DNA of 64,000 nt, taken from a virus (lineage: Duplodnaviria > Caudoviricetes). Positions 1 to 64,000 of this stretch are shown here, piece by piece. Each line of letters opens with the position of its first letter. The stretch's first letter is position 1. The notes beneath the pieces were generated by a model. It worked only from the letters and a program-made list of their open reading frames with translations, made no database searches and was not told the origin of the DNA. The DNA lies in the IMG/VR virus record IMGVR_UViG_3300021256_000076, positions 35,340 to 99,339 of that record; one strand, written 5' to 3'. The position numbers were made by a program, and so were the translations under genes.

Positions 1-2
1 CA

Positions 3-617
3 AACGCTGCCTTCCAGTTGGCAAGAATGCATCCAGCATCCATCGTGCTTTATGATGATGATATTGTTGAGACAGTCAATATGGCAGGTCAGCTCTTCTC
101 AAGGAATGATGTAGGCAAGGCAAAGGTAGATGCAATGCTTGATATGATAAGCCTATATACCAACATGCAGAACATCTATGCCCTGAGGCAGAGGTTTGAA
201 CCCAACACAGAAGCAGGAGATATAATGATATGTGGTTTTGACAACATGTCTGCAAGAAAGACATTCTTTGAGGCATGGAAAAACCATGTATACAGAAAGC
301 CTGAAGAGTATAGGAAGAACTGTCTGTATCTCGATGGAAGACTGAGCATGACAGACTTGCAGGTATTCTGCATAACAGGAGAAGACGACAACTATATGGA
401 ACAGTATAGAACCAAATATCTCTTCTCTGATGAGGATGCTGATGCTACTGTATGTTCCATGAAGCAGACTACCTATCTTGCATGTATGATTGGCTCTGTC
501 ATGGTCAATCTGTTCACCAATTGGGCAGCAGGACTGTTGGACCCCATCATGCCCTATGACCTTCCTTTCTTTACTGAGTATGATGCTCAGAACATGATTT
601 TCAAAACTGTTAAGTGA
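3..617 (+). CDS. ThiF/E1-like adenylyltransferase (5'-truncated by window edge)
   Basis: Frame is open from position 3. Motifs YDDDIVETVNMAGQ, DVGKAKVDAM, ICGFDNMSARK and YLDGR match the ThiF/MoeB/E1 family; the GxGxxG motif should lie upstream of the window. Confidence 0.85.
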   Translation, partial: NAAFQLARMHPASIVLYDDDIVETVNMAGQLFSRNDVGKAKVDAMLDMISLYTNMQNIYALRQRFEPNTEAGDIMICGFDNMSARKTFFEAWKNHVYRKPEEYRKNCLYLDGRLSMTDLQVFCITGEDDNYMEQYRTKYLFSDEDADATVCSMKQTTYLACMIGSVMVNLFTNWAAGLLDPIMPYDLPFFTEYDAQNMIFKTVK

Positions 618-1369
618 TGAGTAGAAGCAGGAATTTAGAAAGTGTTATACAGAATATCTATGGCCAGTATATCTATAGACATTGCTATTATCATTATCCT
701 GTTGATGAAAGGAATACAACAGTAAAGTATCTGGAAATCCCAATCAACAAGGAAGTCTTTGAGGTTCCCATGTTTGCTCTGCATGTTCTTCAGGGAATCA
801 TCAGTGATGGAACAACTGGTAGAACAGATGCCATTGTGGTTTCCCTTGCAGACCATGGAAGTAAGCCTAACTACAAGACTCTGGAAAGGAATATGGTAGA
901 TGTACTGGAATGTGAATTTGAGTCATCAAAGCTCATAAGGGTAGATGCTTCCAATGGTTCAGAGAATATAAAATACTATGGAACCCATGGTGCCATATTT
1001 GATGATGGCTACAATCCTGTGGCAATGTATACCTGTCAGATAAAAAGAACAGAGACAGACAGTGAAAGCCATACATATTCCTATGAGATACTGAAGCCAA
1101 TCCTAAGGATAAGACCTGATTCCTATAAGACAAGAGGGGATTCCATGGAGAAGTTCATCACCAACAAGCTCATACTTGCAAGCATCTCTGACAGTATAGC
1201 TCCTCGCTATTATGACAATACCATCAATGTCCTCCGTGAATATAATATCGAAGTGGTCATTGGTGATATTCCCTTCAAACCCATCATAGCAGACAGCCCC
1301 AGCATCTCAACTACTAATAAGGAATTGCTTGAACTTGTAGTAGACCATATTGAGGAGGTGATACAATGA
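614..1369 (+). CDS. hypothetical protein
   Basis: 251-aa ORF coupled to its neighbours by GTGA/ATGA overlaps. Confidence 0.75.
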   Translation: MMSRSRNLESVIQNIYGQYIYRHCYYHYPVDERNTTVKYLEIPINKEVFEVPMFALHVLQGIISDGTTGRTDAIVVSLADHGSKPNYKTLERNMVDVLECEFESSKLIRVDASNGSENIKYYGTHGAIFDDGYNPVAMYTCQIKRTETDSESHTYSYEILKPILRIRPDSYKTRGDSMEKFITNKLILASISDSIAPRYYDNTINVLREYNIEVVIGDIPFKPIIADSPSISTTNKELLELVVDHIEEVIQ

Positions 1370-2040
1370 CTGTAGGGGAATATTTTGGAGACTGGTCTAA
1401 GGTGATAGACCTGAAAGAGGCTGACAGAATCCTGAAAAAGCTGTCTTCCTCTGATGTTCCAGTGTGTCCCCCATTGAAGGATGTCTTCAAGGCATTCAGA
1501 CTCTGTCCTCTTGATAGCCTCAGGGTGTGTGTCATAGGAATGGATCCATACCCTCAGAAAGGAGTGGCTACAGGCATTGCCTTTGGAAATTCCAAGGACA
1601 CTCCGATAGAATCCTACTCACCTTCCTTAGGAATAATTAGGGAGTCTGTAATAGACTTCACCAGACAACATGGAATAACTATCTTTGATCCAAGTTTGGA
1701 GAAGTGGGAAGAGCAGGGGGTGTTGTTGTTAAACTCAGCACTCACCTGCCAGTTAGGAAGAGTTGGCTCCCATACATTGCTGTGGTGGCCTTTCATGAAA
1801 TCCTTACTCACTAATCTGTCTTGCTACCATACAGGGATAGTCTATGTCCTCATGGGCAATCAAGCTCAGAACCTTGAGCCATTCATAAATGCCAGATTCA
1901 ATCATATAATAAGGATAAGACATCCCTCTTGGTATGCAAGAAACAAAACCAGAATGCCTTCTGACATCTGGAATGAGGTGAATGAAATCCTCATAGGTCA
2001 GAATGGCTATGGTATAGAATGGTACAAAGAAGTTATTTAA
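1366..2040 (+). CDS. ung: uracil-DNA glycosylase (family 1)
   Basis: VFKAF, GMDPYP (canonical GQDPY), ATGIAF, SPSL, WEEQGVLLLNSALT and HPS motifs. Confidence 0.92.
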   Translation: MTVGEYFGDWSKVIDLKEADRILKKLSSSDVPVCPPLKDVFKAFRLCPLDSLRVCVIGMDPYPQKGVATGIAFGNSKDTPIESYSPSLGIIRESVIDFTRQHGITIFDPSLEKWEEQGVLLLNSALTCQLGRVGSHTLLWWPFMKSLLTNLSCYHTGIVYVLMGNQAQNLEPFINARFNHIIRIRHPSWYARNKTRMPSDIWNEVNEILIGQNGYGIEWYKEVI

Positions 2041-2059
2041 TTATTAAACAAGGATAGAA

Positions 2060-2443
2060 ATGAAGAAGTATTTTATTGCAGGGAGTGATGAGGAACTGGA
2101 GTTTGGCGATGTAATTGCACTGGACCTGACTAAGGAGACAAAGCATGGGACACATTGTGTGGAGAGTGAGGTTACATTCTCTCCTGACATACTGCCCCTA
2201 TTACTTGAGATTGGAGCTGTTGAGGAGAAGGATGAGAAGAACCTCATTGACTTCAGTGAGGATGAGCCTTCTGATGAGCTTGATGAGCTCTATGAGAGGA
2301 TTGAGGACATTGAGGCCAGCATGGAAGCTCAAGGTGAGATGATTGATGAGATGATGGAAGGTCTCAAATCTCTTGTGGACATTCTCAGCAAGGCTGTTGA
2401 GGAGGAGACAGAGAAGAAGCCTAAGTACAACAAGAAGAAATGA
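2060..2443 (+). CDS. hypothetical acidic coiled-coil protein
   Basis: 127-aa ORF in the operon; acidic with a heptad-like C-terminal half. Confidence 0.7.
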   Translation: MKKYFIAGSDEELEFGDVIALDLTKETKHGTHCVESEVTFSPDILPLLLEIGAVEEKDEKNLIDFSEDEPSDELDELYERIEDIEASMEAQGEMIDEMMEGLKSLVDILSKAVEEETEKKPKYNKKK

Positions 2444-3012
2444 GCGAGAGGATTCAGGGAGTAAGGGAGACTGACTACAATGGAAGACATTACAGGAGTA
2501 CCTTGGAGGCTGAGACTGCAAAGGTCTTGGATTCCCTGGGAATTCCCTTTGAGTATGAGTCAAGGAAGATAGTCCTACAGGAAGGATTCAGATGCCCATA
2601 TCAGAAGGACAAGGTAAGGGACCTTACATACACGGCTGATTTCATCATAGGTCCTATCATGCTTGAATGCAAGGGATTTGAGACTCCTGAATGGAAAATC
2701 AAGAAGAAACTGCTGTTCAAGTGGCTGATGGAGAATGAGCCATCAATCATATTCCATCAGACCCATGACAGCAAAAAGGATTTATTGAAGGCACTTGACC
2801 CCCATCTAACATACCTTGGGTACTATGTGGAGGTTTCTTCCAGACCAACAAGAAAGAAGCCTTCAGAGGTATTCAAGTTTGATTCCATTGAAGAGGCTCT
2901 ATCTGAACTCAACCTCAAAGGCAAGAATATTGGCCCAATCCTCAGGTCTCTCATAGGGAAAACCCAATGGGTTTATGGTTATAATTGGAAATTAATAAAA
3001 ATTGAATTGTAG
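2440..3012 (+). CDS. PD-(D/E)XK endonuclease (DUF1064/T7 endonuclease I-like) with C-terminal NUMOD1-like segment
   Basis: YRSTLE, FEYE, YTADF and LECKG motifs; C-terminus FDSIEEA...GYNWK. Confidence 0.75.
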   Translation: MSERIQGVRETDYNGRHYRSTLEAETAKVLDSLGIPFEYESRKIVLQEGFRCPYQKDKVRDLTYTADFIIGPIMLECKGFETPEWKIKKKLLFKWLMENEPSIIFHQTHDSKKDLLKALDPHLTYLGYYVEVSSRPTRKKPSEVFKFDSIEEALSELNLKGKNIGPILRSLIGKTQWVYGYNWKLIKIEL

Positions 3013-3015
3013 ATT

Positions 3016-3318
3016 ATGGAAATGTTTCAACATGTTACTGTTAATGAAAAACAGGAGGAAAAGAGTTATGTAAAGACAGAAAACTATACAAGAAAATGTG
3101 AACAGACATTTGAGTTACTGCACGACCTGTTTGATTTCTTCAAAAAGGAATACAATGATTTGGCTCCTCGCAAGGATAATTATCCTAAGTTTGCCACAAA
3201 GATGAATTCTATAGCAACTATAGGCAACGCTCTTAATAATGATGCGTGCAGACAGGCTATTGAAGATGGGTATAGGCTGTATGTCAAGGAGAATAAAAGA
3301 TTCAACAAAGATAACTAA
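3016..3318 (+). CDS. hypothetical protein
   Basis: 100-aa ORF; TAATG overlap with the next gene. Confidence 0.7.
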   Translation: MEMFQHVTVNEKQEEKSYVKTENYTRKCEQTFELLHDLFDFFKKEYNDLAPRKDNYPKFATKMNSIATIGNALNNDACRQAIEDGYRLYVKENKRFNKDN

Positions 3319-4361
3319 TGGAGATACAAAAGGAATTAAGCAGTATTGCCCTTGATATCACAGAGCCTGAGTACAGGCAGAGACCTGAACTATCCTACTC
3401 TACCCTATCAACCTATGAGAAAACAGGATTTGATGGGCTTGACCACTTGTTTGACAAAAAGGAAAGCCCTTCATTATTGTTAGGCTCGGTGGTAGATGCA
3501 ATACTTACAGGTGGAGAGGATGAATTCAACAGTCTCTATACTGTACTGGACATGAATATCACAGACAGTGGTATGGACATCTGCAAGCAGCTTGTCAATA
3601 TGTGTCTTCCGTTTGACACCTTTGAGGAGATACCTGAATCAATTGTCTCTGATGCAGCAAAGTCTGTAGGTTTCTGGCAGAATGACAAGTATGACAACAG
3701 CCGCTATAAGCAGGTAATAAAGACTGGTAATATTGCCGAGTGCTACAATGCCATGAGGAGCAGTGACAAGACCATCATTTCTTCAGAGACATTCCAGACA
3801 GCAGTTGCAATGGTAAGGGCTTTAAGGGAATCTCCTGCCACATCTGGCTATTTTGCAGAGAATAATGAATTATCTCCTATAAGAAGATACTATCAGCTCA
3901 AGTTTGCAGCCAAATTTGAAGGTGTGGGCTACAGATGTATGGCAGATTTGCTAGTTTCCGATTATGAGAACAAGGTAATCTATCCAGTGGACCTTAAGAC
4001 TAGCTCACACACAGAGTGGAATTTTGAAGAAAGCTTCTGTCAGTGGAACTACATGATCCAGGCAAGGCTCTATTGGAGAATTATTAGGGCCAATCTTCTG
4101 AAGGATGACTATTTCAAGGACTTCAGGTTTGAAGACTACAGGTTTATTGTAGTCAACAAGAACACCCTTACCCCTCTTGTATGGGAGTTCCCTCTCACAA
4201 AGACTGTCGGAACACTCATAGATGAGAAGGGCAATGAGTACAGGGATCCATTTGAAATAGGAAAGGAGCTTCAAGGCTACCTTAATCTCAGGCCTCAGGT
4301 ACCTAATGGTATCAATATAGCAGGTGATAATATAATCAAATGTCTTAAAGTAAAAGAATGA
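3318..4361 (+). CDS. PD-(D/E)XK exonuclease (RecE/exonuclease VIII-like)
   Basis: LSYSTL, LLLGSVVD, RCMADLL, VDLKTS and YMIQARLY motifs. Confidence 0.8.
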   Translation: MEIQKELSSIALDITEPEYRQRPELSYSTLSTYEKTGFDGLDHLFDKKESPSLLLGSVVDAILTGGEDEFNSLYTVLDMNITDSGMDICKQLVNMCLPFDTFEEIPESIVSDAAKSVGFWQNDKYDNSRYKQVIKTGNIAECYNAMRSSDKTIISSETFQTAVAMVRALRESPATSGYFAENNELSPIRRYYQLKFAAKFEGVGYRCMADLLVSDYENKVIYPVDLKTSSHTEWNFEESFCQWNYMIQARLYWRIIRANLLKDDYFKDFRFEDYRFIVVNKNTLTPLVWEFPLTKTVGTLIDEKGNEYRDPFEIGKELQGYLNLRPQVPNGINIAGDNIIKCLKVKE

Positions 4362-4804
4362 GTCTACAATACATCAAGGACGGTAAGCAGGTTTCCCTGA
4401 TGAAGTATATACCCAAGGAACTCAATAAGGGTGAATGGATGCTCCAGATAAGGAAGTCCTTCAAGGAGCGTTCAGAAGCCCTTTTTGGGAAGGGTGTGCT
4501 GGTACAGGTGAAGCACTATATGGATTGTAAGAATGACAGGTTCACCATCATGTTCCCTCTCAAACAGCCTCCTTGCGCAAAGGAAGTAGTCAATTCTCTG
4601 ATAGATGTAGTCATAAAGGAAGCAATAGTGAAGTATGAGACAAAAGTGCTCTCTGACCTAAACAATTGTCTCAATGACAACTATAGCATCTACATGGATG
4701 AATTGGCTGAAAAGGAAGAAATAGCCAAGGAGTTTTTCAAGAAAATAAAGGAAAGAATAAATGAAAAGAACAGTAAAGGTAGTAAAACACGACAAGCATG
4801 CTGA
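4358..4804 (+). CDS. hypothetical protein
   Basis: 148-aa ORF with ATGA overlap. Confidence 0.65.
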   Translation: MSLQYIKDGKQVSLMKYIPKELNKGEWMLQIRKSFKERSEALFGKGVLVQVKHYMDCKNDRFTIMFPLKQPPCAKEVVNSLIDVVIKEAIVKYETKVLSDLNNCLNDNYSIYMDELAEKEEIAKEFFKKIKERINEKNSKGSKTRQAC

Positions 4805-5243
4805 TATAGTCATCAATGATAATGGAGACATGTTTGACCTTATAGCCTGTGAAGACTGTAAGGTAACACCAGGAAGACCCTTCCTCATATCATTAGGGCT
4901 ATCCATGGAACTTCCGAAAGGTCTGTATGCAAGATTATATGACAGGAGCAGTACTCCTAAGAAGTTCAAGGTCAGCCTTGGGCATTCAGTGGGTATCATA
5001 GACAACTCATACAATTCAGACAAGGACATCTGGAGATATTCTGCAGTGACCTTGAAGACAGGGCATGGTTCCTTCAGTACTATAAAAGCAGGTGACAGGA
5101 TCTGCCAGTTTGAGATTTGCCTGAGCCAGAGGGCTACAGTATGGCAGAAGCTCAAGTGGCTCTTCACAAGTGGCTACAAGTTCAAGTATGTAGACCATCT
5201 TGACAATGAGGAGCGCGGTGGATTTGGGTCTTCAAACAAATAA
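4761..5243 (+). CDS. dut: trimeric dUTPase
   Basis: FDL, RSS, GIIDNSY, GDRICQF and RGGFGSS motifs. Confidence 0.93.
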   Translation: MKRTVKVVKHDKHADIVINDNGDMFDLIACEDCKVTPGRPFLISLGLSMELPKGLYARLYDRSSTPKKFKVSLGHSVGIIDNSYNSDKDIWRYSAVTLKTGHGSFSTIKAGDRICQFEICLSQRATVWQKLKWLFTSGYKFKYVDHLDNEERGGFGSSNK

Positions 5244-5257
5244 TAATTAAAAACATT

Positions 5258-5686
5258 ATGAATAAAATTAATAATATTTCTCTTTTTGCAGTATCATTCA
5301 GTCAAGGTTTTACAAGTCCAAACATCCCCATTGCTACATTCCAGCAAGGAGAAAAGGAGATAGTATTCCTGCTTGATACTGGCTCTGACAATAATGTAAT
5401 CAATCAGAAGGCACTTCAATATATAGACCATCAGAAGACTGAAGGAGATGTCACTACTCTTTCTGGTGTAAATGGAACTACTCAAGTAGAGCATTGTATC
5501 ATCAAGTTCAGCTGTAATGATGAAAACTATGAAGCTAATTTTCTTGTAGCAGACCTTGAAGAGGCATTGGGAGCAATCAGGAGAAGCCATTGTATTACTA
5601 TTCACGGCATCTTAGGTTCAAAGTTCCTGAGGAAGTATAATGTAGTGCTGGATTTCAAGAATCTTTCAGCTTATAGTAAGGAATGA
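5258..5686 (+). CDS. retropepsin-like aspartic protease
   Basis: FLLDTGS catalytic motif, flap-like SGVNG and GILGSKFL. Confidence 0.85.
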   Translation: MNKINNISLFAVSFSQGFTSPNIPIATFQQGEKEIVFLLDTGSDNNVINQKALQYIDHQKTEGDVTTLSGVNGTTQVEHCIIKFSCNDENYEANFLVADLEEALGAIRRSHCITIHGILGSKFLRKYNVVLDFKNLSAYSKE

Positions 5687-7737
5687 TAAAGTTTGTAACC
5701 AACCAGCAGGAGCTTTTTGAGAATCCTCTATATGAAACTATATCTATAGAAGACAGTCTCAAGCTTATTGACAGTTTTGGGAAATGTATTCAATTTGATA
5801 CTGAAACTGATGGAAAGGATGCTCATATAAACAACATTCTTCTTGCTCAGTTTGGTTCAATGGATGGCAAGACACAAGTTGTAATAGATTGTACTTCTGT
5901 GAATGTTCTTAAGTATGCAGATATCTTGGAAAGCAAACTGCTGGTTGGCCAGAACCTTAAGTTTGACCTTCAGTTCCTCTATACACAAGGCATACACCCT
6001 ACTAGTGTCTATGACTTGATGATAGTCGAGCAGTTCATCCATCTTGGATTTCCTCCAGGTTCTATAAGCTATTCTTTGGCTGCTATGTCTGAAAGATATC
6101 TTGGCATACATATGGACAAGACCATCAGAGGACAGATAAGATTCAGAGGCATAGATACTGAGGTTATCCAGTATGCTGCCAATGATGTTGTCTATATGGC
6201 TGATATCATGTGGAAGCAGATTGCTACTCTGAAGAAAAGAGGAGCTATGACAGGAGCCAAGATTGAATGTGACTTCACTCCTGTTATAGCCTATCTTGAA
6301 TGGTGTGGTATCAAATTGGATGTCACCAAGTGGCAAGCCAAAATGAAGCAAGATGAAGAAAACCTCAAAGAGGCTACAAATAGACTCAATGATTACTGCA
6401 TCAAGAATCCAAAGCTTTCCAAGTGGACATTCATTGATACACAGGGAGACTTGTTCTCAGGGTATAACCTTGAACCTCAATTCAACATTGACTGGCAAAA
6501 GAAAGAAGCAATCAAGGTCTTTCAGGCTCTTGGCTTCAATACCAAGGCTATTAGCAAAGCTACAGGGAATGAAGCTGATTCTGTGACAGAAAAGCTTCTT
6601 GCTCCTCAGAAGGGAATAGACGATGAATTCCTTAATCTCTATTTTGACTATCAAGGATATTATAAGGTCACTACATCTTTTGGTCAGGGACATCTTAATG
6701 CCATCAATCCCATCACAGGAAGAATCCATACTGTATATAGGGCTATTGGAACTATATCAGGTAGAATGTCTTCTGGTTCTGACCAACCCAATGAAGATCT
6801 GGCAAAGCTGAAGAAGATTCCTGCAAAGGACTGTAAGTATCCTAATATGCAGCAGCTGCCCCATGATGAGGTTACAAGAGCTTGTTTTGTAGCAGAGAAG
6901 GGCAACCTGTTCTGTTCATGCGACTATGCTGCAATGGAAGCAAGGATTGGGGCTGATGTGTATGACGAGCATAAGCTTCTTGATGAATTTCTGCATGGCT
7001 CAGGAGATACTCATGCAGCCTATGCCAAGGCTGTGTTTGTAGATGAACTGAAAGATGTGGAAACCAAGGATGTCAAGAAGCTAAGACCTGACCTCAGAAG
7101 CAAGGTCAAAAGCATTGAGTTTGCCGTACAGTTTGGTTCTGATGGCACAGCAGTAGCTCCACAGCTGAAGATTTCTGTAGAAGAGGCAAGACAACTTGTA
7201 GTAAATTTGCTCAATGGAATGACAGGATTGAAGGCTTTCAAGGAGAAATGGTCTAAATTTGTACTTGAGCATGGCTATATGGAGATTCTTCCTCAGACAG
7301 GTCATAGAGGTTATTGGCATGACTGGGAACATTGGAAGGAAGTACAGGCTTCCTATACCAAAGAGTTCTGGGATAACTATAAGATGTATCACAAAGGAAC
7401 TGGAGATGATGTATGTAAAGAAGTTAAACAGCATTTCCAAGCTAAATCCAAGTGGTGTGATAGGATGTCGCTCAATCTGCCCACTCAAGGCGGTGGAGCC
7501 GTTGTGCTGAAAAAAGCTGCTACAGCCCTTTATAAATGGGTATTGGACAATGGTTATTGGGGAAAAATACTATTTGTGAATTTCACTCATGATGAGATTA
7601 ATTCAGAGTTTCCAGAAGAATTGAAAGACATCTATCCTAATGTAGTTGCCAATATCATGCAGGAAGCAGCAGCTGAATATTATCATAAACTGCCTATTCC
7701 CGCAGAACCTGCTGTAGGATCATTTTGGATTCATTAA
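5683..7737 (+). CDS. polA: DNA polymerase family A with 3'-5' exonuclease domain
   Basis: Exo motifs FDTET, NLKFD and YAANDV; polymerase motifs TISGRMSS, PNMQQLP, CDYAAMEAR (A), RSKVKSIEF (B), NLPTQG and THDEI (C). Confidence 0.95.
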   Translation: MIKFVTNQQELFENPLYETISIEDSLKLIDSFGKCIQFDTETDGKDAHINNILLAQFGSMDGKTQVVIDCTSVNVLKYADILESKLLVGQNLKFDLQFLYTQGIHPTSVYDLMIVEQFIHLGFPPGSISYSLAAMSERYLGIHMDKTIRGQIRFRGIDTEVIQYAANDVVYMADIMWKQIATLKKRGAMTGAKIECDFTPVIAYLEWCGIKLDVTKWQAKMKQDEENLKEATNRLNDYCIKNPKLSKWTFIDTQGDLFSGYNLEPQFNIDWQKKEAIKVFQALGFNTKAISKATGNEADSVTEKLLAPQKGIDDEFLNLYFDYQGYYKVTTSFGQGHLNAINPITGRIHTVYRAIGTISGRMSSGSDQPNEDLAKLKKIPAKDCKYPNMQQLPHDEVTRACFVAEKGNLFCSCDYAAMEARIGADVYDEHKLLDEFLHGSGDTHAAYAKAVFVDELKDVETKDVKKLRPDLRSKVKSIEFAVQFGSDGTAVAPQLKISVEEARQLVVNLLNGMTGLKAFKEKWSKFVLEHGYMEILPQTGHRGYWHDWEHWKEVQASYTKEFWDNYKMYHKGTGDDVCKEVKQHFQAKSKWCDRMSLNLPTQGGGAVVLKKAATALYKWVLDNGYWGKILFVNFTHDEINSEFPEELKDIYPNVVANIMQEAAAEYYHKLPIPAEPAVGSFWIH

Positions 7738-7747
7738 TTTCAAAGGT

Positions 7748-7942
7748 ATGAAGACAACAAGAAGAGTAACCCTTACCAAAGAAGAGGTGAATTCCCTTAA
7801 AGAGTTCTGTGATGACAACCTTGAAAGAGGTTAGGTCATCATAGACCAACTTGAACTGTCTGGCATAGGTCTTACTACCAAGGTAATGGTAAAAGACCTA
7901 CCAGAAACTTTAACTGATATAACAGATGTAAGTTCATGGTAA
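7748..7942 (+). pseudogene. small ORF interrupted by one in-frame TAG (7832-7834): readthrough gene or pseudogene
   Basis: Manual translation MKTTRRVTLTKEEVNSLKEFCDDNLERG*VIIDQLELSGIGLTTKVMVKDLPETLTDITDVSSW fills the gap between polA and the ATG at 7944. Confidence 0.7.
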
Positions 7943-7943
7943 T

Positions 7944-8201
7944 ATGGAATTGATTAGAACAATAAAAGAGAAGAGTCAGACTAAGCGTCAGGAAGAAATT
8001 GAAAGGATGGCAGAGGAGACTATTACATTGAAGGACTTTGACAACAGCCTCTTCATTGCCTATAATGGCACTCCCCTCGCCCCTATTGAACCCTCATGGA
8101 CTACCAAGGAAATAGTCCAGCAGCTCTCTATATTCAGAAGTAACTTTGTCAACTCAAGATTGAAGGAGGCAGGTCTTCCAAGGATTGCAGCAGTATTATA
8201 A
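7944..8201 (+). CDS. hypothetical protein
   Basis: 85-aa ORF in operon context. Confidence 0.7.
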   Translation: MELIRTIKEKSQTKRQEEIERMAEETITLKDFDNSLFIAYNGTPLAPIEPSWTTKEIVQQLSIFRSNFVNSRLKEAGLPRIAAVL

Positions 8202-8226
8202 ATAAGGAATATAATAAAGTAGGATT

Positions 8227-8667
8227 ATGCTAATAGAAGTAAAAGTAAAGGTTGCCAGAGTTATTGACTCTAAGACAAGAAGAAGGACAGAGACATATCT
8301 AAAGCCTGACTGTGAGTTATTTGTAGAAGCAGAACAGGCTGTTATGGAAAGGCTTACTCAGGAACAGGAAGAAGGTTTGGTGGAAAGCTTTGAGCTTCAG
8401 TCATTGAAGATATCTCATATCAAGGAAGTATGCACTCAATTCAATGGAGAGTTTGCTTATCTTGCAACCCTGACAGATATCTACCATGCAGATGATGGCA
8501 CAGAGAAGACTATGAAGTATAAGGTAATGCTCTGGGCTAATGGCCACTCAGATGCTGTGCGTAATATTCAGACTCTGATAAGGCAAGGATATGATATGCA
8601 TATTGAAGGCATCAAGGAAGTGGATTATGAATATCTAACTGAGGAGGAATCTAATGGACAGGGATAA
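8227..8667 (+). CDS. DUF4494-family protein
   Basis: Pattern EVKVK..TETYL..A/C.LF.EAE..IKEV plus a duplicated second half, as recalled for Bacteroidota/crAss DUF4494. Confidence 0.7.
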   Translation: MLIEVKVKVARVIDSKTRRRTETYLKPDCELFVEAEQAVMERLTQEQEEGLVESFELQSLKISHIKEVCTQFNGEFAYLATLTDIYHADDGTEKTMKYKVMLWANGHSDAVRNIQTLIRQGYDMHIEGIKEVDYEYLTEEESNGQG

Positions 8668-8983
8668 ATCAGCAGTTGAGACCTATCAGGAGATGCTTCA
8701 GAAGGAAAAGCCTTTAAAGGAAGAAGGCATCTTGGATGAAGATGGTATGTTCAAGGATGATGACAAGGTTAATCCTACTCATTATGAATCCTATGACCCA
8801 GAGATTAAGATTTCCTGTATAGATGCTATGAGAGCTGCCTTTGGAAGAGAGGATGTCAAGACCTTTTGTTTGATAAACAGCTTCAAGTACATCTACAGGT
8901 CATCATCAAAAGGAAAGAACACTGATATATCCAAAGCTATATGGTATTTGAATAAGTTCTTAGAATTGGGAGGTTATGATTGA
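8654..8983 (+). CDS. DUF3310 (SaV/T7 gp1.7-like) protein
   Basis: VNPTHY, CIDAM, FCLINSFKYIYR, KG and DISKAIWYL motifs. Confidence 0.85.
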   Translation: MDRDKSAVETYQEMLQKEKPLKEEGILDEDGMFKDDDKVNPTHYESYDPEIKISCIDAMRAAFGREDVKTFCLINSFKYIYRSSSKGKNTDISKAIWYLNKFLELGGYD

Positions 8984-9752
8984 TTCTGATGATACTAGAG
9001 TGCTCACTTTGGAAGACTTTGCCAGATTTGAACAGAGAAGGCCTGTCAAAAGCAAGGAAGAAATGAAGCATCCTGTGGTTGAGTATGACATGGATGGAGT
9101 CCCTCTGAGAGAATACCCTGGCTGCAGGGAAGCTGGGGAGAGCAATGGGCTCAGTACTAGTGATGTTAGTAATATCTGCAGAGGCCGCTGGAAATACAGC
9201 ACCAAATTAATGAAGATATTTCTCTATAGAGGTGATGACATTGAGAAAAGAATGGCTCTTATAGAGAACATCTTTAAAACAAAGAAAACTCTACCTAAAT
9301 CTGTAGTGGAATACACCCTTGGCGGAAGACTCCTATATGTCTACGACAATATGACGCAAGCTGCAAGTGTAAACAATATCACCCCATTACTTGTATCCTC
9401 TTGCTGCAAAGGGAAAAGACTATATATAGGCAAGAAGATTTTTCTTTTTAAAGGTGATGATATTAAGCAAAGAGTTAGAGAGGTCAAAAGTGAACTTTAT
9501 AGATTGAGTCAGAAGAGACCAAAATATCTCCCTGTAGATGTCTTTACTTTAGAAGGGAAATTCATTAAAGGATTTCCTTCTGCCTCAGCTGCTTCAAGAG
9601 AACTTGGTGTGCCAGTGTCTAATATAACCAGATGTTGTTACGGGATTGACGGAAAAGGGTATCCCAAACTGACAGCTAACAGTAAGATATTCCTTTGGTT
9701 TGGAGAGAGTATTTCAGAAAGATTAAAACTAATTAAAGAGAAGAAAAAATGA
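8976..9752 (+). CDS. NUMOD1-like repeat DNA-binding protein
   Basis: Three repeats of V.(E/V)(Y/F)...G.......A......VS(N/S)(I/C)C.G....KIFL. Confidence 0.75.
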   Translation: MIDSDDTRVLTLEDFARFEQRRPVKSKEEMKHPVVEYDMDGVPLREYPGCREAGESNGLSTSDVSNICRGRWKYSTKLMKIFLYRGDDIEKRMALIENIFKTKKTLPKSVVEYTLGGRLLYVYDNMTQAASVNNITPLLVSSCCKGKRLYIGKKIFLFKGDDIKQRVREVKSELYRLSQKRPKYLPVDVFTLEGKFIKGFPSASAASRELGVPVSNITRCCYGIDGKGYPKLTANSKIFLWFGESISERLKLIKEKKK

Positions 9753-10180
9753 GTTTATCAAATTATGGATATGGGCTGTCTGACAATAGTCCAGACACTC
9801 CTTGGAATGAGCCAGAAGTTCCAGAAAGGGACTTTGAGGTAACATGTAGCCAATCTCTCAGTAGGACAGCTACAGTAACTACAAACAACTATATTCCATG
9901 TGCTGAGGATGTGTGGGATGATGGTGTAGGTTACCATGATGAGTGGGCAGATACTTCTGAGACTAATTGGGCTGATGAGTATAGTGAGTGTGGATATATG
10001 ACACCTCTTGAACTGATAGGGCTTCTGAAAGAGTATCTTGAGAAAGAACTCAGGGACATTCAGAGAGACATGCTTCCGAATGACAGGAGCTATAAGGCTA
10101 CTAAATCAAGGATGCTCAAGGGACTTATAGAAGAATGTGAGTGCTGGACTGAAGATGAAACAGAAATATGTGAAGGCTGA
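9749..10180 (+). CDS. hypothetical protein
   Basis: 143-aa acidic ORF with PWNEP motif and ATGA overlap. Confidence 0.7.
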   Translation: MSLSNYGYGLSDNSPDTPWNEPEVPERDFEVTCSQSLSRTATVTTNNYIPCAEDVWDDGVGYHDEWADTSETNWADEYSECGYMTPLELIGLLKEYLEKELRDIQRDMLPNDRSYKATKSRMLKGLIEECECWTEDETEICEG

Positions 10181-10181
10181 T

Positions 10182-10658
10182 ATGATACTAAATGAAAAAG
10201 GAAATATAAAACAATTTAATCTGGTAATATATCCAGTTGACTTTGTGGTGGTGATTGGGGATATGGAAGAGGAGGTAAATACTATTTATCAACCTTATGA
10301 GAAAGGTTATGAGGATGCCCATATTGCCCCTCCATCTTCTACAGGATGTACCTACAGAGTAAAGGAAAGAGAGACTGGTATTCCTTGTGTACTAATATGG
10401 ATAGGCAAGAAAGATGAGTTCACCTCTTCTATTGTAGCCCATGAGTGTGGCCATGCAGCTCTTGAGATATGGTGCTTTATCAAATCTGAGGTGTCACTGA
10501 CTAATCAGGAACCTTTCTGTTATCTTCTTGGCAACTTGATGAGACTGGCAGTAGGATGCTTTTATGAGATTCCTGGTATTAAGCCTCCAGTAGTCAGCAA
10601 GGATGCCTTTGAAAACCCTACAAGAGTAAAGAAAAACAAAACAACTAAAAAGAAATAG
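10182..10658 (+). CDS. small zincin-like metalloprotease domain protein
   Basis: VAHECGHAA followed by NQEPFCYLLG. Likely start is the ATG at 10182, just after the previous stop. Confidence 0.65.
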   Translation: MILNEKGNIKQFNLVIYPVDFVVVIGDMEEEVNTIYQPYEKGYEDAHIAPPSSTGCTYRVKERETGIPCVLIWIGKKDEFTSSIVAHECGHAALEIWCFIKSEVSLTNQEPFCYLLGNLMRLAVGCFYEIPGIKPPVVSKDAFENPTRVKKNKTTKKK

Positions 10659-10660
10659 CT

Positions 10661-10867
10661 ATGTGCCTACTTGATATTATGAAGGATGGCAGGTTCTACA
10701 AACAGCTCAAGTATACAAAGAGAGGTATTCCCGAAGAAATTGATGGGAAGATACTGGAGACCTTTGATGACTTTGAGCTTAAAAGCTTTGTTGAAGAGAG
10801 CCTGCCGTCCTTGAAAGGTAAGAACTATAGAATAAGATTTAGCGATGGAAAAATTAGTAGTACTTGA
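10661..10867 (+). CDS. hypothetical protein
   Basis: 68-aa ORF in operon. Confidence 0.6.
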   Translation: MCLLDIMKDGRFYKQLKYTKRGIPEEIDGKILETFDDFELKSFVEESLPSLKGKNYRIRFSDGKISST

Positions 10868-11018
10868 TTATAGCACTTGCACACTGCATGTGTATAATAT
10901 TAAGACAGAAGAGACTATATCAGATGAGTATATTGCCAATCTTGGATATAATCCTGATGCTTGTTACTGGATGATAGGAGATGTGGAAATACTTTATCAT
11001 AAAGGAATTCTCAAATGA
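10845..11018 (+). CDS. hypothetical protein (57 aa, below ORF-track cutoff)
   Basis: Manual translation MEKLVVLDYSTCTLHVY...YHKGILK. Confidence 0.6.
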   Translation: MEKLVVLDYSTCTLHVYNIKTEETISDEYIANLGYNPDACYWMIGDVEILYHKGILK

Positions 11019-11164
11019 AAGGCAAAAGCAGGGCTGACTATTGGAGAAACTGGTATAACAACAGAGGAGGCAAAGCCAAAGTTAAAGCCAGTATCAAGAG
11101 AAGACAACTTGAAAGTTTAGGATATTGGGAAGATATTATTAGTAAAACATCTAAATTTGACTAA
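11015..11164 (+). CDS. small basic hypothetical protein (49 aa)
   Basis: Manual translation MKGKSRADYWRNWYNNRGG...; ATGA overlap. Confidence 0.55.
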   Translation: MKGKSRADYWRNWYNNRGGKAKVKASIKRRQLESLGYWEDIISKTSKFD

Positions 11165-11166
11165 TT

Positions 11167-11391
11167 ATGATACCACTAAAAGTATTCAATGCTCTGCCTT
11201 CTAATAAGAGATTGCAGATAGCAAGGATTGTGTTTGGTCATATGGGGAATAACTTCATCACCCAGATAGCTACACCATTCCATCACAACTTTGATTATGG
11301 TGATGGTCATTGGTACAAACTTATGCTTGACCATTGCACCTACAATAAAGAGAAAAAACAAATAAAAGTAACCATTACAATTCCTGTATAA
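11167..11391 (+). CDS. hypothetical protein
   Basis: 74-aa ORF abutting the next gene. Confidence 0.6.
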   Translation: MIPLKVFNALPSNKRLQIARIVFGHMGNNFITQIATPFHHNFDYGDGHWYKLMLDHCTYNKEKKQIKVTITIPV

Positions 11392-11745
11392 ATGAAAACA
11401 ATAGTAACTCCAGTCAACTACACTGATGACCTTGAAAGAATGATGCAAGAGGAGAAATGTGATGTAGTAGGTATAGAGAGTATGTCTATTACATATACTC
11501 ATCCTGCTGATACATGCAGTTCTCCTGATGAGATTCAGTGTATCACCATCACTACACAATGTGGAGACTCCTGTACCATAGAAGAAGCAAAAAACCAAGA
11601 AGGATGCTACTTTAACATCTCAATTCCTGAAGGCCAGCATTGGTCTGTTGATGGTGGAGACTCTCTCAAAGCTCTAATTGATGATTTCAAGAAGAGATTA
11701 TATTTAGTAACAGATAACAAAACTGCTAAAAATAAATCAGAATAA
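11392..11745 (+). CDS. hypothetical protein
   Basis: 117-aa ORF in a tightly packed operon. Confidence 0.7.
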   Translation: MKTIVTPVNYTDDLERMMQEEKCDVVGIESMSITYTHPADTCSSPDEIQCITITTQCGDSCTIEEAKNQEGCYFNISIPEGQHWSVDGGDSLKALIDDFKKRLYLVTDNKTAKNKSE

Positions 11746-11746
11746 T

Positions 11747-11938
11747 ATGAAAATAAATTTAGACAATCCTTCTCAAGAACTGATTGATTTTCTTAAAGGA
11801 GGTGCAATTGGCATAGAAAAGGGTCACAATGAAATTGTACTACATAAGATGTCCAATTTTACTATTGAATGCAGTTCTGATTCTATTGATGATACTTATA
11901 ATAAAGTAATGAAATTAGTTCAATCAAATAGAAGCTAA
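11747..11938 (+). CDS. hypothetical protein
   Basis: 63-aa ORF. Confidence 0.55.
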   Translation: MKINLDNPSQELIDFLKGGAIGIEKGHNEIVLHKMSNFTIECSSDSIDDTYNKVMKLVQSNRS

Positions 11939-11965
11939 ATTCTGACAACACATCGAAGAATAATT

Positions 11966-12319
11966 ATGGAAGATTATGAGATTATTGGATGGCCTGATAT
12001 CCAGGCTTTCATGGAGTTGGATGGCTTTGAAGAGAATGTTACTCTTATTGAGCCTAATGAGTCTATGGGGATTGGCAGCAGCACATACCTTGTTAAGAAG
12101 GAATGGCTAGATTCCTTGGAAGTGGGGGTGAGAATAACCTTCAGAAGTGAAGTGTATCTCTCTGGAAAGACTTTACAGGAAATCAAGAATAAATGGGAGG
12201 AGCTTCCTCTCTACTCTGCTGATGCATTAGAATGTGCCAATGCGGATTTTGTTGAGGTGGTTTCTGTGGAAGGGGCATACAGCCATAAAGATATGATGTC
12301 TGAGTGGAAGAAATCTTAG
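11966..12319 (+). CDS. hypothetical protein
   Basis: 117-aa ORF with WPDIQAFME..GF and GSSTYLV segments. Confidence 0.7.
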   Translation: MEDYEIIGWPDIQAFMELDGFEENVTLIEPNESMGIGSSTYLVKKEWLDSLEVGVRITFRSEVYLSGKTLQEIKNKWEELPLYSADALECANADFVEVVSVEGAYSHKDMMSEWKKS

Positions 12320-12372
12320 AGAACTTCTTATAATATCTTATAACACTTTTTATTAAAGAAATAGACTCAAAC

Positions 12373-12388
12373 TATATTTGTACTTTTG
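12373..12388 (+). promoter_or_regulatory. tandem Bacteroidota -7 promoter boxes (TATATTTG, TACTTTTG)
   Basis: Two adjacent TAnnTTTG matches at the start of a 560-nt ORF-free gap. Confidence 0.7.
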
Positions 12389-12394
12389 TGGCGT

Positions 12395-12842
12395 AAAACA
12401 AGAGTGCAGGCTTGAGTTACAGAAGTTTCGGTGAAATAGGTGGCACTATTTTAGGGCCAATGCTATAAAAAGGAAATTTCCCATTGAGTACTGCACTACT
12501 TGATGGGATTTCTGATTATATAGCATTGGCTATTTTTAGTTCTGTGAATTGTTCCATCAGTTGCTACAAAAAAGCAGGTAAAATCCCAAAGACAAAAAGC
12601 ACCTATCCTACATAGTTTGGTAACAAGACACTAGCCCTGCTCTGTGCGTGCCACCTCACAACAGGCCAAACCGAAGCTAGCAATAGCAATGATAAAGTGA
12701 AAGGATGAAGCTGGAAGGCGAGACTAGGAATTTATCATGGACTGATATTGATTCCCTTGGAGGCATCCCTACTTGTTGCCTAGTCTGGTTGGATTATTCT
12801 GGTCAGTCAGCCCTTCGGGTATAACTTCGGAGGTAAAGGGGC
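12395..12842 (+). ncRNA. candidate large structured non-coding RNA
   Basis: Many stems, complementary loops, GCAA and cUUCGg tetraloops, an upstream promoter and no credible ORF (see findings). Confidence 0.6.
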
Positions 12843-12885
12843 AAAATATGCACTTATATAAACAAATAAAAAAACAACAATCAAA

Positions 12886-13356
12886 ATGAAAGAAGTAAAA
12901 GAAGAAATCAAGAGAGAAGTAGTAGATGTAAATACTTACTATGAGGCTATAGATGGCACAAGGTTCATTAACAAAGAAGAGTGTGTCAAGTATGAAAATA
13001 CAGTATGCTGTGTGCTGATTGCAAGAGCTAAGGCTTTTGCTATTGCTACAGAGGAAGAGCAAGCAATCAATCCTTTTGATGAAGGAGATGAAAATCAGTA
13101 TATCATGCTGCTACCTCAGAAGCAAGAGGATATTGACACTCTCAATCAACTCTATGTATTACCACGCTCAGGAGTATCAAAGGAGCCTTATTTCACAAAA
13201 GAGCATATTGGAAAGCTTATCCTTATGGGATATAGGACTTATAATAATGGTCTTGAGTGGTCATGGTTCAATGAAATGGATAAAGTTATATACACTATGA
13301 CTGGAGGTAAGTATGAATTGAAACTAAAAAGCAATGAAGTGCCTAATGAGAAATAG
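12886..13356 (+). CDS. hypothetical protein
   Basis: 156 aa; YEAIDGTRF..KEECVKYE is a common N-terminus of small phage proteins. Confidence 0.75.
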   Translation: MKEVKEEIKREVVDVNTYYEAIDGTRFINKEECVKYENTVCCVLIARAKAFAIATEEEQAINPFDEGDENQYIMLLPQKQEDIDTLNQLYVLPRSGVSKEPYFTKEHIGKLILMGYRTYNNGLEWSWFNEMDKVIYTMTGGKYELKLKSNEVPNEK

Positions 13357-13483
13357 GGAGTGTCCTCATGCAGGCAGGATGATAATAGAAGGATTCCCAG
13401 AATGGAGAGAGAAAGAAGGTTTTCATGAATACACTGTATGCTATAATGATGAAATTAACAGAGACCCAACTAAATGTAAATAA
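13346..13483 (+). CDS. hypothetical protein (45 aa)
   Basis: Manual translation MRNRECPHAGRMIIEGF...PTKCK fills the gap. Confidence 0.45.
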   Translation: MRNRECPHAGRMIIEGFPEWREKEGFHEYTVCYNDEINRDPTKCK

Positions 13484-13485
13484 CT

Positions 13486-14085
13486 ATGGCAAATATGGCA
13501 AGTGTAGCTTACGCCATTGAAGGCTCTAAGGAACTTTTGGAAAAAATTGAAAAGGCTATCCTGAAGCATCCTGTGACAGAAGGAGCAGATGAGCATTGGG
13601 AAGGAGACATTCTTAATGCACTTGGCTGTAAATGGATCAGCAGGGATGAAGACAGGGAGAATGGCAAATATATGAGAGGCTTCATATTTGATACTCCCTG
13701 GTGGGGAAATGACAGCCATACTGTTCTTAGGTTCTCTGCCGAGGAGGCTTGGGGTATTACTAATTTCTATGAAGTGCTGGAAGAGAATTTCCCAGACATC
13801 AAAATCTATTGGATTGTGGAGGAGAGCGGAGAGGAAATCTATGCCACCAATGACAAGGAAGGAAAGTATTTCCCAGATAGATTCTATGTGGATGCCTGTA
13901 TAGATGGGGAGTATCAGATGGATTACTTTACAAATGAGGAGTCCATGTACAAATGGATTGCAGACATCACTAAGAACAGAGTGAAGACTCCTGAAGAAGT
14001 AGAGGTATTCAATGCTGACTATGAGGACTCTGCTGCTGAAGATGAGAACTTCATCATTATACATAGATTTGAAGTTATGGATTAA
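13486..14085 (+). CDS. YubB/DUF1281-like ferredoxin-fold protein
   Basis: MAN..S...I.G start, LRFSAEEAW and ENFPDIKIYW..EE.G. Confidence 0.55.
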   Translation: MANMASVAYAIEGSKELLEKIEKAILKHPVTEGADEHWEGDILNALGCKWISRDEDRENGKYMRGFIFDTPWWGNDSHTVLRFSAEEAWGITNFYEVLEENFPDIKIYWIVEESGEEIYATNDKEGKYFPDRFYVDACIDGEYQMDYFTNEESMYKWIADITKNRVKTPEEVEVFNADYEDSAAEDENFIIIHRFEVMD

Positions 14086-14096
14086 TTTAAAAGATT

Positions 14097-14276
14097 ATGA
14101 ATGTTAGAGAATTAAGGACATATCCTGGCTTTAAAGAACACATGGAGAAAATAATGTCTGGTGAATGTGATGACTATGATGTTTTAATTCAAGTTAATGG
14201 ATATGCGGCACCAGCAACTTTTGTTAATGTGGATGATAAACTTAAAACTGTCTGGTTTGCAGGCAGAGATGATTAA
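14097..14276 (+). CDS. hypothetical protein (59 aa)
   Basis: Manual translation MNVRELRTYPGFKEHMEK...FAGRDD. Confidence 0.5.
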   Translation: MNVRELRTYPGFKEHMEKIMSGECDDYDVLIQVNGYAAPATFVNVDDKLKTVWFAGRDD

Positions 14277-14327
14277 TTAATAGCTATGGAAATAGGTAAA
14301 GAAACTCTATAATAAAGAGTAACTATC

Positions 14328-14362
14328 AAGGAGAAGGATGATTGCCTTCTCCTTTCTTTTTT
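14328..14362 (+). terminator. intrinsic terminator ending the replication/small-gene block
   Basis: AAGGAGAAGG-7 nt loop-CCTTCTCCTT followed by a T-tract. Confidence 0.85.
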
Positions 14363-14428
14363 CAATACTAACCCTTAATAGGCTTAAAGGTTTTACTTAT
14401 TTTATCATGGTTTATCAAGTAAAAGTAT

Positions 14429-14436
14429 TACCTTTG
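14429..14436 (+). promoter_or_regulatory. -7 promoter box for the RNAP/cargo operon
   Basis: TACCTTTG 30 nt upstream of the ATG at 14466. Confidence 0.75.
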
Positions 14437-14465
14437 CCCTAAAATATTAATAATAAGAAAGTAAA

Positions 14466-17400
14466 ATGGCATCACCGAAGTGTTATATAGTCAATAGTAG
14501 AATTGATGGCAAGATTGCTGAATGGTTTGGCTGGTCTCCTCAAATGGGTAAGAGAGGCATGAATCCTGCTAAGATAGCTTCTTTGCGAGGTCTATATGAC
14601 CAGCAGGCAGAAGAAAAGGGAATAGAACCTTTATTGCCTATGGATAATCCTACAGATGAGGACCTTGAGAAGGCTGCTAAGGCTTTGATGAAGTTCAGGA
14701 CTGGCATTAGGGAATCCCATAGAGCAAGAATGGCTAGAGGTACCAAGCATATAGATAGGGCCTACGATACATTAAGGCACTCTTACTCTCTTCATCAAAG
14801 GCAAAGCAGAATCAGCCTTATCTCTAATCTCTTTTCAGAAGAGGTTGACAGACTGATGGAAGGAGGAAAGGCAGATCGTCAGAAATATGTTAATGGTTTT
14901 TCCACTATCAGCGGTGAGTTTGTTGGAGGAGAATTCTCTATTCTTGAAGGAGTTTATAATAATTTATTAGAAATTCGTGCAAACTACTATAGGTCTGCTG
15001 ATGACCCGAATACCCACTTTAATAACCTGAAGCAGGCTACTATTGAAGCTGAAGGCAGAGGAGAACTTGGTCCTCTTAGTTTTGCCGGTGCCCCTCAGAC
15101 TGTGGAAGAATACAGAAAAATGTCTCAGCATTGTTATGAGGAATATACTAAAGTGCTGGAAAACTGGGATGAGCTGGTTCCTTTTGTACTCAAAGATCTG
15201 GTAAAGAAAGAAGGTGTTAAGATTGGTGTCAAGAAAGAATACGCTGTAGCAGCCTCTTCAGATAGTTTCGGTGATAATGATATTGCAGCCAAGTGGGATA
15301 TGTCTGAATCCAAGCGTGATGGTTGGATGGAAAACTCAGACCTTCAAAGCTCTTTTGGTTCTGTTGGTCAGCAAGTCAGAAGAATACTTGCCACTGTTCC
15401 CATGATGGAACAAGAGCCTCATTTTGTCCCTGCAACAAATCTTGACGGAACTCCTTATAGGAAGTATGTAGGCATGAAATCCATTCCTGTTGTAGATGAT
15501 TTAGGCAATCAGGTCTTCATGGATCCCATGAAAACTCATCAGGAACTTCAGGAATTCCTTAAGGGCATACAGAACTCTGAGGACATGCTTTATAAGATGT
15601 GCAAGAAAGGTAAGCCTGGAGAAGCCAAGATCCCTTGGATGCAGCCTATTGTAGATGTACTGATAAGCAATCCTCAGGCAAGCACTCAGTTCTTCTGTGA
15701 TTTCAAGAGAAACTTTCAGCCTTATTCTATTATGTTTGATGATAAGGAAGAGGGCAATAGCTTTATCCGTAAAATCAAGACAAGGGTACTCAATAAGGCT
15801 AAAAACTATCTGAAGGGTAAGTATGACATGACAATATCTTCTAAGGGTAAGCTTCCTGCTAACTCAAAGGTGTGGATTGAAAAGAGCCAGGTAGTTTTTG
15901 ATGAAGACACTAAGGAAGTAAACTGGAAGAGACTTGCAGAGCTTCGTCAGGAAGTACTGAAATGGACTAAGGAAGATACTGCGCCTGTAGAAAATGAGCA
16001 GCAGGGTCTTGACCTTCGCACTGCTAAGAAGTTTGGAGTTTCAACAGCCCCACTGATTAATAATGCCAGAGATGCCTCTATTGTTGTTGACGGCAAGACT
16101 CAAAGGGTTACCTATGAGATGAAGCGTAAATTCCTGATGGATGTCTTCTCGTCTCTTGGGTATGATGTAACTGTAGATACTATTGATAGTATTCTCCAGT
16201 CAAGGGATATCTATACTGTCAGAGAACAGTTGGAACAGCTATTTGACTCAACAGGTAAGACAGGTCTGGTTTATATGCTTGGCGAGAAAGGAGGCTTTAA
16301 TGAGCGTAAAACCTTCAAAGAGATTACTTCTGGAAAGAAGGATATCAGAGAAGCTGCTGTAAAAGCATTGTCTGATAGACATATTAAATTCAGAAGTCTA
16401 TATCAAAGACCTTCAGATAATGGAAGACCTATCCAGGAACACTCAGAAAAGTTGTTGGATACTATCAGTAAACATCAGGAAGGGTATAGAGTAGAATCGA
16501 GAGTTAGATACAATGGTAATACCATGTACTCTTTTGTTTCTCCTTCTTATCTGGGTGATAGACTTGAGGTTATTCAAAGCTACGTTGAAGCTGATAATAA
16601 GATTGGCTTGTTACAGTTCTTGAGAAATGAGTACCTTAATAGTCCTTTCTTTGTAGATGACGAGTATCTTGCTTATAATGGTGCATCTGGAAGAATTCTT
16701 AACATGTGGCTTTCTGACATGGTAGCTGCTTGTAAAGATAGAAAAACTCCTTTGATGGAATCTGTAGCTGCTATCTTCAACTATGAGAGGGATCTTGGAA
16801 GGGAAGATAAGAAATTTGAAGACTTTACAGCTAAAGAACATGGTCTGGATATGTTTGTGCATTTCTTTGCAGATGAGCAGCAGAGAAAAGGATATGGAGG
16901 AAGAGGAACCAATAATCTCCAAAAGAAGCTTTCAGCCATGTATCCTGTGTTTATTCTTGGTGATGCTGGTGTAAGCAAGTATATCAGAGCACCTAGAATA
17001 TCTTCCGCTGTTCCTATTGACAAGAATGGGAATGTGCTTGATATGGCAGATGCTGGAAAGAGGGTTAAAGTTGAGTATAGGTTTGACAGTGAAGCTCAGG
17101 AAAAGATACTGGATGCCTTCTGGGATGTTTATATGCAGGAGAAAAGGCGTATGGCCATGGATGAAGCTATGACCTATAAGATGTATGCCAACGGCAAGGA
17201 AGTAAAACATCCTAAGGGAGAGTTTTCTATTCTTACATTCTTCAATGATGAGAACTATTCTATCCCGCAAGGTAAAGAGTATGACAGCCCTACAATTAAG
17301 GCTATCATTCGCCAATATCTGGAAGATGCATCTATTGGCAGTGATACTCTGAAGAGCAAAGGAAGAAAGTCTTTTAAACAAAGAATGGAAGATCTTGGTA

Positions 17401-20400
17401 TTCTTGAGACTGTAGATGCAAGAAAAGGCAAGGCAATTGTAAAGACCTATCGTAATATCAGCAGCATTGCTACTCCAGAAAATATTGATGATAAAATCCG
17501 TGAGTTCTATTGGAACACTAAGTTAGCTACAGCACAGCAGCTTCAGATAATGACTATTGATCCTAGTTTCTATCATGGTACAAAAGACCTTCAGAAGCGT
17601 TATAAGGAAATTCATGCTCCAGGCACTGTATTGGATGTGAAAGCAGTGGATTTTGATGGGCAATTATATTGTCCTGAAAGATATACTACAAGGAACGGTG
17701 TCTCTCATACTATTCCTGCTGGTACAGAATGTGTAGCTTACTTTGATGATGTCAGGGTAGATGCAGATGAGACTAACAAGGAGTTTATGGATGTTATGAG
17801 GAAAGTCTTCAAAGATAATCCTGAGATTGTGGAGGAGTATAAGAAAAATACTCTTACTGATGGACAGGGATATAGGACTCTGACTTCTTACAGAAGGGTA
17901 ATGGGCATGGCTGGCAGATGGACTAAAGATCAGGACGAGGCCTATAAAGCCATTATGCAAATCAGAAGCCGTCATATTGCTGATGACTCTGACACTACTC
18001 CTGAAGAACTGGAACAAATTGCTAAGCTTGCTGTTGTACTTCAACCTATCAAACCTTACATGTTTACACATGAGAAGTATCCTATTAAGATAAACAAAAA
18101 GGATAGTAACAGTAATGATGTTATAGGCACTGATGGCAATCCTGTAAAGATAGATGCCTACCAACTAATCCCTGTACAGCATAAGTATGCAGAAGCCTTG
18201 ATTATTCCAGAACTGATGCCAAAGGGAAGTAAGTTGAGAGACCTTGCCAACTGGATGGAAGCCCATGAGGTTGACATGGTGGGCTCTACAAAGATTGGCA
18301 AAGTAGGTGTATTCGGCCAGGCCAAGCTGGAAGGAATTACTGATAAGGCTGGTCTTGAAACAGCCATGTCAGCAGCTTACATTCATGAGCTGCCATATTC
18401 TGACTATAGGATTCAAACTAATGTTCCTGAACACATCAATAGCTCTCAGCTATTTGGTACACAGGTAAGAAAGCTTATTATGTCTGGGCTAGATATGCGA
18501 GATGACTATACCTCATATCTTGAAAATGCCACAGGATTTAATGGCACAATCAATCTCAGCACTTCTACTGATGAAAATGATTCTAACAAAAAAGCTTCTT
18601 TAAGAGGTAGAAATCTATTAGCTCTCTACAATTCTCTTATCTGTGCCAATATCATGGATTCCTATGATAAATTTGCCCAGAATGCAGGAGACATTGAGGC
18701 TTTGGCTGACATGCTCCAACAAAGTACTGTAGGCTCTACAAGAGAAGCTATGGATAATCTGTTCAGCTATGTTGTAACAGGCAATGAGAAAGCATTTAAG
18801 AAGTTCTTGATTCCTCTCTTCGAAGGAGGTTTGGAACATGACTCTGCAGCATTGATACTTTCAACATTCAAGAAGATTGTCAACAAACAGCAGATTTCTG
18901 GCGGTTCAGCTGTTCAGGTCAGTGCCTTTGGTATAGATGGCTATGAGAAGGATGGTGGCTTGAGGTATGTGGCAGATCCTGATAATGATGCCAATATTCT
19001 CTATGCAGAAATCGAGATGCCTTTTGATAAGAGCTTCATGCTGGATGTAAAGGATGCAAATGGCAATGTTACAAAGCAGCCTGTAAGTCTATCCTATGAC
19101 AAATATTGCTATTCTAATGGCTACCTTATTCCTACAGGTGAGGCTATTGAAGAAAAGCTTCCAAATGGTAAAATCAATCCTATATGGAAGAAGTATCAGA
19201 GCTATACCTATAAGGAAGTTGATGGCAAGCTTGTGCCTTGTAAGTTTGATGACCAGAATGCTGAGGTCTACAAGCCCTTGATTGAAGAAGAATATCCAGA
19301 TATCTTAAGTATTCTTGCCTATCGTATTCCTACTGAAAGGGACTACTCAATGATTAACTGCCAGATAAAGAGGTTTACTCAAAAGACAGCAGGCGGTACA
19401 TTGAAGGTTCCTCCTCAGGGAACAACTATTGCAGGATTTGACTTTGATATTGATAAGCTGTATTTTATGCAGCGTGAGTATCACAAGCACTACAATGACA
19501 AGGCTTATGTAGAAAGTAATTTTTCTGATCGTGATAAGCTTGACATCTGGAGTATTTTCTTTGATGCTAACCCTGAAATCAAGCAGGCTTTGGAAGCTGC
19601 AAGAGCTGAAGCTGAATCAAAAGACTCAAACCTTGTAGATTATGTTCCTATTATCCGCAAAGGTGTTGATACTGGAAGGAAGAGACTGCATCATAAGACA
19701 ACCTTAAACTCCTATTGGGATGCTGCCAACATCGAAAAGGGGTTTGGTAAAAATAAAGGTGTTGCCTTTATGGAGACTGCCCAGTCTGAAGGGATCAAGC
19801 CTACTCAGAATGTATCCACCAATACTACTGAATGGATGGAATCCTATGACTTTGATAAGTCTCCTGAAGAAAATACAAGAGCTGCAAGGAACAATCTGTT
19901 GATTACTTTGATTCAGGCAAGGCTTATGGATCCTGCTACTGCAAAGCAGAGGTATACTCCTGGTGGATTTGCCAATGCTTCCAAGGCAGCAAGACTTATG
20001 AGGGAACTGTTCCATGGTGACCTGACAGGTGTCTACAGCAATGGTAGAGTTGATATGGCAGCTCTTGAGAGAAGACAGGATAGTGATACTGACCCTGAGC
20101 CTAATTATGACCCGACAGATCCCTATACAATGCTGGTATATAATCAGCAGAATCAGGTAGCTGCTAAGCTTATTGGCATCTTTGCTAATCAGAATACCAA
20201 TCATGCCTTTGCATCTTCAATGGATGTCTTTGAGCTGTTGGAGTCTATTAGTTTTTGTGGTAAATCTGCAAAGGATCTGTTATATAAACCAGCTCCTAAT
20301 GCAAGTCAGCAAGAAAAGGACAGGTTAGCAGATAAGAGGGCAGAAATTGACCTTAACATGGCTGAATTCCTAGCAGCTTCTGTGGATGCTGTTAAGGACC

Positions 20401-22958
20401 CTGTGCTGAACTTCCTTAATCTGAACACCATTACTGCAGATTCTGGTGCTTTGCTGGCAAGACTCGGTTATAACACCAAAGAGATAGGTCTCTTATTTAA
20501 CCAGCCTATTATCCGTAAGGTATGTGAGGATGCATTTAATAAGGGGTACAGCAATGCCAAGACCGCCATTGATGATGCTGTCAAGCTGCTGATGGATCAC
20601 ATGACTAGCTTTAATCCAAATGAGGCCATCCCTTTGACTGAGCAGGACCTTGCCTCTGGTATTATCGGAGAAAGGCTAATGCTGGAAGAGGGAAAGTCAC
20701 AGGAAGACTTCTTTGCAAATAATGCTAGGATGCAGATGCAGGCTTTGATGCTCTTCAATCAGATTTATAGTGCTGCTCAGGACATTTCACAGTTTGTCAT
20801 GAACACTAAGTTTACTGCCTCTAATGCTGTCAGTTCAACCTTCGGAGGCATGTATGCCCAGCAGGAGAAAGTTGATAAGTATGTTGATAAATTCCCAGGC
20901 AAGAAGACTGAAAAAGGCACACTTACATATAAAGTGGTAGTTGTTCAGGGTGCTCAGGAAGCAGGGTTGTTTGCAATGCCTATTGACAACAATGAGAAGT
21001 ATGTCACTATGTCAAAGAAGGAGTACCTTCACACTGTCAGGTTCAATCCTTTTGCATATGAGCAGGCTATGTATGATACCAATAGAAAGGCCATAAAGCT
21101 GCTGGCAAAGTATTTCCCTTATGAAAAGCCTTTGTATAAAGGAGTAAGGGAAAAGATGCAGAGTCTTGCAAGATATGGCTCTCTGTCTGAAGATGACATT
21201 AATGCTGTACATAGCAATGTTCCTGTAGCCTTACTGGCCAAGCAGACCAGTTCACTATTCAACGGAGAGAAGCTTCATGAAGGTACAGATGTTACCAATA
21301 GAAAGTACTATCGTGAAAAATTCGCTTCTATCCTTGCTGATAAGATAGCTGCTGATCCAGACGGCTTAGGCTCTTTGGCAATCTTCAAGTATCTCTATCC
21401 TTCTTCTGAGACTGTTGTAACAAGTATAGATCCTGTCACAGGTTTGGAACATACTGATGAAGTCTGGAAGATATCAATGCAGGACATAGGAGGCATGGAT
21501 GCTGATACTAAGGAGGAGATAAGGGAGTCTTGGGCTTATCTGATGGAAGTTAAGGATGACGGACATTTTGATAGTGTTGAAATGGCTGAACTTGGAAGAG
21601 ATCTTTTCATGTATTGTTACTATCAGTTAGGGTTTGACTTTAGCCCTATGTCATTCATGCATCTGGCTCCTACAGCTGTCAAGGACAGTATTCCTGTACC
21701 AAGAAGTGAAAGTCTTGCTCCTAAGCACTGGAATCAGGAAGAAGGAATCAAACCTAATTCTGATGATGTATATGTATGGTCTCCTTCTATGGTTGGAGGA
21801 GCTGAAAGAGCTTCAGATGACTTTGATGCAAATCTTGGATATACAGACGAACTGTCAGGTAACTCTTTCCAATTATCAGATATGAAGCCCAACAACTTCA
21901 GAAAGTTAATTGAGGAGGCTACCAGCCATCCTGAACTCAGGTTTAAGCTGGCTATGGATTTAACTCAGGATGAGTTTGATGCTTTTGCTGGAGCTGGCGG
22001 AGATATTCCTTCCAACATCTACTTCTCTCCAGCTACAAGGGCTGAGACCTCTAATGGTAAACCTTTGTCTTATGGAAAAAACAGAAGTTACAGGCAGTTC
22101 CTCTATGAAATCCTTGATGGCACCGAGCAGGGTCTTAACCAAGATGAGTTTGCCCAGATGTGGATTCTTAATCACTTGAATAATCCAAGGTTTGTGCTGG
22201 ATACTAGTAAAGGAGGAGAAAGACTAAGGGAAATCATTAAGGAAATGGTTCCTGTAAGTGCTCAAAGAGAAGGCACTGGGTATAAAGCAACTATATCAAT
22301 AGATGTTAGTAAATATCAGAATGAGCAGGATAAAAGTGCCGTGGAGGACCTAGTATCTATAACCAGGGATCCTCAAAGCAAAAGGATTGTAGAAAGTAAA
22401 TGGTGTCCATGTATCGTCATTAATGGCTCCTATTATCTGGCAGAAAGTGGTACTGACTTAGGGTTCAATATTAACACTGATGTCAAGATTGACTATCGTA
22501 AGTATGAGCCTTGGGGAGGTGCAAAGACTATTGAATATGATAATGGTAAGAAGCTTCTTCCACAGATGCAATACAGGTCATCTTTATCTGCTACACCAGA
22601 AAAGGCAGATGATAAGCCTGTTGATTCAATGGCTCCAACTCAAGCCTCTAACGACTCTAACCTTACTTCTGAGGGGGCTACCACTCCTTCTACTGAGCCT
22701 TCTAATAGTGAAGGAGCTAATATCAATATGACACGTCAGCAAATGGAAGACTATGTGTTTGATGAGTATTTCAGAGCGTATCTAAAATATGATTTTGCTT
22801 CTCCTGAAGACAAGGCGTTGATAGCCAATATGCGCAGGGAGTTGAATTCTAAATCAGAAGAAGACTTAAGTGCTGAGATTGATAGGATCAGAAAAGCCTG
22901 TCGGGATAAAGGTGTTATGATGTTGGATAATCAGGGCAATCCAATGCAAGGATGCTAA
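14466..22958 (+). CDS. virion-packaged crAss-type RNA polymerase (phi14:2 gp66-like)
   Basis: 2830 aa; TDGQGY, QPIKP, YRIPT and the catalytic GFDFDIDK (19440-19454) match the DFDID motif of Crassvirales virion RNAPs. Confidence 0.92.
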   Translation: MASPKCYIVNSRIDGKIAEWFGWSPQMGKRGMNPAKIASLRGLYDQQAEEKGIEPLLPMDNPTDEDLEKAAKALMKFRTGIRESHRARMARGTKHIDRAYDTLRHSYSLHQRQSRISLISNLFSEEVDRLMEGGKADRQKYVNGFSTISGEFVGGEFSILEGVYNNLLEIRANYYRSADDPNTHFNNLKQATIEAEGRGELGPLSFAGAPQTVEEYRKMSQHCYEEYTKVLENWDELVPFVLKDLVKKEGVKIGVKKEYAVAASSDSFGDNDIAAKWDMSESKRDGWMENSDLQSSFGSVGQQVRRILATVPMMEQEPHFVPATNLDGTPYRKYVGMKSIPVVDDLGNQVFMDPMKTHQELQEFLKGIQNSEDMLYKMCKKGKPGEAKIPWMQPIVDVLISNPQASTQFFCDFKRNFQPYSIMFDDKEEGNSFIRKIKTRVLNKAKNYLKGKYDMTISSKGKLPANSKVWIEKSQVVFDEDTKEVNWKRLAELRQEVLKWTKEDTAPVENEQQGLDLRTAKKFGVSTAPLINNARDASIVVDGKTQRVTYEMKRKFLMDVFSSLGYDVTVDTIDSILQSRDIYTVREQLEQLFDSTGKTGLVYMLGEKGGFNERKTFKEITSGKKDIREAAVKALSDRHIKFRSLYQRPSDNGRPIQEHSEKLLDTISKHQEGYRVESRVRYNGNTMYSFVSPSYLGDRLEVIQSYVEADNKIGLLQFLRNEYLNSPFFVDDEYLAYNGASGRILNMWLSDMVAACKDRKTPLMESVAAIFNYERDLGREDKKFEDFTAKEHGLDMFVHFFADEQQRKGYGGRGTNNLQKKLSAMYPVFILGDAGVSKYIRAPRISSAVPIDKNGNVLDMADAGKRVKVEYRFDSEAQEKILDAFWDVYMQEKRRMAMDEAMTYKMYANGKEVKHPKGEFSILTFFNDENYSIPQGKEYDSPTIKAIIRQYLEDASIGSDTLKSKGRKSFKQRMEDLGILETVDARKGKAIVKTYRNISSIATPENIDDKIREFYWNTKLATAQQLQIMTIDPSFYHGTKDLQKRYKEIHAPGTVLDVKAVDFDGQLYCPERYTTRNGVSHTIPAGTECVAYFDDVRVDADETNKEFMDVMRKVFKDNPEIVEEYKKNTLTDGQGYRTLTSYRRVMGMAGRWTKDQDEAYKAIMQIRSRHIADDSDTTPEELEQIAKLAVVLQPIKPYMFTHEKYPIKINKKDSNSNDVIGTDGNPVKIDAYQLIPVQHKYAEALIIPELMPKGSKLRDLANWMEAHEVDMVGSTKIGKVGVFGQAKLEGITDKAGLETAMSAAYIHELPYSDYRIQTNVPEHINSSQLFGTQVRKLIMSGLDMRDDYTSYLENATGFNGTINLSTSTDENDSNKKASLRGRNLLALYNSLICANIMDSYDKFAQNAGDIEALADMLQQSTVGSTREAMDNLFSYVVTGNEKAFKKFLIPLFEGGLEHDSAALILSTFKKIVNKQQISGGSAVQVSAFGIDGYEKDGGLRYVADPDNDANILYAEIEMPFDKSFMLDVKDANGNVTKQPVSLSYDKYCYSNGYLIPTGEAIEEKLPNGKINPIWKKYQSYTYKEVDGKLVPCKFDDQNAEVYKPLIEEEYPDILSILAYRIPTERDYSMINCQIKRFTQKTAGGTLKVPPQGTTIAGFDFDIDKLYFMQREYHKHYNDKAYVESNFSDRDKLDIWSIFFDANPEIKQALEAARAEAESKDSNLVDYVPIIRKGVDTGRKRLHHKTTLNSYWDAANIEKGFGKNKGVAFMETAQSEGIKPTQNVSTNTTEWMESYDFDKSPEENTRAARNNLLITLIQARLMDPATAKQRYTPGGFANASKAARLMRELFHGDLTGVYSNGRVDMAALERRQDSDTDPEPNYDPTDPYTMLVYNQQNQVAAKLIGIFANQNTNHAFASSMDVFELLESISFCGKSAKDLLYKPAPNASQQEKDRLADKRAEIDLNMAEFLAASVDAVKDPVLNFLNLNTITADSGALLARLGYNTKEIGLLFNQPIIRKVCEDAFNKGYSNAKTAIDDAVKLLMDHMTSFNPNEAIPLTEQDLASGIIGERLMLEEGKSQEDFFANNARMQMQALMLFNQIYSAAQDISQFVMNTKFTASNAVSSTFGGMYAQQEKVDKYVDKFPGKKTEKGTLTYKVVVVQGAQEAGLFAMPIDNNEKYVTMSKKEYLHTVRFNPFAYEQAMYDTNRKAIKLLAKYFPYEKPLYKGVREKMQSLARYGSLSEDDINAVHSNVPVALLAKQTSSLFNGEKLHEGTDVTNRKYYREKFASILADKIAADPDGLGSLAIFKYLYPSSETVVTSIDPVTGLEHTDEVWKISMQDIGGMDADTKEEIRESWAYLMEVKDDGHFDSVEMAELGRDLFMYCYYQLGFDFSPMSFMHLAPTAVKDSIPVPRSESLAPKHWNQEEGIKPNSDDVYVWSPSMVGGAERASDDFDANLGYTDELSGNSFQLSDMKPNNFRKLIEEATSHPELRFKLAMDLTQDEFDAFAGAGGDIPSNIYFSPATRAETSNGKPLSYGKNRSYRQFLYEILDGTEQGLNQDEFAQMWILNHLNNPRFVLDTSKGGERLREIIKEMVPVSAQREGTGYKATISIDVSKYQNEQDKSAVEDLVSITRDPQSKRIVESKWCPCIVINGSYYLAESGTDLGFNINTDVKIDYRKYEPWGGAKTIEYDNGKKLLPQMQYRSSLSATPEKADDKPVDSMAPTQASNDSNLTSEGATTPSTEPSNSEGANINMTRQQMEDYVFDEYFRAYLKYDFASPEDKALIANMRRELNSKSEEDLSAEIDRIRKACRDKGVMMLDNQGNPMQGC

Positions 22959-22985
22959 GTGTATAATAGGATAACAAGATAGAGT

Positions 22986-25900
22986 ATGAGTAAATCATGT
23001 ACAATTTTAGCTCATGTAAGAAGGCCTAATGGAGAAATAGTGGAAAGCAGGTTATTTAATGACCTGCTCCACTATACCTCTAATAACAGGGAACTGGCCA
23101 AGGAGTATTATGCAGTAGGAACTAATGAAGACTTTCTTTCTAGAGTAAGAGATTCTGAAGAGTTTCAGACTGATGAGAATGGAGAAATTACCTTTAAGTC
23201 TTTGAGGTCTTTATCTAAGATGGACATTGAGACTGATAAGGTGGTTCAAGTACTGAATCAGGATATTGGGCAAGGTGAGTACTCCTATGAAGAAGCTCTC
23301 AGGAGAATTCAGGAATTCAATGAGAACAATAGCTGGTCAGATAAGATGCTAGCTACCATGGTTCCTTTAGGCAATGGCAAGTATTTTGTATCTGTAGTTC
23401 CTCAGACCAAGACAGTTACAAGTGTCGAAGGGAAGGAGGAGGTGGAGGGGAATGCAATTAATGAGAAGAAACAACTCCACGATGTAGTTAGAAATGAGGA
23501 ACTTGAAAGAAGAATCAAAGGATTATTAAGAAGCCATGGTGTATCAGTAAAATTCCTTGAAGGGGACAGGCAAGGTGGCAGGTATTCTACTGAGAATGTG
23601 TCTGCCATGGAAAATGGCCTCTATGGGCTTATAGAGGTTAATGAGAAGGGCTATGTAACTGATGTCTTAGCAGAAGAAGCAGGCCACTTTGCTGTAGCCG
23701 CCTTAGGAAATAATCCTCTTGTACAGAGATTGGAGAAGCTTCTTGGCAACAAGGAAACTCAAAGGGAGGCTCTTGGTGAAGACGAATATGACAATGCTGC
23801 TCTTGGTAATAATCCAGCAAGAGAGGTTGCAGGCAGATTAGTAGGTAAAGCCCTTCAGAGAAAACTTGACAACAATGCTCCTTTCAAAGTACTTGCTAAC
23901 AGGATAGCCAATCTTGCTAAGAGAGTTTTCTATAACTTTACAGGCAATGAAATGAGGTGGGCTGCTGCAAAAGCAGAACAGGTGGCTAATAGGATTGCCT
24001 ATCAGTTTGTAGAAGGCAATAATAAATTTTCTGTGCAGAATGCCTTAGACATTAAAGAAACTATGAGGGATGCCAGCTTAACTATAAATCAAAAAGTCTA
24101 TAGGGATACTATGGATGAGCTTGGCAGAATGGTCAAAAGGCTGGATGCAATATCACAAGACCAATTTGCAGGGCAAATGCAGGCCTCTCAGGCAATGGCA
24201 ATACTGGCAGGTACCGATAGTACTACCGGGCAGAATGCACTTCAAATGGATACCTTTGCTGACGCTTATGCCTTTGATGGGATTGTGCAAGCTCTTGTTC
24301 AGGTAACTGATTACTTAGGGCCTGGCAAAGAGATTGACCAGATGATGAAAGCTGTTAATCTAGAGAATCCATCGGAGTTTTATGCCAACATGGCAAGGAA
24401 TGGCAGATATCTTAGACAGGCAAGAACATTCCTTAGAAGTGCAGAGATTATCATTGACATGTTAGATAGAGTCACTAATGGTGTAGGAAGTAATCAAATA
24501 AAGCTAGCCAATGGGTCAACTATAAATGATGTCAGATACCAAGATGAGAATGGCACTTGGAAAAGTATTGATATGAAGAATGCTATTGTCACCTATAGGA
24601 ACATTATCGCATCTGCTAAAAGTGAATTGACAAATCTTGAAAGTGCCTATTTTGCTAAATTCTGCGAAGATATATATGGAAGCAAATACATTACTTCTAC
24701 TGCAGGAGTACTTTGGTCTGATATCTGGCAAGGAACAGAGCCTTTAGGTGAGCAGTCCAAAAGTATTGCAGATATGGTTAATGGGGAGGGCATGGAAGAT
24801 ATTGATGTCTTTCATAGGTATCTTGGTTCTATGTCCAACAATCCTGATGTCATTGGACAGATTGCAGATAAGTTGGTAAAGACTGCCAATAAGACCGCCG
24901 ATGATATGACTATTAAGTATCAGGAGCGTCTTATGGTTCTAAAGGAAAGGGCAGAACAGTTGGGGTTAGATGTTGCTGATTTAGTGGAAAGAGATGAAAA
25001 CGGCATTCCAACAGGAAATATAATTACTCCTCCCGCTGCTCCTACACAGGAAGGCAATAGAGAAGAAGACTTTATTTATGATGCTTATATGGCAGAATTT
25101 GATTCTGTCCCTGCTGTCCATTATGGTAAATGGGAAAAAGCAAGAGAGGAGCATAAGAAAAAATACTGGGAAAAGTTCAAGGAAGATAACCCTGATTGGG
25201 AATCTATGTCAGGCTTTACAAGAGGCTATAAGTGGGATCAGTATTACAGAGAAGAGTTTAAGAAATGGAATGCTACCAATAGCATAAAGGTTGAAGTAAA
25301 AGATGCCTCAGGAGAAGTACTTTATATAAAGTGGGTGCCTAATTTAATTTATCAGTCAGATCAGTGGGATAGCCTGAAAGCAAAGTATCCTAACAGAAAC
25401 GGAGATTCTTTGGAACAGTGGCTTTCTGACTACCGTAAAATCAAGGAAGAGCTTGACTCTATGCTTCCCACTGGTTCTACTGTATCTCATAGGCTACCTC
25501 AGTTTAGAGGTACTTTCATGAACTCTGTCAGGAATTCCATGCCATTAGAGAAAGGGCCGTTCAAGGCAGCTAATGCTTGGAGAAAGACTTTTGGCCGTAG
25601 GGTTATTTTAGAAAGTTTTGTAGAAACTTCTGAAGATACTGATTATGGAAGTTTACACACTATGAACTCTGTCGATGACGAGCTTCTTGGAACCAAGTTG
25701 AACTATGAAGAGGAAAGAGCCCAGAGAATACCTATCTTTGGTGTCAATAAGATGCAGAATATGCAAGATCTTTCTACTGACCTCTTCCACTCTATGCTTT
25801 CTTATGCTGCGATGGCAACTAGTTATCAGTGCTTGGATAATGTAGTGGATGGTCTTGAAGTAGGAAGGGAAGCTCTTTATAATCGTAAGATTCAAGGAAA

Positions 25901-27893
25901 AGAGAACTGGCTAGAAAAAGGTATCAGATTTGGTAAGGCTAAGGTTGGCAACAGGTTCAAGCCAGCAGGAGGTCAGTATGAAGTTTATGATACTGGTGGT
26001 AAAAATAGAGCTTATGGTAGGTACATAAAGTTCTTGGATAAGCAGGTCTATGGTATTAGTGCTACACATTGGGGTATCACACTTTGGAATGGAAAGAGAA
26101 TATTACTCAATAAGCTTATTCAGAACATATCAAGTCTTGGAGGCTCTTTATTCCTGAAAGGTAATATTCCTGGAGGTATTGTCAATACTCTCACCGGCTT
26201 TAATAACATCTTCAAAGAAGCTGTAGTCGGAGAGTACTTTGATAAAGAAAGCTGGAGTTTTGCCCATGCATATTATTTTAAGAACTGTCCTCAGATGTGG
26301 ATGGAAGCTGGGCAGCCTAAAAAAAGTAATAGATTAAGTCTGTTTCTTGAACACATGAATGCCCAAAGTTCTAACAGAGAGAAGTTCAGAAACTGGCACA
26401 CTACAAGGTCCAGGCTTAATAATTTATATCGTTCAGTTTGGTATCTTCCATACTCTTCTGGTGATCACTACATGCAGGCAATGGCCTATTTAGCAGTAGC
26501 ACATGGCACTAAGCTGTATGACACAGATGGTAAAATGAAGAGTAATCTGTGGGAATCCTACAAGAGAGTCCAAAATACAGATGAAAACGATAAGTATAAT
26601 AGTGGATACTCCCTTGAATTTGAAAGGTTCTGCCCTCTTAGTGCTAGAGATATTACTTCTGAGGAGTTAAATACTAAAGGAGCTTTTTTAAAAACTGTCA
26701 CCAAGTCTACTCAGGATTTTGAAGATTGGCTAGTATGGCAAGATGCCCGTTTTGCCGATGAAACTTTTAGAAAGAATAATCCTAGAGAATATAACGTATA
26801 CAGAAATGTATATGACGGGCTTACTACAGAAACTTTAATGCAGCATAAGGCAGAAAAATATAATGTATTAACAAGCATTCTTCAGAAAACTGAAGATTAT
26901 ATCAATTCCGCTAGCCCGTTAGTGTCAGTTCCTTCTTTTACTGCAAAAGAGCAGGAGTATTTAGCTACTAAGAGTATTGGCACTGGAAACTATGCAGATA
27001 TTCTTCAGACTGTTAGGGATGATATCTATAGCATTATTTGGTCTAAAGCAGCAGAATCTGGGTATATGGATTTATGCAGGGAAGAGAATATCAGAAACCA
27101 CGGTATCTACAATGAGCAAGATAAGACAACTTGGCACCAGCAATGGTATACAAATGCTTTTCTTGCCATGAAAGGATGGGCACTAGGTTATTTAGAAATG
27201 ATGTACTCTAACAACCACTACAGCACTATTCTTGGTAGAAATGTAGAAGGTTTTTTAAATACAGGAGTCAAAGTACCTGCTTATATTATTGCCACAGCCT
27301 TTGTGAGACATAGTATGCATGATTGGAAAGATATACTTATTACATTTGTCAATCCTTGGTCAAAAAGAGCAAACACTGCTTTAACTAAGGCTGGCTTTTC
27401 TGAGCATCAGGTATTCAATGCAAGAAGAATGGTTGCAGCAGAACTTCTAATTGGTTTCTTATATGCTCTTAAAATAGCTACAGCAAGAGGGGATGGAGAT
27501 GATGACGATGATGATAAGGAGTATGATGCAGATACAGGAAAAGTCTATTATCTTGCTATGAGAACTCTTCTTGAGCAAGAAGCTTTCATATGGATTCCTG
27601 AGATATACAAGCAAACAGGTCAATTAATGGACTTTGTGCCAGTTGGCTTTGCGGCACTTATGGATCTGTGGAATTTAGGAGATGAAGGTATTGAAGCTTT
27701 AAATGGATATGAAAAAGGAAGCAAGTACTTCTACCATCGAGATGATAAAAATGGGAGATATGATAAGTATGATTCCAAGTTTGAGCACCACCTTGAAAGA
27801 TTGATTCCTTATTGGAAGTCAGTATGGGCTATTGAGCATCCTTATGAAGCGGCAGAAAATTATGAATTTGGTCGCAAATTAAGGACTAGATAG
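22986..27893 (+). CDS. giant virion cargo/RNAP-associated protein with degenerate zincin-like N-terminal domain
   Basis: 1635 aa directly after the RNAP; N-terminal SC...V...NGE.VESRLF.DL, VLAEEAGHF motif and a hydrophobic helical C-terminus. Confidence 0.7.
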   Translation: MSKSCTILAHVRRPNGEIVESRLFNDLLHYTSNNRELAKEYYAVGTNEDFLSRVRDSEEFQTDENGEITFKSLRSLSKMDIETDKVVQVLNQDIGQGEYSYEEALRRIQEFNENNSWSDKMLATMVPLGNGKYFVSVVPQTKTVTSVEGKEEVEGNAINEKKQLHDVVRNEELERRIKGLLRSHGVSVKFLEGDRQGGRYSTENVSAMENGLYGLIEVNEKGYVTDVLAEEAGHFAVAALGNNPLVQRLEKLLGNKETQREALGEDEYDNAALGNNPAREVAGRLVGKALQRKLDNNAPFKVLANRIANLAKRVFYNFTGNEMRWAAAKAEQVANRIAYQFVEGNNKFSVQNALDIKETMRDASLTINQKVYRDTMDELGRMVKRLDAISQDQFAGQMQASQAMAILAGTDSTTGQNALQMDTFADAYAFDGIVQALVQVTDYLGPGKEIDQMMKAVNLENPSEFYANMARNGRYLRQARTFLRSAEIIIDMLDRVTNGVGSNQIKLANGSTINDVRYQDENGTWKSIDMKNAIVTYRNIIASAKSELTNLESAYFAKFCEDIYGSKYITSTAGVLWSDIWQGTEPLGEQSKSIADMVNGEGMEDIDVFHRYLGSMSNNPDVIGQIADKLVKTANKTADDMTIKYQERLMVLKERAEQLGLDVADLVERDENGIPTGNIITPPAAPTQEGNREEDFIYDAYMAEFDSVPAVHYGKWEKAREEHKKKYWEKFKEDNPDWESMSGFTRGYKWDQYYREEFKKWNATNSIKVEVKDASGEVLYIKWVPNLIYQSDQWDSLKAKYPNRNGDSLEQWLSDYRKIKEELDSMLPTGSTVSHRLPQFRGTFMNSVRNSMPLEKGPFKAANAWRKTFGRRVILESFVETSEDTDYGSLHTMNSVDDELLGTKLNYEEERAQRIPIFGVNKMQNMQDLSTDLFHSMLSYAAMATSYQCLDNVVDGLEVGREALYNRKIQGKENWLEKGIRFGKAKVGNRFKPAGGQYEVYDTGGKNRAYGRYIKFLDKQVYGISATHWGITLWNGKRILLNKLIQNISSLGGSLFLKGNIPGGIVNTLTGFNNIFKEAVVGEYFDKESWSFAHAYYFKNCPQMWMEAGQPKKSNRLSLFLEHMNAQSSNREKFRNWHTTRSRLNNLYRSVWYLPYSSGDHYMQAMAYLAVAHGTKLYDTDGKMKSNLWESYKRVQNTDENDKYNSGYSLEFERFCPLSARDITSEELNTKGAFLKTVTKSTQDFEDWLVWQDARFADETFRKNNPREYNVYRNVYDGLTTETLMQHKAEKYNVLTSILQKTEDYINSASPLVSVPSFTAKEQEYLATKSIGTGNYADILQTVRDDIYSIIWSKAAESGYMDLCREENIRNHGIYNEQDKTTWHQQWYTNAFLAMKGWALGYLEMMYSNNHYSTILGRNVEGFLNTGVKVPAYIIATAFVRHSMHDWKDILITFVNPWSKRANTALTKAGFSEHQVFNARRMVAAELLIGFLYALKIATARGDGDDDDDDKEYDADTGKVYYLAMRTLLEQEAFIWIPEIYKQTGQLMDFVPVGFAALMDLWNLGDEGIEALNGYEKGSKYFYHRDDKNGRYDKYDSKFEHHLERLIPYWKSVWAIEHPYEAAENYEFGRKLRTR

Positions 27894-27912
27894 TGTTTAT
27901 GGTATTTGTTGT

Positions 27913-28401
27913 TTAGGGGAGAGAGCTATTAAGGATTTCTCCCCTTTTCTTTTTACACTTCTGATGAAAATACAAAACTAAAAACAGGAATATTCCTGCT
28001 ACAATTATATGAAGTAAGAACAGTCCTTTATTTGATATAGGAATAGTAAATTTGTAATCAATCCAACAAAGTATATTATTGACTAATATGTACCATAGAA
28101 ACATTTTATGGTACTTGCAAAAGTGGAATACATCAGCTGCAAAGTAAATGAATAGCCAAGGAATCAGCCCAACGCTGCTTAAATAAGATATAGTAGGCCA
28201 GTCAATATAGAAATAAGATAAAATGGTATTAAGCAAAAACATAATTGCTAATACCATTGGAATTACTTTTAAAAAGCCTAAAAACAGTTTATGCTTTGCG
28301 TTACTTAGTTTTAAGCTTTCCTCCACAAGAGTACCTTCTTTTTCCATTTCTGGTAACTCCTGCTTTACTAACATTGGCTCTAACTCTTCCACCTCTTGCA
28401 T
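27913..28401 (-). CDS. membrane protein (about 4 TM helices)
   Basis: Four hydrophobic stretches and an FHFCKYHKM motif. Confidence 0.7.
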   Translation of the reverse strand: MQEVEELEPMLVKQELPEMEKEGTLVEESLKLSNAKHKLFLGFLKVIPMVLAIMFLLNTILSYFYIDWPTISYLSSVGLIPWLFIYFAADVFHFCKYHKMFLWYILVNNILCWIDYKFTIPISNKGLFLLHIIVAGIFLFLVLYFHQKCKKKRGEILNSSLP

Positions 28402-28438
28402 AGCAATTAGCCTTCTTTGTTGTCTTCATAATTTCCTG

Positions 28439-28446
28439 CAAATTTA
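28439..28446 (-). promoter_or_regulatory. -7 promoter box
   Basis: TAAATTTG on the minus strand upstream of 28401. Confidence 0.6.
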
Positions 28447-28480
28447 AAAATTAATACTCAAAATACCAAATATATTAAGT

Positions 28481-28774
28481 TTATTTACCTTTTATTCTTT
28501 CCTTGCACAAAAGAAGTTCATCCTCATGCCAACGTAATTCTTTAAAACCAACTATCTTCTTGCCCTTAGGTATCTTTCCCATCCTGACATAATCATCAAA
28601 CCTACTGATACTCAGGTTAAGATACTGGCATGCCTGTTCTTTGCTCATTGACTTATGAGCTATAACCTTCAGAATATCCATAGCTTCTGTCTCTGTAAGC
28701 TCAGAGTTACCAACTTCTATATTGTCAGCAACTTCTCTAAGATACCTGACTACAAGTTTCTTGAAATCAAACAT
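28481..28774 (-). CDS. excisionase/AlpA-like HTH DNA-binding protein
   Basis: MSKEQACQYLNLSISRFDDYVRMGKIPKG..GFKELRW. Confidence 0.8.
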   Translation of the reverse strand: MFDFKKLVVRYLREVADNIEVGNSELTETEAMDILKVIAHKSMSKEQACQYLNLSISRFDDYVRMGKIPKGKKIVGFKELRWHEDELLLCKERIKGK

Positions 28775-28793
28775 ATATTATGGTTTTATTTTA

Positions 28794-28801
28794 CAAAGGT
28801 A
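28794..28801 (-). promoter_or_regulatory. -7 promoter box
   Basis: TACCTTTG on the minus strand 20 nt upstream of the HTH gene. Confidence 0.7.
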
Positions 28802-28869
28802 AACAGTATATTCTCTTTGGATACTGAAATAACAAAGGCTTTTAGCTAATTGAACAAAGGTTCTTTAGA

Positions 28870-29268
28870 TTACTCACAGGCATCACATACAAACTGCCTG
28901 AACACTCCCCACATCCTTGATACCAGATAGCCCATAGTATAGGCAGGAGGTTCTCCTTTATCATCCACATAGTAGGCTTTCAGCATAGCTTGCTTGACAT
29001 GCTCTGCCTCATGGATTACAGAGTTGATGAAGTCTGTCTTACTGTCATGCCTATTGAATAGCACAATGCTTACATGCCTTCTGATGCTGCTGCATGTAAC
29101 AGCTTTTGCTTCTCCTGAGGACATAGTATCATATAGCTCTTTTATCTGTTCCTCAGGAATATTCATATCAAGCAGTTCTTTATGGACAATATTGAAAAGG
29201 TCATAGTCCATCTCATAGTAGACAGTGACCCTCCAATATTGCTCAATATCAAATGACTGCCTGATCAT
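28870..29268 (-). CDS. small zincin-like (HExxH) protein
   Basis: NSVIHEAEHV...GEPPAYTMGYL. Confidence 0.65.
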   Translation of the reverse strand: MIRQSFDIEQYWRVTVYYEMDYDLFNIVHKELLDMNIPEEQIKELYDTMSSGEAKAVTCSSIRRHVSIVLFNRHDSKTDFINSVIHEAEHVKQAMLKAYYVDDKGEPPAYTMGYLVSRMWGVFRQFVCDACE

Positions 29269-29681
29269 ATCATATCATCCCAGTCAATAGGAACATTGCA
29301 GAACATGCATTTTGCATAAAAAGAATTAAACACATAGCCATCGTCTGCATCTGCATCATCCAATACATCCTTCACATATTTGGCAAGATACTGCTCATTT
29401 GGAATGGAACTTCCGAGGTAATCAGCTTTTCCCATATTGATGACATACACTACATCAAAGAGTGTATTTCTCTCAACCTGAACATTATGCTGCTTCAGAA
29501 GAGCATCTGTCTGTTCTTTAGTGTAAGGCTGGATGTACTGTTTCTTACCATTAACCTCTTTATACATTCTTCCTGTAGCAAAGTCACACAGCTTCTTGTT
29601 GAAGTGACAGCCATAGTTGTTGATATACCTCTTCATTCCCTCAGGAATCTCATCATAGCTTCCAGTTCTTCTCTGATACAT
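29265..29681 (-). CDS. hypothetical helical phage protein
   Basis: 138 aa; YG.HFNKKLCDFA, DVVYVINMGKADY and DD.DADDG motifs. Confidence 0.75.
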   Translation of the reverse strand: MYQRRTGSYDEIPEGMKRYINNYGCHFNKKLCDFATGRMYKEVNGKKQYIQPYTKEQTDALLKQHNVQVERNTLFDVVYVINMGKADYLGSSIPNEQYLAKYVKDVLDDADADDGYVFNSFYAKCMFCNVPIDWDDMI

Positions 29682-29694
29682 AGTCTTGAAATTT

Positions 29695-29722
29695 AAAAGG
29701 GCAGTCAGTCTCCCAACTGCCC
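29695..29722 (-). terminator. intrinsic terminator inside the accessory operon
   Basis: Minus strand GGGCAGTTGGGAGACTGACTGCCC followed by TTTT. Confidence 0.7.
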
Positions 29723-29734
29723 CATGGTTAATAA

Positions 29735-29956
29735 TTACATTCCCCTGCGGTATCCACGTCTGTAGCCATACCTGCCTTCCATTCTTATGTCATCATCGTC
29801 ATATTCCCTGCGATACATTACACGATATTCAGGCTCCTCATCCTCATAGCAATCCTTGAGGATGTCTTCCAGCTCTTCTGTGAACTTGCGCATCTTCTTT
29901 ACTTTATGCATGAGGTCACTGTGATCCTCACTGCTTCTGAACTTAATTACCATCAT
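29735..29956 (-). CDS. small charged hypothetical protein
   Basis: 73 aa; short coiled segment followed by a D/E/R/Y-rich tail. Confidence 0.7.
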   Translation of the reverse strand: MMVIKFRSSEDHSDLMHKVKKMRKFTEELEDILKDCYEDEEPEYRVMYRREYDDDDIRMEGRYGYRRGYRRGM

Positions 29957-29959
29957 AAT

Positions 29960-30454
29960 CTACACTGTTGGATTAGCTGCTTTCTGTCTAAGCAAGGCAA
30001 GTGCCTCTGCAAGCTGGTTCTGCATGCTCTCCACCTGACCTCTCAGTTCTTTGACGGCATTGTCATTGGCAATCTCAGGATTGAGCTCACCAAGGGCCTG
30101 CTTGTACTGGGGAATCAATGCCTCATGCACACTCTTGCTGTTCACTATGTTCTCACTCTCCTGAAGCTTTGCCTTCAGGTAGTTGGTGAGGGAGTCCTTG
30201 CTGTCTGACAGGACAAATGTGTTAGGGCCGAAGTCTGCAATGGCATTGTTTACAGGAATCTCCTTGTATTCCTTCCTCTCACCATTCACATTAGCCACTA
30301 TGTCCAACACCATCTCTGGCAACTGGCCAAATGTATTTTGCATAAATCTGGGTCTGGGTATTGATACTGAGTCAACAGTAGCATTGAATACCTTTATTCC
30401 GTCCTTAGTGTCCAACCCATAGAGAACACTGCCTTTGCTTAGATTTGAAAACAT
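29960..30454 (-). CDS. hypothetical protein (beta N-domain plus coiled coil)
   Basis: 164 aa; starts MFSNL.KG..LY and ends in heptads. Confidence 0.75.
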   Translation of the reverse strand: MFSNLSKGSVLYGLDTKDGIKVFNATVDSVSIPRPRFMQNTFGQLPEMVLDIVANVNGERKEYKEIPVNNAIADFGPNTFVLSDSKDSLTNYLKAKLQESENIVNSKSVHEALIPQYKQALGELNPEIANDNAVKELRGQVESMQNQLAEALALLRQKAANPTV

Positions 30455-30456
30455 GA

Positions 30457-30879
30457 TTAACTACTCTTTTTAACGGTTCTCATTAAATTATTAGGATCTT
30501 CAGCATTAGTTGTACCTGCTGAAGCATTCTGAGTTGCAGCTGCTGGCAGTGAGCCAATCAGCTGAAGGGTATCTGCCCACCTGTCAAAGTAGACAAGGTA
30601 TATACCTACACCAGGCAAGTCAGCTACTGTGACATTGGCACCTCCAGCAACTGTCACATTGCTAGTGGTTCCTGCCATAGAGAACTGGATTGGCAAGGTT
30701 GTTGTAGTACCATCAGGGATGACCTCTGATATGTATACCAGAATCAATCCTCTGAATGGTCTTCCATCAAAGTCTGGAGCAAACTTGAATGTCACTCCAG
30801 TATCTGACACCACAACTGCCCTTGTCTTTATTGAGGGGATACCGTTGATGTTCACATACTGCCAAGGAAATCTAGCCAT
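30457..30879 (-). CDS. hypothetical beta-rich protein
   Basis: 140 aa; preceded by AAAGGAGGTGAG. Confidence 0.75.
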   Translation of the reverse strand: MARFPWQYVNINGIPSIKTRAVVVSDTGVTFKFAPDFDGRPFRGLILVYISEVIPDGTTTTLPIQFSMAGTTSNVTVAGGANVTVADLPGVGIYLVYFDRWADTLQLIGSLPAAATQNASAGTTNAEDPNNLMRTVKKSS

Positions 30880-30898
30880 AGCTCACCTCCTTTCAGTA

Positions 30899-31870
30899 TT
30901 AGCCCCAATAACTCTGGCCACCAAAGCCATAGCCCCAAGGATTACCCATGCATGGAGTAGCATTTACAGCTGTAAGATTAGGGTAAATTACAGGAGTTGT
31001 AGCAGGCTGCTTGGCAGCAATAGCATCAATCTTGTCATCCAAAGCTGTAAGAGCCTTGTTCAGAGCTAATGTCTGCTGATCATTGGAAATTTGGCCACGG
31101 AGCTGTGTGATAATGTCACTCTGAGTGTCAATCTTGGACTGCAGCTCACGCTCCTTCAAAGCACAGAACTGATTGTCCATTGCAACTGTCTGGGCATTGA
31201 TGGCATTCAGGATAGCATTTGCATTTCTGTCTGCCTGTGTAGAGAGAGTGTTAGTCTGTTGACAAACGGCAAGCTGGTCTGCACTTTCAATGTTAGCCAT
31301 CTGAAGCTGTGTAGCAGCATGGTTCTGAGCACTCTGCAGCTGTGTTGCAGCATAGTTGTTAGCAGCCTGAGACTGCAATGCATTGGTCTGCTGTGCAAGG
31401 TCATAGCGCATATTGCAGCAGCACTCACACAATTGTCTGCTAAGGCCAGCATCACCCATAGCAATGGCATTCTGTGTCTGTGCAGCAGTAAGGCCAACAT
31501 TTGCTCCTACTTGGTTGATTCCATTCTGAAGTGCAAAGATGCCATTCTTTATAGTCTCAACACCTGTGTTAGTAATGTTAGCAAGCTGCCCAAGAGCATC
31601 AGCCCTACCATTAATAGCCTGTAGTAGTAAATCACGACCTTCTGAGTTGCTAATCTGATTAGCGAGGTAGCCTGTACCATTGTTGCCGCCAAAACCATTG
31701 CCACCCCAGCCATTGTTGCCCCAGATGAGCCAGAGGAACAGAATCCAAATCCAATTGCCATTGCCGCCAAAGCCACCATTGTTCTGCAAAGCAAGCAGAA
31801 GGTTGGGGTCAATGCCTGAAGCCTTTGCCATAGCATCTGGAAAAACATAAACACCTTCGTTATTTGCCAT
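30899..31870 (-). CDS. Gly/Asn/Trp-rich membrane-anchored coiled-coil protein with CECCC motif
   Basis: GGFGGNGNWIWILFLWLIWGNNGWGG segment, Q/N/A-rich helical body and CECCC. Confidence 0.8.
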   Translation of the reverse strand: MANNEGVYVFPDAMAKASGIDPNLLLALQNNGGFGGNGNWIWILFLWLIWGNNGWGGNGFGGNNGTGYLANQISNSEGRDLLLQAINGRADALGQLANITNTGVETIKNGIFALQNGINQVGANVGLTAAQTQNAIAMGDAGLSRQLCECCCNMRYDLAQQTNALQSQAANNYAATQLQSAQNHAATQLQMANIESADQLAVCQQTNTLSTQADRNANAILNAINAQTVAMDNQFCALKERELQSKIDTQSDIITQLRGQISNDQQTLALNKALTALDDKIDAIAAKQPATTPVIYPNLTAVNATPCMGNPWGYGFGGQSYWG

Positions 31871-31931
31871 AACTTTTAATTTTTAATTTGTTAAACATAA
31901 ATTGATAAACACTTCATCAACGTTGATGGTG

Positions 31932-31971
31932 CAAAGTTACGACAATAAAAAGGGGCTTACTAACAATGCCA
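31932..31971 (-). promoter_or_regulatory. promoter: -7 box TAACTTTG plus upstream TGGCATTGTT element
   Basis: -7 box at 31932-31939; 10-mer at 31962-31971, shared with the promoter at 32897. Confidence 0.7.
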
Positions 31972-32019
31972 GAAAACAAAAGAACCTGCTAACAATCAAC
32001 TAGTTAATAGGTTCAGATG

Positions 32020-32259
32020 TTACTTGTTATTCTTCCTTCCAAAGAATCCTTTTATATCCACTCCACTTGACAATAGATTGGCAAGGACATTGCGGATGAA
32101 ATCCTCTTCATTCTCTCTATTATACCTAGCATGATGAAAGTTAATCACATCACATATCTGATGAAGCATGATGTTATTCTCATGGGTCTCCTCCATAATT
32201 CTCTCCATGCACCCAAACAGATAGTCTTCATCTTCTACAGTCATAGCCATATAATGCAT
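32020..32259 (-). CDS. hypothetical protein
   Basis: 79 aa; ETHENNIML..I and DFIRNVLANLLS. Confidence 0.65.
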   Translation of the reverse strand: MHYMAMTVEDEDYLFGCMERIMEETHENNIMLHQICDVINFHHARYNRENEEDFIRNVLANLLSSGVDIKGFFGRKNNK

Positions 32260-32264
32260 TTAAT

Positions 32265-32358
32265 AAATCCTCCTGCTACTGCACTCCTGTGGAATTATCC
32301 AGTGGACTGTCGCCTTTTCATGAATGAGGCTCAGGGATTCAGGCAGGAGGAATCCCTA
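32265..32358 (-). promoter_or_regulatory. candidate pseudoknotted cis-regulatory RNA in the leader of 32020-32259
   Basis: 8-bp hairpin whose loop is complementary to the downstream GCAGGAGG; two further internal hairpins. Confidence 0.45.
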
Positions 32359-32502
32359 CTATAATCCCTTTTTCGGGTTGTTTCTATCAAGATAATTCCT
32401 CACCTCAGGGATAGACCTCATCTTCTGAAGAGCCTCTATTACCTGTTTCCTTGATGCACCTGTGATGTGTGCAAGCTGATTAATCACTGCATCCTGTTTC
32501 AT
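32359..32502 (-). CDS. small helical protein (47 aa)
   Basis: Manual translation MKQDAVINQLAHITGASRKQVIEALQKMRSIPEVRNYLDRNNPKKGL; ATGA overlap with the upstream gene. Confidence 0.55.
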   Translation of the reverse strand: MKQDAVINQLAHITGASRKQVIEALQKMRSIPEVRNYLDRNNPKKGL

Positions 32503-32870
32503 ACTGGTACTGCATATACCTGTTCTTCATGAGAACCATCCTCCTTTACCTTGAAATCATCTTCCTCAAGCTGCTTCTTCAAGGTATCAATGCTTGATGG
32601 AGAACCAAAACTAGAAGAACTTGTGAATATACCAGACATAAGCAGAGGCCACATTGCACTGCTCATATCAAAAGTACTGCCCTCCTTGTCATAGATTCCC
32701 TTGGTAAGGGAGTTAAGGTACATCTCAAGAGCAATCCTTCTCTGCCCAATGATGTTCTTCTCAGATGGTGAGAGGGTATAATACTCCTCGCTGTTGATGA
32801 ACTCCACTAACTCCACAAGCTTTGACTTGGTCTCTGCCTGTTCTTTCTTCAATGATTCAATATCCTTCAT
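32499..32870 (-). CDS. crAss001_48-like helical hairpin protein
   Basis: L..EQ.E...KL.EL.EFI.S..Y..LS..EK.....Q..A.EMYL..L pattern. Confidence 0.6.
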   Translation of the reverse strand: MKDIESLKKEQAETKSKLVELVEFINSEEYYTLSPSEKNIIGQRRIALEMYLNSLTKGIYDKEGSTFDMSSAMWPLLMSGIFTSSSSFGSPSSIDTLKKQLEEDDFKVKEDGSHEEQVYAVPV

Positions 32871-32896
32871 AACCTTGTTTATTTAATTAGACAATG

Positions 32897-32936
32897 CAAA
32901 GGTATGAAGAATACAGGAATATATAAAACAATGCCA
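32897..32936 (-). promoter_or_regulatory. promoter: -7 box TACCTTTG plus upstream TGGCATTGTT element
   Basis: -7 box at 32897-32904; 10-mer at 32927-32936. Confidence 0.7.
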
Positions 32937-32985
32937 ATTTATCTGGTAATGTGTTAAGGGATAATGGATTATGGAGTAAAGACAT

Positions 32986-32993
32986 TACCTTTG
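32986..32993 (+). promoter_or_regulatory. divergent -7 promoter box
   Basis: TACCTTTG 8 nt upstream of the ATG at 33002. Confidence 0.6.
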
Positions 32994-33001
32994 CCTCCAT
33001 C

Positions 33002-33094
33002 ATGGATAGATATTTCAAAGGAATAAAAAGAAACCTATTATACAATCTGATAGCAGGAATCATAATCCTGCTCTTGGCTTGGCTTATATTATAA
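33002..33094 (+). CDS. 30-aa single-TM peptide
   Basis: MDRYFKGIKRNLLYNLIAGIIILLLAWLIL directly behind its own promoter box. Confidence 0.55.
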   Translation: MDRYFKGIKRNLLYNLIAGIIILLLAWLIL

Positions 33095-33185
33095 GAAAGA
33101 CAGCCCACATTCTCATGCAAGCTGCCTCCGCTAAACAAATTACTTATATAACTAACCTAAAACAATTATAATGAAAAACATGTTA
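33095..33185 (-). ncRNA. candidate 3'-UTR-derived sRNA ending in a terminator hairpin
   Basis: Minus strand TGTTTTTCAT...TTTTAGGTTAGTT...GGCAGCTTGCATGAGAATGTGGGCTGTC-TTTCTT. Confidence 0.45.
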
Positions 33186-33252
33186 TATGCTATATAAAGT
33201 ACTGTCGATATGTTTGTCATATTGCGAACATTAATACGTTAAATTCCTAATC

Positions 33253-33816
33253 TTATCTTACATAGGGGAACACAAGCTTCTCAGGATAGCCCTTGGTGAT
33301 GTCATAGGCAATTACTCCGTCAGCATTCTCAATAGCACTTACTTCTGACTTGTGTCCTTCAGTCACATTGAGAGCGTCACCTGCATATACCTCTACGGCT
33401 ACAAGCATCTGTTTCCATGCGCTGATGGGGAAGGAGAACTCCTTGCCTCCGAACCACTTTGACATGGAATCCCTGCCTATTGCCTCATTGGCACTTATCT
33501 GCGTTGCAAGCTGCTGTCTCTCTGCCACAGTAAGCCACATCTGTATGTCACCGAGGTAGAAGGAGTTCACATTATCACTCTTGTCATAGTCCTCAATCTG
33601 GCTAATCCTGTACTCCTTGATGTCAGGAAGGGCAATGGCCTTGATTTCCTCAACATTATCACTCTGTGTCTCTACTTCTACCATCACAGCCATGTACTGG
33701 ATGTTCTCACCATAAGGCCTCTCTGACTGGTCAAAGTAGAAGTTCACCTTGTTACTGTCAATACGTTCCGTCTGAGGAAACTGCTCTGACTCTCTTATTA
33801 TCTGTATTGCTTTCAT
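33253..33816 (-). CDS. DUF4376-like tail-fibre-associated protein
   Basis: I.DYD.S.NVNSF...MWL...R, E.YA.DA.NVTE.H and YDITKGYP motifs. Confidence 0.75.
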   Translation of the reverse strand: MKAIQIIRESEQFPQTERIDSNKVNFYFDQSERPYGENIQYMAVMVEVETQSDNVEEIKAIALPDIKEYRISQIEDYDKSDNVNSFYLGDIQMWLTVAERQQLATQISANEAIGRDSMSKWFGGKEFSFPISAWKQMLVAVEVYAGDALNVTEGHKSEVSAIENADGVIAYDITKGYPEKLVFPYVR

Positions 33817-33832
33817 ATCTGTATTGGTTTAA

Positions 33833-34711
33833 TTAGTGAAAAAGAATAAGCCCTGCGACAGAATAAGCAGTCGACGCACTGGTAAAGGACGCATAGCCGC
33901 AGTCATTCGCAAAAGCAGCATTATTTGCACTAACAATGTCTCTTAGCCAAGGATACTCATCTCCAAATATATCTGTATACTTATAGTGTTTAAACACTTC
34001 TAATTGTTGGCATGCTTCTCCAGTATCATATCCACTTGAACTCCATACAATACTACCATAAACTTGTATCTCTGAAAGAGCGCTTATATACTCGTTGGAA
34101 TAAGCCCATTCAGATGAACATCCTGAATTAAAACCTAATCTATTATATCTTTCACTATCTACATAGCTACTCAATAGTTTATTATGAGCTATCAAATTAG
34201 ATGCACCCAAGTCTGTTCGTGCTAATGGTAATACCGTGTTTTTCAAATAATAATGAAGGTCGCAGTTTAAATACCCAGCACCACGGCTATTTTCTCCAGT
34301 ATAAGTATTTCCGCTTTTGTTCCACTTTTGTGTTGTATGCGGTATTACAATAAGACCAACATGATTAACAGTTGCTGTATCCGAATTAGTTCCTTTCATG
34401 CAATTTAATCCTGCAATCACATACGTATGCCCGTTTATTGTTTTTTGGTCTCCTACTTTTAATCCATACTTTTCAAGGTTCTGGTCTGCTACGGCCTGTT
34501 TCAGCACATTAAGGTCAAAGTCAGTGAGCCTTGTGTGCCTTGTGAGGGCATCCACCTGTGCCTTTGTATAGAAGGAGTCTGTAGAAGCCTTCTGTGACAT
34601 TACGGCTGTTGTTGACTGTCCAGTGGCCTGTACTACCTCATTCTGCACAACATTGACACCGACAACAGTCTGATAGTTGCCGTTCTCGTCCTTGTATTTT
34701 AATACTGCCAT
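33833..34711 (-). CDS. tail-associated receptor-binding protein (DUF6273/CLec-like C-terminus), probable DGR target
   Basis: VVQATGQSTTAVMSQKA fibre motif; LSEIQVYG and WLRD...F...G.A...AS....V C-terminus. Confidence 0.65.
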   Translation of the reverse strand: MAVLKYKDENGNYQTVVGVNVVQNEVVQATGQSTTAVMSQKASTDSFYTKAQVDALTRHTRLTDFDLNVLKQAVADQNLEKYGLKVGDQKTINGHTYVIAGLNCMKGTNSDTATVNHVGLIVIPHTTQKWNKSGNTYTGENSRGAGYLNCDLHYYLKNTVLPLARTDLGASNLIAHNKLLSSYVDSERYNRLGFNSGCSSEWAYSNEYISALSEIQVYGSIVWSSSGYDTGEACQQLEVFKHYKYTDIFGDEYPWLRDIVSANNAAFANDCGYASFTSASTAYSVAGLILFH

Positions 34712-34717
34712 AGTCTT

Positions 34718-35044
34718 TTACTTTTTATGATTGAACAATTCATAGAACCTGTCTATGATACTACTTACGCACTTCCAGTCATACAGGCCATTTGATGCTC
34801 CACCTGCCAATGCTCCAGATGCAGCTGCCATCAAGTAGTCCCAGCCACCATAGCCGAAGGAAAGCACACCTGTGGCACATAGGATGATACCTGTGACAAT
34901 CGGGATAGCCCATGAGATGATGTGCTTCACTGTCTTGTTCTGCACATTAGCCAGTGCATTAACCAAACCTGTGAGTACAGAGCTGCCAGAGATGATACCC
35001 ACTCCAATTACAATCTGTTTTACTACTTCAAGAAATACTTCCAT
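34718..35044 (-). CDS. holin-like membrane protein
   Basis: 108 aa, about 3 TM segments, GALAGGASNGLYD motif. Confidence 0.65.
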   Translation of the reverse strand: MEVFLEVVKQIVIGVGIISGSSVLTGLVNALANVQNKTVKHIISWAIPIVTGIILCATGVLSFGYGGWDYLMAAASGALAGGASNGLYDWKCVSSIIDRFYELFNHKK

Positions 35045-35073
35045 AATCTTTATTACTTAATTTTTATCTTTGT

Positions 35074-35102
35074 AAAGACAGCCGCCGAAGTGGCTGTCTT
35101 TT
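35074..35102. terminator. hairpin/terminator downstream of the tail-fibre gene
   Basis: AAAGACAGCCGCCGAAGTGGCTGTCTTTT; cUUCGg loop on the minus strand. Confidence 0.7.
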
Positions 35103-35124
35103 GTACCGAGTTTTTACAATAACT

Positions 35125-38100
35125 CTATGCAAACAAATCAAGCAATTTCTGTTGCGCCTGAGACACATCCATTTCAGATAGTTTTAACTCTCCAAATGAT
35201 ATAGTATTCTTTCTTGTTACCATATACAACTTATTATTAGAAGTAGTCATTGCGTAATACTGCCCCATTTGATAATATGTAGAAATTATTCTTGTCGGAA
35301 CATTCTTTCCAACATAATTACTTGTGGAAACTTCTGATATGTTGAAGTAGTGCCTGCTATATTCATGTATTGTATTTGCAAGATATAGTTTACTATTATA
35401 CACGAAGAACCAAGGTCTTGAATTTCCATCAGCTATCTTTGTAGGATTACTCCATGTACCGTTGCTTAAATTGTAATATCCAAGCATTAAATATGGAATA
35501 CCATAGTTCTGCCTGCATGCCACATAGAGTTTTCCGTCAAACACTATTGAAGCTATTTCTGCCTCTCCATTTTCATTAAACGGAATGCAGCTTACAAATG
35601 TATAGTTTACAAAGTTTGAGGTCTTAACAATCATTCCTGTATTACCCTTACCTCCTGAGCATATAAGCGTAGCATAATACTCGTTATTATAGATACTCCA
35701 CTCTGAAACGAGTTCTATAATATTATTTGTAACAGGAACTACATTATAACCTTCTTTGATATAAATTGTATTAATTGTGTTGATTGTGAAATCAAGGGAA
35801 TCGCTGCCATAGGAAATTGTAGATGCCTGTTTGCTTGTGATAGTATCAGTAGTAGTATCAAAAGCGGCAACAAACATCCTTGCGGCATTTTCTTCCTCCG
35901 TTATGAACATGAACGGAATATAGATAATGTCACCAACAAGACACATAGAATTGTCTTTGAAGATTGATTTTGCCTGATAATTGGCAAAAGTATCTCCTAA
36001 TTTTCCAATCTCAAATATATCAACGTCTGTTGAAGGGTTGAAATTATCAGAATTAAAATCAGACAAAGAGAACTTGGCTAACACAACAGAAGATGTAGTA
36101 GAGTACGTCCCTTCGCCGTCATCACCAGTGTTTTGCAGATAACTAAGGTAAACAATCCCATCCTTGATAATCATCTGCGGCATGTGTGCAAACTGAATAA
36201 CATTTGTAGTTACTCTCTTTAGAACCGTGTCAGTATTGTTCTTTGCAGAATTATACATAACAGCAAGCTGGCTATAGAAATTAGCACCATTATTTGCAAT
36301 AAACTTCTCTACTCCATATTGAAGAGCATCCAATTCTATATCAGTTTCTTCTGTTAGAGAATTATCAAGTCTTATCCTGACATTAGTAACAGAAACTAAG
36401 TCTGTAAATCTGACAGCATTTAAATTATCTGTTAGTACGATGCTATACCAACCTACTGGAGCATGAAGTCTATACACCTGCTGTCCACTTTGATATATCA
36501 GACTAATTGAACATTCTCTATCAATAGTTATCACTATTTTTTCCCCTGTTGACGCTGTAAAATCAATATTTTCGTTTGATGTTAAAGAGGCTGTCTCGAC
36601 TTTGCCTAATATGCGTCCATCTGTATAGTCTTCTGCATCTTGTAGATATTGAGAAGCAGTCTTTCTTTTTATAGTAACAGTTGTTGGGGTATTTACAATA
36701 TCAGTAATTCTTATTACCTGAGCGTCTCTTGGTATTGTGTATTCATTTGTTCCAGCAGCCACATTACGTTTAATATTGTACTGAGTATTATTTGATATAT
36801 AGCTAAATGAACATACACCATCATTTGTGATGATGATACTGTCCCCAGCTGCAATTTCAAAAGGTATGTTTGTCGCTTGTTTAATTTCTCTTGTTACGAT
36901 TTCACCAGCAACACCTTGAATTAATTCTACGGTATCCTTTATAGCGTTATTCCATTCAAAATTTGAAAGGACATTAACCACCTCTGATGCAGCCTTTTCC
37001 ATCCCCTTTTTTGTGGGATTCCTTTGATAGTTATCATACCCAATTATATTGACAATCGGTATATTGTAATGTTCTGCAATAGAGACCAGGGAGTTTTTAT
37101 AACTATCCGCCATATCAAAAGCTAATAATACTACTTTAGTGGTAGCGAAATCTCTCTGTATAAGTTTTATACCCTTAATAAACGCTTCCCTGAATTTGCT
37201 TTCATCCAGATTGCTAATTTCACTGTCGTAATTATAATTACCAAGGGGGACGTTTTCAGTAGAATCGTTTGTTCCAAGGGCAATAAACAGATAATCGGGA
37301 GTATTTGAAAGTGCAGAAATTCTATCACACAAAGAAGGTCTGCCATCTGTGCGATAGTTTGTAGCACAAGAACCACTCCACGAAAGGTTTTCTACCAATT
37401 CATTATTATTTCCACTATCTAAAAGCAGTTTCCACCACATACTCCCTACACAAGTCACATTAACTCTTGAATCAGGATAATATGCAGCATAACCGCTTGG
37501 CATGGTTCCTTTAAACGTGGAGATGGAATCACCTATAATAGATACAGAACCTTTTATGACAGAATTACATCTTAAAGCATTAATAACATTATCATATTTA
37601 ACTTTTTGTAATGATATTGTTATAGGTGCTGTAAAATCTGCGATGCGTATATATTCAATGTTTTTTTCTGCCTTATAGATATATGTACCAGCATTCGTGA
37701 AAGTCTTTATGACCTCCTGAACTCCGTTTGATATTACACTGAAGCCAAATCCCTTGTCTGTTGTTATTGACATAACTTCGCCTTTTGCCAATTTTACAGG
37801 TATGTTGGTATTTGAGGATAGCGTAACTTCTTTACCAAAAATTGAAGCATTAAACTCAGTATTAAGCACGGTTATACTTTCATCAATCGAACTTAACATC
37901 AAGCTGTTTATGGAAATAATATCCCTATAATTGTCTTCAATGGTTCCGTTATCATTTCTGCCTAATGAAATCAGAATGAGATTATCCCTCTCATTGTTTC
38001 TGCAAAAAGTATCAATATTACTTGCAGTATATGATATGAATTTCCCAACGCTGTTGTACTTGCAAGCAGAAACTGCCCTATAATTAGAATTGAGCACATA

Positions 38101-40680
38101 TTCAAATGGGCCTTTTATGTACGATGAACAAAGCCTGTTCTTTTGAGTCAAATTAATATAAATGGCTCCTGTGTTTTGCAGACTCCCGTAATAGAAAGTT
38201 ATTTTTGAAAAATCAATGTCACTTTTCAAAACACCATTACTTTTGGTAAGGTTATTACTTCCAGGAGTCGGTTCATCATCTACACCTTGCCAATCACTTT
38301 CAGTAGTTGAGAATGATTGAGCCATCAATCTATACTGCACATACTTATTGTCAGAACTAGATACATATTTAACAGACATACCACCTTTACGGAGAGACTG
38401 AGGAACATGCTCTCCATTGGTTCCCAATGCATCAGTAAGGTTAGTATACTTGGCATTGTTGTTATAGACTGAAATGTCAAATACCTCTCCAATCTGTGAC
38501 TTCACACAGAGGAAGATGTACTGAGTGCCATTCCAGGCATACTCACTATATACACTTGCATCAACCTGGCTTGTAGAACCATTGTAGTTAGACACTCTGT
38601 AGATGCTGTCCTTGCTGCCTGTTTCTGGAAGGTTTGCATAGGCATCTACTGTGACATACTCCTGATGAGGTGTATCAACAAGACCATTCACTTCAGTCTT
38701 GGTATAGGCATCGGTAATTCCATAGCCTGCAATAGTGGTTGCCTTGTCTGCCTTTTCCGCAAGCAAAGTGTCTGTCTGTGCCCTTGTATATATATCAAGC
38801 ACTCCCTCTGGGTCTGCATCCTCATCCACGAAGAGCTTTGGTGTCCCTGTGGGAGCTGTCTCGCCTATCTCCACTTCGATAGTATCTGTCAGTTCCACAG
38901 TACTTGCCCCACTCTGGTTAGCAGTAAACGTGCCCTTGCTTATTCCATTCTGCTTTATGGTAAGTTTTCCATTATTGACAGTAGGAATGGTAGGTTTATT
39001 ACTTAGGTCATTGTAGCTTCCGCTAAAAGAGCTCGTTCCTGCACCTATGTTTGCTCTTGCATTGGTCTTCTCTATGTCTGACAGGCCTTGTGATGCTACT
39101 GTTGATACTGCTTTGAAGTTACCAACGTTTCCAAGTCCAACATCTGATTTTGTTACAGAGACATTGCCACTGAGTGCATGACCATTCACCGTGGTAGTCT
39201 TATCTACTTTTCCGCTGATATCCTTAATACCACCACCATCAGTCACAATCTTTGCAGCAGTCACTACGTCAGTAGTAGTACCATCAATAGTCTTGGTAAT
39301 CTTCTTGTTAGTGGTATCGTAGTTCACATCTACATCATTGCCTCCACCTTCAATCACAATGTCACCTGAGCCAAGCAATGACTGGCTGTTAATAGTCTTG
39401 ATGTTGGTTCCACTCACCAAAGCATCCTGCTTGTTGTTCCATGTGTACTTCTCTCCAGTTGTCACCAATGAGACATCTGTGCCTCCTGATGCTGCTGTCT
39501 TTGAAGAATAGGTAGTGTCCTTGGCGGCAATGGTAATCTTCCTGTTGGTTGCATCAGGGGTGATGGTCACATTAGAACCCTGCACGAAGGTCACGTCATC
39601 AGCTGAACTTTGGTTGGCAGTGAAGTCACTTACATTGGTAGTTGTACTTTCCACAAGTGTCTTTACGGTATATGTGCCATTAGCAGCTGCCGCTGGAATG
39701 GTAGGTTTGTTTTTTATAAAAGCATCACCCGATGTAGCATTCCAGTCTGACTGTACATTTACCTCTGCACCTGCTGCTATGCCTGCCAGCTTATTCTTCT
39801 CATCAGTGGTGTAGTCGTTGGTGGAGAGTCCTTTGCCTGTGACCTTATCTACTTTTCCTGTAATGGCTGTAGTAAGCTCTGCATTGGTTGGAAGAGCATC
39901 AAGCTTTCCTACAAGAGTATCAGTGATACCAGACTGTATGGCTGCCCACTGCTCAGATGTGAAGCTTGAGTTGTTGAGTGTATACTCATACTCCCATGTG
40001 GTGCCATTGTACTTGTATCTCTTGAACTGCACATTACCTGCTGCATCTGCTGTATTCCAGAATACATAGTCATTGGCATCCTTGGTCAGTGTATTTGCCC
40101 ATGCAAGGAACTGCTGCTCTGTAAGTCCTGCCTCTGATGTTCCCCGGAAGGTAGCTGTGGAGGTGGAGATTGATGAATTGACAAACTTCTTGTCAGCAAG
40201 CTGGTTGGTAGATGAAGCTTGTGTGGGTATCTTTGCCTCAATGGCACCAATGTTCCCCTGAAGGGTTGATTCAACACCTTGGGCTCTTGTAGCCTCTGCA
40301 GAAGCTGAGCCATAGGCATCATAGGTGTTGGCTGCAATGGAGCCTGACACAGAGGTCACAATGCCATCAACCTCAGTCACTGAGAGAGCAAGGCCATCAG
40401 CACCTGCTGTCTGTGACACACTGGCATCAAGGGTTGCAACCTTTGCATCAATCTGTTCCTTTACTGAGCCTCCAGGGCCTACAGCTTCCTCAAGGGCTTT
40501 TATCCTTCCCTTGATAGAGCCTTCAACATCATCGTCACCAATGGCAGTGTCAACATCCTGATTGATGACATCCTGGGTCTTTGCCTTGGCATCATCAATG
40601 ATGTCAGCAGCCCCAGCTACATGTCCATTCACAGCGGCATTCTTTAGCCTTGCTGGAATCATGGTTATCTGTTCTGTCAT
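35125..40680 (-). CDS. long tail fibre/spike with SGNH-hydrolase domain and C-terminal beta-propeller (sialidase-like)
   Basis: Fibre motifs KVDKVTGKGLSTNDYT, VQSDWN, LVSGTNIKTIN and TTIAGYGITDAY; SGNH blocks GDSIS, WSGS and GTND; propeller-like C-terminus. Confidence 0.85.
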   Translation of the reverse strand: MTEQITMIPARLKNAAVNGHVAGAADIIDDAKAKTQDVINQDVDTAIGDDDVEGSIKGRIKALEEAVGPGGSVKEQIDAKVATLDASVSQTAGADGLALSVTEVDGIVTSVSGSIAANTYDAYGSASAEATRAQGVESTLQGNIGAIEAKIPTQASSTNQLADKKFVNSSISTSTATFRGTSEAGLTEQQFLAWANTLTKDANDYVFWNTADAAGNVQFKRYKYNGTTWEYEYTLNNSSFTSEQWAAIQSGITDTLVGKLDALPTNAELTTAITGKVDKVTGKGLSTNDYTTDEKNKLAGIAAGAEVNVQSDWNATSGDAFIKNKPTIPAAAANGTYTVKTLVESTTTNVSDFTANQSSADDVTFVQGSNVTITPDATNRKITIAAKDTTYSSKTAASGGTDVSLVTTGEKYTWNNKQDALVSGTNIKTINSQSLLGSGDIVIEGGGNDVDVNYDTTNKKITKTIDGTTTDVVTAAKIVTDGGGIKDISGKVDKTTTVNGHALSGNVSVTKSDVGLGNVGNFKAVSTVASQGLSDIEKTNARANIGAGTSSFSGSYNDLSNKPTIPTVNNGKLTIKQNGISKGTFTANQSGASTVELTDTIEVEIGETAPTGTPKLFVDEDADPEGVLDIYTRAQTDTLLAEKADKATTIAGYGITDAYTKTEVNGLVDTPHQEYVTVDAYANLPETGSKDSIYRVSNYNGSTSQVDASVYSEYAWNGTQYIFLCVKSQIGEVFDISVYNNNAKYTNLTDALGTNGEHVPQSLRKGGMSVKYVSSSDNKYVQYRLMAQSFSTTESDWQGVDDEPTPGSNNLTKSNGVLKSDIDFSKITFYYGSLQNTGAIYINLTQKNRLCSSYIKGPFEYVLNSNYRAVSACKYNSVGKFISYTASNIDTFCRNNERDNLILISLGRNDNGTIEDNYRDIISINSLMLSSIDESITVLNTEFNASIFGKEVTLSSNTNIPVKLAKGEVMSITTDKGFGFSVISNGVQEVIKTFTNAGTYIYKAEKNIEYIRIADFTAPITISLQKVKYDNVINALRCNSVIKGSVSIIGDSISTFKGTMPSGYAAYYPDSRVNVTCVGSMWWKLLLDSGNNNELVENLSWSGSCATNYRTDGRPSLCDRISALSNTPDYLFIALGTNDSTENVPLGNYNYDSEISNLDESKFREAFIKGIKLIQRDFATTKVVLLAFDMADSYKNSLVSIAEHYNIPIVNIIGYDNYQRNPTKKGMEKAASEVVNVLSNFEWNNAIKDTVELIQGVAGEIVTREIKQATNIPFEIAAGDSIIITNDGVCSFSYISNNTQYNIKRNVAAGTNEYTIPRDAQVIRITDIVNTPTTVTIKRKTASQYLQDAEDYTDGRILGKVETASLTSNENIDFTASTGEKIVITIDRECSISLIYQSGQQVYRLHAPVGWYSIVLTDNLNAVRFTDLVSVTNVRIRLDNSLTEETDIELDALQYGVEKFIANNGANFYSQLAVMYNSAKNNTDTVLKRVTTNVIQFAHMPQMIIKDGIVYLSYLQNTGDDGEGTYSTTSSVVLAKFSLSDFNSDNFNPSTDVDIFEIGKLGDTFANYQAKSIFKDNSMCLVGDIIYIPFMFITEEENAARMFVAAFDTTTDTITSKQASTISYGSDSLDFTINTINTIYIKEGYNVVPVTNNIIELVSEWSIYNNEYYATLICSGGKGNTGMIVKTSNFVNYTFVSCIPFNENGEAEIASIVFDGKLYVACRQNYGIPYLMLGYYNLSNGTWSNPTKIADGNSRPWFFVYNSKLYLANTIHEYSRHYFNISEVSTSNYVGKNVPTRIISTYYQMGQYYAMTTSNNKLYMVTRKNTISFGELKLSEMDVSQAQQKLLDLFA

Positions 40681-40700
40681 ATCCTTATATTTTTATAGTC

Positions 40701-41015
40701 TTAAAGAATTATCTTGTTTCCAGTCTCAGTGATGTTCCAGAGTGTCTCATACTTATATGGGTTATGCACCTTGGTGTCATTCCAGTGTATGCCTCCATTC
40801 TGGAGCTGCCCTCCGTCAAACTCAAATATGCAGTGTGCAGGGATGCTGACTGTCTCACCACCAAGGTCGAAGTTCCACTTAATGACATACTTTGTCTGCT
40901 CCTGCCTCATCTGTGATGCAAAGCCTATGTTTGACTTGAGCACCACAGTCCTGAATACACAGGGGATTGATGAAGTCTGGAGTCCTCTTACTGTTACATC
41001 TATCCTGTTTGCCAT
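40701..41015 (-). CDS. small tail-associated protein
   Basis: KYVIKWNFDLGGETVSIPAHCIFEFDGG, a motif I recall from Bacteroidota phage spike N-termini. Confidence 0.6.
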   Translation of the reverse strand: MANRIDVTVRGLQTSSIPCVFRTVVLKSNIGFASQMRQEQTKYVIKWNFDLGGETVSIPAHCIFEFDGGQLQNGGIHWNDTKVHNPYKYETLWNITETGNKIIL

Positions 41016-41026
41016 TGTCTTGCCTT

Positions 41027-41866
41027 TTAGCCGTTAATATCAATGTTGTATGTGCCTGCATTGTACTGGTTGACAGACTCAAGCACACTGTATGTCTTTC
41101 CCTCAACACTTATGATGGTCTCATTGAAAGGTATCTCAAAGGAGTTCATGTCAGCCCTTACGAACTGCTCCCTGAGTGATGTACTCAGAATGATGTACAG
41201 CCTATCTGCCTGCCTGAAGGTCACATCATAAGCACCTCTCATTCCATCTGTGATAGGAATGATATGCCCAAGATCCATGATCTCTGTATAGGCAGCTCCT
41301 GCACCAAGCCAGAATGAATTGTAGTGTACCACTGTGGCTGCATCTGTATATTCCGTTCCCATGATTGAAGCCTTGTATTTAATTTCCGAAGTATCTGATA
41401 TCTCTGTGTCAAACTCCACAGACTCCACACCAGACTCCTTATGTATGAGAACTCCATTGATGTAGAATGCTATGTGGTCAAACATTGCATTGTTGCCCAC
41501 GCTTGATGCACTTACATGCACGGACATTGGCTCTTCACTGATGAAGTACTTGGGACTGACCTCAAATGTAAGGTCTTGAAGCTGCTCACCAGTGATGTCA
41601 GCTATCTTGTCCCATATCTTGGCCACATCCTTGATGACAAGCTGAAGCAGGGAGTTTGAGATATCAGATGATATCTTGTCAAATGTCACTGCCCCATCGG
41701 CAAGCTTCTCTGTAGTGATGGCCCCAGGAGCTATCTTGTTTGCAGTGAAGCAGTTGTCAGTCAGGTTCTCAGGCTTTACCACCTGAGGGCCAAGCTTGAA
41801 CCTGAGAGGCTTGTCAGGTGTCTTCAAAGGTGTTGACTGGCCTATGTATTTTTCCTTTTCAATCAT
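41027..41866 (-). CDS. structural protein with phage-tail repeats
   Basis: NKIAPGAITTEKLADGAVTFDKIS repeats. Probable start is the ATG at 41866 because the -7 box overlaps the longer start. Confidence 0.7.
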   Translation of the reverse strand: MIEKEKYIGQSTPLKTPDKPLRFKLGPQVVKPENLTDNCFTANKIAPGAITTEKLADGAVTFDKISSDISNSLLQLVIKDVAKIWDKIADITGEQLQDLTFEVSPKYFISEEPMSVHVSASSVGNNAMFDHIAFYINGVLIHKESGVESVEFDTEISDTSEIKYKASIMGTEYTDAATVVHYNSFWLGAGAAYTEIMDLGHIIPITDGMRGAYDVTFRQADRLYIILSTSLREQFVRADMNSFEIPFNETIISVEGKTYSVLESVNQYNAGTYNIDING

Positions 41867-41884
41867 GACGATATAATTTTGTTG

Positions 41885-41892
41885 CAAAAATA
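41885..41892 (-). promoter_or_regulatory. -7 promoter box for the tail-fibre operon
   Basis: TATTTTTG on the minus strand. Confidence 0.6.
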
Positions 41893-41932
41893 ACTATTTA
41901 ATGTTTCTGTACTCTGGAAATAAGAAGCTTGC

Positions 41933-44341
41933 TCATGACTTCTTAGCAGCTGCCTTATTTATCTGCTTTTCCTTCAGTCTGGCATCATCCTTCTGCTTCT
42001 GCCTTTCAATCTCAATCTTTTTGTCATTCTGCTTCAAGGTAGCATCAAACTGCCTTGCATTCTCAGCAATCTTCTCCCTCTCAAGAGTATTGGCCTCATC
42101 ATTGTCATGATTCATAATAGCCATGCGGTCAGCTTCAGCTTTACTTGCTATTTCAGCGCAGAGGATCTTGACTTGATTATCCTCGCTATGCATCCTATAC
42201 TGCATCTCCTCCTGATGCTGTGCAATCATCTGCTGCATCTGGATCTTCTGCTGCTCAATCTGAAGCTGCTGCTGCTGTTGCTGTTGCTGCATCTCCTGCC
42301 TTCTCTTCTCATCATTCTCAACAATTCTGATTCTCTCAGAGAGTGACTTGGTAGTATATAGCTTCATTGCAGTTGCGAAGCTCATGCCATTCTGGATACC
42401 AGCCTGAGCAAGCATGTCAAGCTTCTGGCTAAGCTCCTGAGCACCATTGGAGTTGTCAACTACAAGACCATAGTCACACTCAGCAAACTCATCTCCATCA
42501 ATATCCTCAATCAAGGTACTGCCATCATCAAGGATGAACTTGAACTTCTGCTTCCTTCCCCTCATGGCAATCTTGGCAGTCTCTATCAGGCACTCAAGCA
42601 CTCTCTTCTTGACACTCTCATGTATGACAAACAGCCATTCCGTAGAATGTGATGACTGAAGAGTAGCCCTCTCAACACCTCCGACAGTCTCCCTGTTTGA
42701 CACCTGACCCATTCTCTGAGGAGTCATACCTACAAGGTTTCCACAGTGGTTGTCTATCCAGTCAAGCAGATTTGTGTAGTACACTACCTCATTGGCCTGA
42801 GAGGCATCAACAACTCCTGAAGAAGCATTGTTAAGGCCGCCTGCAAGCTTACCTGTGGCAGCACCATAGTCACCCTCCTTGAAAGAGTTCTCCACGGCAA
42901 TGCCATTCACATTGATATAGTAGAGCCACTTGTCTGCATCCCATCCCTTTGGAACCTTTGCAAAGTCAAGCCTGATGACCTTGCCTACATTCTTTGCAAT
43001 AATCTTGTTGAGCCTGTCATGGATAATGTCATACAGATAAGCATAGGGTTTCATGATGTCCACCATGCTATAGGGCTCATCACCATTGCTGGTATAGATG
43101 CTGCCTATAATTCCGAAGTGGCATCTTGAAGGATTGCTCATCCTGTTATACTGCACAGGTCTTGGCCTCATATTGACATAGGTGTCCTTGCCAATCTTGG
43201 TGCCTTCCCAAGCCTCATTCACCCAGAATATCTGCTCCTCTTCACCCTTGTCAGGGTCAATGATGTAGGACTCTGGATAGAAGTTGAATTCCTCTTCACC
43301 AGTCTCAGGGTCATAGCTCTTGACCTTCTTGATTTTCCTCCTTGATTTCCAATAGACACGGAGTACCCTGATGTTACCATTGGTGTCATATGGAAGCTTT
43401 GTATCATACTCCTGAAAGAGCTGTCTTGGAATATTGATGGCATCACCTGCTGTCCAGTCAGATATTGGAAGCCACTCATACCTTGGGTCAAGATTATCCA
43501 TTAAGTCACTCCAAGGACTGTTGTTATTGTTGCTGAACAGGGTATCTTCCAAAGCCTTGAGCTCTTTGGCTGAAAGCTGGTCTCCATAGACATCATGTAT
43601 CTTGCCAAGTCCCCAGTACTGCTCAATGACAATCATGTCAGCATCCTCAATCTTGTTGGATACACCAGACCTGATGATTCTTACCTCCCTTGGGTCAAGC
43701 TTCTCAATGTAAGGTTCTCCACCAACAATGTCACACAGGTAGAGTTCCTCACCTACTGTATAGGCATCCCTGAATCCCATGTTGAAGAGCTGTTGTACCT
43801 CAAGTTCCTGAACATAGTGATTGAGTATCCTATTACCTCTCACCTCCCGCTTGTCCTGATATTCAAAGGTAAAGTAGTCACTTATCTTCTGAAGCTCTTC
43901 ATTGGATTCCTCCTCACTCTGTGAAGAATCCATTACCCATTGCTGGAGTCTCTGGTTGACAACCTTGTTCTTCTCTTCCTCAATCTCAGATATTGCATTT
44001 GGATTGGTAACCACAAGCCTGTAGTCAAACAGCCTTCTGTACTCCTCTCCTTCCAATACCTTCAGCTTGGCATTTATCATGGAGTAATGCTGTATCTGGT
44101 CAGGAATGAATGAAGCATCAATTCCATAGGGATTGACAACCAGCTTCATATCTTCCATATATATCTTGCCATTGAGGAGGTCATAGTTGATCTTCATGTC
44201 CTCAACAGACTTCCTGGTGACATGGTGATGCAAAAGACTGAAACTATCGGCAAAATCAACCACCTTTTTGCGCCATACCTTGTTTTTTCTACTGAAACTT
44301 AGTTGCTGTGGAGGAAATCCTCCTATTGCACTATATGCCAT
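41933..44341 (-). CDS. portal protein (crAss-type)
   Basis: 802 aa; PPQQLS..K...W, INYDLLNG, WVNEAWEGTKIG, PY.YLYDI, QRMGQV..RETVGGVERA and a Q-rich C-terminal coiled coil. Confidence 0.9.
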   Translation of the reverse strand: MAYSAIGGFPPQQLSFSRKNKVWRKKVVDFADSFSLLHHHVTRKSVEDMKINYDLLNGKIYMEDMKLVVNPYGIDASFIPDQIQHYSMINAKLKVLEGEEYRRLFDYRLVVTNPNAISEIEEEKNKVVNQRLQQWVMDSSQSEEESNEELQKISDYFTFEYQDKREVRGNRILNHYVQELEVQQLFNMGFRDAYTVGEELYLCDIVGGEPYIEKLDPREVRIIRSGVSNKIEDADMIVIEQYWGLGKIHDVYGDQLSAKELKALEDTLFSNNNNSPWSDLMDNLDPRYEWLPISDWTAGDAINIPRQLFQEYDTKLPYDTNGNIRVLRVYWKSRRKIKKVKSYDPETGEEEFNFYPESYIIDPDKGEEEQIFWVNEAWEGTKIGKDTYVNMRPRPVQYNRMSNPSRCHFGIIGSIYTSNGDEPYSMVDIMKPYAYLYDIIHDRLNKIIAKNVGKVIRLDFAKVPKGWDADKWLYYINVNGIAVENSFKEGDYGAATGKLAGGLNNASSGVVDASQANEVVYYTNLLDWIDNHCGNLVGMTPQRMGQVSNRETVGGVERATLQSSHSTEWLFVIHESVKKRVLECLIETAKIAMRGRKQKFKFILDDGSTLIEDIDGDEFAECDYGLVVDNSNGAQELSQKLDMLAQAGIQNGMSFATAMKLYTTKSLSERIRIVENDEKRRQEMQQQQQQQQLQIEQQKIQMQQMIAQHQEEMQYRMHSEDNQVKILCAEIASKAEADRMAIMNHDNDEANTLEREKIAENARQFDATLKQNDKKIEIERQKQKDDARLKEKQINKAAAKKS

Positions 44342-44369
44342 ATAAATGATCTTTTATACTTTCTGATTG

Positions 44370-44478
44370 CAAAAATACAAAAGCCTTCTCTAAGAGTTTA
44401 AGAGCTAATAATAACCATTAAGTATTCAAACCCTCTCTGTTATTTCTATATATTAAATAGGTATAAGGCGTACCTTTG
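44370..44478. promoter_or_regulatory. divergent promoter pair (portal on minus, lysis on plus)
   Basis: Minus TATTTTTG at 44370-44377 and plus TACCTTTG at 44471-44478. Confidence 0.7.
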
Positions 44479-44506
44479 CAATAGAAAAAATATAAAGAGA
44501 TTACAG

Positions 44507-44701
44507 ATGATGACATTTATAGTGCTAGCTGTCTACATATCAGGTGTCTTGATGGCTTTCTATCAATTGCAGAGGTGGCATGAGAAGGAGCTGAAAAACA
44601 TGGAGGAATTCCAGTCTCTGTTCATGCTCAGTATGCTATCTTGGTTAATCTACCCTGTCTATGGGTTGGCTTGGTTGTACAATAAATGTGAGGAGGGATA
44701 G
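44507..44701 (+). CDS. small 2-TM membrane protein
   Basis: 64 aa, two hydrophobic helices, first gene of the lysis operon. Confidence 0.65.
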   Translation: MMTFIVLAVYISGVLMAFYQLQRWHEKELKNMEEFQSLFMLSMLSWLIYPVYGLAWLYNKCEEG

Positions 44702-44703
44702 TT

Positions 44704-45105
44704 ATGGGATCTGAGATTATCATGGCATTGGTTGGAGTGCTCTGTACAGCAATATCCAGCGCAGTGACCTTCTTCTTTACAAGAAAGAAATACAACACAG
44801 AGGTGGATTCCCAGCAAATACACAACATGGGAGAATCCTTTGATGTCTATAAGAAGATGATGGAAGAAGCACTTGCTTCACAGAAGAAGACAATGGAGGG
44901 TATCATTGAGGCTCAAGACAAGAAGATAGACACATCATTGAAGGAGAATGACTCATTGAAGACTCAGGTAAGCCAGCTACAGCAGCAGATGCTCAACCTG
45001 CTTGGTAGCATCTGCCTTGACTCAACATGCAAGCTGAGAAGGATGAACTTTACATCAGACCTTAGGGTAAGTGACTTAGGTGTATCAATTGCGCAACCAC
45101 AATAG
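44704..45105 (+). CDS. holin-like protein (N-terminal TM plus coiled coil)
   Basis: TM segment followed by RKKYN.EV, a coiled coil and C..C..R; adjacent to the endolysin. Confidence 0.65.
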   Translation: MGSEIIMALVGVLCTAISSAVTFFFTRKKYNTEVDSQQIHNMGESFDVYKKMMEEALASQKKTMEGIIEAQDKKIDTSLKENDSLKTQVSQLQQQMLNLLGSICLDSTCKLRRMNFTSDLRVSDLGVSIAQPQ

Positions 45106-45107
45106 CT

Positions 45108-45752
45108 ATGGATAAGAACACTACAATCATAGTGCTGGGTACAGCCCACAGGATGAGGGAACCTGGCAAATGCTCTCCTGATGGAAGAGTGAAGGAATGT
45201 GTATACTCAAGAGAAGTAGTATCAGAGATAGCCACAAAGCTTAAGGCAATAGGCTATAAGGTAGAGATAGACTTTATGGACCTTGACCTTCCAAAGACCA
45301 TGCAGTCACCTTCAGTAACCCTTGAAAGGAACAGGGAGCTAGGCATGAGGGTTAATTATGTCAATGAGCTGTGCAGGCAGAATGGAGCAAAGAATGTACT
45401 GTATGTATCCATTCATCTAAATGCAGCAGGAGCAGATGGGAAATGGCATGATGCAAAGGGATGGCAAGTCCATATAAGCACTACAGCATCCCAGAGCAGC
45501 AAGCTCCTTGCAGACTGTCTTTTTGATTCTGCCAAGTCAAATGGACTGAAGGTAAGACAACCATCATTCATGCAGAAATACTGGCCTCAGAGCCTCTATG
45601 TGCTCGGCAATACAAAATGTCCTGCTGTACTGACGGAGAATCTCTTCCAAGATAACAAGGATGATGTGAACTATCTTCTCTCTGAAACAGGCAGGCACAC
45701 CATAGCAAGGCTTCATGTGGAAGGGATTATAAACTATATTAACAAGAATTAG
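45108..45752 (+). CDS. endolysin, N-acetylmuramoyl-L-alanine amidase (Amidase_3)
   Basis: Zn ligands H..PGK.SPD...E, VSIHLNA and PAVLTENLFQDN. Confidence 0.9.
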   Translation: MDKNTTIIVLGTAHRMREPGKCSPDGRVKECVYSREVVSEIATKLKAIGYKVEIDFMDLDLPKTMQSPSVTLERNRELGMRVNYVNELCRQNGAKNVLYVSIHLNAAGADGKWHDAKGWQVHISTTASQSSKLLADCLFDSAKSNGLKVRQPSFMQKYWPQSLYVLGNTKCPAVLTENLFQDNKDDVNYLLSETGRHTIARLHVEGIINYINKN

Positions 45753-45783
45753 TTTGTAGTTTCAGATAATTATATTAAATTTG
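45753..45783 (+). promoter_or_regulatory. full Bacteroidota sigma-A promoter (-33 TTTG, 19-nt spacer, -7 TAAATTTG)
   Basis: TTTG at 45753-45756 and TAAATTTG at 45776-45783. Confidence 0.75.
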
Positions 45784-45792
45784 CAGCAGAGT

Positions 45793-48240
45793 ATGGAAGA
45801 GGCTAAGACTACATACAAGGATTTCCTTCAGCCAAGAGATGCATGGGATGCACTATCCATGAAAGAAAAGGCTGAGATGATTGGTGTTGCTGTGAGAAAT
45901 GGCATTACCAATCTGAATGATATTAGGGATAGATACAATGAGTTTGCGGAGGGTGGAGATACCAAGCAACCTGTAACTACTGGTGGGGCTGGGTATGTAC
46001 CATCTACACCTGATATAGATATTAGACAGAGGCTTTATGATAATATTATTCCGTTTGGTTATAATAATCCTGTAGAGAGAATAGCTTCGGCTGTATTTCT
46101 CAACAAGCCTTCAGATAAACAGGAGTACGCTGGTAATAGAGATATTTTGGACGATTTGTGGGGAACTTATCTGGGCATACCAAAAGACAGAAGGCATTAT
46201 GACCCTGTACTTAGAACTTCCAAGTACAAACCTACGAACAGTAAAGACAATAACCAAAATTATGTATCCGTTCCATTTGCAAATGATGATATAGACTACA
46301 TCATAAAGGAGGCCTTATGGCAAGGAGAAAGAAGTCAGTTACTTAACCCTGAGTTAGGTACATTTACTGTAGATACTGGCAGGGATAAAAAGGGACAATA
46401 TGTATCCTACTATGACAAATGGGACTTAAATCCCTTTAGAGGCATAACTAATGTAGGCAACAAGATTACAAAGTTTCTAGGTTTAGATAAAGCAGGAGAT
46501 TTGTCTTTTGGTATAGGAAAACCTATAGAAATCTATGATAGAATTTATCTTGATGATTATTATGGTATTCCCAAAGAATATAGAGGAAGTTCCTTTTTAC
46601 CTGAGGTAGTAGTAGAAGGTAGAAGGAAAGCAGAGGGAGGTAAAATTCATATCAAACCAGAAAACAGAGGTAAGTTCACAAGATTAAAGGAAAGAACAGG
46701 CCACTCTGCCACATGGTTCAAGGAACATGGTACTCCTGCTCAGAAGAAAATGGCTACCTTTGCATTAAATGCAAGTCACTGGAAGCATGGACTTGGGGGT
46801 AATCTGTTTAGTGGGGAAGAAGAAGGTAGTCAGCAGATGAATATCTTTAGAAGACCTAGTGGTGAGTACTTCTATCAGGTATCTCCTAAAAGTGAAGAGA
46901 TAACTGTAGTGCCTAGGATAAAAGTATCAGATAATCCTGCCTACTGGACTTATGTTGATGCAAGTGGTAAGCTATACACACCAAAGCAAACTGTGACTTC
47001 CACCCAAGGAGAAGTCATTCAAACAGAGGCTCCTTCTACATGGGAAAACATTATAGCTGCTTCTAATAACAATTATATGAATCCTGTACTTGGTGCTCCT
47101 GCAAGATGGAAAGCTTCCTGGGATAATAACACCAATGCTATCAGAGCATTGTGGAATAATCCTGCTATTACGGGGCATCCATTAGGAATAGCAGCAAAAG
47201 CTGTGGAGTATCTTGCAAGTGATGAAGGGATACCTAAGACTATTAGGTTGTATCAGAACTCTGATGGCTCAGAGAACGCCAGATGGATGTGGCAAAGAAG
47301 TCTTACTGAAGACGCTTTGACATCTTTAGGATTATTTCCAGCTGCTGCTGAAGGATATCAATTGGGTAACAGGGCCATTCAGAGAGGAAGAAGGTTCATT
47401 CTGGATGTAGAAGACAGATACCAAGGAATGAAAGATGCAGCAGCTTATAGAAGCGCCAATGGTAGCATGGATGCAAGAACAATTGCCAATACTAAATGGC
47501 AGGAGAATGGGGGCACATCTGCTGGAATTAATAAGATGGGGGTCAATAGTAAGGGAGATTTCGGTTTATTCTACCCTGATGATTTTATGAAAGGGTATTA
47601 CCCGTCTACAGCAGTAGAAAAAGGTGGAGAGATGACCTTAACTACTCATCTTGGAGGGGACTTTCCAGGTGAGTATTCTAAAGATCTCCTTCCAATGAGT
47701 AAATCCGAAATGGTAGCTTTAACAAAGTACTTAAAAGGGATACCTGAGCGAACATATCTTGGAGAGGTAGGAAAAACTAAGAATTACGCAGAACAGTATT
47801 TTAATGTTAAGCCAAGTAGAATGAGGGCCTTCAAAGATGCTATTCATAACAGAAAAGAAGTAAACGAACCATATTGGGATGAAAAAGGGCACATTGATGA
47901 TTATATGGAAGAAGAAGACCCAATAGAAAGGTCTTTCTATAAGCATCTATATGAAGCCAATGAGCCCCTCTCAACAGATGCCTATAAATTCATGCTGCAA
48001 GAAGCTGCGAAAGATAATGGAAGGTTTGCTTTAAGATATGATTCTTCTCCAATGGGATTATTCAACCCGCAGGGATTCTATGAAAATGCTTTCTATGAGT
48101 CACTCTTGCCTTTATCGTCTGAAGAGCAAGTTAATGCAATTAATAGGTGGATGAGAAGTTACTATCCTAAAGCTCGTCCAGCCTACTTGAAAGATGGAGA
48201 GGTTATGATTCCGCGTCCATTTTTAATGAAAAGTAAATAA
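45793..48240 (+). CDS. modular putative virion cargo protein with AxGG-delimited domains
   Basis: Likely ATG at 45793; FAEGG, KAEGG and HGLGG motifs; IHIKPENRGKFT...KMATFALNA module. Confidence 0.7.
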   Translation: MEEAKTTYKDFLQPRDAWDALSMKEKAEMIGVAVRNGITNLNDIRDRYNEFAEGGDTKQPVTTGGAGYVPSTPDIDIRQRLYDNIIPFGYNNPVERIASAVFLNKPSDKQEYAGNRDILDDLWGTYLGIPKDRRHYDPVLRTSKYKPTNSKDNNQNYVSVPFANDDIDYIIKEALWQGERSQLLNPELGTFTVDTGRDKKGQYVSYYDKWDLNPFRGITNVGNKITKFLGLDKAGDLSFGIGKPIEIYDRIYLDDYYGIPKEYRGSSFLPEVVVEGRRKAEGGKIHIKPENRGKFTRLKERTGHSATWFKEHGTPAQKKMATFALNASHWKHGLGGNLFSGEEEGSQQMNIFRRPSGEYFYQVSPKSEEITVVPRIKVSDNPAYWTYVDASGKLYTPKQTVTSTQGEVIQTEAPSTWENIIAASNNNYMNPVLGAPARWKASWDNNTNAIRALWNNPAITGHPLGIAAKAVEYLASDEGIPKTIRLYQNSDGSENARWMWQRSLTEDALTSLGLFPAAAEGYQLGNRAIQRGRRFILDVEDRYQGMKDAAAYRSANGSMDARTIANTKWQENGGTSAGINKMGVNSKGDFGLFYPDDFMKGYYPSTAVEKGGEMTLTTHLGGDFPGEYSKDLLPMSKSEMVALTKYLKGIPERTYLGEVGKTKNYAEQYFNVKPSRMRAFKDAIHNRKEVNEPYWDEKGHIDDYMEEEDPIERSFYKHLYEANEPLSTDAYKFMLQEAAKDNGRFALRYDSSPMGLFNPQGFYENAFYESLLPLSSEEQVNAINRWMRSYYPKARPAYLKDGEVMIPRPFLMKSK

Positions 48241-48261
48241 TAAAGTAAACAAGAAGATACT

Positions 48262-48543
48262 ATGTCAGGAATTATATATTGGAAACCAGAAGATAAGTGT
48301 GGTTATGTGTTTAAGGAGAAAAAGGGAAGGAACAAAAAAAGGATCTTAACACCAGAACCATACTCTAAACTTACTTCTTCTGGGGAAGTTGTTATTCTTA
48401 CTGATGAAGAAAGCATAGCTTGGGTAAAAGCTTATTATCAAGCTATCGAAGAATTAGGTAGAAATTGGCGTGATGAAAGTGAAGAAGTTTATTATAAAGT
48501 TGAAGAAATTTTAAAAAGAACTGGCAGTTGTAGATTTCTTTAA
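48262..48543 (+). CDS. small hypothetical protein
   Basis: 93-aa AT-rich ORF immediately after the modular protein. Confidence 0.65.
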   Translation: MSGIIYWKPEDKCGYVFKEKKGRNKKRILTPEPYSKLTSSGEVVILTDEESIAWVKAYYQAIEELGRNWRDESEEVYYKVEEILKRTGSCRFL

Positions 48544-48605
48544 CAACCAAGGGTTACCTCTCAATAAGGATAGGTTATTGATTAATAAGGTAAGGTTATT
48601 AAAAT

Positions 48606-48638
48606 AAGAAAGGTGGCCGAAACCACCTTTTCTTTTTT
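48606..48638. terminator. bidirectional intrinsic terminator between convergent operons
   Basis: AAGAAAGGTGG-CCGAAA-CCACCTTTTCTTTTTT. Confidence 0.85.
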
Positions 48639-51600
48639 ACATTGTACTTGAGCATTTTAATATCTGTCTTAGTATATCTACTTCACTTGGAGTGCTCAAC
48701 AAATCCCCATAATAATCTGCGTCCATATCTTCTCCGTAAGTTACAATCAATCTCTCTTTTTGTGCAAGAGTTAAATTATTCCAAGAAGGCAGCAATGGAG
48801 TTGTACCATTTGGAATAATAGGAGGAGCTGTAGGACCTGCATTTTGAGTGCTCTGAGCATAATCATCAATATAAGCAGCCGGTGATATAATAGCAGACCT
48901 TTTTGGTTTAGGTGTTTCTACACTGGCACTTTGGGGAGCTGCTGTAGGACTATTACTATCTCCAGTCTGAGTCACAATAGTACTGGCTATATCCTGATCT
49001 TCGCTGCTTAAGTTGTCCCAATTAATGTTGAATGGAGTATAGCCAGGCTTATATTGATCCTCCCAGGCAGTCCTTCTCATGCCAACAGCATTATCGCCAT
49101 TGCTCTCTTTAGGATTCTTAGGCATTTCCATTGTAAAGTCTTGAGGTTCTGATTGCCTTCTGTACTGCATCTGGAGCTGTCCCTTTTTCTCGCCTTCTTT
49201 AATTTCAGAGTATTTAGGACCACTTGGGTCAAGGTGTTCACTACTCTTACCCATAGGTTTAGGATAATTAATATTTATAGGAATAATCCTTAACCTGTTA
49301 GATATGATACTGAACCCTGGATAACTTTGTTTTAAGAGGTCTGCATACATACTTATCTGTCTTGACCACTTTCCTTTTTCCTTCTTAAGCTTCTCCTCTG
49401 TGTGATCGCGGGTAGTCTTCATATCAAAGATATAGAAGTTACCAGCATCATCATAGCCAAATAAATCAAGTGTTCCTGCAACTTTGACATCATGTGTATT
49501 ACCTTCATCATCTGTCATGGTAATAGTTCCATGAGCCATTATACCCTCAGAAACCAGATGTATTCCCTGTGCATCACAATCAGCTTTGAACAATTCCAAC
49601 TGATGTACAAAGGTTTCTTGCACTTCCTTAGAGACATTTGGGTATGCATCATCTAGATGCCCTGCCAAGAAGTCACGGGTGATAATATCAAAAGTATTAC
49701 CGATTGATGTAGATGGAGTACTCCATGCTCCATAACCTTCCTTCTTATGTATTGTCCTTAATTCTGCTACAGCCCTCTTTATATCTGATACTGGAATGCC
49801 AAGTTTTTGGCTCATGTCCTGAGTGTCTCTATATTGAACATTATAAGCACTGTCACCTATTGCATGCCTCTCCTTTAGTTTATCTAGTATATTATCTATT
49901 GAAGGTTCCCATTGTGTAGCACTCTCATCAGCACCTATCACTGTGGTTACACGGAGATACTTGATTTCTTCGCCAGTATTTTTATCAATTATATAGTAAT
50001 AGCTGTCATCCTTTGATAAAGTAAATTCCTTAGAGTCTGAAATAATCTTCTGAGTGATAGCCTCTGCCTGTCTTAGTTTTGCACTTTTCTGAGGAGCAGG
50101 AGAATGTGTGGGGGAGTTATTACTGCTTCCTCCAAGACTGGCACCACTGTCAGGGTCTACAGATTGGCCACTATTAGTCACTATTGCACCATCCCCTTGG
50201 GGTGTCACATTTTGTGGGGCTGCTGGCTGAGCATTGACAGGATTGACTATCTGGTCAGAAGGATATAGTATTTTTCCTCCCATACTTATTGGGGCCCTTA
50301 ACTTCACTCCATCAACATCATATGATAGAGATGACCCAGCAAATGTCAGGAAACCATCATCCAGTATAGAAGCTATATTCTGTCTTGCCTTTGTATTCTT
50401 GGGGTTATTGGCATTCTGCACATCAGATTCAGGAAGCTGCCAGTTCAAGAAATCTCTTACCTGGCCAGTCTCCTTATCCCACATAATATTTCTCAATAGC
50501 TCTAAGGCTGCATCAGTATCTCTTTGTCCTGCATTGATTGTGCCAAGCTCAATGGGAGCTATTGAAGAATCCTGGTTAACAAAGAATACTTTATATTTTG
50601 CATTTCCTATCACTTGCAAAGACTCTGGCGCAGTAACTTTTAAACTCCAACCTTGGCCTTTTTTTATCCAGATGAAATCTCTAAGTCCTCTCATGCCCTT
50701 AGAATCATCTGTACCATCATACCCATTTAATAGTTTAGTTAGTCTATCTGCTTCTTTTTCAAAAGCGTTCTTACCTTCAAGAGCTGCTTCATCTACTTCT
50801 TCCTGTGTAATTGTATGCGCACTTCTATCATAGTCTTCACCTTTATTGGTTGTAGGTGTTCGTTGAATAAACTGGAACACAGGCCTGATGACCTCATCGT
50901 ATAATCTCTGAGTTCTGCTGTTAAAGTTTCTTACTTCTTCTCCAGTGCCATTTTCCAATACAGCAGTAAGATTTCTGTCATCAGTTCTACCTGTAGTTTC
51001 AGACATAGGCTTAACAAATAGCAGCATGGGATTACCTGTTTCTCCTTGTCTATGATTGTCCGATGTATACTCAGCCATCCCCTTGTCTGCATTCCAAGAG
51101 ATTGCATTAAGAACTTTATTTCTAGCTTCCATATACTCAGGGTCTGAAAGCATCTCCTCTCTTGATAGAGCTTTCAGTCTGTCTTCTGAATCCCTTGGAA
51201 GATCTCTTAAAATTCCTTCAATGACATCAGTGTTGCTTTCTGCTGTGTTCTGCCTATTGCTTTGTCCAGAAGCATCTGGATGGTGCGCAGTCAGATAGTT
51301 GGCACCATATACTCTTGTAGTCAGAGGCTTTCCATTAGCCATTCCATCTTCAGTTATAAGATGCCTTCCTTGTTCCTGTGAAGCTAGTTTTCTAATGTCA
51401 AACACCCTTGCAGCTCCCTGTGTCTTTGCCTTTGAGCCAGGCATAATACCAATAGGCTGATACCATAAACCATCTACTTCAATAGCTGTAGTACTGGCAG
51501 GATTGGCAGGAGTCTCCGCTCTTACTGCTGCTACTATAGGTAAGTCATTCAGTCTGTCATATTTCCTTGCATTCGGATTAATGCTTAGTATCTCTGGTGT

Positions 51601-54600
51601 AGGAGACATCTGTCTGGTTACCTCAGCAGTCCATTCGGAGTCAGTTATAAAATATACAGGAGTTTCCTCTGTAATATTATTGTTCCTGTTCCATTCATCA
51701 ATGGCATGGTCATCAGTAAACTGGACAGCCCATGCTTCAGGGTTTATTTCATTCTGAATATACGCTATATTCGCTGTATGAATCCAATTGGCTTTAGGCT
51801 CTTCAGGTCTTGATGCAGGCATAGGAGCTGTCCTTCTCCTACTCCTCATTTTTTTGGTAGTAAGAGAACCATAGACTTTCTGAAGCAATCCTGCTGCTTT
51901 CTGATAGTCATTGTCTTGCTTTTCTTGCTGATTAGATACTTCCTGCAATCTTGTTATTTGTTTCTGAATAGCTGTTAGCACATCATCTATAGTATCCAGC
52001 ATTTCATCACTAACAACGGGAATTTCCGCCATATATTGTCTTGCAATGCCTGTAACTTCAGCAGATTCATTGCTGTTGTCAATAATATTACTTGATGCAT
52101 CTACCATTGCAGCTATCTCTGGAGTAGTGGCCTGCTCCCACATCTGCTGTCTAACAGACTTATTTTCAGGTTCAGGCTGCTGCTGTCTTTGTTGCATCGC
52201 TTTTGTCTGAGCACCTGTAGAAACAGTACCATTGTTATCAATAGTATTTTTTTCTATGTCTTGGTGATTTTTAGATGCTTCTCCTAATGCAAATATAGAT
52301 GCGGTTCCTACAGAGACAGATGCCTGTTGCTGTGCAGCTTCAGGCTGTACGGGAGGAGCAGAGGGAGATGGAGAAGGTACTACAGTAGGCTGTACAGGTT
52401 GTCCTGGATCAGGTGTAGCTTGTGTAATGGTAGGATTAGCATTTCCCCTATTGATGGCATCTTCTGTTGTACCATTTATCAAATCCACATACTGACCTAC
52501 AATCTGCCCAATACTTGTAAACTGAGGCATGAAAGTTCTCTGCTGTGGTAATCTCTGGTCATTCTTTGCTTCTACAAACTGACGGAACTTACCTCCTACA
52601 TTCCCTTGTTCATCCTTTTCAATTAATGCTTGGACGGCTGCATCCCTATCATTAAGATCAATGCCTTTACTTGATAGATACTGCATGGCATCTAACAGCA
52701 AGCTTTGGTCATTGCCAGTAAGATTTGGATTCTTGGCAAATTGTCTTACCAAATCACCTTGCTTTCTGACATTTTCCATATACCTATCATAATTGGTTTT
52801 TGGAGTTTCAGTGGGAGCTGTCAGCTCCTCTGTTTCCTCATCTACGACCATATTATCCTCTTGGTATGTTCTCTTTTGCTTGGCATCCTCATTTCTTAGA
52901 GCAGTGAAGATATCGTTTATCTCCTGCTGTGATGCATTAGCAGTTAGTCTATCCAATTCCTGAGCATACTCCTGATAGTTCAGGATACCAGCAATTCTCT
53001 CAGCCCTACGTTTGGTAAGGTCTTTTTGGGCATTATACTTAGCTCTTTGGACATAGTTCTGGAATGCCTTTGAATCTGACAGTATTGCCTGATACTGTTG
53101 GTGGTAATCCTTGATGCCTTTCTCCAGTCTTCCCATATCAACTACCTTATCCAAAAAGTCTGCATCCTGAGCCATACCTTGCTGTACCAAGTTATCAATA
53201 ACTTCCTGCTGTGAAGAGTTATAGATAGACTTGGTATTCTGCTTGCCCTGTTCAGCATCAAGCTCCCTCATCTTAGCTTCTTTTTGCTTTTGAAGCTCTT
53301 CTACTTTCTTGGTATTTCTTGCATATTGCTTGTTATGCCCTTTCTTAACCTTGCCATCAGTTCTAAGCCAACCAGCCTTTTGAGCCTCTAAAGCATCTAT
53401 CTGATGATTAATATCATCTATCTCAAGATTTAGCTGGTCCACTCTTTGCCTGTTCTGATGAGTAGCATTATAAAGTTTGGAAGCACCCTGAGCCAGTACT
53501 ATTGCTCTGGTAACAGGATCTAAATCCATAATAGCTTGTTCATTAAGCACAAGCTGAGTTAGAGAAGAATCTATTTGGTCAGTCTTCTTGCCTTTCTCAT
53601 CTCTTTCATACAGAGCATCAAATCCTTCCAATTTCTTATTGACTTTCTTGAGCTCTTGCTTACTCTTAATCAGCTCCTCCTTTTGCTTGTCAGATGTCTT
53701 ACTTGAATCAATTGCTTCCAGTTCTTCCACCCTCTGCTGAAGTTTTTCCATTTTAGATTGCAGCTGAGACTGTTCATGGAGTGCTTGATTAATAGAGCCA
53801 TACCTCATCATCAAGTTGGCCAGATTATCCTCTAAACCATTGGCCAGATTACTACTTCTTGAGTTCTGGATTCTGCTCTTGATAGTATCTATCTCTTCCT
53901 GAAGCTGGTCTTTTCTTTCCCTAAAGTCTTGCTCCATGACCTTACCAAATATAAGACTCTGCTTGGTGTCTTCATCCATCCTGCCCATTAGCCTGTCAAG
54001 GTTCTTGCTTTCCTGTTCCACCTGAGACATCAAACCCAACATTCTATTGGCATTACTTTGAACCTTTTCTACCAGCTCCTGATCTGATATATCCTGATAG
54101 TCCTCTCCTCCACTCTGACGCATCTTGGTAACCTCTTCCTGTGATACCTCACCATTAGCGGCTTTCTGCAGGTCTGCCATTACAGCATCATGGAAGTCAG
54201 TACCCTCCAGCTTCTTCAGCATGAAGATATCATTGATAGCCTTACCCATTTGAGCCTTCCTATAGCTGAACTGGTCATTGCTTTCAGCAGCATTCTCCAT
54301 CTGAGTCATCCAGTTAGCTGTACCACTCAGGCCATCCCATTTTGCCTTATTCTGAGGATCTTTCAGCCATTCTGTCAGTGTAGCAGTAGTCTCATTGGCA
54401 TCATCCATCTCCTGCCTTCTATCAAAGTATGCATTAATGGCACCACTTCTCCAAGGAGTTACTCTTCTTGCATAGTCAAACCATCCTTCTTGATTGCCTT
54501 TTGAGTCAAGTCCTCTTGTGAGATTCCTTGGATCAATCAGAGAGTTTCTTACAAGGTTTCCATTCTCATCCCTATGGTAACCTCTTCCTATACCTCCAAC

Positions 54601-56445
54601 AGTACCCATTGTAGAAGATACTGCTCCAAGAATTGCACTTTGAATACTTTCCTTATTAGTCAATGAACCTTCTAACGCAGTAAGTGCAGCTGCATAGTCG
54701 GAGCCAAAGCTGTCTGTCACTTTAGCTGTGCCATCTCCTTCAAATTTATTTTTAATGAATTCATTTATGTTGTTTTCCGCAGCACCAGAGAATACATCAC
54801 TAGACAGACTCTGCATGTACTCCTCACCCATTTCACCTCCAGGTTCTTTCAGCAATCTGCCTACAGCCCCGGCTTTACTCATTTTAGCTGTTACTTCCCC
54901 TGTCTCAGAATTGATTCTAAACTTAGGATTCTTATAAGCCCATCCAAACATCTTTGAATTTCTCAAAGTCTCTTGTACTCTGGGTGCCATTATACCTGCT
55001 TTCAAGGTTTGATTGATTGCACCATTGATAAGAGAGTTGGCATAAAAATTGTGTATACCAGCTTTACTTGAAGCCCAGTCAATCTGTCTTCTTGCATCTA
55101 CATATTCGTCTTTGTATTTATCCCACACTTGTTGGTATACAGCGTTTGGATCCAAAGATCTTCTATACTCCTTCTCCCCATTGTCTGTAGGCACTTCTAC
55201 CATAGGGTTAAGTCTATCGTCCTGAAGTATTGCTTCTACTTCTTTATTTACTTTATCTTTATAGTATTCATCAAGATTCTGAACAGCCTCCCTTTCTACT
55301 TCTATCTTTGTAGACAACCCTTCAAGTCCTCCTTCCATAGTTCCTACAGCGGCAGGTATAATGAAAGTATCCGTAAAGTTCTGGGCTTTCTTTATCCCAC
55401 TTAAAGCCCTTTCAAGACCTTCAGCAGTCTTCAATGCCTTTCCTGTGGAGTTCAGCCAATTTGCCCCTTTAGCTGCTGTATTGAAAAGCCATCCTGCAGC
55501 TTTAGCCTCTCCAGCACCAACAAGCATACTGAGAGCTGTGAATCCTCCAGATTGCAGTGCCTGCCAAGGAGTAGCAGAAGATACAAAAGAATCATCTTGA
55601 TCCTGTGTAGTTACAATAGCATCAGCACCAATACCTTCAGGATTATATCTTGTTGCAGATGCCTTCATTGAAGCTATTCTTTCTGCTGCAGTCTCATCAT
55701 TTAGGCCTACTGCATTTGCAAATCCTTGTATTACATTACTTGCACCTGCTAATTCAACATCCCTACCATATCTTGTAACAGGATTGTCAATAACATCATT
55801 CATAAAGCTGTCCCACCAGTTAAGGTCTGGATTATTATTATAACCTTCTGAACCAATGATATGATTAATTGCTCCATGTACCATACCATAAGCTTGAATA
55901 GCACCTCCTTCTATAGCAGGTACAAGGTGACTTATTGCATTGATACCTTGCTCCCACCAAGACTGATTGTTTCCTACAATATCCTTAAACTGGCTGTCCA
56001 GCCATACATTGGCATTGTCTTCCCCATAAACTTTTTTTCTGGCATCATAGGCAGCTGCCATCTGTTTCTTCTGGTCATCAGATAGAGGTAGCTTGTCTGT
56101 GCCGTTGAACTTCTTGTAATATGAACTGACCTCATTGCCTACCTTATCAAGATATTCATTGGCATTACTATTTGTAGATTCCCTATCTACACCATACTCT
56201 TCTCTTTTTTCATTCAAGAGCTGCTGGTATCTCTCATCAAGCTCATCCAAATACCTATTATGTAATTGATTAATAAGAGCTTTATTACCATAAGTAGGCA
56301 TACTTGTGGTATCTGTATTTACTGTATCAGGGATTTCTTGCACAGGAGCAGTATTTCCCGTCAGGCTGTCTATTGCCTGCTTGTCTTCCAATGATCTGTC
56401 ATTTGCAGTAAGTCCCTGCAAAGGTTTACTTCCTAGTACTGGCAT
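48637..56445 (-). CDS. giant virion cargo/ejection protein with C-terminal PD-(D/E)XK nuclease domain
   Basis: 2602 aa; EPGGEMGEEYMQ and long coiled coils; RVTTVIG, GNTFD, VAGTLDL..YIFDMKT and QISMY motifs near the C-terminus. Confidence 0.75.
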   Translation of the reverse strand: MPVLGSKPLQGLTANDRSLEDKQAIDSLTGNTAPVQEIPDTVNTDTTSMPTYGNKALINQLHNRYLDELDERYQQLLNEKREEYGVDRESTNSNANEYLDKVGNEVSSYYKKFNGTDKLPLSDDQKKQMAAAYDARKKVYGEDNANVWLDSQFKDIVGNNQSWWEQGINAISHLVPAIEGGAIQAYGMVHGAINHIIGSEGYNNNPDLNWWDSFMNDVIDNPVTRYGRDVELAGASNVIQGFANAVGLNDETAAERIASMKASATRYNPEGIGADAIVTTQDQDDSFVSSATPWQALQSGGFTALSMLVGAGEAKAAGWLFNTAAKGANWLNSTGKALKTAEGLERALSGIKKAQNFTDTFIIPAAVGTMEGGLEGLSTKIEVEREAVQNLDEYYKDKVNKEVEAILQDDRLNPMVEVPTDNGEKEYRRSLDPNAVYQQVWDKYKDEYVDARRQIDWASSKAGIHNFYANSLINGAINQTLKAGIMAPRVQETLRNSKMFGWAYKNPKFRINSETGEVTAKMSKAGAVGRLLKEPGGEMGEEYMQSLSSDVFSGAAENNINEFIKNKFEGDGTAKVTDSFGSDYAAALTALEGSLTNKESIQSAILGAVSSTMGTVGGIGRGYHRDENGNLVRNSLIDPRNLTRGLDSKGNQEGWFDYARRVTPWRSGAINAYFDRRQEMDDANETTATLTEWLKDPQNKAKWDGLSGTANWMTQMENAAESNDQFSYRKAQMGKAINDIFMLKKLEGTDFHDAVMADLQKAANGEVSQEEVTKMRQSGGEDYQDISDQELVEKVQSNANRMLGLMSQVEQESKNLDRLMGRMDEDTKQSLIFGKVMEQDFRERKDQLQEEIDTIKSRIQNSRSSNLANGLEDNLANLMMRYGSINQALHEQSQLQSKMEKLQQRVEELEAIDSSKTSDKQKEELIKSKQELKKVNKKLEGFDALYERDEKGKKTDQIDSSLTQLVLNEQAIMDLDPVTRAIVLAQGASKLYNATHQNRQRVDQLNLEIDDINHQIDALEAQKAGWLRTDGKVKKGHNKQYARNTKKVEELQKQKEAKMRELDAEQGKQNTKSIYNSSQQEVIDNLVQQGMAQDADFLDKVVDMGRLEKGIKDYHQQYQAILSDSKAFQNYVQRAKYNAQKDLTKRRAERIAGILNYQEYAQELDRLTANASQQEINDIFTALRNEDAKQKRTYQEDNMVVDEETEELTAPTETPKTNYDRYMENVRKQGDLVRQFAKNPNLTGNDQSLLLDAMQYLSSKGIDLNDRDAAVQALIEKDEQGNVGGKFRQFVEAKNDQRLPQQRTFMPQFTSIGQIVGQYVDLINGTTEDAINRGNANPTITQATPDPGQPVQPTVVPSPSPSAPPVQPEAAQQQASVSVGTASIFALGEASKNHQDIEKNTIDNNGTVSTGAQTKAMQQRQQQPEPENKSVRQQMWEQATTPEIAAMVDASSNIIDNSNESAEVTGIARQYMAEIPVVSDEMLDTIDDVLTAIQKQITRLQEVSNQQEKQDNDYQKAAGLLQKVYGSLTTKKMRSRRRTAPMPASRPEEPKANWIHTANIAYIQNEINPEAWAVQFTDDHAIDEWNRNNNITEETPVYFITDSEWTAEVTRQMSPTPEILSINPNARKYDRLNDLPIVAAVRAETPANPASTTAIEVDGLWYQPIGIMPGSKAKTQGAARVFDIRKLASQEQGRHLITEDGMANGKPLTTRVYGANYLTAHHPDASGQSNRQNTAESNTDVIEGILRDLPRDSEDRLKALSREEMLSDPEYMEARNKVLNAISWNADKGMAEYTSDNHRQGETGNPMLLFVKPMSETTGRTDDRNLTAVLENGTGEEVRNFNSRTQRLYDEVIRPVFQFIQRTPTTNKGEDYDRSAHTITQEEVDEAALEGKNAFEKEADRLTKLLNGYDGTDDSKGMRGLRDFIWIKKGQGWSLKVTAPESLQVIGNAKYKVFFVNQDSSIAPIELGTINAGQRDTDAALELLRNIMWDKETGQVRDFLNWQLPESDVQNANNPKNTKARQNIASILDDGFLTFAGSSLSYDVDGVKLRAPISMGGKILYPSDQIVNPVNAQPAAPQNVTPQGDGAIVTNSGQSVDPDSGASLGGSSNNSPTHSPAPQKSAKLRQAEAITQKIISDSKEFTLSKDDSYYYIIDKNTGEEIKYLRVTTVIGADESATQWEPSIDNILDKLKERHAIGDSAYNVQYRDTQDMSQKLGIPVSDIKRAVAELRTIHKKEGYGAWSTPSTSIGNTFDIITRDFLAGHLDDAYPNVSKEVQETFVHQLELFKADCDAQGIHLVSEGIMAHGTITMTDDEGNTHDVKVAGTLDLFGYDDAGNFYIFDMKTTRDHTEEKLKKEKGKWSRQISMYADLLKQSYPGFSIISNRLRIIPININYPKPMGKSSEHLDPSGPKYSEIKEGEKKGQLQMQYRRQSEPQDFTMEMPKNPKESNGDNAVGMRRTAWEDQYKPGYTPFNINWDNLSSEDQDIASTIVTQTGDSNSPTAAPQSASVETPKPKRSAIISPAAYIDDYAQSTQNAGPTAPPIIPNGTTPLLPSWNNLTLAQKERLIVTYGEDMDADYYGDLLSTPSEVDILRQILKCSSTM

Positions 56446-56448
56446 ATC

Positions 56449-57999
56449 TTAATCTCCTAATAAAATTTGATTATCTTTTGGTACAAATGTTAAATAGCTA
56501 GTCTTGCCCTCTCTACCAGTTACCTGCATAACCTCGTAAGGAGTTCCATCAGCATAACCTTGTTGCTTCATACTTTCTTCAATGCTTATACGCACAGCCT
56601 CTGGCAGTTTGTTATACTCTTGGTCAGAAAGCATCTTTGTCTGTGCATTTTTTAAATTATAAGAAAAGTCTCCATTATTTGGACTTGAAGATGAGCCACT
56701 AAACCATTGGAATAAGTCTGGTACTACACTCTGAGAGCCTTCAACAAGAGGTGCGTTTGTCCAATCAATGTAAAGATTTGGCACATCTCTTCCTTGAGTG
56801 CCGCTTCTCCAGCCATCAATGTTGTCATATTTCTGCTGCTTTCTTGCTTCTTCTACAGAAAGACCACTGCTGGATCCATGTGAAGGATGTACAGTTGCAA
56901 GTACTGGAACATAACCAGCTTTATCTGCTTCTTCTACCGTTCTAGCATTCTTAACCTTTTGAGCTTTCTGCATTCTGTCTACCACTTCCTTCTTCTGCAT
57001 TTCCTCTATAGCTTTTTGCTCAGGAGTTTTATTGCTATTATTTATATAGTTGGGATTAAGGCCTGTCACATTACCATTCTCATCGAAGGTATACTTAAGT
57101 TTTCTTTCATCTTCATAGGCCTGCTTCTTCATATTCCATTCTTCCTGTGCTCTTGTATTAGCAGCCCATCCTCTTGCTGAAGCATCCCTTTCAGAAGCTG
57201 ACATAACACCTGGATCTCTTACGGGATTAACCTTTTCTGTGTAAACTGCACCATCAATAATACCATTGATTACACTCTGTCTTGCCCTTTCCAAGTTATT
57301 TCCAGTGAGGTTCTCTGTTGCTCCTCTTTCTGCAAGGATATCATCAGCAGCTTGCTGTAATTCAGGAATAGCAGAAGCATTGGCTCTAAAGGCATCCATA
57401 CTTTCTTTTGAGTATCCATTTCTTTCAACCCATTTTCTATAATATCCACCAAGAGTAGAACCTTCATCACCTGCACTATAAACTCTTGAAGAAGCAGCTT
57501 TTCCAGCAGCAGCTCCTCTTGTATATAGTTCTGTGCCACTGATACCATAAAGATTTGGATTGGCTCCATCAAGAAAATCATCAATATTCAGGTTATCATT
57601 GGCATAAAGCATTGAGGTATCCTTATTAGCTCTACGCAGTTTCTTCTCCTCCTGTAAAGCCGTATTAGCAGCTTCTAGTCTACCTATTTCCTGACCATAT
57701 CTCTTCTTGAGATTATGCAATGCTCTTCTGTTCTGCATAGTAAGGCCATTCTTTGAAAAGTTATCTGACTGACTGTTGAAGTCATTTATATATCCTTCAT
57801 AGATAGCTTTGCTCTTACTACCTTCAGGTAAATCAGCAAGAACCTTGAAGATATCTCTATTGGCAATATCTTCCATTGCAGATTCCTGCTTCTCATAGGC
57901 ATCCTTATATGCAGTAAATGGTACCAGCATTTCCTGCAATGTAAAGGGCTGAAAATTAGAATCAATTACAAAGCTATAGTTGTTACGTCTGTATGGCAT
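56449..57999 (-). CDS. probable virion cargo protein
   Basis: 516 aa; N-terminal FQPFTLQEMLVP; position between cargo genes. Confidence 0.65.
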   Translation of the reverse strand: MPYRRNNYSFVIDSNFQPFTLQEMLVPFTAYKDAYEKQESAMEDIANRDIFKVLADLPEGSKSKAIYEGYINDFNSQSDNFSKNGLTMQNRRALHNLKKRYGQEIGRLEAANTALQEEKKLRRANKDTSMLYANDNLNIDDFLDGANPNLYGISGTELYTRGAAAGKAASSRVYSAGDEGSTLGGYYRKWVERNGYSKESMDAFRANASAIPELQQAADDILAERGATENLTGNNLERARQSVINGIIDGAVYTEKVNPVRDPGVMSASERDASARGWAANTRAQEEWNMKKQAYEDERKLKYTFDENGNVTGLNPNYINNSNKTPEQKAIEEMQKKEVVDRMQKAQKVKNARTVEEADKAGYVPVLATVHPSHGSSSGLSVEEARKQQKYDNIDGWRSGTQGRDVPNLYIDWTNAPLVEGSQSVVPDLFQWFSGSSSSPNNGDFSYNLKNAQTKMLSDQEYNKLPEAVRISIEESMKQQGYADGTPYEVMQVTGREGKTSYLTFVPKDNQILLGD

Positions 58000-58011
58000 A
58001 TCCTCTACTCT

Positions 58012-60885
58012 TTAAATAGTTAAACCTCTTTTCTTATTGAGTTTACCTCCCTTTGACTTCTTCTCTCTCTTAAGATGCCCTTTAGCAGAATTGGTTTTTT
58101 CTGTTGCAGCTCCTGCAAGACCATCAGCCCACATATCAGATACCATATTCCACTGAGCATTCTCTCTACCAATATCACCAAGACCTTTGAACAACCCTGC
58201 TACATTACCATAGAGACCATTGTACCATCCAGCATCAGAATCAAGTTTAGAATTAGCTCCTTGTAGTGCTATCTGAGCACCATACTGTCTTGCCCTATTC
58301 CTTGCGTTTGCATTAAATTGCTGATTTTGATTATAGGATTGAGCATTAAACTGATTAGTTCCCCTATTGAATCCTTTAGACTGAGCATACCTGTCATAAT
58401 TACTGTCAAGTTGCTCTCTTTGAGCTTTACCCAAGGCTATCATAGTATTATAACTATTTGCTAAAGATGCAGCATTTCTTGAGGGATTTATAGTATTATT
58501 GATACTTCTCTGTGTAGCATTTGACTGTGCCATAATTGGAGATGTATAGAACCACGGGTCATTAGGTTTGTAGGCCATGTAGTCACCTATGGGCATCCAG
58601 TCTGCCTGAGCAACAGGTCCATTAGCTGCATTTACAGCAGCATCAATGCCTGATGTATCAGGTCTACCAATACCAAGTGCCTGCATTCCAAGACCAACAG
58701 CAGGACCAAATAATCCAGCGTATCTTAAATTTTCCCATCTTCTTCTTGGAACAATACCAGACTCCTCTTCAGCAGCCTTTTGTCCAGGTGTCTTTGCTTC
58801 CTCAGGAGCTGCTGCAGCAGGCTTAGCATCCTTCCTAACAGCAGAATCATCAGGCTTTAGACCTGAAGCATCAGTAGTCATTGTAGCAGGCTGAGGCCTT
58901 CTTCCAGAAGGAATAGGAACGTCTGGGTTTACCTCTGTCAATTCTTTTATAAGTGTAGGAGTTAAATGATAGTATCCCCACTTATGATCTTTTGTTCTTG
59001 CGTGATTAAAGTAATCCTTAGCACTTAAAATGCCTTTTGCTTTATCTCCTGCAACAAGGTTGCCATCCTTGTCAAACAAATGATTACCACCTGCCGCTGC
59101 ATCCAAGTTTCTTAGATAACTTTGAACTTCCTCAGTATCCCAATTGTCATTTACATACTGTGTCCAAGCCTTAAAATCATCTTCTAACTCTCTTGCCTTT
59201 ACTGCACTTTCATCAAAGTACTTATCTTTATTATCCTGAATATACGGAATATAGCCTGTTGTTCTACTTGCTGTATAAGGGGGCTTTACTGCAAATAGTT
59301 CTTTAAGTCCTCCCCAAGGAAACAAATGTCCACCTTCAGCCATCATAGGAGCCTGCTGTCCTACCATAGCCTGAGTGCCATCAGCATGCATCTGAGCCTG
59401 CTGAGCCATAGCAAGTTCTTCTGGGGTAGCTTGCTGCATAGCTGCTTGTTGCTCTGCCACAGCCTGTTCTTGTGCAGCCTGTTGAGCCATAGCTTCCTGT
59501 TGAGCCTTCTGTTGCATCAAAGCAGTCTGCTCTTCAGGACTTAGTGCTTCAAAAGCTGCTTTGGCTCTTTCAGCCTCCATCTCTTGCTTTTGTCTTTCCT
59601 GCTGCTCTTGAAGTTTTTGCATTTGAGCTTCAAAACCAGCTTCACTGATTGGATCATTTGGCCTTTCTGCAATCTCCTTTTCCAACCTCTTTGAAATATC
59701 TGCAAAGGTAATATCCTTCTTTCTAGGCAGCTTAAACACCTGCTTAGTGGCTTCATCAGCCATGATTCTATTGCTGAAAACATAATCATTATATACTGTC
59801 TCATTCTCCTCGACCAAATTAGGAGTCCCTTCATTATCTACTCCCATTTGTACACCATCATTAGGATTCTCAGAGTGAGAGCCACCTGCATCAATGTGAG
59901 TAAGTTTAGTTGGGAAGTCAGCACCATTTGTCTGTAAGTCCCCACCAAAAGCAAAACCGTTCTGCATGAAGGCAGGCATGGAAGGAGTATTGGATACTTT
60001 ATTCTTTGACTCATTCTGCTTTTCCTTCGCAGTCATATACCTATCCATAAAATCATAATCTATAGCACTCATATTATTATCTGTAGTATCAATAGGACCA
60101 CCATAAGCAGAATAATTAGCCAGTGCATCATTCATTTGGTCATTTGCAAGATTGAATATGTTGTTACCGACACTTCTATCTGCAAATGCAAGGGCATCGT
60201 TCCTTAGTTTCCTCATCTCAGCATTCTTCCTTTCTGCCCAGTCTTTCTTGAACAAGCCTCCAGAATATGCATCCTGGACATTTGAAGAGGCTGTTACTCC
60301 CTTGATATCATCAAAGCTGTTTGCATTTGATGCAAAATTAAGAAGTGTGTTTGTGCCTTCCTGGTTTGCCTTCAGCTTGGCTTCATCAACCTTTGTACCC
60401 CAAAGAGCATTAATACCTCCGCCAAGAACCTGAAGACCCCCACTGATAGCAGCTCCCCAAGGTCCTGGAATCACAGAAGCAACTTTTCCAATAGAGCCAA
60501 GAGCGTTACCAACTCCAGACTCATAGCCACCACCAATAAGATTTCCTACAGCACCTCCTACCATAGAACCTATTCCACTGATAGCACCTCCTCCGATTCC
60601 TTTCAAGGCACTTCCAAGACCTTCCTTGCTGAAAGCACTCATAAGGTTTCCTTTGCTGAAAGGATTATCTGCTTTTGAAATGCCTAGCCAATTAGTTGAA
60701 TTCATATAGTCATTCAATGTAGAGCCCATATCTCCATAGCTTGCTCCGTAAGCTTTTGAAGCAGCTCTGTCCCATGCGGCCATACTATTATTCATTTGCC
60801 CTGCTTCTGCAAATAGATTTTTCCTGTCTTCCATAAAGGCAGGCTGGTTCCACTTGTTGACAGTATATAACTTATTTTTCTTCAT
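58012..60885 (-). CDS. probable virion cargo/DNA-ejection protein (Gly-rich membrane-inserting region)
   Basis: 957 aa; G/A/S-rich hydrophobic stretch, GGSHSENPNDGVQMG..NLVEENE..YVFSNR module, Q/A-rich linker and AxGG motifs. Confidence 0.7.
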   Translation of the reverse strand: MKKNKLYTVNKWNQPAFMEDRKNLFAEAGQMNNSMAAWDRAASKAYGASYGDMGSTLNDYMNSTNWLGISKADNPFSKGNLMSAFSKEGLGSALKGIGGGAISGIGSMVGGAVGNLIGGGYESGVGNALGSIGKVASVIPGPWGAAISGGLQVLGGGINALWGTKVDEAKLKANQEGTNTLLNFASNANSFDDIKGVTASSNVQDAYSGGLFKKDWAERKNAEMRKLRNDALAFADRSVGNNIFNLANDQMNDALANYSAYGGPIDTTDNNMSAIDYDFMDRYMTAKEKQNESKNKVSNTPSMPAFMQNGFAFGGDLQTNGADFPTKLTHIDAGGSHSENPNDGVQMGVDNEGTPNLVEENETVYNDYVFSNRIMADEATKQVFKLPRKKDITFADISKRLEKEIAERPNDPISEAGFEAQMQKLQEQQERQKQEMEAERAKAAFEALSPEEQTALMQQKAQQEAMAQQAAQEQAVAEQQAAMQQATPEELAMAQQAQMHADGTQAMVGQQAPMMAEGGHLFPWGGLKELFAVKPPYTASRTTGYIPYIQDNKDKYFDESAVKARELEDDFKAWTQYVNDNWDTEEVQSYLRNLDAAAGGNHLFDKDGNLVAGDKAKGILSAKDYFNHARTKDHKWGYYHLTPTLIKELTEVNPDVPIPSGRRPQPATMTTDASGLKPDDSAVRKDAKPAAAAPEEAKTPGQKAAEEESGIVPRRRWENLRYAGLFGPAVGLGMQALGIGRPDTSGIDAAVNAANGPVAQADWMPIGDYMAYKPNDPWFYTSPIMAQSNATQRSINNTINPSRNAASLANSYNTMIALGKAQREQLDSNYDRYAQSKGFNRGTNQFNAQSYNQNQQFNANARNRARQYGAQIALQGANSKLDSDAGWYNGLYGNVAGLFKGLGDIGRENAQWNMVSDMWADGLAGAATEKTNSAKGHLKREKKSKGGKLNKKRGLTI

Positions 60886-60904
60886 TCTAAGTATAATTTT
60901 AACG

Positions 60905-60912
60905 CAAAGATA
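60905..60912 (-). promoter_or_regulatory. -7 promoter box for the cargo operon
   Basis: TATCTTTG on the minus strand 20 nt upstream of 60885. Confidence 0.7.
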
Positions 60913-61012
60913 ATGGATATGCTTAGAATAGTTGGGGTAATAAAACCTCCTATAAAGAAAGATAAGGAAACCATTAAGATTTCCCTATCTCCAACAAACT
61001 ATGAAAAGAAAA

Positions 61013-64000
61013 TCAAACAAAATAAGTCATTGTTATGTCATGTATCTCTGTTCTCTGCATATTCTCATCAGCAGCCTTCCTGAATCTGAGGTACAGCCAA
61101 GGATTATTCATCCTGTCCATCGGATGCTTGTGAAGCCTTGCAAGCATATGGAAGGTCTCATTGAAGGTCTCATCAAAGGTGTCAAGATTGTCTGCATTGT
61201 CCCTTGGAATGTCACACCTCCATATCCTGAATTTCCTCTTCAAGGATGCCTCATTATCCTTAATATGGTGCTGCATTGCTCTATGACCCCTCTGATTGGC
61301 AAGGAAGGCTATTCCATGCTGATATTCATTCCATGTCTCAAGCGCATCAAATGGAAGGTAGGGAGTGAATACACCATTCTTCTCCTCACCATCATTGTCA
61401 ACAGATGCCCTGAACTCTGTGTTGGTGAATATCTTGCTGAGCTGAGGTTCAGGATTACCTATAAGAATTGTTGAGAATGGCCTTGGCACTCCGAAGAACT
61501 TGCAGTAGTCACCAGCCTGATGTTTCCATAGCTGCTGTCCCCTGAGCCATATACCAGTATCATCAAGATTACAGAAGAATGGAGTGTTATAATAGTCATA
61601 GAATGAAGTGAATCCCCCAAGCTTTTCAGAAAATGCAAGACATACCCTGCTTGATATGAACAGTATCTCCTGATTCTGCTTGTCATATACAGAGACAAAT
61701 GCAGACTTCTCAGCAGTCTCAGGGAATGTGGGATTCCACTTCTGGCTGCTCACAGGGAAATACAGCTTGCACCAAGTGTTGAATCCTGCCTGTACTGATA
61801 TATTCTCAAGCTGTCCATTAAACCTGTAGATGCTCCTGTCATTGGAGTCCATGAAGAACAGTCCTGTAGTACCTGAGATGATTGACCACTTGTTGGTACA
61901 TCCTATTGAGTCATTGATATACCTCTTTCCCTGAACCTTGCCAGAGTTGGCTATCTCAATGGGAACACCTGCTGTAGTTGATATCTGTGTGTTCTCATCA
62001 TACAGCACCTGTGCAAGGCCTGAATCCTGAAAACATAGAAGCATGTCATTCATCCTCTGAAGACTTGTGATCTCTCCCTTGTTGCCATCCATGTCAAGGA
62101 TGCTTCCAAGATTAACATTGGCCCACAGGTCCACATCAGCCCCAGGAGTCTTAGTAAGAGACCATGTGAGCTGGTTGGGGAATATATTGTTGGTGTAATA
62201 GTCATCATCCTGTATCTTATAGGAGAAGAAGTTGTTCAGCTGGCTGTACACAGGATTCATCAGATTGAAGTTGATTGGAGACATATTTAAGTTATTCATC
62301 TGTCCTCTGTTCCTATCATACCTTCCATCAATGTTCACCCTTGTCTCAAGCATGAATGAGCCAATCTCCACAATCTGATTTGGGTCTTCCCTTGTAAACG
62401 GGTAGGTCTTCAGACAGTCATACCTCTGATAGTAGGTATCACCATAGTCATAGAAGAACTCCACATTACCTTCATCATTGACATTATCCAAAGACACAGG
62501 TTCTCCACAAGGAAGCCATGTGTTTTCCCTCAAGGCATCTGTTGAGGTTCCTCCAAATCTTGTTGTGGGGTCAGTCTCCCTATATAACTCTACAATGGCA
62601 AGCTGGTAGTTCCCTTCATTGAGGTATGAGCTGTTTACTCCCATTGCAATGTGTGAAGATGACTTATATTTCATCCTGACATTGAGCTTCTTAATTACAA
62701 GATCATCAAACTCATCACCTATTTCGTCATCACCATAATTCCAAAAACTCCAGTTATTATTACCATTTGACTTCCAGATGCCCTTATATAATCCAGCTCC
62801 TGTATCAATGTTTCTAAGAGTCTTACACCAGTCATTAGAGGTGAAGTCAGCTACAGTTCCTCCATCAAGATTTCCATTGTTCCAACTACTAAAGGCAAAG
62901 TATACACCATCAGTGTCATCAGGAACAATCATGGTGTCTATGTTTCCTTTGTAGATGTTGTTGTTGAATTTCAGGATGTGGTCTTCTTCGCCAGAGAACA
63001 TCTGAGGGTTGCCGTCAGTCTCAAAAGACCTACTTGTCCAGTTAAGGAAATCATCCTTTACACTGGTTGCATATCTCAGATTGGAAATAACTTTTTTCTT
63101 GAGTACTGCAGATGCAGTTCCTCTATTGTTAGGCCTGTTGATGTCATTGTTGAGAGAGCCACTACCTTGCCAAGGATATACAATGAACTTTGCAGGCACC
63201 TTCATCTTTGGCCACCCTGCTATAATACCCCCAGTTTCCCCAGAACCCTTGTCTAGATTTTCATCAACAATACAATCCTCATAGAACAATCCAGAGACTA
63301 TGCCGCTTGGGCCATCTGAAGAGAATGATTTGTGTATGAATCCACTTCCTAGGTTACTTACAGTAGGGCTTTCAGTCTGTATGTCAATGTCAGAAAGAGT
63401 CTTGGTGAATGTAGCCATACCCACCTTTCTATACTTGACACCTACAAAATCCATCAGAGACACCTTATCATCAAACTCAATGTCAGGGGAATGCATGGTT
63501 CTGAAGTTCCTATCAATCTGAAATACATTGGAGCCCTCGTTGTCAAACTGCCCCTGTATTTCCACTTGTCTGATGTACTTGGGATTAAATGGTGTATGGT
63601 CACCTGCCTTTGGCATACCATCATCTTCGCCTGGTTTATAGCGAACACACCTATTTGTCTGCCTTAAGAACTCCTTGCTCTTTGGTACAAGAGTCTGGGT
63701 CTTTACCCCTTCTGCGTCATCACTGGTACAGAATGGTCTGAAAAACCATGAAGACTGTGCATATAAGTCCTTATCAGTATTCCTGTGTCTATTGGTAAAT
63801 ACAGTAGGAGCTACCACTCCTTGACATATTGCTTCTCTGTCAAGAGGCTCTGGGAATACAACCACAGGCCTTACTTTCCTATAGCCTGCATTCTTAATGG
63901 TAAGTACTCCAGCCTTCAGCAAGGATGCCTTTATGATAGGCACCTGTATGACTCCTCCTGTCTTTTCCTCAAACTTGCTTCCAATCTGCAAGTCTTTGAT
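61013..64000 (-). CDS. muzzle/tail stabilisation protein (P22 gp10-like, crAss-type), 5'-truncated
   Basis: Frame is open to the window edge; YGDTYYQRYDCLKTY, ETRVNIDGRYD, DMDGNKGEITSL, GVPIEIANSGKVQG, FTSFYDY and RKFRIWR motifs. Confidence 0.8.
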   Translation of the reverse strand: MKDLQIGSKFEEKTGGVIQVPIIKASLLKAGVLTIKNAGYRKVRPVVVFPEPLDREAICQGVVAPTVFTNRHRNTDKDLYAQSSWFFRPFCTSDDAEGVKTQTLVPKSKEFLRQTNRCVRYKPGEDDGMPKAGDHTPFNPKYIRQVEIQGQFDNEGSNVFQIDRNFRTMHSPDIEFDDKVSLMDFVGVKYRKVGMATFTKTLSDIDIQTESPTVSNLGSGFIHKSFSSDGPSGIVSGLFYEDCIVDENLDKGSGETGGIIAGWPKMKVPAKFIVYPWQGSGSLNNDINRPNNRGTASAVLKKKVISNLRYATSVKDDFLNWTSRSFETDGNPQMFSGEEDHILKFNNNIYKGNIDTMIVPDDTDGVYFAFSSWNNGNLDGGTVADFTSNDWCKTLRNIDTGAGLYKGIWKSNGNNNWSFWNYGDDEIGDEFDDLVIKKLNVRMKYKSSSHIAMGVNSSYLNEGNYQLAIVELYRETDPTTRFGGTSTDALRENTWLPCGEPVSLDNVNDEGNVEFFYDYGDTYYQRYDCLKTYPFTREDPNQIVEIGSFMLETRVNIDGRYDRNRGQMNNLNMSPINFNLMNPVYSQLNNFFSYKIQDDDYYTNNIFPNQLTWSLTKTPGADVDLWANVNLGSILDMDGNKGEITSLQRMNDMLLCFQDSGLAQVLYDENTQISTTAGVPIEIANSGKVQGKRYINDSIGCTNKWSIISGTTGLFFMDSNDRSIYRFNGQLENISVQAGFNTWCKLYFPVSSQKWNPTFPETAEKSAFVSVYDKQNQEILFISSRVCLAFSEKLGGFTSFYDYYNTPFFCNLDDTGIWLRGQQLWKHQAGDYCKFFGVPRPFSTILIGNPEPQLSKIFTNTEFRASVDNDGEEKNGVFTPYLPFDALETWNEYQHGIAFLANQRGHRAMQHHIKDNEASLKRKFRIWRCDIPRDNADNLDTFDETFNETFHMLARLHKHPMDRMNNPWLYLRFRKAADENMQRTEIHDITMTYFV

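Follow-up and report, generated by a model that had tools for sequence, protein, structure and literature searches.

In mammalian guts no phages are more abundant than the Crassvirales, and Bacteroidales are the known hosts of these crAss-like phages. In Bacteroidota the -7 element of sigma-A promoters is TAnnTTTG, and the chromosomal sRNAs of Bacteroides, for example GibS, have -7-box promoters and intrinsic terminators. Phages have antisense and immunity RNAs as well, such as the c4 RNA of P1 and P7 and the CI RNA of P4, the loops of which are complementary to sites on their own transcript. Morons, as described by Hendrix and colleagues, are autonomous inserts of promoter, gene and terminator between conserved phage genes. 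The T4-type phages contain promoter-early stem-loop (PeSL) cassettes (PMC2839356, PMC4122927), in which promoter and terminator motifs mediate shuffling (PMC2839356). In the Crassvirales no regulatory or decoy RNA is established according to our literature searches, and those for sRNAs of crAss-like phages returned nothing relevant.

The window analysed here is a stretch of 64,000 nt that covers bases 35340-99339 of an IMG/VR virus record of 99.3 kb. Inside a dispensable cassette of this phage we found a real, conserved and strand-specific structured RNA module of ~150 nt. An earlier sequence-only reading had described the same place as a single promoter-driven RNA of ~450 nt with two loop-mediated tertiary contacts. 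We suggest instead a candidate for a new, narrowly distributed phage sRNA-like module, and not a 450-nt ribozyme-like RNA.

The gap and its surroundings

The portal protein of the phage is 55-57% identical to those of the crAss-like cr128_1, the IAS virus and the Bacteroides phages DAC15 and DAC17, and the phage encodes a family A DNA polymerase and very large proteins. On these grounds we assign it to the crAss-like phages. Related DNA was seen in metagenomes of bovine and other animal guts. Two stretches are concerned in what follows:

12320-12885: gap of 566 nt free of ORFs, between + strand genes of 117 and 156 codons
12321-12863 (+): non-coding cassette of ~545 nt, present or absent as a whole, after the stop codon of the 117-aa gene and before the spacer of the 156-aa gene

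The gap had been called free of ORFs, and this is correct under table 11 and with any single stop codon reassigned; all three kinds of stop are present in all six frames. Recoding of TAG, TGA or TAA was considered and rejected, as it opens no frame in the gap, and so was a decayed gene, for which tblastx searches of 70 loci and of the genome of the phage itself returned no match. A protein-coding gene of the moron type is absent from the cassette, with stops everywhere, no tblastx match, and frame-breaking indels in relatives (at 12607 and 12741). Neither iterons nor repeats were found within the gap, and the k-mers that it has in common with other gaps of the genome are at chance level. ARAGORN detected no tRNA or tmRNA in the window; two tRNA genes, Glu-CTC (43-115) and Arg-CCT (13988-14060, both in record coordinates), lie in the part of the record before it.

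The two genes flanking the gap belong to a run of small genes for which neither Pfam nor PHROG has a family. These neighbours are ORFans of mosaic presence, as is typical of accessory early regions. The 156-aa protein (12886-13356), itself without a Pfam or PHROG family, has at least 25 gut-metagenome homologues of 37-94% identity, with the invariant core YEA.DGT.F...EC.KYE, EDID.LN and W.WF. The region from 11700 to 13490 is a mosaic in which contigs join 11703 to 12870, 11747 to 11966 and 12122 to 13485. The last of these joins occurs in one locus (L003), where the cassette, together with the 3' half of the 117-aa gene before it and the 156-aa gene after it, is replaced by three other small ORFs.

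For 11400-14400 we compared the window with metagenome contigs of four runs, which came from different studies. In runs X3, X15 and X4 there are contigs that pass from 12313 straight to 12864 or 12869 with only ATCTAG(AAAT) between, and in these cassette-minus phages the 156-aa gene stands ~25 nt after the 117-aa gene. The gene that precedes the 156-aa homologue ends no more than ~60 nt from the start of the latter at 21 of 24 loci, and within ~205 nt at the other three. Because the distant relatives are gapless as well, the tight junction is the older state and the cassette an insertion. The cassette is dispensable since there are relatives without it, and this excludes an essential origin, primer or core ribozyme. 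The gap is therefore best explained as a dispensable, horizontally exchanged non-coding cassette in a variable early region of a rumen crAss-like phage.

The conserved module and its pairings

We collected ~60 loci by scanning IMG/VR with the neighbouring proteins, and gap-like DNA was present in two of them, L026 and L027, which are identical rumen metagenome contigs (L027 below). Window 12321-12531 is 71% identical to L027 4356-4562 overall and 77% identical in the core. The similarity begins at the stop codon of the upstream gene and extends as far as the 3' end of a long hairpin, and the global alignment of this conserved part has a z of +26 against shuffles. The L027 gap is likewise ORF-free (570 nt), and the genes that flank it are unrelated to those flanking the gap of the window. 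The one protein common to both is the 156-aa homologue, which has 42% identity and in L027 is found 900 nt upstream. As the remaining ~350 nt have neither similarity nor a fold signal, the portable conserved unit is the first third of the gap. The features of the cassette are as follows:

12373-80 and 12381-88 (+): tandem -7 boxes TATATTTG and TACTTTTG, read from the sequence by the motif TAnnTTTG
12392-12540 (+): module A, candidate small RNA of ~145-150 nt, from folding, conservation in L027 and sliding windows
12403-12447 (+): 5' stem-loop domain of 45 nt, on which the MFE folds of the window and L027 agree
12403-12409 (+): segment X, AGUGCAG, complementary to both Y and Z
12443-47 (+): segment Y, GCACU, which closes the 5' stem with X
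12455-12531 (+): long interrupted hairpin of 31 bp, from the consensus pairs of the two sequences
12456-67/12519-30 (+): its outer stem GCCAATGCTATA/TATAGCATTGGC, from reading the sequence
12479-90/12497-508 (+): its inner stem, from reading the sequence, flagged as terminator-like by a scan
12491-12496 (+): apical loop Z, CUGCAC, candidate pseudoknot partner of X
12532-12538 (+): T-run ATTTTTA directly 3' of the hairpin, from reading the sequence (TTTCTCTTTTTTC in L027)
12541-12863 (+): module B, non-coding and unstructured, from folding, coding and L027 comparisons

The gap had been thought dense with meaningful pairings. As a whole, the 470 nt of the proposed RNA fold little better than dinucleotide shuffles (z -1.9 for the + and -1.8 for the - strand), and the signal comes entirely from 12392-12540: module A has a folding energy of -51.9 kcal/mol and a z of -5.9, its counterpart in L027 a z of -7.1, and 120-nt sliding windows reach z below -3 solely within 12360-12570. 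On either strand module B folds worse than its shuffles (z +2.1 and +2.0), and it has inverted repeats of 6, 7 and 8 nt as often as they do (P 0.40, 0.41 and 0.22). Compared with the equally long stretch of L027, it has no similarity (z -0.3), and there is a fold signal in neither phage. The distance from the hairpin to the next start codon is 355 nt in the window and 359 nt in L027, with unlike sequences. In close relatives module B is nearly unchanged; record 17 of run X3 has 5 differences in 238 nt. The same record is 84% identical to the window up to 12468, continues with 82 unlike letters that replace the hairpin, and is 98% identical over 12538-12775. This switch across 12468-12538 shows that modules A and B recombine separately.

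Fold signals were also looked at elsewhere. Three further ORF-free gaps of 500-600 nt in the first 35 kb of the record (record 10442-11035, 22472-23053 and 33528-34026) have none comparable to that of module A. A 206-nt gap after the DNA polymerase gene (window 7738-7943) has a z of -4.3 as a whole and down to -5.4 in 120-nt windows, and holds a 17-bp hairpin and two other hairpins.

In the 5' domain, AGUGC (12403-07) pairs with GCACU (12443-47) around an inner helix GCUUG/UAGGU. The inner helix is ACUUG/UAGGU in L027 and the closing stem there is AUGC/GCAU, so that a closing G-C pair of the window corresponds to A-U. The long hairpin had been read correctly: both strings of the outer stem are where they had been placed, within the strongly structured module A, and their 12-nt inverted repeat is rare (P 0.004 in shuffles), the sole rare repeat of the 470 nt. 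Between the window and L027, its 31 pairs include one compensatory change (U-A to C-G), five pairs with a one-sided change into or out of a wobble and one other position that is mismatched in L027, a basis of very few events drawn from one independent homologue and fragmentary variants. Among those variants, loose contig ends in run X2 with GCCAATAC...GTATTGG carry a double change from G-C to A-T at 12462/12524. The hairpin wobbles of both sequences are all G·U when read on the + strand (7 of 7, none A·C), and because of this the + strand fold is 13 kcal/mol better than that of the - strand. Such a bias argues that selection acts on the + strand RNA rather than on the DNA, and it bears out the direction given in the sequence-only reading.

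The sequence after the hairpin is TATTTTTAG in the window and TTTCTCTTTTTTC in L027. In both, a stem-loop is directly followed by a T-run as in an intrinsic (Rho-independent) terminator, and judging by sequence the hairpin with its T-run looks like one. The bounds of module A are predicted, from the -7 box for the start and from the T-run for the end. The conserved structured unit, which ends in the hairpin and T-run, thus has ~150 nt and not the ~450 nt claimed before. A 172-nt contig of run X15 (12402-12571) was considered as a transcript and rejected, because this is the usual size of low-coverage contigs. Among the sequencing runs listed as containing the stretch, none was an RNA run. We also rejected a type I toxin-antitoxin: a 43-codon TTG frame at 12484-12615 ends after 6 codons in L027 owing to a 1-nt insertion in the loop. 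In an unrelated IMG/VR phage (L063 at ~1598-1624, L064 at ~2703-2729), the arms of a terminator, CCCATTGAGTA/TACTTGATGGG, are identical to the inner stem; the two have the 11-nt arms in common, while loop, flanks and context are all unlike module A, and we take the identity as a coincidence.

Two contacts between loops had been proposed. In the first, the apical loop Z (CUGCAC) is complementary to GUGCAG at 12404-09, which would form a pseudoknot, and this proposal gains from matched changes in L027. The L027 counterparts of X, Y and Z are GAUGCAG, GCAU and CUGCAUC; X and Z have each gained a base, so that they are complementary over 7 nt there. It is qualified by the fact that X can close the 5' stem instead, a pairing that changes in step too (Y is GCAC in the window and GCAU in L027). 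Without loop penalties, the X:Z duplex amounts to about -9 kcal/mol, and freeing X costs 1.3-1.9 kcal/mol. For a given 6-nt loop, a complement is present in 11-13% of shuffles of the 470 nt. The pairings X:Y and X:Z are mutually exclusive, and two sequences are insufficient to decide whether one of them or both, as in a switch, would be used.

The second contact, a kissing loop, is unsupported. The hairpin AAATAG-GTGGCA-CTATTT (12434-51) and the 9-nt match 12438-46/12648-56 are both present, but 34% of shuffles of the 470 nt contain an inverted repeat of at least 9 nt, and the contact is not conserved in L027, where the presenting hairpin is without its 3' arm; the partner lies within the unconserved module B. 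The other elements listed for the 3' part fare similarly. All of the short stems exist, and those in 12541-12842 are at chance level, as is the GNRA-type hairpin GCTA-GCAA-TAGC (12676-87). The two CTTCGG strings (12813-18 and 12826-31), read as cUUCGg loops, are there with stems of only one to three pairs, and the MFE fold pairs the two strings with each other (CCUUCGGG/UUCGGAGG).

Both -7 boxes had been correctly recognised; they match TAnnTTTG, and the gap contains no others. The second box aligns with TATTTTTG of L027 (4416-23). The motif is enriched in the window (86 observed against 56 ± 7 expected) and occurs in the correct orientation 20-85 nt upstream of the operon starts at 14466, 8227, 44341 (-), 60885 (-) and 32870 (-):

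14429 and 8141 (+); 44370, 60905 and 32897 (-): -7 boxes of operon starts

As to the -33 element, only TTTA (12349-52) sits 20 nt before the first box and a TTTG at canonical spacing is not evident; a conserved TTTTA block lies 28-29 nt ahead of the conserved box in the window and L027 alike. The claim of a promoter-like -7 box ahead of a strongly structured + strand RNA is supported.

A clean operon boundary at 14328-14436 gives the reference look of terminator and promoter in this phage. A canonical terminator at 14328-64 (AAGGAGAAGG...CCTTCTCCTT and a T-run) is followed by the -7 box at 14429, 30 nt ahead of a 2830-codon gene; the promoter of the giant polymerase gene comes just after the terminator. 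L027 has a 19-nt direct repeat, 79% identical, at 4404-4422 and 4883-4901 (479 nt apart). One copy overlaps the -7 box of the cassette and the second is found close to where the L027 gap ends on the right; the repeat is absent from the window and could be a recombination patch.

Module A, which the earlier reading could not assign, belongs to no known family, and its distribution appears narrow. Rfam 15 at gathering thresholds gave 0 matches in the 64-kb window, and at E up to 10 over 12000-13200 the best hits had 14-24 bits against thresholds of 40-85 and were snoRNA and miRNA noise; the families covered include ribozymes, group I and II introns, 6S, C4 and Bacteroides motifs. Nothing similar was found by blastn in GenBank phages. 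Scans of IMG/VR with three DNA patterns gave chance matches only, one of them the L063/L064 terminator, and a pattern scan of GTDB genomes gave 0 matches. The neighbour-protein scans of IMG/VR revealed no further cassette, BLAST and a covariance model found no additional copy in 29 related virus records, and a search of 59 loci and 30 virus records with the two-sequence covariance model yielded no other member. In the 99-kb record itself, module A is single-copy, with only the self match by BLAST and covariance model. A phage target was sought with RNAduplex in 130 start regions; the best value was -40.9 against -39.7 ± 2.1 for shuffled RNA, with no outlier.

Readings of the module

From its sequence, module A is a candidate for a phage-borne sRNA or a leader, without a known family and of narrow distribution. 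The reading that we tentatively prefer, with a probability of about 0.45, is an accessory + strand small RNA of ~145-150 nt, made from a host-type promoter within the dispensable cassette. Host RNA polymerase would start a few bases past the -7 box at 12381-88, near 12393. The transcript would consist of the 45-nt 5' stem-loop and the 31-bp interrupted hairpin, and transcription would end at the T-run 12532-38 with the hairpin as intrinsic terminator. In the RNA, AGUGCAG may pair with GCACU to give the closed 5' stem, or with the loop CUGCAC to give the pseudoknot. Such a small RNA would most likely act in trans, perhaps as a regulator or decoy in host takeover or counter-defence. In favour of this reading we count that the fold signal is confined to module A and recurs in L027, and that the module is conserved there though the flanking genes are unrelated. 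The pairing-preserving changes of the hairpin, the enriched -7 box and the T-run kept in both sequences count for it as well, and so do the crAss-like nature of the phage, the precise absence of the cassette in relatives and the ORFan setting.

One point against the small RNA is the ~350 nt of non-coding DNA 3' of module A, which is unaccounted for in both phages. The missing -33 TTTG at canonical spacing and the want of an outstanding target in the phage start regions also count against it. Another point concerns the genes that follow. A + strand -7 box is missing from 12389 to 14064 and a canonical terminator does not follow until 14328-64, so the genes at 12886-14276 depend on polymerase that passes the hairpin. 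Good termination would leave them without a recognisable promoter, which favours a leaky or regulated terminator and a role in cis. The main rival is accordingly a cis-acting leader for the 156-aa, 49-aa, 199-aa and other genes, in the form of an attenuator, an antitermination element or an RNase III-type hairpin, in which the alternative pairings of AGUGCAG would control the amount of transcription or mRNA that gets past 12886. Two exclusive and co-varying pairings of one segment are a hallmark of a switch, the 31-bp interrupted duplex is longer than the usual terminator stem, and a long untranslated stretch 3' of module A is what both phages have. However, neither pairing touches the terminator stem, hence there is no classical terminator and antiterminator; the downstream genes of the window and L027 are wholly different; relatives have the 156-aa gene expressed without the leader; and known leader families gave no match. 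On balance we regard the leader as a serious but doubtful alternative.

A bolder version of the small RNA would be a new family of mobile, stand-alone sRNA genes in crAss-like phages, built as a three-way switch around the 5' heptamer. We consider it unlikely. If it were true, the heptamer would alternate between its own stem and the apical loop of the terminator, with the specificity letters drifting in step from phage to phage like those of the c4 immunity RNAs of P1 and P7. The RNA might then help the phage to take over the host or to counter its defences, for instance by regulating host mRNAs or by serving as a decoy to an RNA-sensing defence, and the unlike 350-nt tails would be a second, lineage-specific functional part.

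It is also conceivable, and in our opinion rather improbable, that the cassette works at the level of DNA or of the transcription unit, as a mobile promoter-terminator insulator and homology patch of the PeSL kind, the RNA itself having no function. The composite of a promoter and a terminator-like stem-loop fits such a cassette, as do its place among shuffled ORFans, the occurrence of the same module between unrelated genes in two phages and the recombination breakpoint at the hairpin (12468-12538 in record 17 of run X3). Against it, PeSLs are repeated elements, whereas this module is found once per genome and is absent from 29 related virus records. In addition, the interval between promoter and hairpin holds ~65 nt of conserved structured sequence with co-varying pairs, and the strand-specific wobbles indicate selection on RNA.

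The RNA of ~450 nt (12373-12842), with two tertiary contacts and a function as ribozyme, scaffold, decoy or replication primer, is the least credible reading by far: although all of the listed complementarities exist, the MFE fold of the whole region has a large domain closed by the 9-nt match, close relatives preserve the 3' part well and T12815C in relatives turns U·G into C-G in a small hairpin at 12811-32, the 3' 320 nt fold worse than shuffles on both strands with stems at chance level, the 9-nt match is itself at chance level with its hairpin incomplete in L027, where the 3' part of the gap is unrelated, the terminator-like hairpin and T-run divide the proposed transcript, close relatives without the whole gap rule out an essential primer or origin, and there is no sign of catalysis and no Rfam ribozyme match at E up to 10.

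Relation to known systems

Our claim is a modest one and rests on one structured module of 150 nt in two independent sequences. Its interest lies in the fact that a portable sRNA gene which near-identical phages gain and lose would offer a tractable way into the interplay of crAss-like phages and their hosts, and natural genomes with and without the cassette exist for comparison.

Module A resembles the Bacteroides sRNAs named at the outset in the TAnnTTTG promoter, an RNA of 100-200 nt and the terminal hairpin with a U-run, and differs in that it is phage-borne, has no Rfam similarity and shows no identified conserved single-stranded seed. With the c4 RNA of P1 and P7 and the CI RNA of P4 it has in common that it would be a small, hairpin-rich phage RNA with a loop complementary to an upstream site, and that loop and site change together across related phages. 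Unlike c4 and CI, it stands outside any immunity context and has no known target gene, and neither its sequence nor Rfam gave a match to them. Nor are crAss-like phages known to be temperate.

As a piece of DNA, the cassette can be compared with morons and PeSLs. Like a moron, it is a discrete and dispensable insert between adjacent genes, missing in close relatives, and it has a promoter and a terminator-like hairpin of its own; unlike a moron, it contains no protein-coding gene, so that its product would be RNA, and ~320 nt of unexplained non-coding DNA follow. Like a PeSL, it combines a host-type promoter with a terminator stem-loop in a hyperplastic ORFan region, occurs as the same motif beside unrelated genes and has a recombination breakpoint at the stem-loop. 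PeSLs are short motifs, many per genome, with a stem-loop that serves upstream transcription, whereas this cassette is single-copy. Its promoter lies upstream of the hairpin, which it would transcribe, and between the two there is a conserved and co-varying 5' domain.
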